Below are positions 1 through 43,909 of a stretch of 43,909 nt of DNA, in pieces. This stretch comes from Ardenticatenales bacterium. Its GTDB lineage: Bacteria; Chloroflexota; Anaerolineae; Promineifilales; UBA4811. Position 1 is the first letter of the stretch; every line of letters begins with the position of its first letter. The DNA lies in the NCBI GenBank assembly GCA_030593075.1, contig JAUVHW010000003.1:1-43909 (forward strand). Reading direction: 5' to 3'. The translations under genes were made by a program, and so were the position numbers. Below the pieces are notes generated by a model. It searched no databases. It saw nothing but the letters and a program-made list of their open reading frames with translations, and was not told the origin of the DNA.

Positions 1-23
1 TCACTGCGAAGCGCTCTGATGCG

Positions 24-554
24 ATGTGGTGTCCTGAGTATCGTGTGGCCAACGCGAAGAAGTATGTGCGCCAATACGATGCAAAGGATAAGCGTTCAGG
101 AAAGACTCGGTGCATGGACTGCGGGACGCCCATCGGGCGTAACGCGAAGCGTTGCCGTGTCTGCGACAACAAGTGGCGTAGTACTCGCTACCGAGGCGAA
201 GGGAGTCCCAATTGGAAACAGGGGCGGATCGTTGATAGGTGGGGCTACGTGCTCATTCGAGTTAAGCCAGGCACGCACAAAGGTGGGTCTGGCGCTTATC
301 GCCGAGAGCACCATGTTGTCTGGGAAAAGGCTCACGGAAAGCCTGTGCCGAAGGGGTGGATCATTCATCACCTCAATGGCATCAAGGACGATAATCGCCC
401 TGAGAACCTGGCGGCGGTTTCTCGCCGAGAGCATCATGTGCGCCACGCCGAACCTTACGAGCGGCGCATCAAGGAACTTGAAGCACGAATTCGCGAATTA
501 GAAGCTAGCATCCATAGCCAAGGCCTGCCGGCAGGTGGGTACGGGAAAGGATAA
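24..554 (+). CDS. HNH endonuclease with N-terminal Zn ribbon (probably 5'-truncated; frame open to window edge)
   Basis: CMDC..CRVC; YRREHHVVWE..IIHHLNGIKDDNRPENL..H motif. Confidence 0.85.
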   Translation: MWCPEYRVANAKKYVRQYDAKDKRSGKTRCMDCGTPIGRNAKRCRVCDNKWRSTRYRGEGSPNWKQGRIVDRWGYVLIRVKPGTHKGGSGAYRREHHVVWEKAHGKPVPKGWIIHHLNGIKDDNRPENLAAVSRREHHVRHAEPYERRIKELEARIRELEASIHSQGLPAGGYGKG

Positions 555-564
555 GGGAAAGTAA

Positions 565-1314
565 ATGGCAGAATCAGGACCCGGCAAGATCAGGCTCTTT
601 AACGAGTTCACGGGGGTCACTTCACTCTTGGCGGATACGGTGGACGTGTTCCCACTTCAGGACTTCTACGCTGGCGGCGAGGGCTTCGAGGATAGCGACG
701 CCGGACTCGCTCCGAGCACCGCCGCACCCTTGAGTGGTGCCGTCTCGCTTGTCGGCGCGGACACTGACGCCGACACGTCGTTCATTGGTACGCATCTATT
801 CTTGGATGTCGGGCTGATGGGGACGCTTGTGCTCGAAGCGCGGGTGCAACTGCCCGACCTCGACACCAAGGAAATCTTCTTCGGGCTTACCAGCATCCTC
901 TCGATTGACGAGCAGCTTGAAGACATCATCATCAATGCGTCGGCCACGGCTGTCACGATGCCAGCCGAACTCTGTGCGTTCTATCTGAGTGACGAACTCA
1001 CAGCATCGGCAACTGAGTGGCACGGCATGTACAACGGCGGCTCCGCCGCTGCCTCAACGACCGTCGCGGACGTGAACCTCGGCTCGGCGTCCGGCCCCAC
1101 TGCCGGCGAGTGGCAGCAACTACGCATAGAGGTGGACACCAACGGGACGGTTCGCTGGTACGTAGATACCGTTCTGTTGCAGACCGTGGTGGGCGCTGTC
1201 TCAACGACTACCAACTTCGCTGTGATGCTAGCCTGCGCGGCTAACACCACCGAGTTGGTCATCATGGAAGTGGACTACCTGAAGGTCAAGGCCAACAGGG
1301 ACTGGACCGTCTAA
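565..1314 (+). CDS. Putative virion structural protein, beta-sandwich/lectin-like (head decoration)
   Basis: Acidic, beta-rich; WQQLRIEVD..VRWYVD concanavalin-like pattern; position in head module. Confidence 0.55.
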   Translation: MAESGPGKIRLFNEFTGVTSLLADTVDVFPLQDFYAGGEGFEDSDAGLAPSTAAPLSGAVSLVGADTDADTSFIGTHLFLDVGLMGTLVLEARVQLPDLDTKEIFFGLTSILSIDEQLEDIIINASATAVTMPAELCAFYLSDELTASATEWHGMYNGGSAAASTTVADVNLGSASGPTAGEWQQLRIEVDTNGTVRWYVDTVLLQTVVGAVSTTTNFAVMLACAANTTELVIMEVDYLKVKANRDWTV

Positions 1315-1326
1315 CTAGCTGAGTAG

Positions 1327-1350
1327 GGGGCGGGGCTTCGGCTCCGCCCC
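1327..1350 (+). terminator. GC stem with C(UUCG)G loop; terminator or mRNA-stabilising hairpin
   Basis: GGGGCGGGGC-TTCG-GCTCCGCCCC just after the stop at 1314; U-tract weak. Confidence 0.6.
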
Positions 1351-1394
1351 ACGCTCCTTATCAGTTGCGGCACTAGCCGCTAAGGAGGATCACA

Positions 1395-2201
1395 ATGGCA
1401 AAGACATCAGCGACCCACAAAGGCTTCCGCCGGAATCACAAAGCCAAGACTCTCGATATTGTTTTCGACGGGGAGACAGCCACAGGCTTCGCCTCTTTCG
1501 AGACTCTGTATGCAGCCCCGACCACAGTTCAAAAGGCCCCGCTAGGGCATGGTGTGACCGACCCTATGGGCGGGAAATGGCGATACTGTAAGGCCGGAGC
1601 AGCTCTCACCAATCCGCTTCTCGCTGCGGGTGGCAATGCAGGGTGGACAAGCATCACCCCTGCGGTCACTGCCGTAGGCGCCCTGGAGATTGCCTACACT
1701 GCCTCCAGTGACGCATCCGCTACGGTAGACCAGTACGCCAACGGGGCGGTCATTATCGGTGCTGCCGCTGCAAATAGGCGGTTCTACCACATCAAGGGCA
1801 ATGATGTAAGCGCGACCACCACAGGTACGCTGCGTCTATTTCACCCTGTGCGATTCGCCATCGCCGGCACCGAGTGGGCGACCATCAATCCCTCTCCCTG
1901 GGCTGATGTGCGAATCCTCTCCACTGCTTCAACCAAGATGAGTGCGTGTTGCATGCCGCTCCAGCCTGTCGATAGCGGCTCATACTTCTGGGGCAAAACC
2001 AGAGGGCCAGTCTTCGGCACCGTTGCGGCCACCGTTCCTGGTGAGGCTGCCGACGACAGAGTAGTAGTCTTCAACAGTGACGGCGCTTTCATCATGGCCG
2101 ATGAGTCATGGAACGCAGGCAAGTCGGGTCAGGTCGCTGGGTATGTGATGCTTAACACTAACGCCGGTGGAGACCAGGCCATTTGGTTGCAGCTTGAATA
2201 A
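1395..2201 (+). CDS. Putative capsid cement/decoration protein
   Basis: Strong SD AAGGAGG; GKWRYCKAG and YFWGKTRGP motifs typical of cement-like proteins. Confidence 0.55.
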   Translation: MAKTSATHKGFRRNHKAKTLDIVFDGETATGFASFETLYAAPTTVQKAPLGHGVTDPMGGKWRYCKAGAALTNPLLAAGGNAGWTSITPAVTAVGALEIAYTASSDASATVDQYANGAVIIGAAAANRRFYHIKGNDVSATTTGTLRLFHPVRFAIAGTEWATINPSPWADVRILSTASTKMSACCMPLQPVDSGSYFWGKTRGPVFGTVAATVPGEAADDRVVVFNSDGAFIMADESWNAGKSGQVAGYVMLNTNAGGDQAIWLQLE

Positions 2202-2500
2202 TGAGCATCGATATCGGCATTGTGGTTGTCAGTGAGGCGACCCCTTCGGGGAGCATAAGCTCTGATCCATCAATGAACGACTGGCTTTGGCTAAAGCCGA
2301 GCACAGGAGCATTCCACAACTATGATGGCGCTACGGGTCAGTGGGTGGAGGTAACACACCTCCACCCCAGCCTCGGCGACATTGAGTTTACAGGCACCAT
2401 AACTGCTGGCGGCGAGTTGGGCCTGACCGGCGAATACGAAGGCACGTTCAAGAAGATCAAAGTCGTAGACGGCATCGTTACCGAGTTGGAACTGGAATAG
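2201..2500 (+). CDS. Hypothetical virion protein
   Basis: TAATG-coupled ORF, beta-rich. Confidence 0.6.
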   Translation: MSIDIGIVVVSEATPSGSISSDPSMNDWLWLKPSTGAFHNYDGATGQWVEVTHLHPSLGDIEFTGTITAGGELGLTGEYEGTFKKIKVVDGIVTELELE

Positions 2501-2503
2501 GAA

Positions 2504-2653
2504 GTGACAGTACGAGTCCGCCAGCCAAAGCGCCCCGGCGAATCTGAGCCCGACTTCAGGAAGCGCGAGGAGCGCTACTGGGTACAGGTGCATCGCGACG
2601 AGGCTAGGCTGCTAGCGGCGCGGGAGCGCCACGCGAAACGGATGGCCAGGTGA
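2504..2653 (+). CDS. Small hypothetical protein (49 aa, MTVRVRQPKRPGE...)
   Basis: GTG start fills the gap exactly; GTGA overlap with next gene; not in ORF track. Confidence 0.5.
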   Translation: MTVRVRQPKRPGESEPDFRKREERYWVQVHRDEARLLAARERHAKRMAR

Positions 2654-3111
2654 AGATCGTCACTGACCACGTGCGACCCGACGAACCGGCGCACGGCTTG
2701 CGGGAAGGCGTGCGCCTGATGCCCATGCCGGACGGCAGTACGCAGCGCCGCTGGGTCCAGTCGATCTGGGTGATTCGCGGGGACGCGATAGCCGAGTACA
2801 CGGAGGACTTCGGGCCGGCGCACCGCTTCGAGGGCGATGTGATAGAGCTGGTTATACCGAGCTTCGGCGAGAACTCTGTGGCCCAGCTTCAGGAGCATGC
2901 CGAGAAGAACCGGCACGATCACCACTGGGCGCGGCGACGCGAGGAGATGATGGTCGAAAGCACTCTCATCGAGGATCACGTGGCACAGCTAGAGCGGAAC
3001 CGAGCTATCATCCGCAACCGGAGCCTGATCGGCCCGAATGTCCGAGTGCAACGCAACGGCTATTCGCAAGAGGCGACGCAACGCAAACTGAAGGAGCAAA
3101 CGCATGGTTAA
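2650..3111 (+). CDS. Hypothetical protein
   Basis: Coupled ORF with phage-like codon usage. Confidence 0.7.
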   Translation: MKIVTDHVRPDEPAHGLREGVRLMPMPDGSTQRRWVQSIWVIRGDAIAEYTEDFGPAHRFEGDVIELVIPSFGENSVAQLQEHAEKNRHDHHWARRREEMMVESTLIEDHVAQLERNRAIIRNRSLIGPNVRVQRNGYSQEATQRKLKEQTHG

Positions 3112-3778
3112 CCCGACCGCAACCGCCCAGCGAGCACAAGAAGTCCGCGACCTGAAGACACAGGTGGCCGAGTTGGCGGGAGAGAGCGACCAAGAGATCG
3201 TCTTCAAGGAGACCTCGCCGCGCAAGAAGATGGTGCCGATCTTCTCTATGGTGGACGGCGAGCCGCTGAGCATCCCTGAGGCGCAGATGGAACGGATACT
3301 GGGCAAGCCGCTGCCGGGCGGGGGATTCATGTTCACGTCACATCAAGAGGAGGCGCCACCGTACATTCGGGGCAAGGTCAAGTGCTTCCTACACGAGGAG
3401 AGCCCGGAGCGCGAGATGCTGAAGCAGATCGGGCTGGGTGGCAAACGCTGCCCCGCGGCCGGCTTGGCCAGCGGCTTCTCGAAGCGCATCCACGCGCAGC
3501 ACCGGCACCACCAGGAGTGGGAGGCGCTTCAGGAATATCTGCGTGAGGGCAGGGAAGAGACGCAGCGCGACCAACAGAAGCAACAGACAGACGCGATGAT
3601 CCGGCTCGCCGACAACGCGCAGGCGTCGGAGCCAGTGTTCACGCTGGGCACCGCGACTGCGAGCGCTGACACGCCAGAGGAGCAGGCCGCAGATCCGATG
3701 GTGTCCTGTGATCACGAAGACTGTGCCTACGAAGGAAGTAGGAGTCAGGTGCAGGGCCACCAGTCAGCACACAAGTAA
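3104..3778 (+). CDS. Hypothetical protein with C-terminal C2H2-like Zn finger
   Basis: SD AAGGAG; CDHEDC-x11-HQSAH; internal CFLH..C..HAQHRH. Confidence 0.7.
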   Translation: MVNPTATAQRAQEVRDLKTQVAELAGESDQEIVFKETSPRKKMVPIFSMVDGEPLSIPEAQMERILGKPLPGGGFMFTSHQEEAPPYIRGKVKCFLHEESPEREMLKQIGLGGKRCPAAGLASGFSKRIHAQHRHHQEWEALQEYLREGREETQRDQQKQQTDAMIRLADNAQASEPVFTLGTATASADTPEEQAADPMVSCDHEDCAYEGSRSQVQGHQSAHK

Positions 3779-3789
3779 GGGGGCGCAAC

Positions 3790-4248
3790 ATGGTACGACT
3801 CGGCAAGAACCTAGGTGCGCAGCTCCTGAACGGCCCTGCGCTCATCACGAAGACCATCACTTTCACTGCCGCTGGCACGGGCCTCCAGGGTGCGAGTACG
3901 ACCATCTTCACGGTAACAGGTGAGGTGCTCGTGGAGTCGGTGTCGGGATTCTGCACAACCTCGCTGGAGGAGAGCGCAGGAACGCCGGCCTTGATACTCG
4001 GCGTGGTGGGTAGCACCGCGCAGTTCATTTCCTCTACGACAGCTACGGCTATTGACGCTAATGAATTCTGGGTAGATGCGACTCCCGATGCCTTCGCAAT
4101 TGCGCTCCCCGCTAAAGTCAAAGAGATACTTATCACCGCGAACATTGCCTGCGAAGTCGGTGGCTCGAACAACATTAGCGCTGGAGTCATCCGCTTCGAT
4201 TTGTGGTGGCGGGCGCTGAGTCCGAATGGGCTAGTAGTGCCCGCCTAG
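3790..4248 (+). CDS. Putative virion structural protein
   Basis: Thr/Ala/Gly-rich beta protein upstream of the adaptor. Confidence 0.6.
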   Translation: MVRLGKNLGAQLLNGPALITKTITFTAAGTGLQGASTTIFTVTGEVLVESVSGFCTTSLEESAGTPALILGVVGSTAQFISSTTATAIDANEFWVDATPDAFAIALPAKVKEILITANIACEVGGSNNISAGVIRFDLWWRALSPNGLVVPA

Positions 4249-4257
4249 GAGCTGCTG

Positions 4258-5514
4258 ATGGCCACCACCACGCTGCAAGCCATCCGCGAGCTGATGATCG
4301 ACCGCTACGAGCTGGGCCGGCGGGGCACGGCTACGGCGATCTCCTCCACTGCGATCACGGATGATGTGCGCTTCGGTGGTCACAGCGCCGCGGAGGACAT
4401 CATTCCCGGCTGCTACGTGCGCATTACAAGTACCGGTAGCGACGACACCGGCACGTCGGATGAAGTAGTCACGCGCCTCTCTAGTCAGCCTGTTCGTACG
4501 ACGGGTGTGATGAAGGTGGATCCCGACATCACGGGCACGCCGAAAGGCGACGAGACCTTCGAGCTTCTGTTCAAGCCATTCTCCTATAGTGACCGCTTCG
4601 GGATGCACGACCGTATCAACGAGGCTTTGCAGATCATCCCGGAGAAGCTGATGGTGCCCATCACGCTGGTGACGGACGGCGACATGCTCGCGAGCGGCGT
4701 GACGACTTGGGGCACTGTGAGCAACGCTGCCGCGGCGAAGAGTGCAGCCTCCTTTCCTTACGGCCTGCGGGAGCTACAAGTCACCAACTCCGCTGCGGCC
4801 GGCTATCTACCCTCTGCAGCTATTCCTGTGGACTTTGACTCCGGCTACTACCTGGAAGCCACGGCGCGGGTGACGGACGCGGTAGCGACCGCCACGGCGC
4901 GGCTGCGCTGCGTTGACCTGATAAGCAACGTATTCCTGACTGTGGATAACGATAACACCACACAGCAAGAGCCCGAAGTGCTAGCTAGTACCGTGCAGAC
5001 TGGCAGCGAGACCGAGCGGGTGCAGATAAACTGCGGCGCGGACGAGAACAGCGTCGTGACTCTCTGGTCCAACGTCATCTTCCTCAAGAACGGCCTGCGG
5101 GAGTTCACCGTCCAGGACCGCGCTGAGGTAGACCGGCTGGGTAAGCTGTTCGTGGCCACTCGCAACACCTGGGGCCGTAGGGACTTCCTGGAGATAGGGG
5201 GCGCCCCTGAGCAGCTAACCGAGGGATTATGGCGCTGGCAGGTCTCTGAGTACGTCTCTGGGCGCTCTGTGTGGTACGAGGAGTTCCGCAAGGCGGCGAG
5301 CCTGAGCGCAGACGCGGATACTACCAGCGCTCCGGTAGAGCATGTCGCCGCGATCGCAGCCGAGCTCCTGCTGCAACCTCTGGCCGATCAGGATGAGTGG
5401 CGTGCGCGCTACTTCCGGGCTGCCCGGGACTCGGCTGAGGCCAGGGATAAGTACGAGCCGCAACGCACCTACGTCAATCGCGCAGCCAAAGATGTCCCGC
5501 TACCACTCGTCTAG
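4258..5514 (+). CDS. Putative head-tail adaptor (tail tubular A-like) with inserted carbohydrate-binding-like domain
   Basis: MATTTLQAIRE start, DRINEAL helix, LSADADTTSAP C-terminus, central DGDM..W beta-sandwich; synteny. Confidence 0.55.
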   Translation: MATTTLQAIRELMIDRYELGRRGTATAISSTAITDDVRFGGHSAAEDIIPGCYVRITSTGSDDTGTSDEVVTRLSSQPVRTTGVMKVDPDITGTPKGDETFELLFKPFSYSDRFGMHDRINEALQIIPEKLMVPITLVTDGDMLASGVTTWGTVSNAAAAKSAASFPYGLRELQVTNSAAAGYLPSAAIPVDFDSGYYLEATARVTDAVATATARLRCVDLISNVFLTVDNDNTTQQEPEVLASTVQTGSETERVQINCGADENSVVTLWSNVIFLKNGLREFTVQDRAEVDRLGKLFVATRNTWGRRDFLEIGGAPEQLTEGLWRWQVSEYVSGRSVWYEEFRKAASLSADADTTSAPVEHVAAIAAELLLQPLADQDEWRARYFRAARDSAEARDKYEPQRTYVNRAAKDVPLPLV

Positions 5515-5516
5515 CC

Positions 5517-7568
5517 ATGCCAGCGGGAACAGACCCCATCACACTCTTCGCCGGAGGCGATGATGGCTACGGTGATGCGCGAGCGATAGGCCGCAACTCC
5601 TACGCCTGGGCGCTGAACATGGACTGCCGTGGCGTGGGCAAGGCGGCACCGTCTATCACGCCGACGCTTATTATCGCCCAGCTTAGCTCCCCAGCGCCAA
5701 CCATTATCGAGTGGGAGGATGCGAACGGTATCCCGATATTGCTGGTCGCGACTGGGGTGGTGAACTCTACCGGGCGCGTGTTGAAGATCGCGGATAACGC
5801 TGTAAGCACGGACAACTCGGACGCAGGGACGCGCTTCACGGACGCCGTGCTCTTTCGCCATGATGGCAGCGACCAGGACGCCGAGATGGCCTTCTTCTGT
5901 CGGGGCGGTGGCAGCGGCGACGACGTGTTGCGGGGGCGAACAAAGGCGGGTGCCTACAGCGAGAACGATGCAAAGGCAGATCACCTGGCCGTAGTGGGCG
6001 GGGATCTCTGGCGCAGCAAGGGGTATAGGGTATCAAAGCTGACGCTGGACACCGACCCCGACACTGAGAGCAACTGGGCGACGGTCACAACGCCAGTTGG
6101 CAGGCCGACTTATCCAGTGAACAAGATCCTGGACTTGGGCGGCTCGCCACTGATCCTCGCAGGCGACGGCATCTTCAAGTACAACACCGCTCCGAGCGCC
6201 AATCGCTTCGAGAACCAGACGCCATTCATTCACCGCGACAAAGACAACGGCAAGGCCGGGTTCATGGACGGGCGGGGGCGGGTTTACTACGACACGGACG
6301 AGGACTTCCTGGTCTTCACCTTCGGGGCGCTCTCGCAGCAGGGACCGGGGTTGCCCCGCTTCAACACTATTGACCGCAACACACCCTGGGGCCGCATCAG
6401 CGCTCTCACTGCGGACTCCCACCACGTCTATGCTGCGGTGGAACCCGGCGCTGTTAGGACGCAGCAGCTTGGGTTGACCGTTAAAAAGGATCTCAACGGT
6501 TCGTTCACCGATTACACGACGGAAACGACAGACCAGAAGTATAGCACCGAGGCGGACTTTACCGATATCGACTCACCGACTGCGGACTTCATCTACGTAG
6601 GTGCGGATGAGCCTTTCTGGGGTATCTATTTCCAACTAACTTCGGTTGCGACATCTACTACCGAGACGACTCTATTGGCGCAGTATTCTAGGGCGGCTAC
6701 TTTTACCACACTCCTGACGCCTCAGGATTCGACCGCCCGGCTGTTCCAAGACGGCCTGTTTTCTATTACGCCCGGCACGGACATCTTTGCCGGGGGCCTC
6801 TGGGAGAAGCAGACGGTGGACGGGGACAGCAAATACTGGATTCGCCTTACACCGACCGCCAGTACGCTTGCGGGCGTCAAGGCGTGGGCGATTCACATTG
6901 TCCCGTACCGCCCACCCATCGACCCGGACCTGTTTCCCTCGGTCGTAGCGAGAGCGCACTCAGGGGTTATGCCCAAGATACTCGTGGGCACATGGGTAGG
7001 TGAGCGCATCGTCTGGCAGGATACCTGGACCGTCGAGACGAGCAAGATTGAGGCGCTGATCATAGGCCGTGCGACAGCGACGAACAGCACCAGCCTTCGC
7101 ACGCTCTGGACCATCAGCCGTGAGGGCGTGACATACATACCTGTGGGTGGGGACATGCACCCCGCGCGCGCGACGTGGCCGCTGACGCACGGCGCTGCTG
7201 TGCCGCATGCGCTTATGTGCTCCTACCACGACTTCTTCTTGCCGGGGAACATAAAAAGCGTCCCCGGTAAAGTGGTGATACGCGGGCAGTGGCTCCAAGC
7301 TGACGATGAGTTCTGGTTCTACTACCGCTGGGACAACGAGCCGGAGTGGCGGAAGGCTGGCCCGTTCGACAGCGGCTTCCCGGTGGTGCTGAAGGGGCTG
7401 GAAGGCCAGGGCCTCATCCTGCACACGGCGTTTCAGCTAAAGGACGCAACGCGGGACGCGGTAGCCCCGCAAGTGGAGTACATCGGCATCGCGGCGGGCG
7501 AGTGGGAAGACCTGGGGCCGGCGGAAGAGGGCCTGGAGCAGGACATAGAATCGCCGCAGCTCAACTGA
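5517..7568 (+). CDS. Putative tail nozzle/stabilisation protein (beta-propeller, tubular B/gp10-like)
   Basis: 683 aa beta-rich protein directly after the adaptor, podovirus synteny. Confidence 0.55.
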   Translation: MPAGTDPITLFAGGDDGYGDARAIGRNSYAWALNMDCRGVGKAAPSITPTLIIAQLSSPAPTIIEWEDANGIPILLVATGVVNSTGRVLKIADNAVSTDNSDAGTRFTDAVLFRHDGSDQDAEMAFFCRGGGSGDDVLRGRTKAGAYSENDAKADHLAVVGGDLWRSKGYRVSKLTLDTDPDTESNWATVTTPVGRPTYPVNKILDLGGSPLILAGDGIFKYNTAPSANRFENQTPFIHRDKDNGKAGFMDGRGRVYYDTDEDFLVFTFGALSQQGPGLPRFNTIDRNTPWGRISALTADSHHVYAAVEPGAVRTQQLGLTVKKDLNGSFTDYTTETTDQKYSTEADFTDIDSPTADFIYVGADEPFWGIYFQLTSVATSTTETTLLAQYSRAATFTTLLTPQDSTARLFQDGLFSITPGTDIFAGGLWEKQTVDGDSKYWIRLTPTASTLAGVKAWAIHIVPYRPPIDPDLFPSVVARAHSGVMPKILVGTWVGERIVWQDTWTVETSKIEALIIGRATATNSTSLRTLWTISREGVTYIPVGGDMHPARATWPLTHGAAVPHALMCSYHDFFLPGNIKSVPGKVVIRGQWLQADDEFWFYYRWDNEPEWRKAGPFDSGFPVVLKGLEGQGLILHTAFQLKDATRDAVAPQVEYIGIAAGEWEDLGPAEEGLEQDIESPQLN

Positions 7569-7570
7569 TC

Positions 7571-8707
7571 ATGGCTACGCTAGAACAACTAGAAGCGCAG
7601 ATCGCCAGCCTACGAGAGGAAGTCACGCAGGCGAAGCAGATCACATCGCGCCACGGGGACGAGCACACAGGCGAGGGCCTCGACCCGTACAGCCCTCACG
7701 GCAGGAACACGCTACTCCCTATCATCGGTGAGCCGACATACGATGACGTGGAGGACGCCAACACCCTATTCCACTCGGCGGGCTGGTTCTCAGGCGGGGC
7801 TATCTCGGATGTGGGAGGTGGCAACATCACCATCGCTGCCGGTACGGGCGTGCTGCGCTCCGGGGCTACCGCCACAACCCAGCTCTTGTTCTTCGACTGG
7901 CTGGAACTAGCGACCCAGGCTATCACGGCCAACAGCATCCGCTACGTCGGCGTCGAGTACAACGGAGGGGCACCGCAGGCGACGATCCGCACGACTGACA
8001 ACTTCAACCACTTCACGGACTTCGAGCTGGCCATCGTCGTGAACGAGAGTGGAACCCTTCACATCCAGCAGCATGAACACCACGCGGGGGATACTTCTCA
8101 CACGACTATCGAGAGATTCCACCAGACGATGCACATTGAGCGCGACAACCAGGGCGGGGGCCTCATCCTCTCCGACTCTGCGGACGGCAACAACGACATC
8201 GCTGTGACCGCAGGCGCCCTCTGGATAGCGCTGGACAGGTTCGTCATCAGCGCGATAGATACCAGCGGCGCGAGCACCTTCGACGGGTACTCCTCGCAGG
8301 GCAAGGAAGACACGGGCATTGGGGCTTGGCCAAACACACTGTACGACAACGGCTCTGGCGGGACAGGCAGCCTGCAAACGATGGGGAACAACCGCTGGGC
8401 GAACCTCTGGTGGTACATGGAGACGGACGGCGATTTGGTGATGGTCTATGGCTCCAACCACTACGCCTCGGAGGCGCAGGCCGAGGGCGAGGCCCTGCCT
8501 ACTACCTTACCCAACCGCATTCAGGTTCATGGCCTGCTCATCGGGCGGTTCATCTTCCAGAAGGGCGAGGACGCCTCGCAGGTACTGACCGCGTTCACGG
8601 AGACGTTCACTGTCGCAGGTGTCACGGATCACGGCACCCTGGTTGGACTGCCGGACAATGACCACCCGCGGTATCAAACGTGGGCCTTCTTCATGGGGGG
8701 TGTGTGA
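7571..8707 (+). CDS. Putative tail fibre/needle protein
   Basis: Likely start ATG 7571 (MATLEQLEAQIASL coiled coil); DHGTLVGLPDNDHPRY motif; AFFMG end. Confidence 0.6.
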   Translation: MATLEQLEAQIASLREEVTQAKQITSRHGDEHTGEGLDPYSPHGRNTLLPIIGEPTYDDVEDANTLFHSAGWFSGGAISDVGGGNITIAAGTGVLRSGATATTQLLFFDWLELATQAITANSIRYVGVEYNGGAPQATIRTTDNFNHFTDFELAIVVNESGTLHIQQHEHHAGDTSHTTIERFHQTMHIERDNQGGGLILSDSADGNNDIAVTAGALWIALDRFVISAIDTSGASTFDGYSSQGKEDTGIGAWPNTLYDNGSGGTGSLQTMGNNRWANLWWYMETDGDLVMVYGSNHYASEAQAEGEALPTTLPNRIQVHGLLIGRFIFQKGEDASQVLTAFTETFTVAGVTDHGTLVGLPDNDHPRYQTWAFFMGGV

Positions 8708-9030
8708 TGGCCGACGCCTTCAAGAAGCTCGCCCAGGCAGAACTAGCCCAGGCCGCTTCTACGACTACGCTCTACACGGTTCCCGCCGCCACGGAGGCCA
8801 TCATCAAGCACATCAGGGCCGTGAACACAACAGCCGGGGCCGTCACGGTCAAGCTGTGGCATGACGGCACGGCGGACGTGAACCTGATCCTGCCGGAAGT
8901 GGAAATAGAGGCGGGGGCGTGGGGCGAGTTCGATGGCGCGATCCTCATGGAAACCGGAGACACCCTGGTGGGGCAATCCGACACCGCTACCGCCGTCACC
9001 GTCACCGTCTATGGAGATGAGGTGAGCTAG
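8707..9030 (+). CDS. Small tail-associated beta-sandwich protein
   Basis: TGATG-coupled; TTLYTVPA..II..I..N..VTVYG pattern. Confidence 0.6.
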   Translation: MADAFKKLAQAELAQAASTTTLYTVPAATEAIIKHIRAVNTTAGAVTVKLWHDGTADVNLILPEVEIEAGAWGEFDGAILMETGDTLVGQSDTATAVTVTVYGDEVS

Positions 9031-9792
9031 ATGTCCTGGAAGTTCTACACCTCAGATGGGGAAGTCAAGGGCGTTGGTGCTGACGGCCCTACTGGTCCCA
9101 CGGGAGCCACGGGTGCTCAGGGCACTTCAGGCACGGCAGGCACAGGGCCAACTGGACCGACGGGAGCGACCGGACCGACGGGGGCGCAAGGCACATCTGG
9201 TACGGCAGGTACAGGTCCGACAGGTCCGACAGGTCCACAGGGAACTGCGGGAGCCCAAGGTACGGCGGGAGCTCAGGGTTCTCAGGGCACTGCTGGAGCC
9301 CAGGGCACCGCTGGTGCTACAGGAGCGCAAGGCCCTACTGGGCCAACGGGAGCGACGGGGGGGACAACTGCTGGTCCGACGGGCCCCACTGGGGCGCAGG
9401 GAACTGCTGGGAGCCAGGGCACGGCCGGGGCCACCGGTCCAGGGCCGCAGGTAATAGAGTTCGTCATCGACGGCGGCGGGTCAGTCATCGCAACCGGCAT
9501 CAAGGGCGATCTCGAAGTCCCCGGCGCTACTATCGCTGAGGCCCGGCTGCTGGCCGACCAGACCGGCTCCATCGTGGTGGACATCTGGAAGGACACCTAC
9601 GCCAATTACCCGCCCACCAACGCGGACACCATCACCGCCGCAGCGCCGCCCACCATCGCAAGCGGCGTCAAGGACAGCGACGTAACCCTCACTGGCTGGA
9701 CAACGACTCTCACCGCAGAGGACATCTTGAGGTTTAACGTGGACTCCTGCACGACGATCACACGCTGCACGGTGGCGCTGAAGGTGTCGTGA
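9031..9792 (+). CDS. Collagen-like (Gly-X-Y) fibre protein with C-terminal globular domain
   Basis: About 40 [12 protein letters not shown] triplets with short interruptions. Confidence 0.9.
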
Positions 9793-11381
9793 TGAAGGGC
9801 GCAGCATACTACGATGAGGTCTACCGGGGCGAGTACGCGAGGGACGAAGGGCGCGTCCAGTTCGTCGCCGACCTCTGCCGGGGCAAGGTGCTGGACGTTG
9901 GTTGCGGTGACGGCATCCTGGCGACGCGCTGGGGCGGGGCCTATATGGGCGTGGACTTCTCGCAGGAGGCGATCAACAAAGCGCGTAACGGTGGCGATAA
10001 CCGCTTCGTGGTGAGGGACTTCCTGGACGCCCGCCCGCTGTCCGATACAACATGGGACACCATCGTTGTCGGCGAGGTGCTGGAGCATCTGAGCAAGACG
10101 GCCTGCCGGAAGCTGCTCAAGAAGGTCAAGGCTGCGCTCGCACCCGGAGGGCAGGTCATCGCCACCGTGCCCAACGGGGCATCCATCCCTGACCCGTCGC
10201 ACGTCCGAACCTTTGAGAACGGATCACTCGAAGAGGCCATCAAGGGCATCGGCCCAACGTGCGGCCACGCCTACTCCGACCGCTACGCCATCGCCACGGC
10301 TCATGCGGGCGGGCGCCCGAAGCTCTCCTGCGTCCTCATCGTCAAGAACGAGGAGGAGCTGCTGGGCAAGTGCCTAGAGTCCATGAAGGATCTCTGGGAT
10401 GAGCTGGTCATCGTGGACACCGGCTCGACCGATGGCACCGTGGAGATCGCTGAGTCCTACGGTGCGCGGATGGGGCGCTTCGCCTGGCGTGACGACTTCG
10501 GCGCGGCGCGGCGCTACGCCGAGGCGCTGTGTGCCGGCGAGTACGTCTACTGGCAGGACGCGGACGAGGTGCTGCTGGAGGGCCACGACATCATCCGCGA
10601 GATCGTAGAGGCGGGCGCGCAGGACGGGATCGCCCCATACCTCATCATGCGCCGTGACAGCGAAGGGCGTGCGGTGGACGGCTTTGTGCGCCAGGAGATG
10701 CTACACAAGAACGATGGGTCTTGGAAGTGGCATGGAGCCGCGCACAACTGGCTGAGCGGGACGGGTCGCACGGAAGACAGGCGCATCGTTATCGAGCACC
10801 TTGCGCGGCCCAGCGGTGACAGGCCGAACCACACCGACATCTTCGAGGCGCTTCGGGCGAACTTCACAGAGGACGCCACGATGGAGGAGCGCAACCTGTT
10901 CTACCTGATGCGTGAGCACCGCGACAAGGGACATTATCGAGAGGCCATCGCGCTTGTCGCGCTGATGATGCAGACGCCGCCGGCCTGGCCCCTCCAGCGC
11001 TCACGGGCCTGCATCATAGCCGGAGACTGCTGGAGGGCGCTGGGCAATGCTGAGAACGCGGCTCAGGCGTACCACAAGGCACTCGTGGAGTGCGCCGACT
11101 GGGCCGAGCCGTACTTCTGTCTCGGGCGGCTGCGCTATGAGCAGCAGAGGTGGCGTGAGGGAGCCGCGTGGCTGCACGCCTCGACCGGCTTCGAGCCGAC
11201 ATCCTACTTCACCGACCTGACGATCTACGACTGGCTCCGCTACGACCTCCTGGCCGTGTGCCTGTCCAAGCTGGGCCGGAACGAAGAGGCGCGGCTATGG
11301 GGTGCGAAGGCGCTGGCGGCACGGCCCGACGATGAGCACCTGAAGACGAACATGGTCTACTACCAGGAGGCTGCGGGCTGA
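9789..11381 (+). CDS. SAM-methyltransferase + GT2 glycosyltransferase + TPR fusion
   Basis: VLDVGCGDG; [29 protein letters not shown]; helical TPR-like C-terminus. Confidence 0.88.
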
Positions 11382-11893
11382 TGCGACGTGCCTACCTCAT
11401 CCTCGGTCCAGAGTCCAGCGGGACGCGGATGGCCACTCAGATGCTCCTGGCCGCCGGCTGCATCGGGGACGGCGAGCACGAGCAGCGATGGGATGATACG
11501 TGGCCGGACGGAGAGACGCCCATCGTCTGGCGGCGCAGCATCCCTCATGGGGGCGAGTGGCCGCCGCTCGACCTCATGATCTTCCGGCTCAGCGAGCGCG
11601 GGTACAAGGTCTACGCGCTGGTGATGTCGAGGGACTGGACGGCGATGGCGCGGTCCCAGGTGGAGCACTGGGATCACTCGTTCGACACGGCACTCAACAA
11701 CCTACGGACAGCCTACCCGTACATCATGTCGGCGCTCCTGAAGTTCCAGACACCCTACGTCATGGTGAGCTACGAGAGCGTGACGCGGTACGGCCCCAAC
11801 GTCCTCAAACCGCTGCTGGAGGAGATCGGCCTGACCGTCCCTGACTTTGAAGTGCGCGACGCAAACAAGAAGCGCCTGGAGGTGCCGGAATGA
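11381..11893 (+). CDS. Sulfotransferase-like P-loop protein
   Basis: ILGPESSGTR (5'-PSB-like), VMSRD..ARSQ (3'-PB-like), VSYE. Confidence 0.6.
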   Translation: MRRAYLILGPESSGTRMATQMLLAAGCIGDGEHEQRWDDTWPDGETPIVWRRSIPHGGEWPPLDLMIFRLSERGYKVYALVMSRDWTAMARSQVEHWDHSFDTALNNLRTAYPYIMSALLKFQTPYVMVSYESVTRYGPNVLKPLLEEIGLTVPDFEVRDANKKRLEVPE

Positions 11894-12351
11894 AAGCAGT
11901 GAAAGTACGAATTAGGAGGGGCGGTGAGGGCGAGAACCTGATGCTCTACCCAGCAGCCTACAAGGGCAGTGAGGTGGGCCGGAGCGGCCTGCAAGGCCCC
12001 ATCGCCTACTCAGGCCACATCGCCCGCGGAGGCGCTGAGGCGTGGTGCATCATCGTTCTCGACAACGCGCTGGCCACGACGTATGCGGCTGACCCCGACA
12101 TGGAGATCGTCACCAAGACGGACGCGCAGGCGCTCTTGGAGGAGTGGCGCATCGCGAAGGGCGAACCGGAGGAAGTCGTCACTAACCCTGATCGGCTAAC
12201 CGCTATCATCGCCAAGAACGGGGCCGGCGTGGCGCTGAGCGCCGAGGATCAAAAGGCGCTCGACCCCGACGATGCGACGGGGGGCGTGACTAAGCAGAGC
12301 GTCACCTTCGCGACCAAGCTGAAAGGCGTGTCGAACGTTGCAGCCACCTAG
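11890..12351 (+). CDS. Hypothetical protein
   Basis: SD GGAGG, ATGA-coupled. Confidence 0.7.
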   Translation: MKAVKVRIRRGGEGENLMLYPAAYKGSEVGRSGLQGPIAYSGHIARGGAEAWCIIVLDNALATTYAADPDMEIVTKTDAQALLEEWRIAKGEPEEVVTNPDRLTAIIAKNGAGVALSAEDQKALDPDDATGGVTKQSVTFATKLKGVSNVAAT

Positions 12352-12922
12352 GGTCTGCATCTCTATCCCGACGAAGGGCTCCGTCCGAGCTGAGACGATG
12401 GCCTGGACGGTGAGGGCGTACACCCAACTAGCGCCCAATGTTGAGGTGCATATCGTTCAGGAGAACATCCCGCTGGACGCGGCGCGGAACGTGCAGGCCG
12501 AGCGTTTCCTGGCCTCTAAGTGTAGCCACCTGTTCCTGCTGGACGCCGATTGCAACCCGCAGGACGAGACGATCCAGAAGCTGCTCGCTTGGGAACTGCC
12601 GTTTATCTCCGCGCCCCATCCGACGCGAAAGGGGGCCGACCGGATCATCATGGCGCTGGTGCGCAATAGCGAGGGCTACACGCCCCACCTGCCCGCGTTG
12701 GGGCTACAGATGGTAGACGCGGTGGGCGGCTCCGGCATCCTCATGGAGCGGCGGGTGCTGGAATGCTACGGCCCGCCGTGGTTCCGCACCCTCTACGATG
12801 AGCGGGGTGGGCTGGACAAGACTGAGGACTTCTGGGTGTGCGAGCGAGCCAAGGAGCACGGCTTCCAGGTGTGGGCCGACTTCAGCTTGGTGCAGCAGCA
12901 CATCCGGGAGGTGCCGGTCTAG
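12338..12922 (+). CDS. GT-A fold glycosyltransferase-like protein
   Basis: ARN..AERFL..HLFLLDAD; VDAVGGSGILM; EDFWVC motif. Confidence 0.8.
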   Translation: MQPPRVCISIPTKGSVRAETMAWTVRAYTQLAPNVEVHIVQENIPLDAARNVQAERFLASKCSHLFLLDADCNPQDETIQKLLAWELPFISAPHPTRKGADRIIMALVRNSEGYTPHLPALGLQMVDAVGGSGILMERRVLECYGPPWFRTLYDERGGLDKTEDFWVCERAKEHGFQVWADFSLVQQHIREVPV

Positions 12923-13605
12923 TGACGAATGTAATCTCGGCAGCCGACCCAGATGCAGGGGACAGGCATTATCTGCACTCAGGGTTCTCAGCTACGATTA
13001 CGACCAGCTACGCTCCTGGCTATACCCAAGTTGAGGGAATCACCTGGGATGGCAGCGACGTACTGGGCGTGTCAACTGCTACCAACAAGCACCACAAGCA
13101 CTCAGGGTTCTCGTCCACTATTACTAGTAGCTACGCGAGCCCCAATAGTTCCCCGACTGGTATTACCTGGGACGACGCCAACGTACTGAGCGCAGACGAC
13201 ACCTTCCTGGCCGATAAGCATTTCAAGCACTCAGGGTTTTCGAACACCATTGACGCTAGCTATAGTTCCCCGGCGGGTACCCCGAATGGCATCACCTGGG
13301 ACGATTCGGATGATGTACTGAGCGCGGATGCCGTAGCCGACAAGCACTATCAGCACTCCGGCTTCTCGGCGACGATTAGCAGTAGCTATGCCTCTCCATC
13401 AAGCATCCCTGAGGGAATCACGTGGGACAGCAGCGACGTACTAAGTGCAGACGATAACGCCGACAAGCACTATCAGCACTCCGGCTTCTCGGCGACGATT
13501 AGCAGTAGCTATGCCTCCCAGCAGTTTCCAAGAGGTATCACCTGGGACGGGCGTGGGGTCGCTGCACCGCCGGGCTTCATTCACGTGCAGGGCACGGTCA
13601 TCTAG
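12922..13605 (+). CDS. Repeat protein, five ~41-43 aa units (beta-propeller-like), probable tail/receptor-binding protein
   Basis: GTG at 12922 overlaps previous TAG; unit DVLSAD..DKHY.HSGFS.TI.SSYASP..P.GITWD. Confidence 0.75.
   Translation: MTNVISAADPDAGDRHYLHSGFSATITTSYAPGYTQVEGITWDGSDVLGVSTATNKHHKHSGFSSTITSSYASPNSSPTGITWDDANVLSADDTFLADKHFKHSGFSNTIDASYSSPAGTPNGITWDDSDDVLSADAVADKHYQHSGFSATISSSYASPSSIPEGITWDSSDVLSADDNADKHYQHSGFSATISSSYASQQFPRGITWDGRGVAAPPGFIHVQGTVI
13336..13517 (+). repeat. Identical 59-bp direct repeat (13336-13394, 13459-13517), 123-bp period
   Basis: gccgacaagcactatcagcactccggcttctcggcgacgattagcagtagctatgcctc occurs twice. Confidence 0.95.
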
Positions 13606-13633
13606 GTGGGGATCTTGTAGGAAGGGTAGGGAC

Positions 13634-13831
13634 ATGAACAGACAAGCGACGCAGTTCTGGGTAGGGGTGATCGGGATGTCCGGGCTAGTCTTGGTCACCA
13701 TCATTGCGGTAGCGGGCACCGCCTTCGGGGACGTGCCGATGGAGCTGACGTTCGCGTTGGTTACGGGCATGGTATCGGTCACCAGTACGGCCGTCGCCTG
13801 GCTGTTCCGGCTGAACGGTACGAGCAAATGA
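13634..13831 (+). CDS. Putative holin (2 TM, 65 aa)
   Basis: Two hydrophobic helices, basic C-terminus, upstream of endolysin. Confidence 0.55.
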   Translation: MNRQATQFWVGVIGMSGLVLVTIIAVAGTAFGDVPMELTFALVTGMVSVTSTAVAWLFRLNGTSK

Positions 13832-14034
13832 CACGCGCACCCAACGGCCACACCACCTGCGCCGACACTGCCGAGTTCGTGGAGTGGACGCCTGCCGCGT
13901 CCCTGCCGGCACTGCCACCCCTGGCTGGGGTGAACCCAGGCGAGGCCGTGGTCTACGTCCTGGGAGCCGTGTCGCTCCTCGTGCTGGCGGCGATGATCTG
14001 GACGCACGAGGCCGGCAAGGGAGCGAGGAAGTGA
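13828..14034 (+). CDS. Small membrane protein
   Basis: One C-terminal TM; ATGA-coupled. Confidence 0.5.
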   Translation: MTRAPNGHTTCADTAEFVEWTPAASLPALPPLAGVNPGEAVVYVLGAVSLLVLAAMIWTHEAGKGARK

Positions 14035-14279
14035 TGGACATCGTAGAGGTCGAGTGGGAAGACTCGGCAGCCGATGATGGCTGGTGTTCCACGCTAGTCA
14101 AGCGCAAGAAGCACATCCGAACCTGGGGCGCAGTGATGCAGGATGATGAAGAGGGCATGGCGCTCGTGTTCGGCCTCGATCCCAATGAGAACAGCGGCGC
14201 TCCGTACCTGTGCCCGCTGTTCATCCCCCGCTCCGCCATCCGCAAGGTGACGAAGCTGGGGCCGAAGAGGGGGAAGTGA
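14034..14279 (+). CDS. Small phage protein (VEVEWEDS type)
   Basis: Coupled ORF; W-x-D-S..GW..IP..AI pattern. Confidence 0.65.
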   Translation: MDIVEVEWEDSAADDGWCSTLVKRKKHIRTWGAVMQDDEEGMALVFGLDPNENSGAPYLCPLFIPRSAIRKVTKLGPKRGK

Positions 14280-15043
14280 TGGCACTTCACTGGGACGACA
14301 ACCTATGGTCACAGGTTAAGCCACACGCCTGGAAGTACCGGCGACGCACCGTGACGCCGCGCCTCATCGAGATCCACGCAACGCGTTCCGGCATCCCCGG
14401 CCGGACGGCGGCACAGGAGTACACCAGCACGAAGAACTGGTTTCTCTCGGCGACCAACTACGTGGACGACTGGCCTGGGGTGACTGATGACTGGGCCAGC
14501 ATGGCATCCGCGATCGTGGGCGGCGGGAAGCTCTGCATGGTACTCCCCGAGGACGTTTACCCGCACTACTCGCTGGGCCACGCGGACTACGAAGCCTTCA
14601 GCCTGGAGATCGCGCAGGCGACGAACACCACGCCGTTCCTGGACGAAGACCTGGACCTGGCCGCGGCGTACTGCGCTGACATCTCCGAACGCTACAACAT
14701 CCCGGTGCGCGTCCTGCCCTACCTGAGCGGGGACAACCACGAGGCTCCGGGCTACGTGCGGCATGACCGGAGCGCCAACGGAACGATCTGGGGCAAGACA
14801 GACCCCGGCGACCAGTTTGACGATCGCGACTTTGAGGAGAGAGTAGAGGTACACATGGGACTGCAAGAGATCAAGGACGAACTGGCGAAGCTGAGGCAGA
14901 CCGATGAGGCGATGCGTGCGATCATCTGGAACCAGGCGGTGAAGCAGACCTACCTGGGCCGGAGCCACAAGGCGCTGCAGGGAACGGTGTACGACCAGGC
15001 GGTGAAGCTGGCGACGCACGAGCACGAGGAGGACGGCGAGTAG
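14279..15043 (+). CDS. Endolysin, N-acetylmuramoyl-L-alanine amidase (Amidase_2-like)
   Basis: IEIHAT, SLE, YVRH, KTDPG Zn-amidase motifs; C-terminal coiled coil. Confidence 0.85.
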   Translation: MALHWDDNLWSQVKPHAWKYRRRTVTPRLIEIHATRSGIPGRTAAQEYTSTKNWFLSATNYVDDWPGVTDDWASMASAIVGGGKLCMVLPEDVYPHYSLGHADYEAFSLEIAQATNTTPFLDEDLDLAAAYCADISERYNIPVRVLPYLSGDNHEAPGYVRHDRSANGTIWGKTDPGDQFDDRDFEERVEVHMGLQEIKDELAKLRQTDEAMRAIIWNQAVKQTYLGRSHKALQGTVYDQAVKLATHEHEEDGE

Positions 15044-15069
15044 TTGAGGCAGTAACAACTACCTCAACT
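15042..15069 (+). terminator. Hairpin ending the late operon
   Basis: AGTTGAGG...CCTCAACT at the endolysin stop. Confidence 0.45.
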
Positions 15070-15110
15070 TGGCGGCTGGAAAATAGTTCCGAAATAGGCG
15101 GCCTACCCTC

Positions 15111-15139
15111 TTGACGCGGGGTACCCTGTGGGATATCCT
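15111..15139 (+). promoter_or_regulatory. Sigma70-type early promoter, leaderless, with palindromes
   Basis: TTGACG-N17-TATCCT; ATG at 15146; GGGTACCC 15119-15126 and GGATATCC 15131-15138. Confidence 0.7.
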
Positions 15140-15145
15140 AGTCCC

Positions 15146-15265
15146 ATGCCCAAAGTAGAATTGCCGACAAGAAAGTGTAAGCGGTGCAAGCATGAATGGG
15201 TGCCGCGCCAAGCAGAGACTCGGCTGTGCCCAAACTGCAAAAAGGTGACGTGGAACGATGACTGA
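15146..15265 (+). CDS. 39-aa Zn-ribbon protein, putative regulator
   Basis: MPKVELPTRKCKRCKHEWVPRQAETRLCPNCKKVTWNDD; not in ORF track. Confidence 0.75.
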   Translation: MPKVELPTRKCKRCKHEWVPRQAETRLCPNCKKVTWNDD

Positions 15266-15632
15266 ACTAATCACTGGCTGCGCTCGCTGTGGTCGCACCT
15301 CCTCTCATCATCAGCGCTACGTGGTTGCTGACTGCGAGAAATGGGTGGGTGCGAAATGCGGCGATTGCGGCGAGTGGTGCTTCAGCATACGCGGTCAGTG
15401 TCGGCCCTGCTATCAGGCGGAAGCTACCCAAAAGAACGAGAGAGCGAAGCGCATGTACAACAGTCCGGGAGAGATTGCAGAACGGGAAAGGAGAACACAG
15501 AAACGATGGCTGAAGAAGGGAAAGAGAACACTAACCGAACTACGGAAGTATCTCCGGGAGCCCGAAGCACGCCCATCGCGGAGGGTGGCGTTCACACTGG
15601 AGAAGACTTTGCCCGCCTCATGTCGGCGCTAA
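15258..15632 (+). CDS. Cys-rich Zn-finger protein
   Basis: CARC, CGDC, CRPC; basic tail overlaps the next gene. Confidence 0.55.
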   Translation: MTELITGCARCGRTSSHHQRYVVADCEKWVGAKCGDCGEWCFSIRGQCRPCYQAEATQKNERAKRMYNSPGEIAERERRTQKRWLKKGKRTLTELRKYLREPEARPSRRVAFTLEKTLPASCRR

Positions 15633-15802
15633 TGAGCGACGTGATCGAGGGGCGGATCGCTCCTGAGATCGCGAACGCAACGTGCAACGCAGGCGGCAAG
15701 CTCTTGAAGGTTGTCGAGATGCAGTACAAGTACGCGGGCCAAGGGGACACGGCCCAACCTTTGGCCGCACCGACACTGGTACTGGCGCGAGAGAAGGTGT
15801 GA
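15506..15802 (+). CDS. Hypothetical helical protein
   Basis: SD AAGGAG upstream; DFARLMSALMSDVIEGR..CNAGGKLLKVVEMQYKY; TGATG-coupled to next gene. Confidence 0.7.
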   Translation: MAEEGKENTNRTTEVSPGARSTPIAEGGVHTGEDFARLMSALMSDVIEGRIAPEIANATCNAGGKLLKVVEMQYKYAGQGDTAQPLAAPTLVLAREKV

Positions 15803-16056
15803 TGGCTGAGGTGGAAGGCACGACGCTGAAGTGCGCTGGTTGCGGCGTAGAGTGGGTCGCGGAGATGTGGCGCGACTACGACGATCCCTGTCGCGACGGT
15901 GAATGGTACTGCGTCCCCTGCCTCCTCGCTAACAAGTGCGGGTGTCCGCACCGCCTGAGGGTCAAGGACGCGGAGGCTGCCATTGCCGCGTACTGCAACG
16001 ATGTCCTCAAGACCTCGCCCATGCGTAGCCGCGCCGTGAACGAGGTGCTGCCATGA
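15802..16056 (+). CDS. Small Zn-finger protein
   Basis: CAGC..CVPC. Confidence 0.6.
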   Translation: MAEVEGTTLKCAGCGVEWVAEMWRDYDDPCRDGEWYCVPCLLANKCGCPHRLRVKDAEAAIAAYCNDVLKTSPMRSRAVNEVLP

Positions 16057-16172
16057 CCTTCTCCGACCAAATCATCAGCATCCTGTTCCACTTCTGGCGG
16101 GCGGGTGCGTTTGGAACTTTGGACTTCCTGCGCATCCTGTGGGAGCTGGGCAGGAATTGCAGTGCGTGCTGA
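16053..16172 (+). CDS. Small hypothetical protein (39 aa)
   Basis: ATGA-coupled, SD GAGG. Confidence 0.4.
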   Translation: MTFSDQIISILFHFWRAGAFGTLDFLRILWELGRNCSAC

Positions 16173-16224
16173 GGAGGCCCATGCGTAGCCACATCGGTGT
16201 GTGGGTGCTGAGAGGAGGGGAGTG

Positions 16225-16407
16225 ATGGCGCACCGAACGGCAGAGACGTATCGGCGCCTTCGCCAGAGGGATGAGGCTGTGAAGCAGATCCCGTGCGGCG
16301 AGTGCGGCGTACCGCTGTGGAACCATGACGAACGCACGGCGGGGCATCGTTTCGTGAACAGCGTAGAGCCCCCGCCTATGCCTAGCGCGGGGCCGGGAGG
16401 ACGGTGA
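16225..16407 (+). CDS. Small hypothetical protein (CxxC..H..H)
   Basis: SD GGAGGGG; CGEC..NH..GH. Confidence 0.55.
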   Translation: MAHRTAETYRRLRQRDEAVKQIPCGECGVPLWNHDERTAGHRFVNSVEPPPMPSAGPGGR

Positions 16408-16411
16408 GGCG

Positions 16412-16618
16412 ATGGGTGAGGTAATTATTGTCGGTGCCATCTGTGGGAACTGCGGGGTGGCAACCGCTCTCCGCATCACCAGGGAAGCTGAACCGCAGCA
16501 ATTCCCCGTGGTTGTTCCTGTTGAGTGGGCACGGCAAGCGCTGGAGTGTCGGCGGTGCGACGGCCGTGTCCGCATCGCCACCGAGCCGGTAGCCCCCACG
16601 CCAGCGGAGGCGAGCTGA
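16412..16618 (+). CDS. Small Zn-ribbon protein
   Basis: CGNC..CRRC. Confidence 0.6.
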   Translation: MGEVIIVGAICGNCGVATALRITREAEPQQFPVVVPVEWARQALECRRCDGRVRIATEPVAPTPAEAS

Positions 16619-17055
16619 TGAGAACGGCCCAAGACGTGCGGTTCTGGTCGAAGGTGGCGAAGGGCACAACCGATGAGTGCTGGCCTTGGCAAGGCTACAC
16701 CGTCAAGGGTTACGGGTACTTCTCATTGGGCGGCTACGCCAAGGTAAGAGCGCACCGCTACAGCTATGAGCAGTTGGTGGGGCCCATCCTTGAAGGGCTA
16801 GAGATAGATCACCTTTGTCGGGTGCCAGTCTGTGTAAACCCCGCCCACCTAGAAGCCGTGACTCATCGCGAAAACGTGCTACGCGGTAATAGCCCGAGTG
16901 CGTTGGCCTCAAAGGTCACTCATTGCCCGCAGGGGCATCCATATGACGAAGTGAATACCCTGTTCCGGACTTTGGGCTGGCGGGAGTGTCGCATCTGTCG
17001 TCGCGGGCGGCGGCGAGAGTGGTGGCAACGCCGAAAGGAGAAGCTGGTCGCATGA
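16618..17055 (+). CDS. HNH endonuclease
   Basis: RFWSKV..CWPW..AHR..IDHLCR..CVNPAHL..THCPQGH..CRIC. Confidence 0.9.
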   Translation: MRTAQDVRFWSKVAKGTTDECWPWQGYTVKGYGYFSLGGYAKVRAHRYSYEQLVGPILEGLEIDHLCRVPVCVNPAHLEAVTHRENVLRGNSPSALASKVTHCPQGHPYDEVNTLFRTLGWRECRICRRGRRREWWQRRKEKLVA

Positions 17056-17246
17056 CCGAGCTAGAGCCGACGCTGAAGGAGTTACTAGAGCGCGAGCTGA
17101 GGGGCGTCTTTGGAAGCCACCCGATCCCCAGTTCCGCTCCCCTGTCACGGCGACGGGGGCTAGAGCAGAAGTACGCCGAGCTGTACCAGCGGTTGGTGGC
17201 CATTGGGGCCAAGCCACAACTGAGAAGGAGGTATCGGCATGCCTAG
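17052..17246 (+). CDS. Hypothetical protein
   Basis: ATGA-coupled. Confidence 0.5.
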   Translation: MTELEPTLKELLERELRGVFGSHPIPSSAPLSRRRGLEQKYAELYQRLVAIGAKPQLRRRYRHA

Positions 17247-17406
17247 CTGCCGGCACTGGTGGATCATCGCCACCCCGAACGGCGTCACCAGCCGCGGGAT
17301 CTGCAAGCGATGCGGGGCAGAGCGCGACTACCCCAACGCCGGCCGGGACCTGTCCCCGCGCAACCGGCCCTCACAGGTCGAGCGGGTGCTGGAGGTGGCA
17401 CCATGA
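17239..17406 (+). CDS. 55-aa Zn-binding protein (CxHWWII..PNG..CKRCG)
   Basis: Strong SD AAGGAGG; MPSCRHWWIIATPNGVTSRGICKRCGAERDYPN; not in ORF track. Confidence 0.75.
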   Translation: MPSCRHWWIIATPNGVTSRGICKRCGAERDYPNAGRDLSPRNRPSQVERVLEVAP

Positions 17407-17414
17407 CGTTCCTC

Positions 17415-17967
17415 AGAGATCCCGTAGGTCGGAGGCTTGCCTCCTGTTTACCTGCGTGGCCTGCGGGATCTCTCGGTTGCGTCAAGGATGACGCCTCCGC
17501 AGTCTGGCCCCCCGGCGGGTCTCCCCCGCCACCAGTCCCCGCTGGGGGGTCGCTTGGGACATGGACGGGAGAGGACATGCGATGAGAGCCGTTGTCGTGC
17601 AGGACCCAGCGAAGCCGCGGCAATGTTCCTGCCCACCGATAAGGGGAGAGATACCCCACCGCGCTCATCGTCCTCTCCCGCCCGCGCCTCAGGCTTGGGA
17701 CTTAGACGCCGGGGAACAACACGAGAGGCCACCTGCCCCCGTGCACACGGCGGGCTTACTCGTGCCCCGGCGTCTGCGTCTCAGGCTCAGAGCGGAGGGC
17801 GTGATGGGGTTAGCTGATGGGTTCCCCTCGTTCGGCCAGCCTACACACGCTCTCCGCCCTGCGCCCGAAGGCTCGGGCCAGAGCGTGGGAGGAGGGTACA
17901 GGTATGCGCAGGCGGTGAAACCCGCCAGAGACAGCAGAAGGCCCGGCACCACTCGGGCGTCGGGCCT
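17415..17967 (+). ncRNA. Candidate large structured RNA or sRNA cluster
   Basis: At least nine helices, including 16, 14, 12, 11 and 11 bp stems, several with G-U wobbles on the + strand. Confidence 0.6.
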
Positions 17968-18008
17968 CCACATCCACTACCTAGGAGATTAGCAGATGGA
18001 GACTGAGA

Positions 18009-18095
18009 ATGGAACCCCCCGCGTACCTGATGCCCATCGTGTTCGCCTTCCTCGGGTGGGCGTTCGTAATGCGCGACTTCGTGCGAGGGCGCTAG
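18009..18095 (+). CDS. 28-aa hydrophobic peptide (alternative: ORF 17996-18217)
   Basis: SD GGAG; MEPPAYLMPIVFAFLGWAFVMRDFVRGR. Confidence 0.35.
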   Translation: MEPPAYLMPIVFAFLGWAFVMRDFVRGR

Positions 18096-18209
18096 GCCTC
18101 CTCGCCGCCACTGCCGCCGGAGTCCACCTGGGCTTCCTGGGCGGTGGCCCGCGCAGGCGCAACCGTGAGGACTGCGGCGAGGGGCGGCTGGAAGATGACG
18201 TGCTGTTCG

Positions 18210-18404
18210 ATGCCTAGCCGCAAGGCCCAGCGCGACGCAGAACTCGTGCGGCAGGGTGCCGAGCGGCGGCTGGCGAAGAAGCCGAAGGCCTGCGAGTGCG
18301 GGCATGGGCGCGGGGCGCACGCCATTCTTACCGCTAAGTGCCAAAGTGGGCGAGGTCGCCGCACTCTCTGCGACTGCCCCGGCTACCAGGAGGCGAAGTC
18401 ATGA
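18210..18404 (+). CDS. Small Cys/His-rich protein
   Basis: CECGH....H..C..CDC. Confidence 0.6.
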   Translation: MPSRKAQRDAELVRQGAERRLAKKPKACECGHGRGAHAILTAKCQSGRGRRTLCDCPGYQEAKS

Positions 18405-18976
18405 CGAACGGTGAAGCGACGCCAACATACACCAAGCGCACAGAAGGCGGCTCCTGTGCCGACGGCCCGGCCACCGGCTTGGCCTCGCGCAGGGACGGCA
18501 GAGATGGGCGTACCGTGCTGCTCGTTGCAGAGATGGTGGGCACCGCCAGCCAGGGAGATCGCGGCAAGGTGGGCAACGAGCTACTCGACCACCTCGACAC
18601 CCTGCCGCAGCCTGCGGTGGACGTGGACGCGCTGAAACAGGTGCAGCGAGCCTTTGCTGCCGCAACGGAAGAGGGCATCACTGAGAAGGGGCGGCTGGAG
18701 AATGTCTGCCTAGTGCTGGCAGAGATGCGCTGCGACCTAGAAGCCCAGCAGCCCCCGGCCCCTGGCGTGGTGGAGGCGCTGGAGAATATCTACAAGAAGG
18801 CTGAGATGTGGGCGTCACCTTGGGGCACGTTGCCGAGCGCTTGGGGGAGCGTGCGTGACTGGGCTGACGAAGCACTGGCCGCCCTCCGCCCCGCCCAGGG
18901 TGCCAGCCTGCAACGCTCTAGTTGTCCGGGCTGTGGGCACCCGGAGTGCGACGCAGAGCCGAAGGGTGCCGAGTGA
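18401..18976 (+). CDS. Hypothetical protein
   Basis: SD GGAGG, ATGA-coupled. Confidence 0.6.
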   Translation: MTNGEATPTYTKRTEGGSCADGPATGLASRRDGRDGRTVLLVAEMVGTASQGDRGKVGNELLDHLDTLPQPAVDVDALKQVQRAFAAATEEGITEKGRLENVCLVLAEMRCDLEAQQPPAPGVVEALENIYKKAEMWASPWGTLPSAWGSVRDWADEALAALRPAQGASLQRSSCPGCGHPECDAEPKGAE

Positions 18977-19185
18977 TGGAGGCGCCCAAGGCCGAGCGCG
19001 TCGAGGAACTCTGGGTAGATCGGGCGGAGCGCCTGAGCGATGAGATGCAGCGTGCGGATCACTACGACCTCTACGACGCAGAGGAGAACGAGCGCGTGGC
19101 CCGCGAGCTATGGGCCTCGCTGCCTGCGTCCTTCCACAAGCACGTCAAGAAGATACTCACGGCAGAGACAGGAGGAGAACGATGA
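18976..19185 (+). CDS. Hypothetical protein
   Basis: TGATG-coupled. Confidence 0.6.
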   Translation: MEAPKAERVEELWVDRAERLSDEMQRADHYDLYDAEENERVARELWASLPASFHKHVKKILTAETGGER

Positions 19186-19973
19186 CGACTGATCAAGAAG
19201 CATTGGTGGTTCGCCCAACGGGTGAACAGGGCCTGGTCAACGTGGAGTTTGCCATGCAGGAATGGGAGGCGTATCAAGAGCTCACCCGCCGCCTGCTAGA
19301 CAAGAAGACCGACTACCAGAAGATCGGCAAGGGCGAGTTCAAGAAGAAGTCTGCGTGGCGGAAGTACGCCCGCGCCTTCAACCTCTCATCCGAAGTGGTG
19401 AGAGAGGAGATAGAGCGGGACGCGGATCACTACCCCGTCTTTGCCAGAGTGGTAGTGAGGACAACCGACCCCGCTGGACGTTTCCAGGAAGCCGACCAGG
19501 AGTGCCATATCACGGAGCGGTGCTGCGATGGGCGTGTTGGCAAGTCCTGCTACAAGGCGCGGTACGATAGCCACACCTGCTGTACCTCGACGTGCGATGG
19601 CAAGACCCACTTCTCTCATCCGGGAGACTTGGTAGCCACGGCCACTACTCGCGCAAAGAACCGCTCCATCAGCGACCTCATTGGCGCTGGCGAGGTGAGC
19701 GCCGAGGAGATGACGGACCCCCCGAACGGTAGCGCCACCCCTAAAAAGGCGGCTCCCCGTGAGGCAGAGCCGGTTGACGCTGCCGCCGACCCCAACAAGG
19801 CGCGGCACGATCTCAAGCAGATGCTGGACGCCAAGTACCCCGACGAACAGGAGCGCGTGCAGTGGATGGAGGAGAACGCGCCGACCGGGGTACGCGGCAC
19901 CAACGTCATGATCGGCGACATGAGCGACGCCGGGGTGGACGCTGCCCTGGCGGTGCTGGGCAACGCCGACTAG
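19182..19973 (+). CDS. Putative single-strand annealing recombinase with Cys-rich insert
   Basis: DYQKIG..KKSAWRK..FNLS; TATTRAKNRSISDLIG.GEVSAEEM; linker plus helical C-domain. Confidence 0.55.
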   Translation: MTTDQEALVVRPTGEQGLVNVEFAMQEWEAYQELTRRLLDKKTDYQKIGKGEFKKKSAWRKYARAFNLSSEVVREEIERDADHYPVFARVVVRTTDPAGRFQEADQECHITERCCDGRVGKSCYKARYDSHTCCTSTCDGKTHFSHPGDLVATATTRAKNRSISDLIGAGEVSAEEMTDPPNGSATPKKAAPREAEPVDAAADPNKARHDLKQMLDAKYPDEQERVQWMEENAPTGVRGTNVMIGDMSDAGVDAALAVLGNAD

Positions 19974-19999
19974 CCCGCGAAAGGAGCGGCACGGATGCC

Positions 20000-20227
20000 A
20001 TGACACGCTGGAAGACGTACAAGTGCGGTAGCTGCCGGGGCTACGGCGTCGTCTCTGTTTACTCAGCCGAGGACTTCCTAGGGGCCGGCGACTGTGAGTG
20101 CAACGGCGGCACCGTCTCGGTATCCGAGAACGACCGGCTCGCTGTGTACCCCGGCGGCCCGTTCCTAGGCTCCTGGCCGGGCAAGTTCGCGGAGCTACCG
20201 GAGTCCGCGCTGGTGCGTAATGCCTGA
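20000..20227 (+). CDS. Small Zn-finger protein
   Basis: CGSCRGYG..CECNGG. Confidence 0.6.
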   Translation: MTRWKTYKCGSCRGYGVVSVYSAEDFLGAGDCECNGGTVSVSENDRLAVYPGGPFLGSWPGKFAELPESALVRNA

Positions 20228-20459
20228 GACCCAGCGTACCCCCGCCGAGCTGCTGGCCGCGGTGCAGGAGCTAGATGGCCCGCTGCGCGAGTTCCGGCGG
20301 TTTCTCCACATCGCCGAGGCCGTCCTGCTCCCGCTGCTGGAGTATGCAGCGCACACCTGCGCCGCCTGCGAGGTGGGGCTGTGCGAGGAGAAGCTGCGGC
20401 TACGCGCCACCGCCCTGCGCGCCGTGGACGCCGCACTGGGGGCGCCTGATGGCAGCTGA
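20220..20459 (+). CDS. Hypothetical protein
   Basis: Coupled ORF, HTCAAC..C. Confidence 0.55.
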   Translation: MPETQRTPAELLAAVQELDGPLREFRRFLHIAEAVLLPLLEYAAHTCAACEVGLCEEKLRLRATALRAVDAALGAPDGS

Positions 20460-20784
20460 GTCATTCACCGTGAGAACCCAGACCAACACGGAGACCTGTG
20501 AGCACTGCGACGGCCACGGCACGATCTCCCGCAAGTGCTGTACCCCCGCAGACCTGGAGAGCGCCCCAGAACACCCGCTTAATGATGACGACCTGTGGCG
20601 GAGCGGCATCACCTTCCGAGTTAAGCAGTGCAAGGAGTGTGGCCAGTTGTGGGGCATCCGCCACCAGTACGACCCAGGTTCTGGCTCCGATAACATCGTG
20701 GCGCCGCTGAACAACGACGACCCTCGTGCGTTCTTCCACCACGGAGAAGAACCCCGGCGCAGACCGGACGGGCGCTATGCCTAG
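20449..20784 (+). CDS. Zn-finger protein
   Basis: CEHCDGHG..CC..CKECG. Confidence 0.6.
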   Translation: MAAESFTVRTQTNTETCEHCDGHGTISRKCCTPADLESAPEHPLNDDDLWRSGITFRVKQCKECGQLWGIRHQYDPGSGSDNIVAPLNNDDPRAFFHHGEEPRRRPDGRYA

Positions 20785-21217
20785 GCTGCCGTTCACCGCG
20801 TTCGTTCGCGGCGTCCCTGCGCCGAAGGGGAGCGTCAGCGGCTTCGTCAACAAGAAGACGGGCGGCGTCAACATCACAGAGAAGCGCGGCTCGCCACAAA
20901 AGACATGGCAGGCGGCGGTCCAGTTCGTTCTCGGTGAGGAGTGGGCCGGCCCACCGCTGGATGAGGCGGTCGCCGTGACGCTGGCGTTCGGCTTCCAGCG
21001 ACCCAAGAGCGTGACTGCCAAGAAGCGCCCACACCACACGGTTAAGCCGGACGTAGACAAGCTGGCGCGTGGCTGTCTGGACGCCATGACCGGCATCGTC
21101 TTTAGGGACGACTCTCAGGTGGCCGTCCTGATGAGCAGCAAGAGCTACGACTTCAAGGAGCCGGGGGTGCGCATCGACGTGTACGCGCTGCCCGCGCAGC
21201 CCGCAGAAGGGAAGTGA
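20777..21217 (+). CDS. rusA: RusA-family Holliday junction resolvase
   Basis: GVPAPKGS; KPDVDKLARGCLDAMTGIVFRDDSQV. Confidence 0.92.
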   Translation: MPRLPFTAFVRGVPAPKGSVSGFVNKKTGGVNITEKRGSPQKTWQAAVQFVLGEEWAGPPLDEAVAVTLAFGFQRPKSVTAKKRPHHTVKPDVDKLARGCLDAMTGIVFRDDSQVAVLMSSKSYDFKEPGVRIDVYALPAQPAEGK

Positions 21218-21221
21218 GCGC

Positions 21222-21482
21222 ATGGCAACCCCCCAACGCTGGTATGTGGTCTGCTGCGTTCAGCCGTGGTCCTCGCTGGAGGTTATGGCGAGCTTTGGTG
21301 CATGGAAGCACAGCGCTGCGATGCAAGAGCCCGACCACGAACTTGGCCAGCCTGTGGGCTACTTAGCCGTGTTCAACACCAGGGAAGAGGCGGTGCAGTG
21401 GCGTGAAGGCACCCAGGTGCTGGAGATCATAGCCGCCCCGGCGGAGGCGAGGCCAGGGGCCGCTGAAGGAGGTACATCGTGA
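21222..21482 (+). CDS. Hypothetical protein
   Basis: GYLAVFNTREEA motif; intact ORF. Confidence 0.6.
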   Translation: MATPQRWYVVCCVQPWSSLEVMASFGAWKHSAAMQEPDHELGQPVGYLAVFNTREEAVQWREGTQVLEIIAAPAEARPGAAEGGTS

Positions 21483-21655
21483 ACATATTCCTGGGGTGCG
21501 TCGCAGGTTACATGGGTATGGCGGCGATCATGGCGCTGCTTCAGCTAGCACAGGGCACGATCCGCGAGCGCACGCGCTGGGATCTAGCGGAGAGCGTTGT
21601 CGTGGGTAGTATCTTCGCGGGCTTCGCCATGGCCCTGTTCTTCGGAGGCCGCTGA
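21479..21655 (+). CDS. 2-TM membrane protein (58 aa)
   Basis: SD AAGGAGG, GTGA-coupled; not in ORF track. Confidence 0.65.
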   Translation: MNIFLGCVAGYMGMAAIMALLQLAQGTIRERTRWDLAESVVVGSIFAGFAMALFFGGR

Positions 21656-22312
21656 CTGAGTGCCCGCGCTGCGCTCCTGGGCCTGTGCCTGGGAGTGGCG
21701 CTGATGCTGAACGGAGGGAACGATGGAATACCTGGTATTGGGACTGCTCCTCGGGTTCTGTGTGGGGACGGTGACGGGGGGCGAGTACGTGCTGTGGCTG
21801 GTGCGCAAGGCGAACAGGAGGCCCTAGATGTCACCGCTAGAAACTGGGTTTCTGGTCGCATGGACACTGCTGGGCGCGATGATGCTCGCGCAACTCCTGT
21901 TCTCCCTGTTCGTGTGGATCGGGAAGCAGTGGCCGCGACGCCGACGGTGGCCGAAGCAGGAGTTCCCAGGCCGCCTGAAGATCACAATATCAGGACAGCC
22001 AATAGCCCTGACGGGATCGCCGGTGGGGGGGATAGAGACCTCGCCGCCGCCATCCAGTTCTGGGCCGCCCACTATGGGGTCTCAGCCGCCGAGCTCGAAG
22101 GAATAGCATGGTGCGAGTCAACATTTGGCCAAGATCCAGCCGCCTACGCGCCAGGTGCGCTTCACGAGGGCGCTTTTCAATTCGAGCACCAGACCTGGCT
22201 GGGCACCCCGCCGGGACAGCGCGGGGAGAGCGCCTACAACGACTGGTACGCAGCCGAGGGTGCGGCCTACTACCTCTCCATCGGGGAGCGGTGGCGCTGG
22301 CCTCGGTGCTGA
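21656..22312 (+). CDS. Secreted or anchored lysozyme-like (SLT/Rpf-like) transglycosylase; start uncertain (CTG 21656 or GTG 21695)
   Basis: IAWCES..GAFQF...TW..AAYY..W core; hydrophobic N-terminus if started at CTG with GGAGG 7 nt upstream. Confidence 0.75.
   Translation: MSARAALLGLCLGVALMLNGGNDGIPGIGTAPRVLCGDGDGGRVRAVAGAQGEQEALDVTARNWVSGRMDTAGRDDARATPVLPVRVDREAVAATPTVAEAGVPRPPEDHNIRTANSPDGIAGGGDRDLAAAIQFWAAHYGVSAAELEGIAWCESTFGQDPAAYAPGALHEGAFQFEHQTWLGTPPGQRGESAYNDWYAAEGAAYYLSIGERWRWPRC
21723..21827 (+). CDS. Nested 34-aa membrane peptide (+1 frame)
   Basis: SD GGAGGG; MEYLVLGLLLGFCVGTVTGGEYVLWLVRKANRRP. Confidence 0.55.
   Translation: MEYLVLGLLLGFCVGTVTGGEYVLWLVRKANRRP
21828..22106 (+). 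CDS. Nested membrane protein (+1 frame)
   Basis: SD AGGAGG; N-terminal TM followed by basic patch. Confidence 0.55.
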   Translation: MSPLETGFLVAWTLLGAMMLAQLLFSLFVWIGKQWPRRRRWPKQEFPGRLKITISGQPIALTGSPVGGIETSPPPSSSGPPTMGSQPPSSKE

Positions 22313-22324
22313 TAGGAGGATGAG

Positions 22325-22495
22325 ATGTACAGACTGACACCCACGGGCCGTGTTCGGCACATGGTGGACGACGGTAGCATCGCGCTTTGTGGCGTGTACG
22401 CGGCGTGGACGCCCATTGCCAATGAGCGCGACTACTCCGTCTGTCGGCGCTGCCTTGCCCGCGCCCCGCAGCCTGCCACGGAGGAGGGGGCATGA
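22325..22495 (+). CDS. Small Zn-binding protein (H..LCG..CRRC)
   Basis: SD AGGAGG; coupled to next gene; not in ORF track. Confidence 0.6.
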   Translation: MYRLTPTGRVRHMVDDGSIALCGVYAAWTPIANERDYSVCRRCLARAPQPATEEGA

Positions 22496-22716
22496 GCGAA
22501 TTCAACCAACTAGCTGGCACAGTCGAGGCATATCTCAGCGATAATACGGGGCGCTCGGAGAGGTGGCCCATTGTGGAACGAGAAGATGGGGGCCTTCTGG
22601 TCGATCACCGCCTGATGAGGCGCGGCTTTCCGTATGAGGCCACCATGGCTGGAGAGCGCGTGGTACTTGTCAGCCCAGCGGACGGTGTTGTGGACATGTA
22701 CGAGGATGGGCCATGA
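22492..22716 (+). CDS. Hypothetical protein
   Basis: Strong SD, ATGA-coupled. Confidence 0.6.
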   Translation: MSEFNQLAGTVEAYLSDNTGRSERWPIVEREDGGLLVDHRLMRRGFPYEATMAGERVVLVSPADGVVDMYEDGP

Positions 22717-22881
22717 TCCGCATCCCACCGCCGCACGATGTCCGAGTCGCCCGTGGCCTGCGAGGCTGGCTGCTCCGGCTGCTGTACCGGGTGTTCGGGC
22801 CATGAGCGAACTAGAGTTCCTCGCCGCCGCGATCGCCGCGTTCGGCCTACTGCCCCTGGCGCTGTGGGCCTGGAGGATGTG

Positions 22882-23127
22882 ATGGGGGAGCAAAGTATCG
22901 AGGAGGCGTGGGCTGCGCTGAACCAAGAATTGCGTGACGCTTCGCTGACAACGTGGCCTGCTGTCACCGTCTCAACGGTGCGCCACAAGGCCCGCGAGTT
23001 TGCTCTGGCCGTGTTAGCTGAAGGCACGCCACCTAAGCATCGCAACATCATCGATAAGTCTCCGCCCACTTACGAATGGCGCAACGAACTCCGCGCCCGC
23101 ATCGAAGCCCTAGGAGGCAAGCAATGA
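22882..23127 (+). CDS. Hypothetical protein
   Basis: SD GGAGG; preceded by coupled mini-ORFs 22713-22805 and 22802-22882. Confidence 0.55.
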   Translation: MGEQSIEEAWAALNQELRDASLTTWPAVTVSTVRHKAREFALAVLAEGTPPKHRNIIDKSPPTYEWRNELRARIEALGGKQ

Positions 23128-23218
23128 CCCCACTACTACTCCGCATCGCCGTCCTGCTCGGCCCTTGGGTGCTGAGCGTGGCCATGCCCGGCCTCACGGC
23201 CCGGTGCTACTGGATCCC

Positions 23219-23788
23219 ATGAGCGAGGAGACTACGCCCACGACGGCTGAGACGGAACCCACGACAGTCGAGGAGCGGGCCTTCTATCTCAAGCGGCTCG
23301 ACGTAATTCGGGCGATGATGGACTCGCAATTCAGCGACGAACCGCCCCCGAGCAATGAGGACTGGAAGAAGTACGTAGGCGACTACGCCAACGAGTCGGC
23401 GCTGCTCTTTGAACGCCGCCTCATCGCCGACGTCGCCCGCCTGGAGCAGAAGTGCGAGGCGCTGGAGGACAGCCTGCTTTCCAGCGTGGACGGCGTGTGG
23501 ACAGACTACGAGGCGGAGAAGTTCGACAACGGCGTGCTGCGATGGAGGGTAGCTGTCCTGGAGACCGAGCTGGCCGCGGCACGGGAGGCGCTGAAGGGGC
23601 GGAGCCTCATGGTTCACGTCTATATCGGCAAAACGCACAGGGGCCGCTGGGACGGCTGCGACAAGGAGCCGTGCGTCAGCGACCGCGCCGCCCTTGCGCC
23701 CCAGGAGCCCGGCGCGATGGGCCAGGAGGCGCCGCTCAGCCAGGACGACTTCGACAAGCAGGAGGAGCGGGCCCGCCATGGACGCTAG
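23219..23788 (+). CDS. Hypothetical coiled-coil protein
   Basis: Intact ORF, phage-like codon usage. Confidence 0.6.
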   Translation: MSEETTPTTAETEPTTVEERAFYLKRLDVIRAMMDSQFSDEPPPSNEDWKKYVGDYANESALLFERRLIADVARLEQKCEALEDSLLSSVDGVWTDYEAEKFDNGVLRWRVAVLETELAAAREALKGRSLMVHVYIGKTHRGRWDGCDKEPCVSDRAALAPQEPGAMGQEAPLSQDDFDKQEERARHGR

Positions 23789-24332
23789 GGGCTACATGCC
23801 GGTGTCCAAGACCACGGAGTATGAGACGCCGCACGATCTCTTCGACCGGCTGGACGCAGAGTTCGGTCCCTTCACCCTGGACCCGTGCGGCCAGCGCGAG
23901 CACAACTCAGCTTCCCGCATCGTGGGCAACGGCGGGCACTTCTATGATGGCAGCACGGAGGCGATGGATGGGCTGCTCCAGCCGTGGGACGGGCGCGTGT
24001 TTATGAACCCACCTTACGGGAAAGAGATCGCCAAGTGGGTAGAAAAGTCAGTCCAAGAAGTCTACGTCGAGGAGCGAGCCGAGATCGTCGTGGCGCTGCT
24101 GCCGGTGCGAACCGATACTGCCTGGTGGCAGGGCTACGTCAACCGTGGGAACGCAATGACTCAAGCCCTAGCGGACAAGCTACTCAGAATTACACTGGCC
24201 CGCCGCAAGGTGAGGCCGCACTACGCAACGGTGACGGGTACCCGCTATCTCCCTGGGCGCGTGACGTTCCACGGCATGAAGGCGTCTGCGCCGTTCCCGA
24301 GCGCCGTCGTGGTGTGGAGAAACGATGCCTAG
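23778..24332 (+). CDS. Phage DNA N6-adenine methyltransferase (phage Dam family)
   Basis: YETP..F..LD..FGPFTLDPC; VFMNPPY; LLPVRTDT.WW; GRVTF; APFPSA. Confidence 0.9.
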   Translation: MDARGYMPVSKTTEYETPHDLFDRLDAEFGPFTLDPCGQREHNSASRIVGNGGHFYDGSTEAMDGLLQPWDGRVFMNPPYGKEIAKWVEKSVQEVYVEERAEIVVALLPVRTDTAWWQGYVNRGNAMTQALADKLLRITLARRKVRPHYATVTGTRYLPGRVTFHGMKASAPFPSAVVVWRNDA

Positions 24333-24489
24333 CCGGGTCCCCATGCGCTACGCGGCCCCCGTCTGGTGTGGGGCGATGCCCCGCAGGGGGAGCGGCCAGA
24401 ACGCAGGCTGGCACATGCTGATCTGCCGGGACTGCCAGGCCAAGAAGGACCTGCTGGACGAGGTAACGAGGGAGCAGAGCGGATGCTAG
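24325..24489 (+). CDS. Small hypothetical protein (C..H..CRDC)
   Basis: SD GGAG; overlaps both neighbours. Confidence 0.45.
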   Translation: MPSRVPMRYAAPVWCGAMPRRGSGQNAGWHMLICRDCQAKKDLLDEVTREQSGC

Positions 24490-24809
24490 ACCTGACGCGG
24501 CCTGAAGTCGAGGTGCTTAGGTGCATGGGCCAGGGCCTTACCGAAGGGGACACTGCCCTACGGCTCTACGTCTCACGGGCCACGGTTGACGGCCGGCTTT
24601 CCGATGCCCGGAAGCGAAACGGCGTTACCACCTACGCCCTCATGTACGAGGTGGGCCAGTTGGTGGCGCGGAACAGTAGCACAAAGCCGCAATCCCTTCG
24701 TGCGCTTTTCACCCCCGTCTCCTGGCTCCCTGCGCCTAAGCGCTGCGGGCCCGGCCGCTGGGTGCCGATGGCAGTGGGCCGCGTCTTCGTGGCCGAGGAG
24801 GGCGCGTGA
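24483..24809 (+). CDS. LuxR-type HTH regulator
   Basis: LTRPEVEVLRCMGQGLT..TALRLYVSRATV. Confidence 0.75.
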   Translation: MLDLTRPEVEVLRCMGQGLTEGDTALRLYVSRATVDGRLSDARKRNGVTTYALMYEVGQLVARNSSTKPQSLRALFTPVSWLPAPKRCGPGRWVPMAVGRVFVAEEGA

Positions 24810-24811
24810 GA

Positions 24812-24944
24812 GCCCGTAGCCCGCACAGAGGGCACCAGCGCTCGAAGGCCGCCGATGAGCGCCACAGGGCACGCCAGCGTCAGCGTGGGCCGAACAACGG
24901 GCGCCGCAAAGTAGGAGCGAAGTCGAAAGCCAGGGGCTTCCGGC
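24812..24944 (+). ncRNA. Possible structured RNA/leader
   Basis: Nested 6-bp stems 24812-17/24897-902, 24819-24/24885-90, 24838-43/24857-62; second arm 24903-24944. Confidence 0.3.
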
Positions 24945-24974
24945 AGTACGTAGTTAGCAGATAGGAGCAAGAAC

Positions 24975-25358
24975 ATGACTTACGAGGACATGGAAGCAGC
25001 GCTGCAGGACTGGATCGCGGACACGACGCCTTGGTCGCGGCATGGTGGGTATGACGGATGCTTTCGCTTCAGCCGCAGGGCGCACGGCGAGGAGGACGCT
25101 GGAAGGCTCATCTTCTGTACGGCCAAGAACACTTACACGGTGAACTTCAGGTCGTCTTACTTGCAGTGCGGTGCTACCTCGCGGACCGTTCAGGCCGGGG
25201 AAGACTGGCACCGCGGCAACGATCTACCAGATGGGGACTTCAGCCGACACACCTGGGATCGCATCATCCGAGCCGTCTTCGGCTATGAGGTGGTCCGCCT
25301 AGTGGAAGAGCGACCGCCTGTCTCTGTTGAGCAGGAGCCAGCGGCTGTCCCGGGGTAG
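24975..25358 (+). CDS. Hypothetical protein
   Basis: SD TAGGAG; YL.C.ATSR...AGEDWHRGNDLPDG. Confidence 0.7.
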   Translation: MTYEDMEAALQDWIADTTPWSRHGGYDGCFRFSRRAHGEEDAGRLIFCTAKNTYTVNFRSSYLQCGATSRTVQAGEDWHRGNDLPDGDFSRHTWDRIIRAVFGYEVVRLVEERPPVSVEQEPAAVPG

Positions 25359-25370
25359 CCAGCCGGAGGG

Positions 25371-25547
25371 ATGGCTGAGTACGTCGAGCGTCGGTGCAAA
25401 TGTTGCAGCGGCTTGGTGCTCTGGCCAAAGAACGATGCTCAGTACCAGCCGCGCTGTGATCACTGTCGGCGCTGGTGCGCGGGTAAGAAGTACCACCAGA
25501 GCGAGGACGGGTACCACGGGCATCCAGCCGCCGCACGCAGGGACTAG
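25371..25547 (+). CDS. Small Zn-finger protein
   Basis: CKCC..CDHC; not in ORF track. Confidence 0.5.
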   Translation: MAEYVERRCKCCSGLVLWPKNDAQYQPRCDHCRRWCAGKKYHQSEDGYHGHPAAARRD

Positions 25548-25555
25548 GAGGAGAG

Positions 25556-25882
25556 ATGACGCCAGAACAAGATGCGCGGGAGTGCTTCGTTTGCCCCCCT
25601 TGGGTGGTGGCATGCGCCCATTTGGACGGCCTCATCGCCTGGACAGCAGACATGCTCGGCGTGCCAAGTGATCAGAGGATGTCGGATCGGCGCTTCATTG
25701 TCCACGGCCCCACCACCATAACGAACGACTCAACGGAATTTAATAAGCGCTGGCACAAGGGCTGCGCTGCCTCGCCGGGGGGCGACTGCCTCTGCACCGA
25801 CGACCTGGCCGCAGCCCAGCAGGACTTAGCCCGCCGCTCCGCCATCCTGATGGGCCGAGAGCCGGAGCCTGCGCTGCCATGA
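25556..25882 (+). CDS. Hypothetical protein
   Basis: SD AGGAGG. Confidence 0.6.
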   Translation: MTPEQDARECFVCPPWVVACAHLDGLIAWTADMLGVPSDQRMSDRRFIVHGPTTITNDSTEFNKRWHKGCAASPGGDCLCTDDLAAAQQDLARRSAILMGREPEPALP

Positions 25883-26094
25883 GGCCCGAAGGAGAGCAGG
25901 CGATCAAGGCCCAGTACCGTGAGGCGACGGAGTACCTGGTTGAAAACGAGTACACGGACATCGTCCCAGCGATCCGGGACCTCGCAGAGATCGTGCTGCA
26001 TGAGTGCGAGATCGCGGCGGCTGACCTCTTCGAGGATGAGCGCATGGTTGTATTCGGCGACATCCGGGCGGTGCTGGAGGAGCTGGTGACATGA
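25879..26094 (+). CDS. Hypothetical acidic protein
   Basis: ATGA-coupled. Confidence 0.6.
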   Translation: MRPEGEQAIKAQYREATEYLVENEYTDIVPAIRDLAEIVLHECEIAAADLFEDERMVVFGDIRAVLEELVT

Positions 26095-26146
26095 TCCCGC
26101 ACACTGGGGCCTGCCCGGCGGGCGGTGGAGATATTGGAGGTGGGGG

Positions 26147-26506
26147 ATGAGAAGGCCACGTCACAAGGGAATGCACTGGGTGCCCGATCCAGAGTGGGGG
26201 AACCCCTATCGTGTCGCTGAGCTTGCGGGTGAAGAAGTCTCAGAGGGCGGCTGGTACTACGGACGATGCTGGCTGACCGGGCCAAAGGCCGACGCTGCCG
26301 AGGATCGCTGGCTCAAGGTGCGCCACGAAGCCTCGCCGACGGATAAGGACGACTGGGTTGCACACCAGTGCGGCGGGTGTCGCTACTTCGCAGCATTGAA
26401 TGCTGACTGGGGCATTTGCTGGTGCGAGGCGAGCCCGTGGGACGGACACGTGATGTTCGAGCATGTCGGGTGCGAGCAGCACTCGGACCTGGAGCCTGCG
26501 CCATGA
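26147..26506 (+). CDS. DUF3027-like Cys-motif protein
   Basis: QCGGCRYF..L..DWGIC...SPWDGHV.FEH.GC..H. Confidence 0.55.
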   Translation: MRRPRHKGMHWVPDPEWGNPYRVAELAGEEVSEGGWYYGRCWLTGPKADAAEDRWLKVRHEASPTDKDDWVAHQCGGCRYFAALNADWGICWCEASPWDGHVMFEHVGCEQHSDLEPAP

Positions 26507-27333
26507 CGAAAGCATGGTTCCGGGCCTACGTAAATGCGCGGCACAACGCGAAAGTTCAGCGGCTTCCCGCGCCGCTTTTTCGGTATTGGTTCAACATTCT
26601 GTGTTTTGCTGGCGAACTTGATGATGCAGGACGGCTGCCGGATGTAGATGAGTTGGCCTATGATCTGCGCGTATCACGAACAAAAGCTGAGCGCATTGTG
26701 ACGGACTTGGTAGCTGCGGGCCTCCTTGATCAGACTCGGAAAGGGCTCCGAGCGCACAATTGGAACAAGCGCCAGTACGTTTCAGACAACGTTACACAGC
26801 GCGTTCAGAAACACCGCAAGGGCGTTACCGGAAACGTTCCTGAAACGTTACATGGAACACCCCCAGAACAGAACAGAACAGAAACAGATCCAGAACAGAG
26901 CAGATCGGGTTCGGTGTCGTCGGAGATAGAATCTCCTCCTCCACCGGCGTCAGGCGCCGCCGTGCAGCGCTTTTACAAGGCGACGAAGGCGAACGAGCAG
27001 GTAGCGGCGCTCGTGGACTACGCCAGGCAGAACGGAGTGAAGCTAGATGGCGGCCGGGCCGCGGCGTGGGTGAGGGACCACCAGAAGACGGCCGTGATGA
27101 CGGCGCTGGCGGACGGGATAGCCCGCAACGCGGCGGGCCTTGAAGACTACGTGACGAAGGAGTTGAGCAATGCGAAGAGTGGGAGAGATACTAGCCGATG
27201 GGCAAAGCCCGAAGGGGCCAGGAATCCCGAAGGGGGGAGCCGCATCTACACTGCGGAGGAGTACGAAGAAGCCCAGCGAGAGGTACAAGCCTCTGGCGCT
27301 GGAGATGGGCCTAAAGCCCAGCCCGGGTCATAG
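26503..27333 (+). CDS. Phage replication initiator (lambda O/DnaD-like, N-terminal wHTH)
   Basis: WFRAY..KVQRL..WFNILC..LA..L..L...GLL..HNW.KRQ; internal iterons. Confidence 0.8.
   Translation: MTKAWFRAYVNARHNAKVQRLPAPLFRYWFNILCFAGELDDAGRLPDVDELAYDLRVSRTKAERIVTDLVAAGLLDQTRKGLRAHNWNKRQYVSDNVTQRVQKHRKGVTGNVPETLHGTPPEQNRTETDPEQSRSGSVSSEIESPPPPASGAAVQRFYKATKANEQVAALVDYARQNGVKLDGGRAAAWVRDHQKTAVMTALADGIARNAAGLEDYVTKELSNAKSGRDTSRWAKPEGARNPEGGSRIYTAEEYEEAQREVQASGAGDGPKAQPGS
26779..26904. repeat. Putative origin of replication (iterons inside initiator gene)
   Basis: AACGTTAC/GAAACGTT repeats at 26788, 26822, 26831, 26842, then (CAGAA)4 and variants. Confidence 0.7.
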
Positions 27334-27529
27334 GGGTTACTACTACCGCGAGGGAGAGCCGGAGACGCTGTACGACAGCATGGGCCAGGGAACGAACGAG
27401 CCGGAGTGCTGGACGTGCAAGGACCTGGGCTTCGTCAGCGTCAGGCCAATACACAGGGCCTCGAAGGGGGCCTGGGATAGCGACCTGGCGATGTGCCCGG
27501 AGCGATGCAGAGAGGAGGCCGGAGGGTGA
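27170..27529 (+). CDS. Protein with DnaC/DnaI-like Zn module (CxxCxDxG..C..C), no ATPase
   Basis: SD AAGGAG; overlaps initiator 3' end by 164 nt. Confidence 0.55.
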   Translation: MRRVGEILADGQSPKGPGIPKGGAASTLRRSTKKPSERYKPLALEMGLKPSPGHRGYYYREGEPETLYDSMGQGTNEPECWTCKDLGFVSVRPIHRASKGAWDSDLAMCPERCREEAGG

Positions 27530-27873
27530 GAGTGATAGTCTGCGGAGACCGGCGCTGGGAGAACTACGAAGCGATCTTGGGGCGCCTGCGGCAACTTCCC
27601 GAAGGCTCCGTCATCATCGAGGGTGAGGCGCAAGGCGCAGACAAGATGGCGCGGCGGGCAGCAGAGGAGCTGGGCCTTTCGTTCGCCTCGTATCCCGCCA
27701 ACTGGGACCGTTACGGTCGGGGCGCGGGAAGGATGCGAAACCGCCAGATGTTGCGGGACGGGCTGCCCGAGCTAGTGCTGGCTTTCCATGCCAGGCTGGA
27801 GGACAGCAAAGGGACGCTGAACATGGTTGCCATCTCGCTGCAGGCAGGCGTCGCCGTCGAGGTGATCGGATGA
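27526..27873 (+). CDS. SLOG-family protein (YspA/DUF2493-like)
   Basis: RVIVCGDR.W..IIEGEAQGAD..A.W..YGRGAG..RNRQML..SKGT. Confidence 0.85.
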   Translation: MRVIVCGDRRWENYEAILGRLRQLPEGSVIIEGEAQGADKMARRAAEELGLSFASYPANWDRYGRGAGRMRNRQMLRDGLPELVLAFHARLEDSKGTLNMVAISLQAGVAVEVIG

Positions 27874-28001
27874 GCGAGCAAGAGTACGTCTGCGCTGAGT
27901 GCGGCGAGAGCGTCAGCCTCGTGGTGTTCACCTGCGGGGAGTGCCGGCGGATGCTCTGCGGGCCGTGCTACCGGGAGTGCTGCGAGGAGGTGCGAGGGTG
28001 A
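27870..28001 (+). CDS. Cys-rich mini-protein (43 aa)
   Basis: CAEC, CGEC, CGPC; coupled on both sides. Confidence 0.55.
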   Translation: MSEQEYVCAECGESVSLVVFTCGECRRMLCGPCYRECCEEVRG

Positions 28002-28270
28002 GTGAGCCATTGTGGTGCAGCCTGTGCAACGACTGGATGACGGAGAAGGCGCTGACGATCTTGGTGGACACGGAGCCTCCGTCGAAGATAATCAACGTCC
28101 CGGGCCATGAATGCGAGGCGTGCGGGGAGCGGCTTTACAGCGGTGAAGTCTCGATTAAGTTGGATGACATTGGGGAACGCATCAGGGCTCGCAAGTTTGA
28201 CAGCGAGGTGACAGCGTACGTGTACAACTTCGATAAGCAACCCGCAAAGGAGGCCGGCGATGGTGAGTGA
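27998..28270 (+). CDS. YgiT/MqsA-type Zn-finger protein
   Basis: CSLC..IINVPGHECEACGERLYS. Confidence 0.7.
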   Translation: MSEPLWCSLCNDWMTEKALTILVDTEPPSKIINVPGHECEACGERLYSGEVSIKLDDIGERIRARKFDSEVTAYVYNFDKQPAKEAGDGE

Positions 28271-28523
28271 GAACACGAAGCAGCTAGCAGCGTCACTGGA
28301 CAACTCAGAGGAGTTACATGGCATCGACATCTACGCGATGGGCCCACTGTCTGCGTCGATATGCTCGCCGTTCGATGGGCCAGAGACGGAGCGGCGCTTC
28401 AACATGGCTAACTGCGGCGTGACCACCTGGCAGTTGTCGCGGGAACCGAAGTTCGCGGATGGCCTGCCTCAGCCGACGCCTTGCGAGAGGAGGGACGGAT
28501 GGACGCACTACCTGTTCGAGTGA
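28260..28523 (+). CDS. Hypothetical protein
   Basis: SD AAGGAGG; SIC..WQLS..F.DG..QP.PC..HYLF. Confidence 0.6.
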   Translation: MVSENTKQLAASLDNSEELHGIDIYAMGPLSASICSPFDGPETERRFNMANCGVTTWQLSREPKFADGLPQPTPCERRDGWTHYLFE

Positions 28524-28753
28524 GTGAGACGCAGCGGGCGGTGCTCAAGGCACTGGTGACTGGCGGCGAGATCATCCAGCCCAGAAATGGCTGGACTGCG
28601 TGGCTGAGCGTGAAGGGTCCGCGCTTCGGGGATCACGTGAGGCGTAGCACGTGGGCAGTGCTGTTACGCGAAGGCTACCTCGCGCCCTCGACGGGGACTA
28701 CGTGGTCGCGCCGCTACCGCCTCACCCCGGCAGGCCGGGATGTGGTGTCATGA
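28520..28753 (+). CDS. Winged-helix-like small protein
   Basis: SETQRAVL..L...GYL..YRLTPAGR. Confidence 0.55.
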   Translation: MSETQRAVLKALVTGGEIIQPRNGWTAWLSVKGPRFGDHVRRSTWAVLLREGYLAPSTGTTWSRRYRLTPAGRDVVS

Positions 28754-28932
28754 CGATGCCAGGAGGCCCGACAGCCAGAGAGCGTGCGGCAGCCAAGTGG
28801 TTCGGTGAGCAAGAGGCCAAGCGCGTAGGAGCCAAGCGCCTGTACCGGGAGCGCCTGAAGTGCCCGCAGTGTGGGCCGCAGATCAGGTTGGCGCTAGGCC
28901 TGGACGCGCTGGAGCAGGAGGTGGGCGAGTGA
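28750..28932 (+). CDS. Small hypothetical protein
   Basis: ATGA-coupled; CPQC. Confidence 0.5.
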   Translation: MTMPGGPTARERAAAKWFGEQEAKRVGAKRLYRERLKCPQCGPQIRLALGLDALEQEVGE

Positions 28933-29129
28933 TGGAGGAGCAAGCGATAGCATGCCTGTCATGTGGCGCGGCGGAGTTAATACGAGAGGATAGCCCACGC
29001 CTTCCAGGGGGCCACTGGCCTGCCTGGGAACCAGGCGTCGCGCCGTTTCCGTGCCCGAACTGCGACAAAGAAGGCGAGGTCTGGGTGGCTGAACCCCGGA
29101 TGAGCGAGGAAGCAGAGGCCCAGCCATGA
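28932..29129 (+). CDS. Small Zn-ribbon protein
   Basis: CLSC..CPNC. Confidence 0.55.
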   Translation: MEEQAIACLSCGAAELIREDSPRLPGGHWPAWEPGVAPFPCPNCDKEGEVWVAEPRMSEEAEAQP

Positions 29130-29317
29130 GCGAGTCCCCCGTAGCAGCCGCGTGCCGGCGGGTGCTGGCGCTGGAACAGACTGCCGCGTGGTGGTGCTCT
29201 AAGACGCCAGGTGCGCCGCCCTATACGATCCACAAGTTCGGCCGTCATGGGAAGATCTGCATGTTCTGTGGCGACGAGCGGCGCGGGGGGGCAGGGCAGG
29301 GCAGGCCGGCCTCGTAG
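29126..29317 (+). CDS. Small Zn-binding protein
   Basis: C..H..CMFCG. Confidence 0.5.
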   Translation: MSESPVAAACRRVLALEQTAAWWCSKTPGAPPYTIHKFGRHGKICMFCGDERRGGAGQGRPAS

Positions 29318-29388
29318 CGGCGTCCTGGCGGCGCTCAGGGCGTTTGCTACTTCTGGGTGGCGGATACCTCACCTTCCCCGCTCTCAGC

Positions 29389-29850
29389 CTACTCAGGGTC
29401 CTCTCCCACAATACGGCGGAGGGCACACTTATCGCACTGGCATTCTATCTGCTCAGCGTGCTCTGAGCCCTTGGCGGCAGCGATGGCGGCGGTAGCCCTG
29501 TTGAGTATGGCTTGCTCTCCAGCGCTGGGCTGCCCGCCGTTGCCGTACTCTAGGCTCATGCCCTCGGCGAGCCCTTGGAGTTCTGGCACCACCTCCTCCA
29601 GCGCGGCCAGCATGGTGGGGGCGGCGTTCAGTAGTCGAGCGTTGGCCTCGCGCTCACCTTCCAACGGCATACCTCCAGCCTTCTCATCGAGGCGCAATAA
29701 GGGAATGATGGCGATGGCGCTGTCCTCGTTCGGGCTGGCGTCATCCTGGCGGTAGATGATAGCTTGACCTTGGCTGGTGCCGCCTAGCCACCACTCGTCA
29801 CCGTAGTCATCGAACTGAATGCGCCACGGTCCTGGTGTGTGCTCAGCCAT
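29389..29850 (-). CDS. Phage protein of HTPGPW...ANARL..AAP type
   Basis: MAEHTPGPW; EANARLLNAAPTMLAALE. Confidence 0.8.
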   Translation of the reverse strand: MAEHTPGPWRIQFDDYGDEWWLGGTSQGQAIIYRQDDASPNEDSAIAIIPLLRLDEKAGGMPLEGEREANARLLNAAPTMLAALEEVVPELQGLAEGMSLEYGNGGQPSAGEQAILNRATAAIAAAKGSEHAEQIECQCDKCALRRIVGEDPE

Positions 29851-29989
29851 GAATGCGTCCCTCCAGCTCGCGCTTGATAAGCAGCAGCAGCCAGGCGGAG
29901 ACCGAGAGGCCGGCCGACTGCGCGGCCTCGCGGATCTTGCGGTCTAGCGCTGCGTCCGAGTACGTGGCGGTGGCGTTGTATTGCGGCAT
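29843..29989 (-). CDS. 48-aa ribbon-helix-helix-like DNA-binding protein
   Basis: SD AAAGGAG; MPQYNATATYSDAALDRKIREAAQSAGLSVSAWLLLLIKRELEG; not in ORF track. Confidence 0.65.
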   Translation of the reverse strand: MPQYNATATYSDAALDRKIREAAQSAGLSVSAWLLLLIKRELEGRIHG

Positions 29990-30006
29990 CTAGGACTCCT
30001 TTCGCT

Positions 30007-30018
30007 GGGGGGGGGGGG
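30007..30018. repeat. G12 homopolymer, intergenic
   Basis: 12 consecutive G just upstream of the RHH gene SD. Confidence 0.9.
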
Positions 30019-30041
30019 TACTTTGCACCCCTCACGGGTGG

Positions 30042-30290
30042 CTAGGCGGTGCGAGTGGTCTTCAGCCGCTCCGACGCGTACCCTGCGAAGTCCTTATGGG
30101 CCAACTTCCGCAGGCAGTTCTGGCAGGTAGGCCGTGCGCCCGGCGCGGCGAGTGTCGCGTAGGACGGGTTCGGGTGTTCATAGACGCCAGACCCCGGGCG
30201 GTCAACGAAGTGGGTGCGCTTGTAGCAGGCTGTCATGTTGGGCTGCTCGCCCTGGCTGTGGGTCTTAGCGTTGGGGTTCCGGGTAGTCAC
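30042..30290 (-). CDS. Small Zn-binding protein (H..TAC..TCQNC)
   Basis: SD TAGGAG, GTG start. Confidence 0.65.
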   Translation of the reverse strand: MTTRNPNAKTHSQGEQPNMTACYKRTHFVDRPGSGVYEHPNPSYATLAAPGARPTCQNCLRKLAHKDFAGYASERLKTTRTA

Positions 30291-30333
30291 TTATTTGCAC
30301 TCCTATCTATCCGCGCTCTCTATCTGTACCCCT

Positions 30334-30363
30334 AGCATAGCTCAGCCTAGGGTAGCGTGTATA
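30334..30363 (-). promoter_or_regulatory. Possible leftward promoter
   Basis: TATACA-N18-TATGCT on minus strand. Confidence 0.4.
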
Positions 30364-30402
30364 CTGCCATATGGCCCCCAAAGAGGGGCCGAACGGCAGG
30401 TC

Positions 30403-30431
30403 TTGACGGCACAGCCGTTCTGGTGTAACGT
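30403..30431 (+). promoter_or_regulatory. Possible rightward promoter for the packaging module
   Basis: TTGACG-N17-TAACGT. Confidence 0.5.
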
Positions 30432-30463
30432 ATTGACAGCATAGTTATCCTCTCAAAACTAAC

Positions 30464-30904
30464 TTGCGCAAGCGTAAGAAGCGAAAGCAGACAACAAGAC
30501 TGTACGACGAAAGCCACCCAGGCCCCGTCATGGTCACCAACAACGACGGCACCAAGCACACTGAACCCCCAGAGCTGAAGCCCCGCTCGAAACACCCCTG
30601 GCGCTACAGCCTCAGAGACGCACCGGAGATCTCCTACACCGAGAAGGCACGTACCGACTTCGCAGCCTTCCTGCGCTTCTACCAGCCGACTTGCCAGCCT
30701 GCGTTCAGAGAGCTGCACCCCGGACAACTCGCAGTCCTCCAGGTGCTAGAGGACAACGACAGCATCGAGGCAGAGCACCACTACGTAGGCGCCGATGAGC
30801 CGATGGGGCCATGTCAGCTTGGCGACCTGCCGCTCTGCGAGAGTGAACTGGAGCGGCGAGAGTGGGACCGCCTACAGCGCCGCATCAAGGCCCTAGATGC
30901 CTAA
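30464..30904 (+). CDS. Hypothetical protein
   Basis: Intact ORF overlapping terS start; start uncertain. Confidence 0.6.
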   Translation: MRKRKKRKQTTRLYDESHPGPVMVTNNDGTKHTEPPELKPRSKHPWRYSLRDAPEISYTEKARTDFAAFLRFYQPTCQPAFRELHPGQLAVLQVLEDNDSIEAEHHYVGADEPMGPCQLGDLPLCESELERREWDRLQRRIKALDA

Positions 30905-31400
30905 GCTCCTGCTCCGGCCTACGATACCCCGGCCAGACGACCCAGAGCTGCTGGCGACCTACACCGAGTCTATCGCCCTAGGCCTACCGCTCACCGTCGC
31001 CGCTACCAACGCTCGTATCCACGACCAGACCGCAAGGGACTGGATGAACAAGGGCGAAGCAGAGATGGAAGCCAACAGCGACGACGCACACTGGGAACCT
31101 AGTCCCCATGCTGCGTTTGCTTGGGCCGTGAAGCAAGCCGAAGCCCGTTTCGTGACTGAGAATGTTGGCGTGGTGGCTGCTGATAGAGACGCGAGCCCGG
31201 TAGGCAAGCGCTGGATCTCAGCCATGACGCTCCTAGAGCGCCGTAGGCCGCGGGACTTCGGCAGACAGCAGTACGTGGACATCAAGGAGGAGCGCACGCT
31301 CACACTCAAGCTTGAGCTCCCACCCGGCGCTGTGGCCGCACTCTCCCGGACCCTGAACAACACCAAGCTCCTGGCGGCACCGAGCGAGGAGCAGGACTAG
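30897..31400 (+). CDS. Putative terminase small subunit
   Basis: HTH (AATNARIHDQTARDW), F..AVKQAEA, W..AMTLLERR.P.DFG; upstream of terL. Confidence 0.65.
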   Translation: MPKLLLRPTIPRPDDPELLATYTESIALGLPLTVAATNARIHDQTARDWMNKGEAEMEANSDDAHWEPSPHAAFAWAVKQAEARFVTENVGVVAADRDASPVGKRWISAMTLLERRRPRDFGRQQYVDIKEERTLTLKLELPPGAVAALSRTLNNTKLLAAPSEEQD

Positions 31401-31401
31401 C

Positions 31402-31515
31402 GTGGAGATCTCGGTGTTCCAGCTGTTCGGGCTACTGGCGGCTGGTGCCCTGATAGGCTGGGGGGCCAACGACCTGGTGACTTGGTGGATAGCCAAGGAA
31501 CTGAGTAATAAGTAA
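31402..31515 (+). CDS. Small membrane peptide (37 aa)
   Basis: GTG start, single TM. Confidence 0.4.
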   Translation: MEISVFQLFGLLAAGALIGWGANDLVTWWIAKELSNK

Positions 31516-31614
31516 CCATAAGATACATAGTGCGATCATCCCCAGACTCGCTTGTGACGTATAGCCATAGCCGATGGCCCAGAGAGGGTATCCCCCATCA
31601 GCCTTATCAATGCA

Positions 31615-31649
31615 CCAGGGGGGTTGCCGAAGCAACAAGGCCCCCCTGG
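31615..31649. repeat. Inverted repeat in the non-coding gap after terS
   Basis: CCAGGGGGG...CCCCCCTGG around TTGC-CGAA-GCAA. Confidence 0.7.
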
Positions 31650-31849
31650 GGTGTGCTAACAGAAGGTGGGGGTACGGCGGCTGTGGCTGAGTTTGGTCCC
31701 GGCTCGCTAGATGTAGAGTGTGGGACTTACTTCCAGCGGAATATCCGCCAACCGTAAAAAGGGGATTCGCCTTGACCGTGGGTATATGCTACACTGAGAG
31801 CGGCAGCACCGTAAGTTCGGTCTGCCGCGTGACACCAGGAGAAAACCTG

Positions 31850-32299
31850 ATGTGCTCTAAGTGTACCCACCATACGCGAACAGTGGAAGAGCGGTTCTGG
31901 GAAAAAGTCGGACCCAGTGGTACTGCGGACTGCTGGCCCTGGACGGGGGGTGTAAACAGCCAGGGCTACAGCGCCCTCCGCGTCGGTAAGATGAAGGTCT
32001 ATGCCCACCGCTGGATCTACGCGCACTGGTTCGGGTCCATTCCTGCGGGGCTCACAATCGACCACCTGTGCCGAAAGCGCACCTGCGTCAATCCTACCCA
32101 CATGGAGGTTGTGACTCGGGGCGAGAACGTCTTGCGCGGAATCAGTATTTTCGCCCAGAATGCCCGGAAAACCCACTGCCTCCGGGGGCACCCATTTGAC
32201 GAAGCCAATACGCGCCTGGTCAGGAAAGGCCGGCAATGTCGCATCTGCGCAGAGAGGGCTTGGCGGAAGCGTTATGCTGCCACGAAGGCGTTGCCCTAA
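31850..32299 (+). CDS. HNH endonuclease (paralogue of 16618-17055)
   Basis: RFWEKV..CWPW..AHR..IDHLCR..CVNP.H..THCLRGH..CRIC; extended -10 TGCTACACT at 31787-31795. Confidence 0.9.
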   Translation: MCSKCTHHTRTVEERFWEKVGPSGTADCWPWTGGVNSQGYSALRVGKMKVYAHRWIYAHWFGSIPAGLTIDHLCRKRTCVNPTHMEVVTRGENVLRGISIFAQNARKTHCLRGHPFDEANTRLVRKGRQCRICAERAWRKRYAATKALP

Positions 32300-32550
32300 T
32301 GCCTGCTGAGCAGAGTCCAGAGGAGCCTGAGATGCGCATATTTGGTCCGTTCGACTTCGGGCCCACCCAGCCGTTCCAGCCGCAGAACGCTTTGCCGCCG
32401 GGGTTTCATCCAGGCTGGCCTCCAGGTTTCAGTCCGCTACCCCACGGCATAGAAGCCTGGCTTGCGCCGTTCGTAGACCTCGCCCGAATATACCAGGCGG
32501 AGGGTTGGGAAAAGGCGGAGGAGTGGCTGGAGAGGGGGCCTGATGCCTGA
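32299..32550 (+). CDS. Pro-rich hypothetical protein
   Basis: TAATG-coupled. Confidence 0.5.
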   Translation: MPAEQSPEEPEMRIFGPFDFGPTQPFQPQNALPPGFHPGWPPGFSPLPHGIEAWLAPFVDLARIYQAEGWEKAEEWLERGPDA

Positions 32551-32785
32551 GCAGATCACCAACAGCCCGCCGCAGTTCTGGGCGAAGTTTCGGAGGCGGC
32601 GACTGCGTTCCTCAGAGTACTACCAAGATGCGGGCCTGCGGCTCGTCAACCGCTGGCGATGGCGCAACGACTGGCCTGCAGTAGAGGCTATCCGCGTGTA
32701 CGTGGAGCCAGATGGCCTCGGTGGCGGCGAGGTGGATGTCGCCTGCCGCGTCTGGGGCAAGAAGTTCCTGAGCCATGCTAGCTAG
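32543..32785 (+). CDS. Hypothetical protein
   Basis: Coupled ORF. Confidence 0.55.
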   Translation: MPEQITNSPPQFWAKFRRRRLRSSEYYQDAGLRLVNRWRWRNDWPAVEAIRVYVEPDGLGGGEVDVACRVWGKKFLSHAS

Positions 32786-33029
32786 GCTGCGCCGAGCGTG
32801 GGCTGCGTTCCGGGCGGAGCCGCCTTCGGCGCAGGGCTGGCTAGCACGCCACCAGAACGAAGTCTACGGGGCATACGCGGGGAAGTGGGTGGCAATTGGC
32901 CGCTTCGGCGTTGTTGCTGCGTCGGTGGACTTCGATGAGATCTATCGGCGGTCGAAGCGGGCCGGGCTTCGTGATCCGGTGGTGTTCAAGGTACCTACAC
33001 AAGACGGCCTACGGCGACGCCATGCCTAG
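32775..33029 (+). CDS. DUF5678-like protein
   Basis: YAGKWVAI....VVA.S.D..E......G...PVVFKVP. Confidence 0.6.
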   Translation: MLARLRRAWAAFRAEPPSAQGWLARHQNEVYGAYAGKWVAIGRFGVVAASVDFDEIYRRSKRAGLRDPVVFKVPTQDGLRRRHA

Positions 33030-33246
33030 GCGCTACCGTCGCTGGCCGATGTGGGCGCTGAACTTGTACCCGGAGCTGGAAGATACGCCGGTACCTCGTA
33101 GCCTCAAACCGCGCGCCCGGACTGAGCTGTGGGAGGGGCGGCAAATCATCCTCGATGCGCAACTATTCATCTGGGACGGCAAGAAGTGGGACGAATTGCT
33201 CGCAAGGCCGCTGGAAACGCCCCGTGAGTACGAGGGCTTCCCATGA
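33022..33246 (+). CDS. Hypothetical protein
   Basis: Coupled to terL (ATGA). Confidence 0.55.
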   Translation: MPRRYRRWPMWALNLYPELEDTPVPRSLKPRARTELWEGRQIILDAQLFIWDGKKWDELLARPLETPREYEGFP

Positions 33247-34760
33247 CCGCCTTCAAGCGCCTGTCCAAGGACGCGCAGGACCTCGTGCTGATGGCCCGGC
33301 AGCACTTCGGCGTCTACTGCCTGGTGGCGCAGGACACCGACATGAAACACATTGCTGACGGCAAGGCCGCTCTCACGAAGCACCACGAGGTCATGGCGGA
33401 GGCGCTGGTGGACGACAAGCTCGGCCACACGCTCATCCTAGCGCCCCGCGGCAGCGCGAAGACGACGCTTGTGCAGTATTGGTTGGAGTGGAAGCTGGGG
33501 CGGGCTAAGGAGGAGATGGGTGACGGCTGGGAAAACAGGTTCCGCGCCATCTACATCTCAGCGACTGCAGCGCAGGCGTATAAGGTGTCGAACGCCATCA
33601 AGGCTACGATCGAGCACAACGAGTGGTACAAGCTGATCTTTCCTCAGGTGAAGCAGGACAAGAGCAAATGGGCTGAGCCGGAGTGGAAGGTGAAAGGGAA
33701 CCGCATCAAGGACTCGACGTTTCTGGCTGTGGGGCGCAATGGGCCGGTGCTGGGCGCCCGCGGGACTATCGTGGTGCTGGACGATATTGTGGACCAGGAC
33801 GTGCGGAAGTCCCAGAAGGAGCGCGACGACACGATCTTCTGGCTCGACAACACCGTGATGAAGGTGATGGTACCCGGCGGTCGGTTCGTCATGGCCGCGA
33901 CGCGCTGGTACGAGGACGACCCGCCGCAGTGGGCGATGGATCGCGAGTGGCACACCGTTCTGCTTAAGGCGATCACTGTGGCGGAAGGCACGGAGGAGGA
34001 GGTGTCCTTCTGGCCCGAGCGGTTCCCGATGCGGGACTTGCTCAAGGAGCAGAAGGCGGCGCCGATGTCCTTCGCGCTCCAGATGCAGAACGAGATCGTG
34101 CCCTACGCGGGCATCGTCTTCCAGCGCGAGTGGTACAGCAACCGCTTCGACCACGTGCCGCCACCAGAGGAGATCCGCCATGTCTTCGCTACTTGGGATA
34201 CAGCAGGAACTCTTACGGGCCGGTCGTACACTGTCGGCCTTGTCGTCGTTGTTACGCGAGAATGGGATTACTACATCCTCCATCAGTTTCGTGGCAAAGT
34301 GGAGTACCCAGACCTCAAAAGAGTCATCCGTGAAACGGCTAAGCGCTGGCGAGTTTCAGCGTCGGTTATCGAGGCTAAAGCCACCGGCCAGCCCGTCCTC
34401 CAGGAGCTAGCCCAGGAGGGCCTGCGCGTGGTGCCCATCCTGCCCCCAGGACAGCGCGGCGGGCCGGGGCACTTCGAATGGGTGGAGCAGGTAACGATCC
34501 CCTGCGAGGAGCGGCGGGTGTGGCTCCCCAGCTCGGACTTCCTGCGCCGGCACAACGTCGAGGACTGGACCGATACGTTTATCAATGAAATGTTGGCGTA
34601 TCCCGAAGGATCGACGGACGATATCGTGGTGGCGCTCACCCAGCTTCTGTTCCACGTCGAGCGCGAGAAGCCGCAGTGGGACGCGGAGGACGCCTACGCC
34701 CTGGAGCCGCCCATGCGCTACGCAACGCTGCCGAGCGGCGAGAAGAAGGTGGCGGTTTGA
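33243..34760 (+). CDS. terL: Terminase large subunit
   Basis: Walker A APRGSAKTT, Walker B IVVLDD, ATRW, nuclease ATWDTA..IEAK..DDIV. Confidence 0.95.
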   Translation: MTAFKRLSKDAQDLVLMARQHFGVYCLVAQDTDMKHIADGKAALTKHHEVMAEALVDDKLGHTLILAPRGSAKTTLVQYWLEWKLGRAKEEMGDGWENRFRAIYISATAAQAYKVSNAIKATIEHNEWYKLIFPQVKQDKSKWAEPEWKVKGNRIKDSTFLAVGRNGPVLGARGTIVVLDDIVDQDVRKSQKERDDTIFWLDNTVMKVMVPGGRFVMAATRWYEDDPPQWAMDREWHTVLLKAITVAEGTEEEVSFWPERFPMRDLLKEQKAAPMSFALQMQNEIVPYAGIVFQREWYSNRFDHVPPPEEIRHVFATWDTAGTLTGRSYTVGLVVVVTREWDYYILHQFRGKVEYPDLKRVIRETAKRWRVSASVIEAKATGQPVLQELAQEGLRVVPILPPGQRGGPGHFEWVEQVTIPCEERRVWLPSSDFLRRHNVEDWTDTFINEMLAYPEGSTDDIVVALTQLLFHVEREKPQWDAEDAYALEPPMRYATLPSGEKKVAV

Positions 34761-35068
34761 AGCTACACGTATATTATCCATCTGGTCAGCACTTCCACCT
34801 AAGCGGGACGTGGAAGGGGCCAGGGCGCGTAAAGGACGAACCCGTGCTACTGTTCGTGCCAGATGCCGATGCCAAGGGGCCTTGGGCTGCCGTGCCGGGC
34901 ATGATCTTCCTAGACCCGCGAGCGGTCTGCGTCGATGAAGATACCGGTCTCGCGGTGTTTGACTCCCGGTCTTTCTACGAAGGGACGGAGGGTTGGGTAG
35001 CGGAATGGCTGGATGGGCACCCTGAGTGGCCAGCCATCCTGGAGGTTAAATACTGGCCCGATGACTGA
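34757..35068 (+). CDS. Hypothetical protein
   Basis: TTG start overlapping terL stop. Confidence 0.55.
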   Translation: MKLHVYYPSGQHFHLSGTWKGPGRVKDEPVLLFVPDADAKGPWAAVPGMIFLDPRAVCVDEDTGLAVFDSRSFYEGTEGWVAEWLDGHPEWPAILEVKYWPDD

Positions 35069-35192
35069 CCACGAGCCGCGCTGCTGGCGCTGTCGCCGCA
35101 AGCTGGCCGAGTCCCTGACGCGCCCGTGGGAGATCGTCTGCCAGCGCTGCAAGGCCACGAACAATAGCGAGCCCATCCCCGCCGTGGTATAA
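35061..35192 (+). CDS. Mu Com-like Zn-ribbon protein (43 aa)
   Basis: RCWRCRRKLAE..EIVCQRCKATN; SD GGAGG; not in ORF track. Confidence 0.7.
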   Translation: MTDHEPRCWRCRRKLAESLTRPWEIVCQRCKATNNSEPIPAVV

Positions 35193-35193
35193 T
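35185..35193 (+). promoter_or_regulatory. Extended -10 promoter
   Basis: TG-G-TATAAT overlapping the Com-like stop codon. Confidence 0.65.
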
Positions 35194-35199
35194 GGGGGC

Positions 35200-35316
35200 A
35201 CAGTGGTGCGCTTCGGTTAGTAGCCTTCGGGAAGAACGCCGATCGCACGCGTTAGCACCGGGAAGCCTAGGGAACATCCGGTGCGGGGCCACTGGGCTAC
35301 GGCCTGGTGGCCCTTC
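35200..35316 (+). ncRNA. Candidate small structured RNA
   Basis: Three arms; C(UUCG)G and C(UACG)G loops; AGUA/GAA internal loop; own promoter. Confidence 0.6.
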
Positions 35317-35335
35317 GGCGTCACGCCACCCCGAC

Positions 35336-35366
35336 TTGACAAAGACGTAGAAGGTGTGCTTAGAAT
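35336..35366 (+). promoter_or_regulatory. Possible portal-operon promoter
   Basis: TTGACA-N19-TAGAAT (long spacer). Confidence 0.45.
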
Positions 35367-35385
35367 AGCCTAGCTAAGTACACTT

Positions 35386-35437
35386 TCGTGCCCTCGCCGC
35401 ATCGTGGCCCCCACGCGGCACTGGGGGCTTTGTCTTT
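35386..35437 (+). promoter_or_regulatory. Portal leader with alternative hairpins masking the SD / terminator-like
   Basis: GCCCCCA/TGGGGGC + TTTGTCTTT versus GCCGC..GTGG/CCAC.GCGGC. Confidence 0.55.
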
Positions 35438-37349
35438 GCCCGAAGAACCGCTGGACGCAGGAGAACTGCTTAAGCTCGTCTCCGCGCTGGAGAACGACCA
35501 GAGCTTCCGCACCTGGCAGGACCGCTACATCCCCAACTGGCGCGCGCTAAGGTGGCGCACAGAGCCCGTCCAGATCGCGGGCATCTCCGAGAAGCTGGAG
35601 TATCGCAGCCCCGCCATCGCCTCCAACGTAGACCGGTACCGGAACCGGGAGAGGGCGGCGAAGATCCGCATCCTCGTTGCCGCCAAGGACGAGGACCAGC
35701 ATTCGGTCTCCGCAGCCCAGGCGGTCGAGAACTTCGCCTACGCACTCTACGAGGACTTCCGCAGGCAGGGCGACGCCGACGACCGCGCCATCGACTACCA
35801 GGTAGCGGACGGCCTGGGACCGCGCAACATCGCCTGGGCGGACAATGTGCTGGACAAGCTATTCGCTAAGACGCAGCAGATTGACGACATCAAAGAGCGC
35901 GTAACCGCCGTCTTTAAGAGCGGCTTCGACGGCAACCCGTTCAAACTCCGCGTCCCCGACCCGCAGGTCCTCTACTGGGACAAGGACATGTCCTTGGTGG
36001 CGGAGGTGGGACTGGTGCGCATCTCGACGCTCAGGGCCGCGTATGAGGAGGGCCTGAGCCCCGGCGAGCTACACGACTTCAACGAGATCGTCTCCGATGT
36101 CGAGGAGTCTCACAGGCGGCTGCGCCCCCACCACGAGGGTCACGAGCAGCACGACCGCACGGTGCAGTTCTACCACGTTGAGACGAACGGCTGGGTGTAC
36201 GAAGCGATCCTCAACAAAGCGCAGAAGCCCAACCCCCAGCCGCTGATCCTGCGCCGGCACCCGAACCCCATCGGGCGGCCTCGATACGCATTCGCCGCGG
36301 GGCACAAGACATCGGGCCGCGACCCGTGGAAGTCGCACCGGCCTCTGGTCGCCGACCTCTACCCCATCGTCCAGCTCCTGAACATCACTCGCACCCTGCT
36401 CATGACGGGCGGACTCCAGACAGGACGGCCCATGTATCAGGAAGTGGCCGTGGGCGCTGCTGCCGACGACTTCATGACCATTCTCTCCAAGCCTGCCGAC
36501 ACGCGAAACGTCGTCTCTATCGACACGTCCAAGGGCGACTTCCTGCCGAAGCCCCGCAAGGGCCACCGCTGGGAGCCGGTCCCCATCCCCGACACTTCGA
36601 TCCTGGAGAAGGCCGATATCCGCCTGGAGGCCGACCTGGCGAACTACGGGTTCCCGGCCATCCTCTCGCCCGACGCCGCCATCGACGCCACTTCCGGTTA
36701 CGACCGCTCCCGCCAGATGGAGGGCGCGCAGGACTTTCTGGAGCCGCCTCTGGCCAACAACGCCGAGGCGTGGAAGGAACTCTTCCTTATGTGCTTCGAC
36801 GCCATCAAGGAGATGGGCGTCCCCGTCACCATCCGCACGCTGCTCCGCGCCCAGGGTGAGGACTCGCGCATCCAGGATGTGGTTACGATCAGGCCGGAGG
36901 ACATCGATGATGTTCACTTGGAGGTGCGCTTCGAGAGCATCCCGGCCACCGTGCAGTTCGCGATGGACGAGGCGGCCCGCCGCGACGTAGAGGGTGGCTG
37001 GATGTCGCGCAGTCGGTACATGGGCACGAAGTACGATGACCCGGAGCGTGAGGCGGAGCAGATCGCGCTTGACGATATGCGGCTTGCCGGGCAGCAGATG
37101 GCGAAGGACGCCGCGATCTCGTTCATCCAGGTGATGATCCCCCAGGATATGCAGCAAGTGGCTCAGGAACTGGGCGTCACTCTCCCGGTAGGCGGGCAGG
37201 CTGGCAACGGGCAGAACCCTGAGCGTCCGCCCGAAGGGGCGGCGCCGGGCGTCGGTTCGCCACTGGTGCCACCGTTGCAGGGACAACCTGGCGAGGCTGT
37301 GCCGCAGGGCACTCCGGCCACGGGCGGCGGAAGCGTGGGTGTATCGTAA
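35436..37349 (+). CDS. Portal protein (head-tail connector); likely TTG start at 35436
   Basis: ~637 aa helical protein after terL; ATSGY motif; Q/P/G-rich tail typical of podovirus portals. Confidence 0.75.
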   Translation: MPEEPLDAGELLKLVSALENDQSFRTWQDRYIPNWRALRWRTEPVQIAGISEKLEYRSPAIASNVDRYRNRERAAKIRILVAAKDEDQHSVSAAQAVENFAYALYEDFRRQGDADDRAIDYQVADGLGPRNIAWADNVLDKLFAKTQQIDDIKERVTAVFKSGFDGNPFKLRVPDPQVLYWDKDMSLVAEVGLVRISTLRAAYEEGLSPGELHDFNEIVSDVEESHRRLRPHHEGHEQHDRTVQFYHVETNGWVYEAILNKAQKPNPQPLILRRHPNPIGRPRYAFAAGHKTSGRDPWKSHRPLVADLYPIVQLLNITRTLLMTGGLQTGRPMYQEVAVGAAADDFMTILSKPADTRNVVSIDTSKGDFLPKPRKGHRWEPVPIPDTSILEKADIRLEADLANYGFPAILSPDAAIDATSGYDRSRQMEGAQDFLEPPLANNAEAWKELFLMCFDAIKEMGVPVTIRTLLRAQGEDSRIQDVVTIRPEDIDDVHLEVRFESIPATVQFAMDEAARRDVEGGWMSRSRYMGTKYDDPEREAEQIALDDMRLAGQQMAKDAAISFIQVMIPQDMQQVAQELGVTLPVGGQAGNGQNPERPPEGAAPGVGSPLVPPLQGQPGEAVPQGTPATGGGSVGVS

Positions 37350-37480
37350 TGCCTGTCCCGCGGGGCACACGCTTTCGCGTGAAGCGCACCAAGAGCGGGA
37401 AGCGGGTAAGGCTTGCCTTCAAGAACGACAAGGTGATCGAGGCGAAGCGACTGAAAGGCAGGCGTCGTGGCCGCCGGTGA
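37349..37480 (+). CDS. 43-aa highly basic protein
   Basis: TAATG-coupled to portal; MPVPRGTRFRVKRTKSGKRVRLAFK.., 19 K/R. Confidence 0.7.
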   Translation: MPVPRGTRFRVKRTKSGKRVRLAFKNDKVIEAKRLKGRRRGRR

Positions 37481-37772
37481 GAAGCTCAGCCCCGGCCTGG
37501 GCGCGGCGTATATCAACCGCTTGGTCGAGCACGGGCGTCTGGCCTTCCGGGAGGACTTCCGCTTGCTCATAGTGAACGCCATGCAGGACGGCTATCTCTG
37601 GTTCACGGAACCGCTCACGCCTGCTGAGAGACAGGCATGGCTCCTCTCGGCGGAGGCCGACCAGCAGGTAGCCGAAAAGATACAGGACCCTGAGGCTTCG
37701 GTGAGAGCGGAGGCGGTGGAACTGGCCCAGGAGATTACGGAGGCCCGCAATGGCAACACGGCGAACGCGTAA
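37467..37772 (+). CDS. Hypothetical protein
   Basis: Overlapping coupled ORF. Confidence 0.65.
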   Translation: MAAGEKLSPGLGAAYINRLVEHGRLAFREDFRLLIVNAMQDGYLWFTEPLTPAERQAWLLSAEADQQVAEKIQDPEASVRAEAVELAQEITEARNGNTANA

Positions 37773-39978
37773 GAAGAACCGTATGCGCGCCGCGCGCGCC
37801 GTGGGCACGATACCTGGGGTGCCGAGTTTCCAGGGGGGCACTGACGAGGGCCTACTTACAGGCCCCGCAACTGGCCCGGTCATAGGTGGCGGTACCGGCC
37901 CCATCAATCTCCCTGGCATGCTCCAGGGAGCTACGGGGGATGGCGGGTTCTTCCGCGAGGTAGGCCCAGAGGGCCCGACCCGTATTAGGGACATGGGCTT
38001 CGGCACAGGGATTGTCGAAGTATGGAATCCTATGACGGGGCGGTACGAGCCGACAGACCAGCTAATCAATTTGCCTGACGTTGGAGGGGCCGGTGCTGGT
38101 GCTGCCGCCGGTCCGCCGCAGTTCCGGCCCGGAGAGCTGGAACTGCTCCAGGAACAGAACGACCTGGAGCGGCGGCAGCAGGATCTCTCCGTACAGCAGG
38201 AGAACCTCAACCGGCAGCAGCGGGAGTTGGAGTCTCAGCGGCAATTCCAGATCGCCCGCGGTCAGCTCCGGCTAGCCCAACAGACCGAACGGCGGATTGG
38301 GGAGATACAGCGTGCCCAGCAGGCGCTGGCTGTGCAGGCGCAGGGTCTTGAGGACCGGCGCTTCGCCCTGGAAGAGGAGGCGACCCGCTTCGGGATGCAG
38401 ACCAGCCTGGCGGCCCAGCAGGGCCAGCTCGCGACAGCCCAGGGCAATATCGCGGCCCGCCGGGCTGAGTTCCTGAGCGGTCTGCTCGCTAACCCGCGAG
38501 ACTTCGTGCAGTCACAGATCGCCCTCGGCGGCGGCAATTCCTTCGTCCAGCAACTGCTGGGGGGTCAGCAGATCGGAGGCCAGAGCACCGGTCTCATCGG
38601 GGAAACGCCGACGCTGGGCCAGGGCTTCGCCAACGCCCTTGCTCAGATCACCGCTCGACCTGAGGAAGACCTGTTCCGTCAGGCCGGTGAGACGCTGGGC
38701 CAGATACCGTCCCAGTTCGGCCCCGCTCAGGAGCTGCAAGCGCTCGGTCGCACCAACCCCGGTGCGCTGCAAGCCTTCTTCCAGCAGGCAGCCCAGAACA
38801 ACCCCCAGGTGAGGGCGCAACTGGGCGAGGCAATGCGGGCGAACCAGGCGTCTATGCGCGAAGCCCTCAGGGGCAGGGCGGGGATGGACCCGAACTTCGC
38901 TCGCCGCTTCGCCGGGAAGGCGAATATCCTCGGCTTCAAGCAGGGTGGGCGCATGGTGCTGGACGAACCCGTGGTCGCCATCGGCATGGCGTCCGGGCAG
39001 CCGCGCTTCACTGCTGGCGAGGACTTCCAGCCGGAGGTCATCGACATCACGCCGCTGAACAAGGTGCAGTCGTTCCAGGAGGGCGGGCGTGTGACGTTCG
39101 GCGGCCTTAAGGCACCCGCCGCTCCGTCGCCTCGGCGCAGCGGGACTGCTTCCGCACTAGGCGCAACGGCGGCCAGGAACTTGTTTAACCGGCGACAGAC
39201 AACCCAGCAACCTCAACAGCGTGGCGGAGGTGGCGGCGGACTGACGGTGAACATCGGCCAGGGCGGCGCGTTCAACGCTGCGCCCCAGACAGGGCTGCCA
39301 ACCGGCCCACCTATGCCGTTTGAGGGTCCCCCGCCAACGGCTCCGACGGCCCCGCCTCTTGGGGGCATCGCCGACCTGATCGGCGGCAAGGGCGCACCGG
39401 GCTTCGGCCCGCCCGTAGGGCCGCTCTTCGGCCCTCAGCCACTACCGGCGCCCCCGCCCCCGCCGCTCGACCTGTCTTCGCTCACAGGCCCGGGCGACTT
39501 CTTCGGCGGAACCGTTACGCCGCCGGAAGCGTTCCAGAACGTGCCCACCGGTCTCATGGCGCTGGCGCAGTTCCTCCTGGGCGATCAGTTCGGGGAGATA
39601 TTCCCCAATCGAGGCGAGATAACGCCGGAGATGGTCGAGTTCATTCAGCGGGGGATGGAGATGGACCCGCAGTTCCAGGCCCGCTTCATCCGTGACGTAC
39701 AGGAGCAGCGCCTGCGCGAGCAGGGAGCGTTCAACCAGTTGCCACAGACGCCGGGCGAGGCGGCCCGGCTGCTCTCGACCTTCTCACCGAGACAGTTCTT
39801 CAACCTGCTCCCTGAGCAGGAGGAGCTGCGGCAGAGCCTCATCAGCGGGATTGGCATCGACCCGCGCAGCAATGTCCAGAGCATCCTGCGACAGATCCCC
39901 ACGGCCCCTAATCCGGGGAGCGTGGCGTTTGGCAATTTCCGAGAGGGTGGGCGCGTGACCGTAGCGCCGTATAGATAA
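37750..39978 (+). CDS. Putative internal virion/DNA-ejection protein
   Basis: Q/G/A-rich coiled coil, Pro-rich spacer, four F-x-(x)-G-G motifs. Confidence 0.6.
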   Translation: MATRRTRKKNRMRAARAVGTIPGVPSFQGGTDEGLLTGPATGPVIGGGTGPINLPGMLQGATGDGGFFREVGPEGPTRIRDMGFGTGIVEVWNPMTGRYEPTDQLINLPDVGGAGAGAAAGPPQFRPGELELLQEQNDLERRQQDLSVQQENLNRQQRELESQRQFQIARGQLRLAQQTERRIGEIQRAQQALAVQAQGLEDRRFALEEEATRFGMQTSLAAQQGQLATAQGNIAARRAEFLSGLLANPRDFVQSQIALGGGNSFVQQLLGGQQIGGQSTGLIGETPTLGQGFANALAQITARPEEDLFRQAGETLGQIPSQFGPAQELQALGRTNPGALQAFFQQAAQNNPQVRAQLGEAMRANQASMREALRGRAGMDPNFARRFAGKANILGFKQGGRMVLDEPVVAIGMASGQPRFTAGEDFQPEVIDITPLNKVQSFQEGGRVTFGGLKAPAAPSPRRSGTASALGATAARNLFNRRQTTQQPQQRGGGGGGLTVNIGQGGAFNAAPQTGLPTGPPMPFEGPPPTAPTAPPLGGIADLIGGKGAPGFGPPVGPLFGPQPLPAPPPPPLDLSSLTGPGDFFGGTVTPPEAFQNVPTGLMALAQFLLGDQFGEIFPNRGEITPEMVEFIQRGMEMDPQFQARFIRDVQEQRLREQGAFNQLPQTPGEAARLLSTFSPRQFFNLLPEQEELRQSLISGIGIDPRSNVQSILRQIPTAPNPGSVAFGNFREGGRVTVAPYR

Positions 39979-39988
39979 GGAGAGGAAC

Positions 39989-40234
39989 ATGCCACATAGA
40001 GGACTAATACGAGGACGATCCGTTGGAGGCGGCCGCACCCGCACGCGCAGGCGCATACCTCCATTCCGCCCGCCATCTCGCCAAGGAAGCAAGGCCCCGC
40101 CGCGCCCCCGAGGGGGTAGGTCCCGTGCAAGGCGAGTTAGCCGCACAGTGCGGGTTAGGGCGGGCGCAACCCGCGCAGCTCAGACTGCAATTCGCGCACG
40201 CAGGAGGGCAGCAGCGCGGCGCCGGAGGGGCTAG
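39989..40234 (+). CDS. Arg-rich protamine-like protein (81 aa)
   Basis: SD AAGGAGAGG; 28 Arg, no Asp/Glu; fills the gap between two virion genes. Confidence 0.65.
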   Translation: MPHRGLIRGRSVGGGRTRTRRRIPPFRPPSRQGSKAPPRPRGGRSRARRVSRTVRVRAGATRAAQTAIRARRRAAARRRRG

Positions 40235-43200
40235 ATGCCCCATACCCTAACCCGTTCTCTCTTCAGCGTACTCAGGCAGCGCGACGATGAAGAACGTCGC
40301 GCCCGTGAAGTGCGCGACCAGGCAGGCTTCTTCCGCCGCTTCGGCCGGCAGGACAACGCCATTGGCCGGGCTGCTGGTGAACTCTTCCCGCTAGGGTTGA
40401 CGTACGAGCGCCAGCGGCTGGAGGATCCCAGTCTCCGGCCCAATAAGTTCGTGCTCCGGTTGCAGGAACTGGCCTTCCGGGGCGAACTCACGCAGCCTCC
40501 GCCGGGTATGGAGCAGCGCGGAGTACCCGCTGAGGAGAAGGGCTTCCCGCCGCTCCGGGCGATCTCCGGTCCTGGCCTCGGTATCAGGTTCGCTGGAGGT
40601 CCGCCTGAGACTGAGGAGGCGGCTATGCAGCAGGCGGTACGTCAGCAGGCGGGCCTGGCAGAGGCAGTGAGGGAGAGACAGCAAGGGCTGCCGACAATCG
40701 ATCCGGTATCTGGCCTACTTCAGCCTGCGCCAAGCGAGTCCGACCGCTTAGAGGCGGCTCGTGTGCAAGCGGGAATCGAAGAGATAGCTGCGGATGTGCG
40801 CCGTAACCTGGAACTGGGCGTATTCACAGAGGAAGAAGCTGAGGCCGCTTTCCAGAGCCAGGTCAACGAATTGCAACGGGGGAATATCAGGGCGAGCGGT
40901 CAAGGGCCGTTTGGTATTCCACTTGGCCCGCTAGGGGCTGACGTGCCGACAGATCCCAGCCCCCTCGGAGGTGTCAGATCATTATTGAGTCCGCAATTCA
41001 AGGTACCATCGGAAGAAACGCTGTCGCCTCTAGGCCCTGCTGCTGGGCCGGTTCACCGAGAACTGACAGCGCTCGCGACGCCCCTGGGATTTAGCACTGC
41101 TATCGGCCTACCATTGGCGCTGGGGCCGCGATTGGCGGCTGCTGAACTCGGTGCAGGCTCTCTCGGCGCTACCGGCCTGGGAACGCTGGGCGAGGTCGCC
41201 GACGTGCCGGAGCCCGTGCAGATCGGCCTGGAGGTGGGCGGGGGCCTGCTGCCCGCCGGTGCGCTGGGGGCGACTAGGCGCATCCCCGTGCCGCAGCCCG
41301 CTCGTGTGGCTGAGGAGGCGGCGGAAGCGCTGCCCGACGTTACGCGCCCTGCCGTGCGTGAGGGTGCGGAGGCGGCGGAGGAAGTGGCTGAGGAGGTAGC
41401 GCCGACTGCTGCTGAGAAGTTGACTGACATCCTGAAGCGCACCACGCGCCCCGCTCGCCGTGAGATGGAAGCGCTGAAGAGCGCAGAACTGAAGAAGAGA
41501 GTGGGTGCGGGTGCGGCGATCTTGGAGCGTGGCGAGGGCGAAGAGGCATTTATACGGGCCACGGCGCAACTTAAGGGTGAGTTCCCCAAGGTCGCTGGCG
41601 TGCCGCGCCAAGAACTCACGCCCGACGACATATTCCAGCTCTATGAGGTCGTCAACAAGAAGCCCGGCGAACTCTTCTTGACGAGGACGCGGGTCGGTAG
41701 TTCGCTCAACAAGGTGCTCTCAGGCGATGTTCCTGGCGGCGCCGACATCGCCCTCATGGAGCGGTTCTTCGGCAAGGAACTCGGCAAGGAACTACGGAGT
41801 GGGACACCTTTGGGCAAGCGTGTGTTCACCAACATACTGAGCGGTGCCAACGCGATCCGCGCTGTCCAGACAGCCTTCGATTTCTCGGCCCCGTTCAGGC
41901 AGGGAATCCTTCTCATCGGCCACCCGAAAGAGTTCTTCAGCAACATGAAGCCGATGTTCAGGGCGTTCTCGAATGATGAGTATTTCAAGCAGTCGATGGC
42001 CGAGCTCGCGACCGGGCCACAGGCCGAGCGTCGCGCTGCCGCGAACCTGTATCAAGCCGATATTACGCCACCAAAAGGTCAGGGCGCACTGGCAGAGATG
42101 TCAGCGCGAGAAGAGGCGTTCATGTCCAACCTCGTTGACCGCATTCCCGGCGTGCGCCGCTCGCAAAATGCCTTCATCCTCTACCTCAACAAACTGCGGG
42201 CCGATGTATTCGATAACACCGTGGCCGGCTGGGACCGGTTAGGTACCACGACGCCCGATCTGGAAGAGGACTTGGCCCGAATGGTCAACATCTTCACGGG
42301 CCGCGGCGACCTAGGCGCGATAGATGACTTCGTGCCGGTTCTGAACCAGGCGTTCTTCTCGGCCCGTCTCCTAGCCAGCCGGGTACAGGCGCCAACGTTG
42401 CTCTTCAGGGGATCGAAGGAAGTCCGACTGCTCGCAGCAAGAGACCTGGCCTCCTTCATCGGCTTTGGCATGGGCATAATCGGCCTTGCCGCCGCCGCCG
42501 CTGAGGCGTTTGAGAGGCAGACGGGCAAGGAGGCGGACTTCAAGGTCGAGATGGACCCGCGATCCACCGACTTTGGGAAGATCAGGGTGGGCCAGACCCG
42601 GCTAGACTTCTGGGGCGGCTTCCAGCCTATCGCACGGTACGCTGCGCAGATCGCCACAGGGCAACGCAAGACTGCTATGGGGGATGTTATCCCCGCCGAT
42701 AGGCTGTCAAGCTTCAGCCGCTTCCTGCGTTCGAAGCTCTCGCCGCAGGCGGGCCTTGCTGTGGATGTGGCTCAGGGCGAGACCTTCCTGGGCGACGAAC
42801 TCACTACCGACCCGACGAGCTTGAAGGAGCAGGCATTCAACCGCCTCACACCTCTCTTCATTCAGGACTTCACTGAGGCGATAACGGAAGGCAATGCGGC
42901 TAGCCCGTTCATGACGATTCCCGCTGCCTTCGGCGCAAGCGCGATGACTTATCGTACATTCACCGAAGAGACGGCCGCGAAGATCGCAGAGGATTTCGAG
43001 ACGGGCCGGCTGGACATTCAGAGGTACGACGAACTGCCGACAAGGCTCGGCGATCTCCTGCCCAGCGATAAAGAAATCTTCAATGCCGCCCACCCAGAGG
43101 TAGAGGAGCATATCTCGCAGTTCGACCGGGGCGAGGATGAAACCTCGCGCTTCTTCCAGCAGATCGAGGTTGGTAAGGAGCGCCTGCGAGGCGAACTCGA

Positions 43201-43864
43201 CCGTATCGATCAATCAGCGCGGCAAGGCCAATTCGGTGACATGGGCGAACAAGATGCTAGAAGTACCTTCTGGGACTCCGTAGGCAAGCAGGAAGACCGC
43301 TACACAGGCGTCATTATCAACGCCGAGGATCAGTTTCCGGCAGCAACGGAAGGCTTGGCCGACCGTGGGCCGACAGGCAGAATCAGCCGCCTCATCAGGG
43401 AATATCGGGAGCTCCAGGACCGCCATCCGGTGCGCGAGACGGAGGAGCAGTGGGAAGCGTACGAAGTCGATCTCAATGGAAACTTCACCGAGCAAGAAGT
43501 TAAGCTGGTGCGGGCTGAACTGGATATCGGGGACCATGATGTACAGCGGGCATGGGCGGAACTGAATGACATACTAGGCGGCACGGGCTACTACGACGTG
43601 CCCGAAGGCCGCGGCCAAGCGCGCCAGCGTGAGCGGATGCGCCGGCAGAGCCCCGAACTAGACGCCGCTCTGTTTCTGCTGGGCCGCGTGAGTACGCTTA
43701 AGACGCCCGCCGCCAGGAACATCGTGGCTCAGCGCTCCCAGGAGATATGGGGGGGCGCTGCTACGCCAGCCCCGACAGGCCCGTTCTCGCCCCTGCAACC
43801 GGGCGGCTTCGACTCGTTGCAGCCTGGGGGCTTTGAGGGCTTGCAGCCGTTGGGGGTGCCCTAG
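40235..43864 (+). CDS. Large internal virion/ejection protein
   Basis: 1209 aa helical; DPRSTDFGKIRVG..DFWGGFQ..RSKLSP segment; LQPGGF repeats at C-terminus. Confidence 0.65.
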   Translation: MPHTLTRSLFSVLRQRDDEERRAREVRDQAGFFRRFGRQDNAIGRAAGELFPLGLTYERQRLEDPSLRPNKFVLRLQELAFRGELTQPPPGMEQRGVPAEEKGFPPLRAISGPGLGIRFAGGPPETEEAAMQQAVRQQAGLAEAVRERQQGLPTIDPVSGLLQPAPSESDRLEAARVQAGIEEIAADVRRNLELGVFTEEEAEAAFQSQVNELQRGNIRASGQGPFGIPLGPLGADVPTDPSPLGGVRSLLSPQFKVPSEETLSPLGPAAGPVHRELTALATPLGFSTAIGLPLALGPRLAAAELGAGSLGATGLGTLGEVADVPEPVQIGLEVGGGLLPAGALGATRRIPVPQPARVAEEAAEALPDVTRPAVREGAEAAEEVAEEVAPTAAEKLTDILKRTTRPARREMEALKSAELKKRVGAGAAILERGEGEEAFIRATAQLKGEFPKVAGVPRQELTPDDIFQLYEVVNKKPGELFLTRTRVGSSLNKVLSGDVPGGADIALMERFFGKELGKELRSGTPLGKRVFTNILSGANAIRAVQTAFDFSAPFRQGILLIGHPKEFFSNMKPMFRAFSNDEYFKQSMAELATGPQAERRAAANLYQADITPPKGQGALAEMSAREEAFMSNLVDRIPGVRRSQNAFILYLNKLRADVFDNTVAGWDRLGTTTPDLEEDLARMVNIFTGRGDLGAIDDFVPVLNQAFFSARLLASRVQAPTLLFRGSKEVRLLAARDLASFIGFGMGIIGLAAAAAEAFERQTGKEADFKVEMDPRSTDFGKIRVGQTRLDFWGGFQPIARYAAQIATGQRKTAMGDVIPADRLSSFSRFLRSKLSPQAGLAVDVAQGETFLGDELTTDPTSLKEQAFNRLTPLFIQDFTEAITEGNAASPFMTIPAAFGASAMTYRTFTEETAAKIAEDFETGRLDIQRYDELPTRLGDLLPSDKEIFNAAHPEVEEHISQFDRGEDETSRFFQQIEVGKERLRGELDRIDQSARQGQFGDMGEQDARSTFWDSVGKQEDRYTGVIINAEDQFPAATEGLADRGPTGRISRLIREYRELQDRHPVRETEEQWEAYEVDLNGNFTEQEVKLVRAELDIGDHDVQRAWAELNDILGGTGYYDVPEGRGQARQRERMRRQSPELDAALFLLGRVSTLKTPAARNIVAQRSQEIWGGAATPAPTGPFSPLQPGGFDSLQPGGFEGLQPLGVP

Positions 43865-43909
43865 CTATGTACGAAGGTGGTTCCACCAGCCGTACCAGCC
43901 AGCGAAAGC

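Follow-up and report, generated by a model that had tools for sequence, protein, structure and literature searches.

Few structured non-coding RNAs are known from phages, and the large ones mostly lack a known function. The RNase III sites of T7 are single hairpins, and in the T7-like phages a hairpin remains on the message ends after cleavage by this enzyme, whose cleavage is not predictable from sequence. The idealised substrate of the E. coli RNase III is described as a helix of 22 bp, or about two turns (PMC3867540). Cis-acting processive antiterminator RNAs are described in PMC11658703 for HK022 (put), B. subtilis (EAR) and Tn916 (canT), of which canT is given there as 452 nt in length, predicted to form several stem-loops per side and acting in cis. 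GOLLD and ROOL are described as large, ornate non-coding RNAs that are often carried by phages (10.1101/2024.12.08.627333; PMC5737381).

The window, that is, the whole stretch of 43,909 nucleotides analysed here (contig JAUVHW010000003.1 of assembly GCA_030593075.1), is a 44-kb contig of an uncultivated marine-sediment phage in which every gene lies on one strand. A gene-free stretch of about 600 bases is present in its early region, within a one-strand block of small genes resembling such a region. A homologue of this stretch occupies the same operon position in two metagenome contigs (L004 and L002), and the stretch 17407-17995 is probably a non-coding RNA element of the + strand belonging to a small undescribed family in uncultivated phages of marine sediments and cold seeps. 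The element is probably a new non-coding RNA because the two related phages keep its hairpins by means of matching base changes. The parts of the element and the neighbouring genes are as follows.

17239-17406, + strand: upstream gene for a 55-aa Cys-rich, zinc-ribbon-like protein (GC3 0.88)
17415-17473, + strand: H1, a 16-bp hairpin enclosing a small CUUG-loop hairpin
17479-17494, + strand: H2, a 6-bp hairpin with an AGGA tetraloop
17506-17551, + strand: H3, a 14-bp hairpin (16 bp in L004)
17552-17694, + strand: arm A, a 25-nt lower stem (GCUUGGGAC... / ...CUCAGGC) around a branched interior
17693-17787, + strand: arm B, the second tandem copy of the arm unit
17784-17865, + strand: H5, a long, irregular hairpin shared by all three homologues
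17863-17926, + strand: small hairpins specific to the window (17863-78 and 17911-26) and a linker
17939-17967, + strand: H7, a hairpin of 9 bp (11-12 bp in L004) whose G-U pair is conserved
17983-17998, + strand: AGGAG ribosome-binding site and ATG 17996, conserved with L004
18009-18095, + strand: downstream gene for a 28-aa hydrophobic peptide (MEPPAYL...)

At the 5' boundary of the element, an ATG and the stop codon of the upstream gene overlap as ATGA. The zinc-ribbon-like protein matches no Pfam or PHROG family and has relatives at 14 metagenome loci. The element is present at two of these only (L004 and L002); the remaining 12 show neither similarity to it nor a comparably structured stretch in the available flank. 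On the downstream side, the L004 counterpart of the AGGAG site and ATG 17996 starts an 88-aa gene, which the window does not have, and the hydrophobic peptide is conserved in L004 (34 aa), with a GC3 of 0.90 (window) and 0.89 (L004). In neither of these two sequences is the element flanked by a promoter-like or terminator-like site; in the window, the sole promoter-like site upstream (15111-15139) is about 2.2 kb away, and none of the repeated promoter-like words across the contig is relevant. The element is therefore probably transcribed within the one-strand operon and, as a segment of that transcript, may act in cis. The large terminase is less than 26% identical to that of any deposited phage among the matches listed. 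The GC content of the phage contig and of the MAG is 63.1 and 63.3%, respectively, and co-binning, with equal GC only, falls short of proving the MAG to be the phage host. The MAG encodes RNase III and two CsrA homologues. With a possible RNA anti-CRISPR role of the element in view, it was scanned for CRISPR arrays by a simple k-mer method, which returned none.

An earlier note, made from the letters of this DNA, had proposed nearly continuous RNA structure over 17415-17967 and listed ten helices. All ten are present, their 92 positions comprising 85 Watson-Crick pairs, seven G-U pairs and no mismatch, and 91 of the 92 pairs recur in the RNAfold optimum of 17400-17995. The + strand of 17415-17967 folds at -307.1 kcal/mol, where 100 dinucleotide shuffles give -259.1 +/- 7.8 (z -6.15) and none of them is as good. 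For 17400-17995, comparison with shuffles gives z -6.65 on the + strand (-318.9 kcal/mol) and z -4.42 on the - strand (-307.6 kcal/mol). In a GC-corrected scan of the whole contig by 300-nt windows, four of the seven best-structured ones on the + strand fall in 17401-18000, as do the first four on the - strand. The element is thus the most structured part of the 44-kb contig, and its structure is well established. The multibranch closures proposed earlier (17681-87/17883-89 and the interior of 17566-17680) do form in the window but are absent from both homologues. The reading as a large non-coding RNA or a processed array of small RNAs was borne out only as regards a non-coding, undescribed element in a region of early type; its shape is a linear series of hairpins and not one conserved 550-nt multibranch fold. 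The conserved shape is a hairpin string with 0, 1 or 2 copies of one arm, and no tertiary-looking conserved junctions were seen.

The conserved core consists of H1 (in position only), H2 (with its GGA tetraloop), H3 (with its C-rich loop), H5 and H7. At the site of H1, both L004 and L002 have a hairpin of at least 15 bp of unrelated sequence in the same position. The H2 loop is GGGA in L004 and its C-G and A-U closing pairs are conserved; comparison of the window with L004/L002 on an ungapped alignment slice shows changes on both sides in three of the six H2 pairs, with the loop kept. In H3, whose C-rich loop contains the conserved word GCCACCAG, two of the 15 aligned pairs are changed on both sides and one G-U pair is invariant in all three homologues (SCI 0.94). 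Arm units of roughly 95-140 nt are placed between H3 and H5, two in the window, one in L004 and none in L002; inverted repeat I3 and direct repeats D1 and D3 mark arm A as a paralogue of arm B. The arm stems are conserved and the arm loops are not, and in the lower stem of arm B six of the 24 pairs are changed on both sides and two wobble pairs are invariant. H5 has an SCI of 0.83 at pairwise identities of 46-85%. The sole part of 17863-17926 common to L004 and L002 is the short single-stranded word ACAGCAG. The next ribosome-binding site follows H7 after 16-19 nt, and H7 carries no covariation because its stem is identical in the window and L004. Read mapping covered four DNA sequencing runs. 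The segment 17469-17553 recurs letter for letter in two other runs in a different flanking context, and a depth peak at 17926-18087 indicates that the H7 module is common to several genotypes in the sample.

That pairing would be kept through compensatory changes, a check proposed along with the original claim, was confirmed in the two homologues for H5, the arms and H2. In H5, nine of 29 pairs are changed on both sides with 98.9% of the cells paired, and in the arms 10 of 30 with 92.2% paired; the observed values were reached by 0 of 500 shuffles in either case, these shuffles being without correction for relatedness, and slid controls gave at most two (H5) and at most four (arms). This establishes conservation by compensatory changes, resting mostly on a single contrast of the window with L004/L002 and on the paralogous arms, since the homologues number only three and two of them, L004 and L002, share 96% identity over 161 nt. 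The whole-region MAFFT alignment and the H2 parts of three further alignments were misaligned and were left out. The homologues also fold better than shuffles, and better on the + strand: L004 has z -6.71 (-273.2 kcal/mol) on + against z -3.40 (-249.0 kcal/mol) on -, the + strand being more stable by 24 kcal/mol, and L002 has z -4.82 on + against -2.90 on -. The bias towards G-U on the + strand noticed earlier also holds for the conserved helices, with 32 G-U-type cells against nine A-C-type cells, a count that favours G-U since the helices were predicted on the + strand; a less biased test, in which G-U was forbidden in the fold, gave 8 against 3 among the 1x1 mismatches. The + strand bias is also established. 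Among the population variants, seven of the 11 examined places are unpaired in the optimum, though 73% of the bases are paired, and two of the four paired variants are C>T opposite G.

Searches for known families returned nothing across the window, in agreement with the expectation that the element would match none: there were no matches to Rfam 15 at the gathering score and no tRNA or tmRNA genes (ARAGORN). The Rfam 15 families, including GOLLD, ROOL, HEARO, group I and II introns, RNase P, 6S, Y RNA and ribozymes, were rejected as candidates at their gathering thresholds, and with E up to 10 the stretch 17200-18200 gave only six chance hits of hairpin type, at 16-20 bits against gathering scores of 40-100. 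A self-splicing intron was rejected on the variation of the directly upstream gene, which is the zinc-ribbon gene in the window, HTH_3 in L004 and one of 119-aa type in L002; the gene downstream of the element also differs among the homologues. A MITE or repeated palindromic mobile element was rejected on its single place in the MAG, where the search returned the element's own locus only. The arm-end motif is found only at the two arms, other hits having three mismatches and lying within chance expectation, and the arm-free site of L002 shows no clean excision footprint. No relatives of the element were found in a DNA search of a phage collection, in 60 related genomes or in 400 genomes of the phylum, and searches with the flanking proteins and the terminase confirmed no relative among viral contigs. 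Pattern scans of viral contigs gave no hits for H5 or H7 and one for H3, which on inspection was due to chance; the 16 hits of the H7 pattern in genome contigs are ascribed to chance because none is similar by blastn. No RNA run was listed with the stretch; next to none of its words occurred in a pair of metatranscriptome runs from the same study, which are uninformative on expression.

The element is, on the sequence evidence, real and undescribed, one of a small family of phage non-coding RNA elements, and its function is no more than inferred. The best explanation, held tentatively, is that of a cis-acting intercistronic module for processing and stability. The host RNase III, a double-strand-specific enzyme, would cut the helices of at least two turns, namely the arms and H5; H1-H3 would be left as a protective 3' end of the upstream message, and H7 as a protective 5' hairpin with the downstream ribosome-binding site remaining open. 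The variable arm number would tune the uncoupling of the upstream and downstream messages. With 24 pairs in the lower stems of the arms and, in H5, a main helix of 20 pairs with extensions, both reach about two turns; H2, H3 and H7 fall short of this length, at 6, 14-16 and 9-12 bp, respectively. The conserved loop sequences of H2, H3 and H7 suggest a specific binding partner for these hairpins. In relatives, the module of H7 and the ribosome-binding site is joined to different downstream genes. The helices near 22 bp, the RNase III of the MAG, the absence of promoter and terminator, the linkage of the H7 module to different downstream genes and the conserved arm stems may thus be counted in favour of cis-processing; the five to seven gene-free hairpins, much longer than the single-hairpin sites of T7, and the short H2, H3 and H7 with their conserved loops count against it.

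The structure might instead be incidental to GC-rich coding for Pro/Gly/Arg-rich, fast-evolving small proteins, the crossing ORFs 17403-17585 and 17561/17582-17992 being real genes. Each of the three homologues has, at its 5' edge, an AGGAG-type site with an ATG overlapping the upstream stop (ATGA), and a gene caller predicts a 136-aa ORF in the window; the ATG at 17582 is, as noticed earlier, buried inside helix 17581-86/17664-69. Against this, the crossing ORFs are not protein-like, as had been claimed: their GC is flat over the codon positions (0.58-0.72) as against a GC3 of 0.77-0.90 in the flanking genes. Among 5.8 billion proteins, the window ORF found only itself in 149 candidates and the L004 ORF found no relatives in 39. 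The homologues conserve no protein frames, the frame in conserved nucleotide blocks differs between the window and L004, 16 of the 19 internal alignment gaps (two alignments, A6 and A9) are not multiples of three and the ORF lengths in the three homologues are 60, 62 and >117 aa. A protein-coding gene was thus rejected, with neither frame nor codon-position bias conserved in the homologues, the element is established as non-coding, and small proteins are very improbable as an explanation. A DNA-level element, with palindromes serving as recombination hot spots, single-strand structure or an origin and with pairing kept by DNA processes, would accord with the - strand also beating shuffles in all three homologues (z -4.42, -3.40 and -2.90), with arms that duplicate and delete, and with mosaic surroundings, where 17469-17553 and the H7 module turn up beside different sequence and either flank has gained or lost genes. 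The consistently more stable + strand (by 24 kcal/mol in L004), the excess of G-U-type over A-C-type cells (32 and 9) and several invariant wobble pairs speak for RNA instead; there are no iterons, no AT-rich stretch and no turning point of the cumulative GC skew at the element, and the replication initiator gene is 9 kb off. Such a DNA element is accordingly improbable.

Two further readings place the element at the RNA level with a specific partner. As a cis-acting processive antiterminator, the nascent element would bind RNA polymerase and cause read-through of downstream terminators. This rather unlikely reading is favoured by a non-coding, multi-hairpin element inside an operon without promoter or terminator of its own, by the conserved H2 and H3 loops, which suggest a specific partner, by the one-strand contig with stable hairpins in its later intergenic gaps (for example 32780-32845 and 35185-35395), and by the precedent of canT in size and look (452 nt, multiple predicted stem-loops; PMC11658703). 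However, no Rfam family appears even at E up to 10, the downstream terminator-like sites (11) are as expected from shuffles (10.6), the only upstream promoter-like site is distant (about 2.2 kb), and the variable arm number and the conserved linkage of H7 to the ribosome-binding site would be left unexplained. The element may also be released from the operon transcript as a stable RNA that acts in trans by binding or titrating a host protein, candidate partners being a CsrA-type regulator, a double-strand-RNA-binding defence protein or nuclease, or another RNA-binding protein. The H2 tetraloop displays a GGA that is kept while half of the stem pairs covary, CsrA-family proteins are described as binding GGA motifs (PMC4894983) and the MAG has two CsrA homologues; GOLLD and ROOL are moreover described as phage-borne large non-coding RNAs of unknown function. 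However, a sponge should carry many GGA loops, and here the H2 loop is the only exposed GGA conserved in all three homologues, other GGA words being mostly stem-bound or not conserved, on which grounds a CsrA/RsmA sponge was rejected. GOLLD and ROOL gave no match, conserved junctions of tertiary appearance are absent, and binning does not prove the MAG to be the host. Action in trans is thus unlikely as well.

More broadly, it is conceivable, though doubtful, that the element represents a new class of phage regulatory RNA that acts through a specific partner and not as passive double-stranded RNA, with the H2-H3 pair and H5 loading onto RNA polymerase or capturing a host protein such as CsrA. 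If so, the expression of a whole one-strand phage genome would be reprogrammed, the duplicable arms would be a tunable spacer, and a function like that of canT/put or of a sponge would be present in a lineage and habitat without a known case. The phage lineage of the element has hardly any characterised relatives; the element itself extends over several hundred bases with compensatory changes, and its modular design, with fixed core hairpins and 0-2 arm copies, can be easily dissected by deletion. Should its role lie in transcript processing, in read-through or in the control of a host RNA-binding protein, it would reveal how phages with long one-strand operons time their expression in high-GC sediment bacteria, and the family could be added to covariance-model libraries for the annotation of sediment viromes.

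Among the described systems, the CsrB/RsmZ sponges share with the element the GGA of the H2 loop, given the two CsrA genes of the MAG, but carry many GGA loops where the element has one that is conserved. GOLLD and ROOL, as described, are likewise phage-borne, several hundred nucleotides long and of unknown function; the element differs from them in having no Rfam match, no tRNA genes nearby and a linear hairpin string in place of a multi-junction fold. Like put, EAR and canT as they are described, it is a non-coding structured RNA within a long operon of a mobile element, although it has no Rfam match (EAR being covered if it is in the library) and no excess of downstream terminators, and the hosts and elements are others. 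Compared with the RNase III hairpins among the early genes of T7-like phages, five to seven consecutive hairpins over 350-600 nt occur here with no gene between them, H2, H3 and H7 are too short and have conserved loops, and cleavage is only proposed; the features shared with these hairpins are an intercistronic, non-coding position in a one-strand early operon, irregular helices of about two turns and a lower-stem sequence conserved among the copies.

The element at 17407-17995 is real, non-coding and conserved, and it is absent from Rfam and all the collections searched, except for two sediment contigs and strain variants from seeps and sediments. The earlier note had proposed an undescribed large ncRNA at 17415-17967, and its non-coding, structured and new character is upheld, in a conserved form simpler than was suggested. 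All the helices listed there are present, their 92 positions comprising 85 Watson-Crick and 7 G-U pairs with no mismatch; the RNAfold optimum contains 91 of these 92. Folding energies were compared with dinucleotide shuffles for the window and for the homologous elements of two metagenome contigs, L004 and L002.

Folding energies (MFE, kcal/mol) and z scores against 100 dinucleotide shuffles
17415-17967, + strand: -307.1 (shuffles -259.1 +/- 7.8), z -6.15
17400-17995, + strand: -318.9, z -6.65
17400-17995, - strand: -307.6, z -4.42
L004, + strand: -273.2, z -6.71
L004, - strand: -249.0, z -3.40
L002, + strand: z -4.82
L002, - strand: z -2.90

The structure lies far outside chance, which confirms the observation, and the homologous stretches are also much more stable than shuffles, the + strand more so than the - strand. 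A structure scan of the entire contig in 300-nt windows, with GC corrected by regression, ranked the four scan windows tiling 17401-18000 within the top seven for structure on the + strand and gave them the first four places on the - strand. Very stable hairpins, with no sequence in common with the element, were also seen in other intergenic gaps (32780-32845, 35185-35395 and 31600-31660), and 32701-33000, 35201-35500 and 31401-31900 belong to the most strongly structured + strand regions of the scan.

The window is the complete contig C295 (43,909 bases) of a 3.86-Mb MAG and represents all or a large portion of a tailed-phage genome. Its sizeable genes are all on the + strand and encode, besides the large terminase, tail-fibre-like, endolysin-like and replication-initiator-like proteins, two HNH_3 endonucleases, a Dam methylase and a YspA/SLOG protein; an exact terminal repeat of the contig was looked for and none was found. 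A tblastn search of the terminase against 50,697 phage records matched 767, all below 60% identity and with 23-25% identity in the best 15 of the 767, and the phage thus appears isolated among deposited phages. The runs containing the stretch are labelled as cold-seep and sediment metagenomes, with no RNA run among them. The GC content of the contig (63.1%) equals that of the remaining MAG (63.3%), in which a simple k-mer scan gave no CRISPR array.

Features of the phage contig
7346-8707: tail-fibre-like gene
9056-9454: 132-aa ORF downstream of the tail-fibre-like gene, with nine-base periodic repeats (D1, D4, D10) giving collagen-like Gly-X-Y triplets
9789-11381: 530-aa ORF with a methyltransferase-like N-terminal part and a glycosyltransferase-like part (PHROG)
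12838-13605: ORF with five tandem units of ~123-129 nt at 12962-13514 (D2, D3, D7, D15), probably reflecting a structural gene with a repeated protein domain
15111-15139: single sigma-70-like site between 14500 and 20500, with the small-gene block downstream
16525-17055 and 31718-32299: free-standing HNH_3 endonuclease genes, whose GC3 bias appears weaker than that of their neighbours (both failed the GC3 filter), which fits recently acquired homing-type genes
33243-34760, + strand: large terminase

No relatives emerged when phage records, IMG/VR and 460 genomes were searched at the DNA and protein level. Metagenome contigs scanned with the 55-aa zinc-ribbon protein encoded upstream (17239-17406) yielded 14 loci, two of which carry pieces of the stretch with order and orientation preserved:
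L004:3795-4296, element on a 35-kb contig
L002:2230-2586, element on a 2.6-kb contig, cut at the contig end
In the other 12 loci the available flank shows no similarity and nothing structured to a comparable degree. L004 and L002 are 96% identical across 161 nt. Around the element, L004 keeps synteny with the window but is mosaic: two additional genes, one of them HTH_3, follow the zinc-ribbon gene ahead of the element, and an 88-aa gene separates the element from the conserved hydrophobic peptide gene. The HTH_3 gene, of Cro/CI type (L004:3533-3802) and immediately upstream of the element, ends in a junction word, GCGCAUCAUGA. The same word stands ahead of the L002 element and, in L004, at the junction of the preceding two genes. 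The peptide gene is conserved downstream of the element (window 18009-18095, 28 aa, MEPPAYL..., third-position GC 0.90; L004:4558-4662, 34 aa, 0.89); a 73-aa ORF overlapping it (17996-18217) has a weaker codon bias, yet amino-acid similarity to an L004 frame.

Side-by-side reading of the three sequences gave the following architecture.

Conserved modules in 5' to 3' order
H1: at least 15 bp, directly after the upstream stop; position shared, window sequence unrelated to L004 and L002
H2: 6-bp hairpin with an AGGA or GGGA tetraloop
H3: 14-16 bp, C-rich loop with the common word GCCACCAG
Arm unit: after H3, its lower stem starting with GCUUGGGAC and ending with GUCUCAGGC
H5: long irregular hairpin after the arm unit
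Linker: between H5 and H7, poorly conserved
H7: hairpin 16-19 nt upstream of an AGGAG site and ATG

The window has two tandem copies of the arm unit (17552-17694 and 17693-17787; repeats D1, D3, I2, I3), L004 has one and L002 none. The closures of the multibranch domains described earlier are present in the window, but 17681-87/17883-89 and the interior of the first arm copy have no counterpart in L004 or L002. Thus, of the nearly continuous 550-nt structure the helices and the stability stand, while the conserved form is a string of hairpins, like beads, rather than a single globular fold. The word AUGACG stands at the upstream stop/start overlap and recurs in the 3' strand of H2, and GCGUCA (17479-84) is able to pair with either copy (17401-17410 with 17478-17487, or 17479-17484 with 17489-17494; inverted repeat I1). 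A possible alternative fold of GCGUCA would sequester the upstream stop, and in L002 H1 is extended by 10 bp that likewise span the AUGA overlap.

Covariation was counted on block alignments and, for H2, on an ungapped slice because MAFFT had shifted this hairpin.

Covariation (three sequences, the arms being paralogues; the shuffle control ignores relatedness)
H5: 29 pairs, 9 changed on both sides; 98.9% of cells paired; 0/500 shuffles; slid controls at most 2
Three arm copies: 30 pairs, 10 changed on both sides; 92.2% paired; 0/500 shuffles; slid controls at most 4
H3: 15 pairs, 2 changed on both sides
H2: 6 pairs, 3 changed on both sides; 100% of cells paired (18/18)
H7 (window and L004 only): 15 predicted pairs, stem proper 9-12 bp; 0 changed on both sides

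Some pairs of H5, the arms, H2 and H3 are altered on both sides with the pairing kept (n=3), whereas H7, with the same stem in the window as in L004, is uninformative. Two wobble pairs of the arm lower stem (24 pairs) are invariant in every copy, as is one G-U of H3 in all three sequences, and the H2 loop and its two closing pairs are fixed. The structure conservation index is 0.83 for H5 (46-85% pairwise identity) and 0.94 for H3.

Three open frames cross the element:
17437-17817 and 17561-17992, two long ORFs
17403-17585, 60 codons, its start in the ATGA shared with the upstream gene
A protein-coding element is nevertheless very improbable. The codon-position GC of these ORFs is flat (0.66/0.70/0.62, 0.69/0.72/0.61 and 0.72/0.58/0.69), against the genome's pattern of strong third-position bias in the flanking genes (17239-17406, 0.88; 18009-18095, 0.90; 18195-18404, 0.77), and in 17630-17840 the sole phase with raised GC is broken by seven stops. 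Among 149 candidates from 5.8 billion proteins, the 143-aa translation had no match but itself, the crossing frames match no Pfam or PHROG family, and the 132-aa ORF across the L004 element has no protein relatives among 39 candidates. The homologues do not keep the frames: the block TGGGACATGGACGGGAG reads ..GGG ACA TGG.. in the 60-codon ORF of the window and TGG GAC ATG.. in a 62-codon ORF of L004, direct reading shows the H3 and H7 blocks to be frame-shifted on both strands between the two, and 16 of the 19 internal gaps in alignments A6 and A9 have lengths not divisible by three. The crossing ORFs are, as had been supposed, not protein-like.

Once 1x1 interior positions are filled, the conserved helices contain 32 G-U-type and 9 A-C-type cells, a count biased by the prediction of helices on the + strand; a strand-blind fold forbidding G-U left 8 G-U-type and 3 A-C-type single mismatches. 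The G-U bias noticed earlier on the + strand is thus borne out, and together with the consistently lower + strand z scores it speaks for an RNA of the + strand. The structured form might conceivably be single-stranded DNA of that strand; a role at the DNA level is improbable. Contigs of four DNA runs on 16900-18500 provided eleven variant places inside the element, excluding two indels in the spacer that leads to the ATG (17987 and 17993). Unpaired bases of the optimum, in which 434 of 596 bases (73%) are paired, account for seven of the eleven places; of the four paired ones, two are C>T opposite G, retaining a wobble pair on the + strand. In two runs 17469-17553 (H2-H3) is identical behind a different H1 strand, and an H5-like strand starts directly after it, an arm-free form as in L002. 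Depth peaks at the zinc-ribbon gene and at 17926-18087 (H7, ribosome-binding site and peptide gene); these modules are common to several genotypes and the arms are nearly private to the window phage.

The whole window gave no Rfam 15 match at gathering score and, at E up to 10, 17200-18200 gave only six hairpin-type chance matches, mostly to miRNA precursor models (16-20 bits against gathering scores of 40-100); ARAGORN predicted neither tRNA nor tmRNA. The absence of a known RNA family was therefore corroborated. A literature search by subject terms, which cannot reach an unnamed element by sequence, found no printed description.

The element sits in a small-gene block (15.2-26 kb) downstream of a lysis-like gene and is presumably co-transcribed with the operon, since no promoter-like or terminator-like site occurs at its edges in the window or L004. 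A cis-acting processing and stability module is the first, tentative choice for its function. With 24 pairs in the arm stems and at least 20 in H5, these helices approach the 22-bp, two-turn helix described as an idealised RNase III substrate (PMC3867540), their loops vary with the stems kept, and the MAG has an RNase III gene. H7, linked to the next ribosome-binding site even with a different downstream gene, could be the 5' protective hairpin of a processed message, and H1-H3 would cap the upstream message. Stable hairpins in further intergenic gaps of the phage were counted in favour of such processing, and the conserved H2 and H3 loops, suggesting a specific partner, against it.

A processive antiterminator RNA, the second choice, is rather unlikely: canT of Tn916 (452 nt), which acts in cis, resembles the element in its many predicted stem-loops, put and EAR being smaller examples (PMC11658703), but terminator-like sites downstream are unenriched (11 against 10.6 expected). 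Doubtful also is the third choice, a released ncRNA binding a host protein. The H2 loop displays GGA, a motif bound by CsrA proteins (PMC4894983), and the MAG has two CsrA-family genes (C239:2520-2681 and C352:1604-1762); however, H2 is the sole conserved GGA loop, and the element is therefore not a CsrB-like sponge.

Processing sites of T7 consist of a single hairpin. The array of the element is far longer, which was counted against a processing module. The element is a new family of a kind already known, namely structured RNA within a phage operon.
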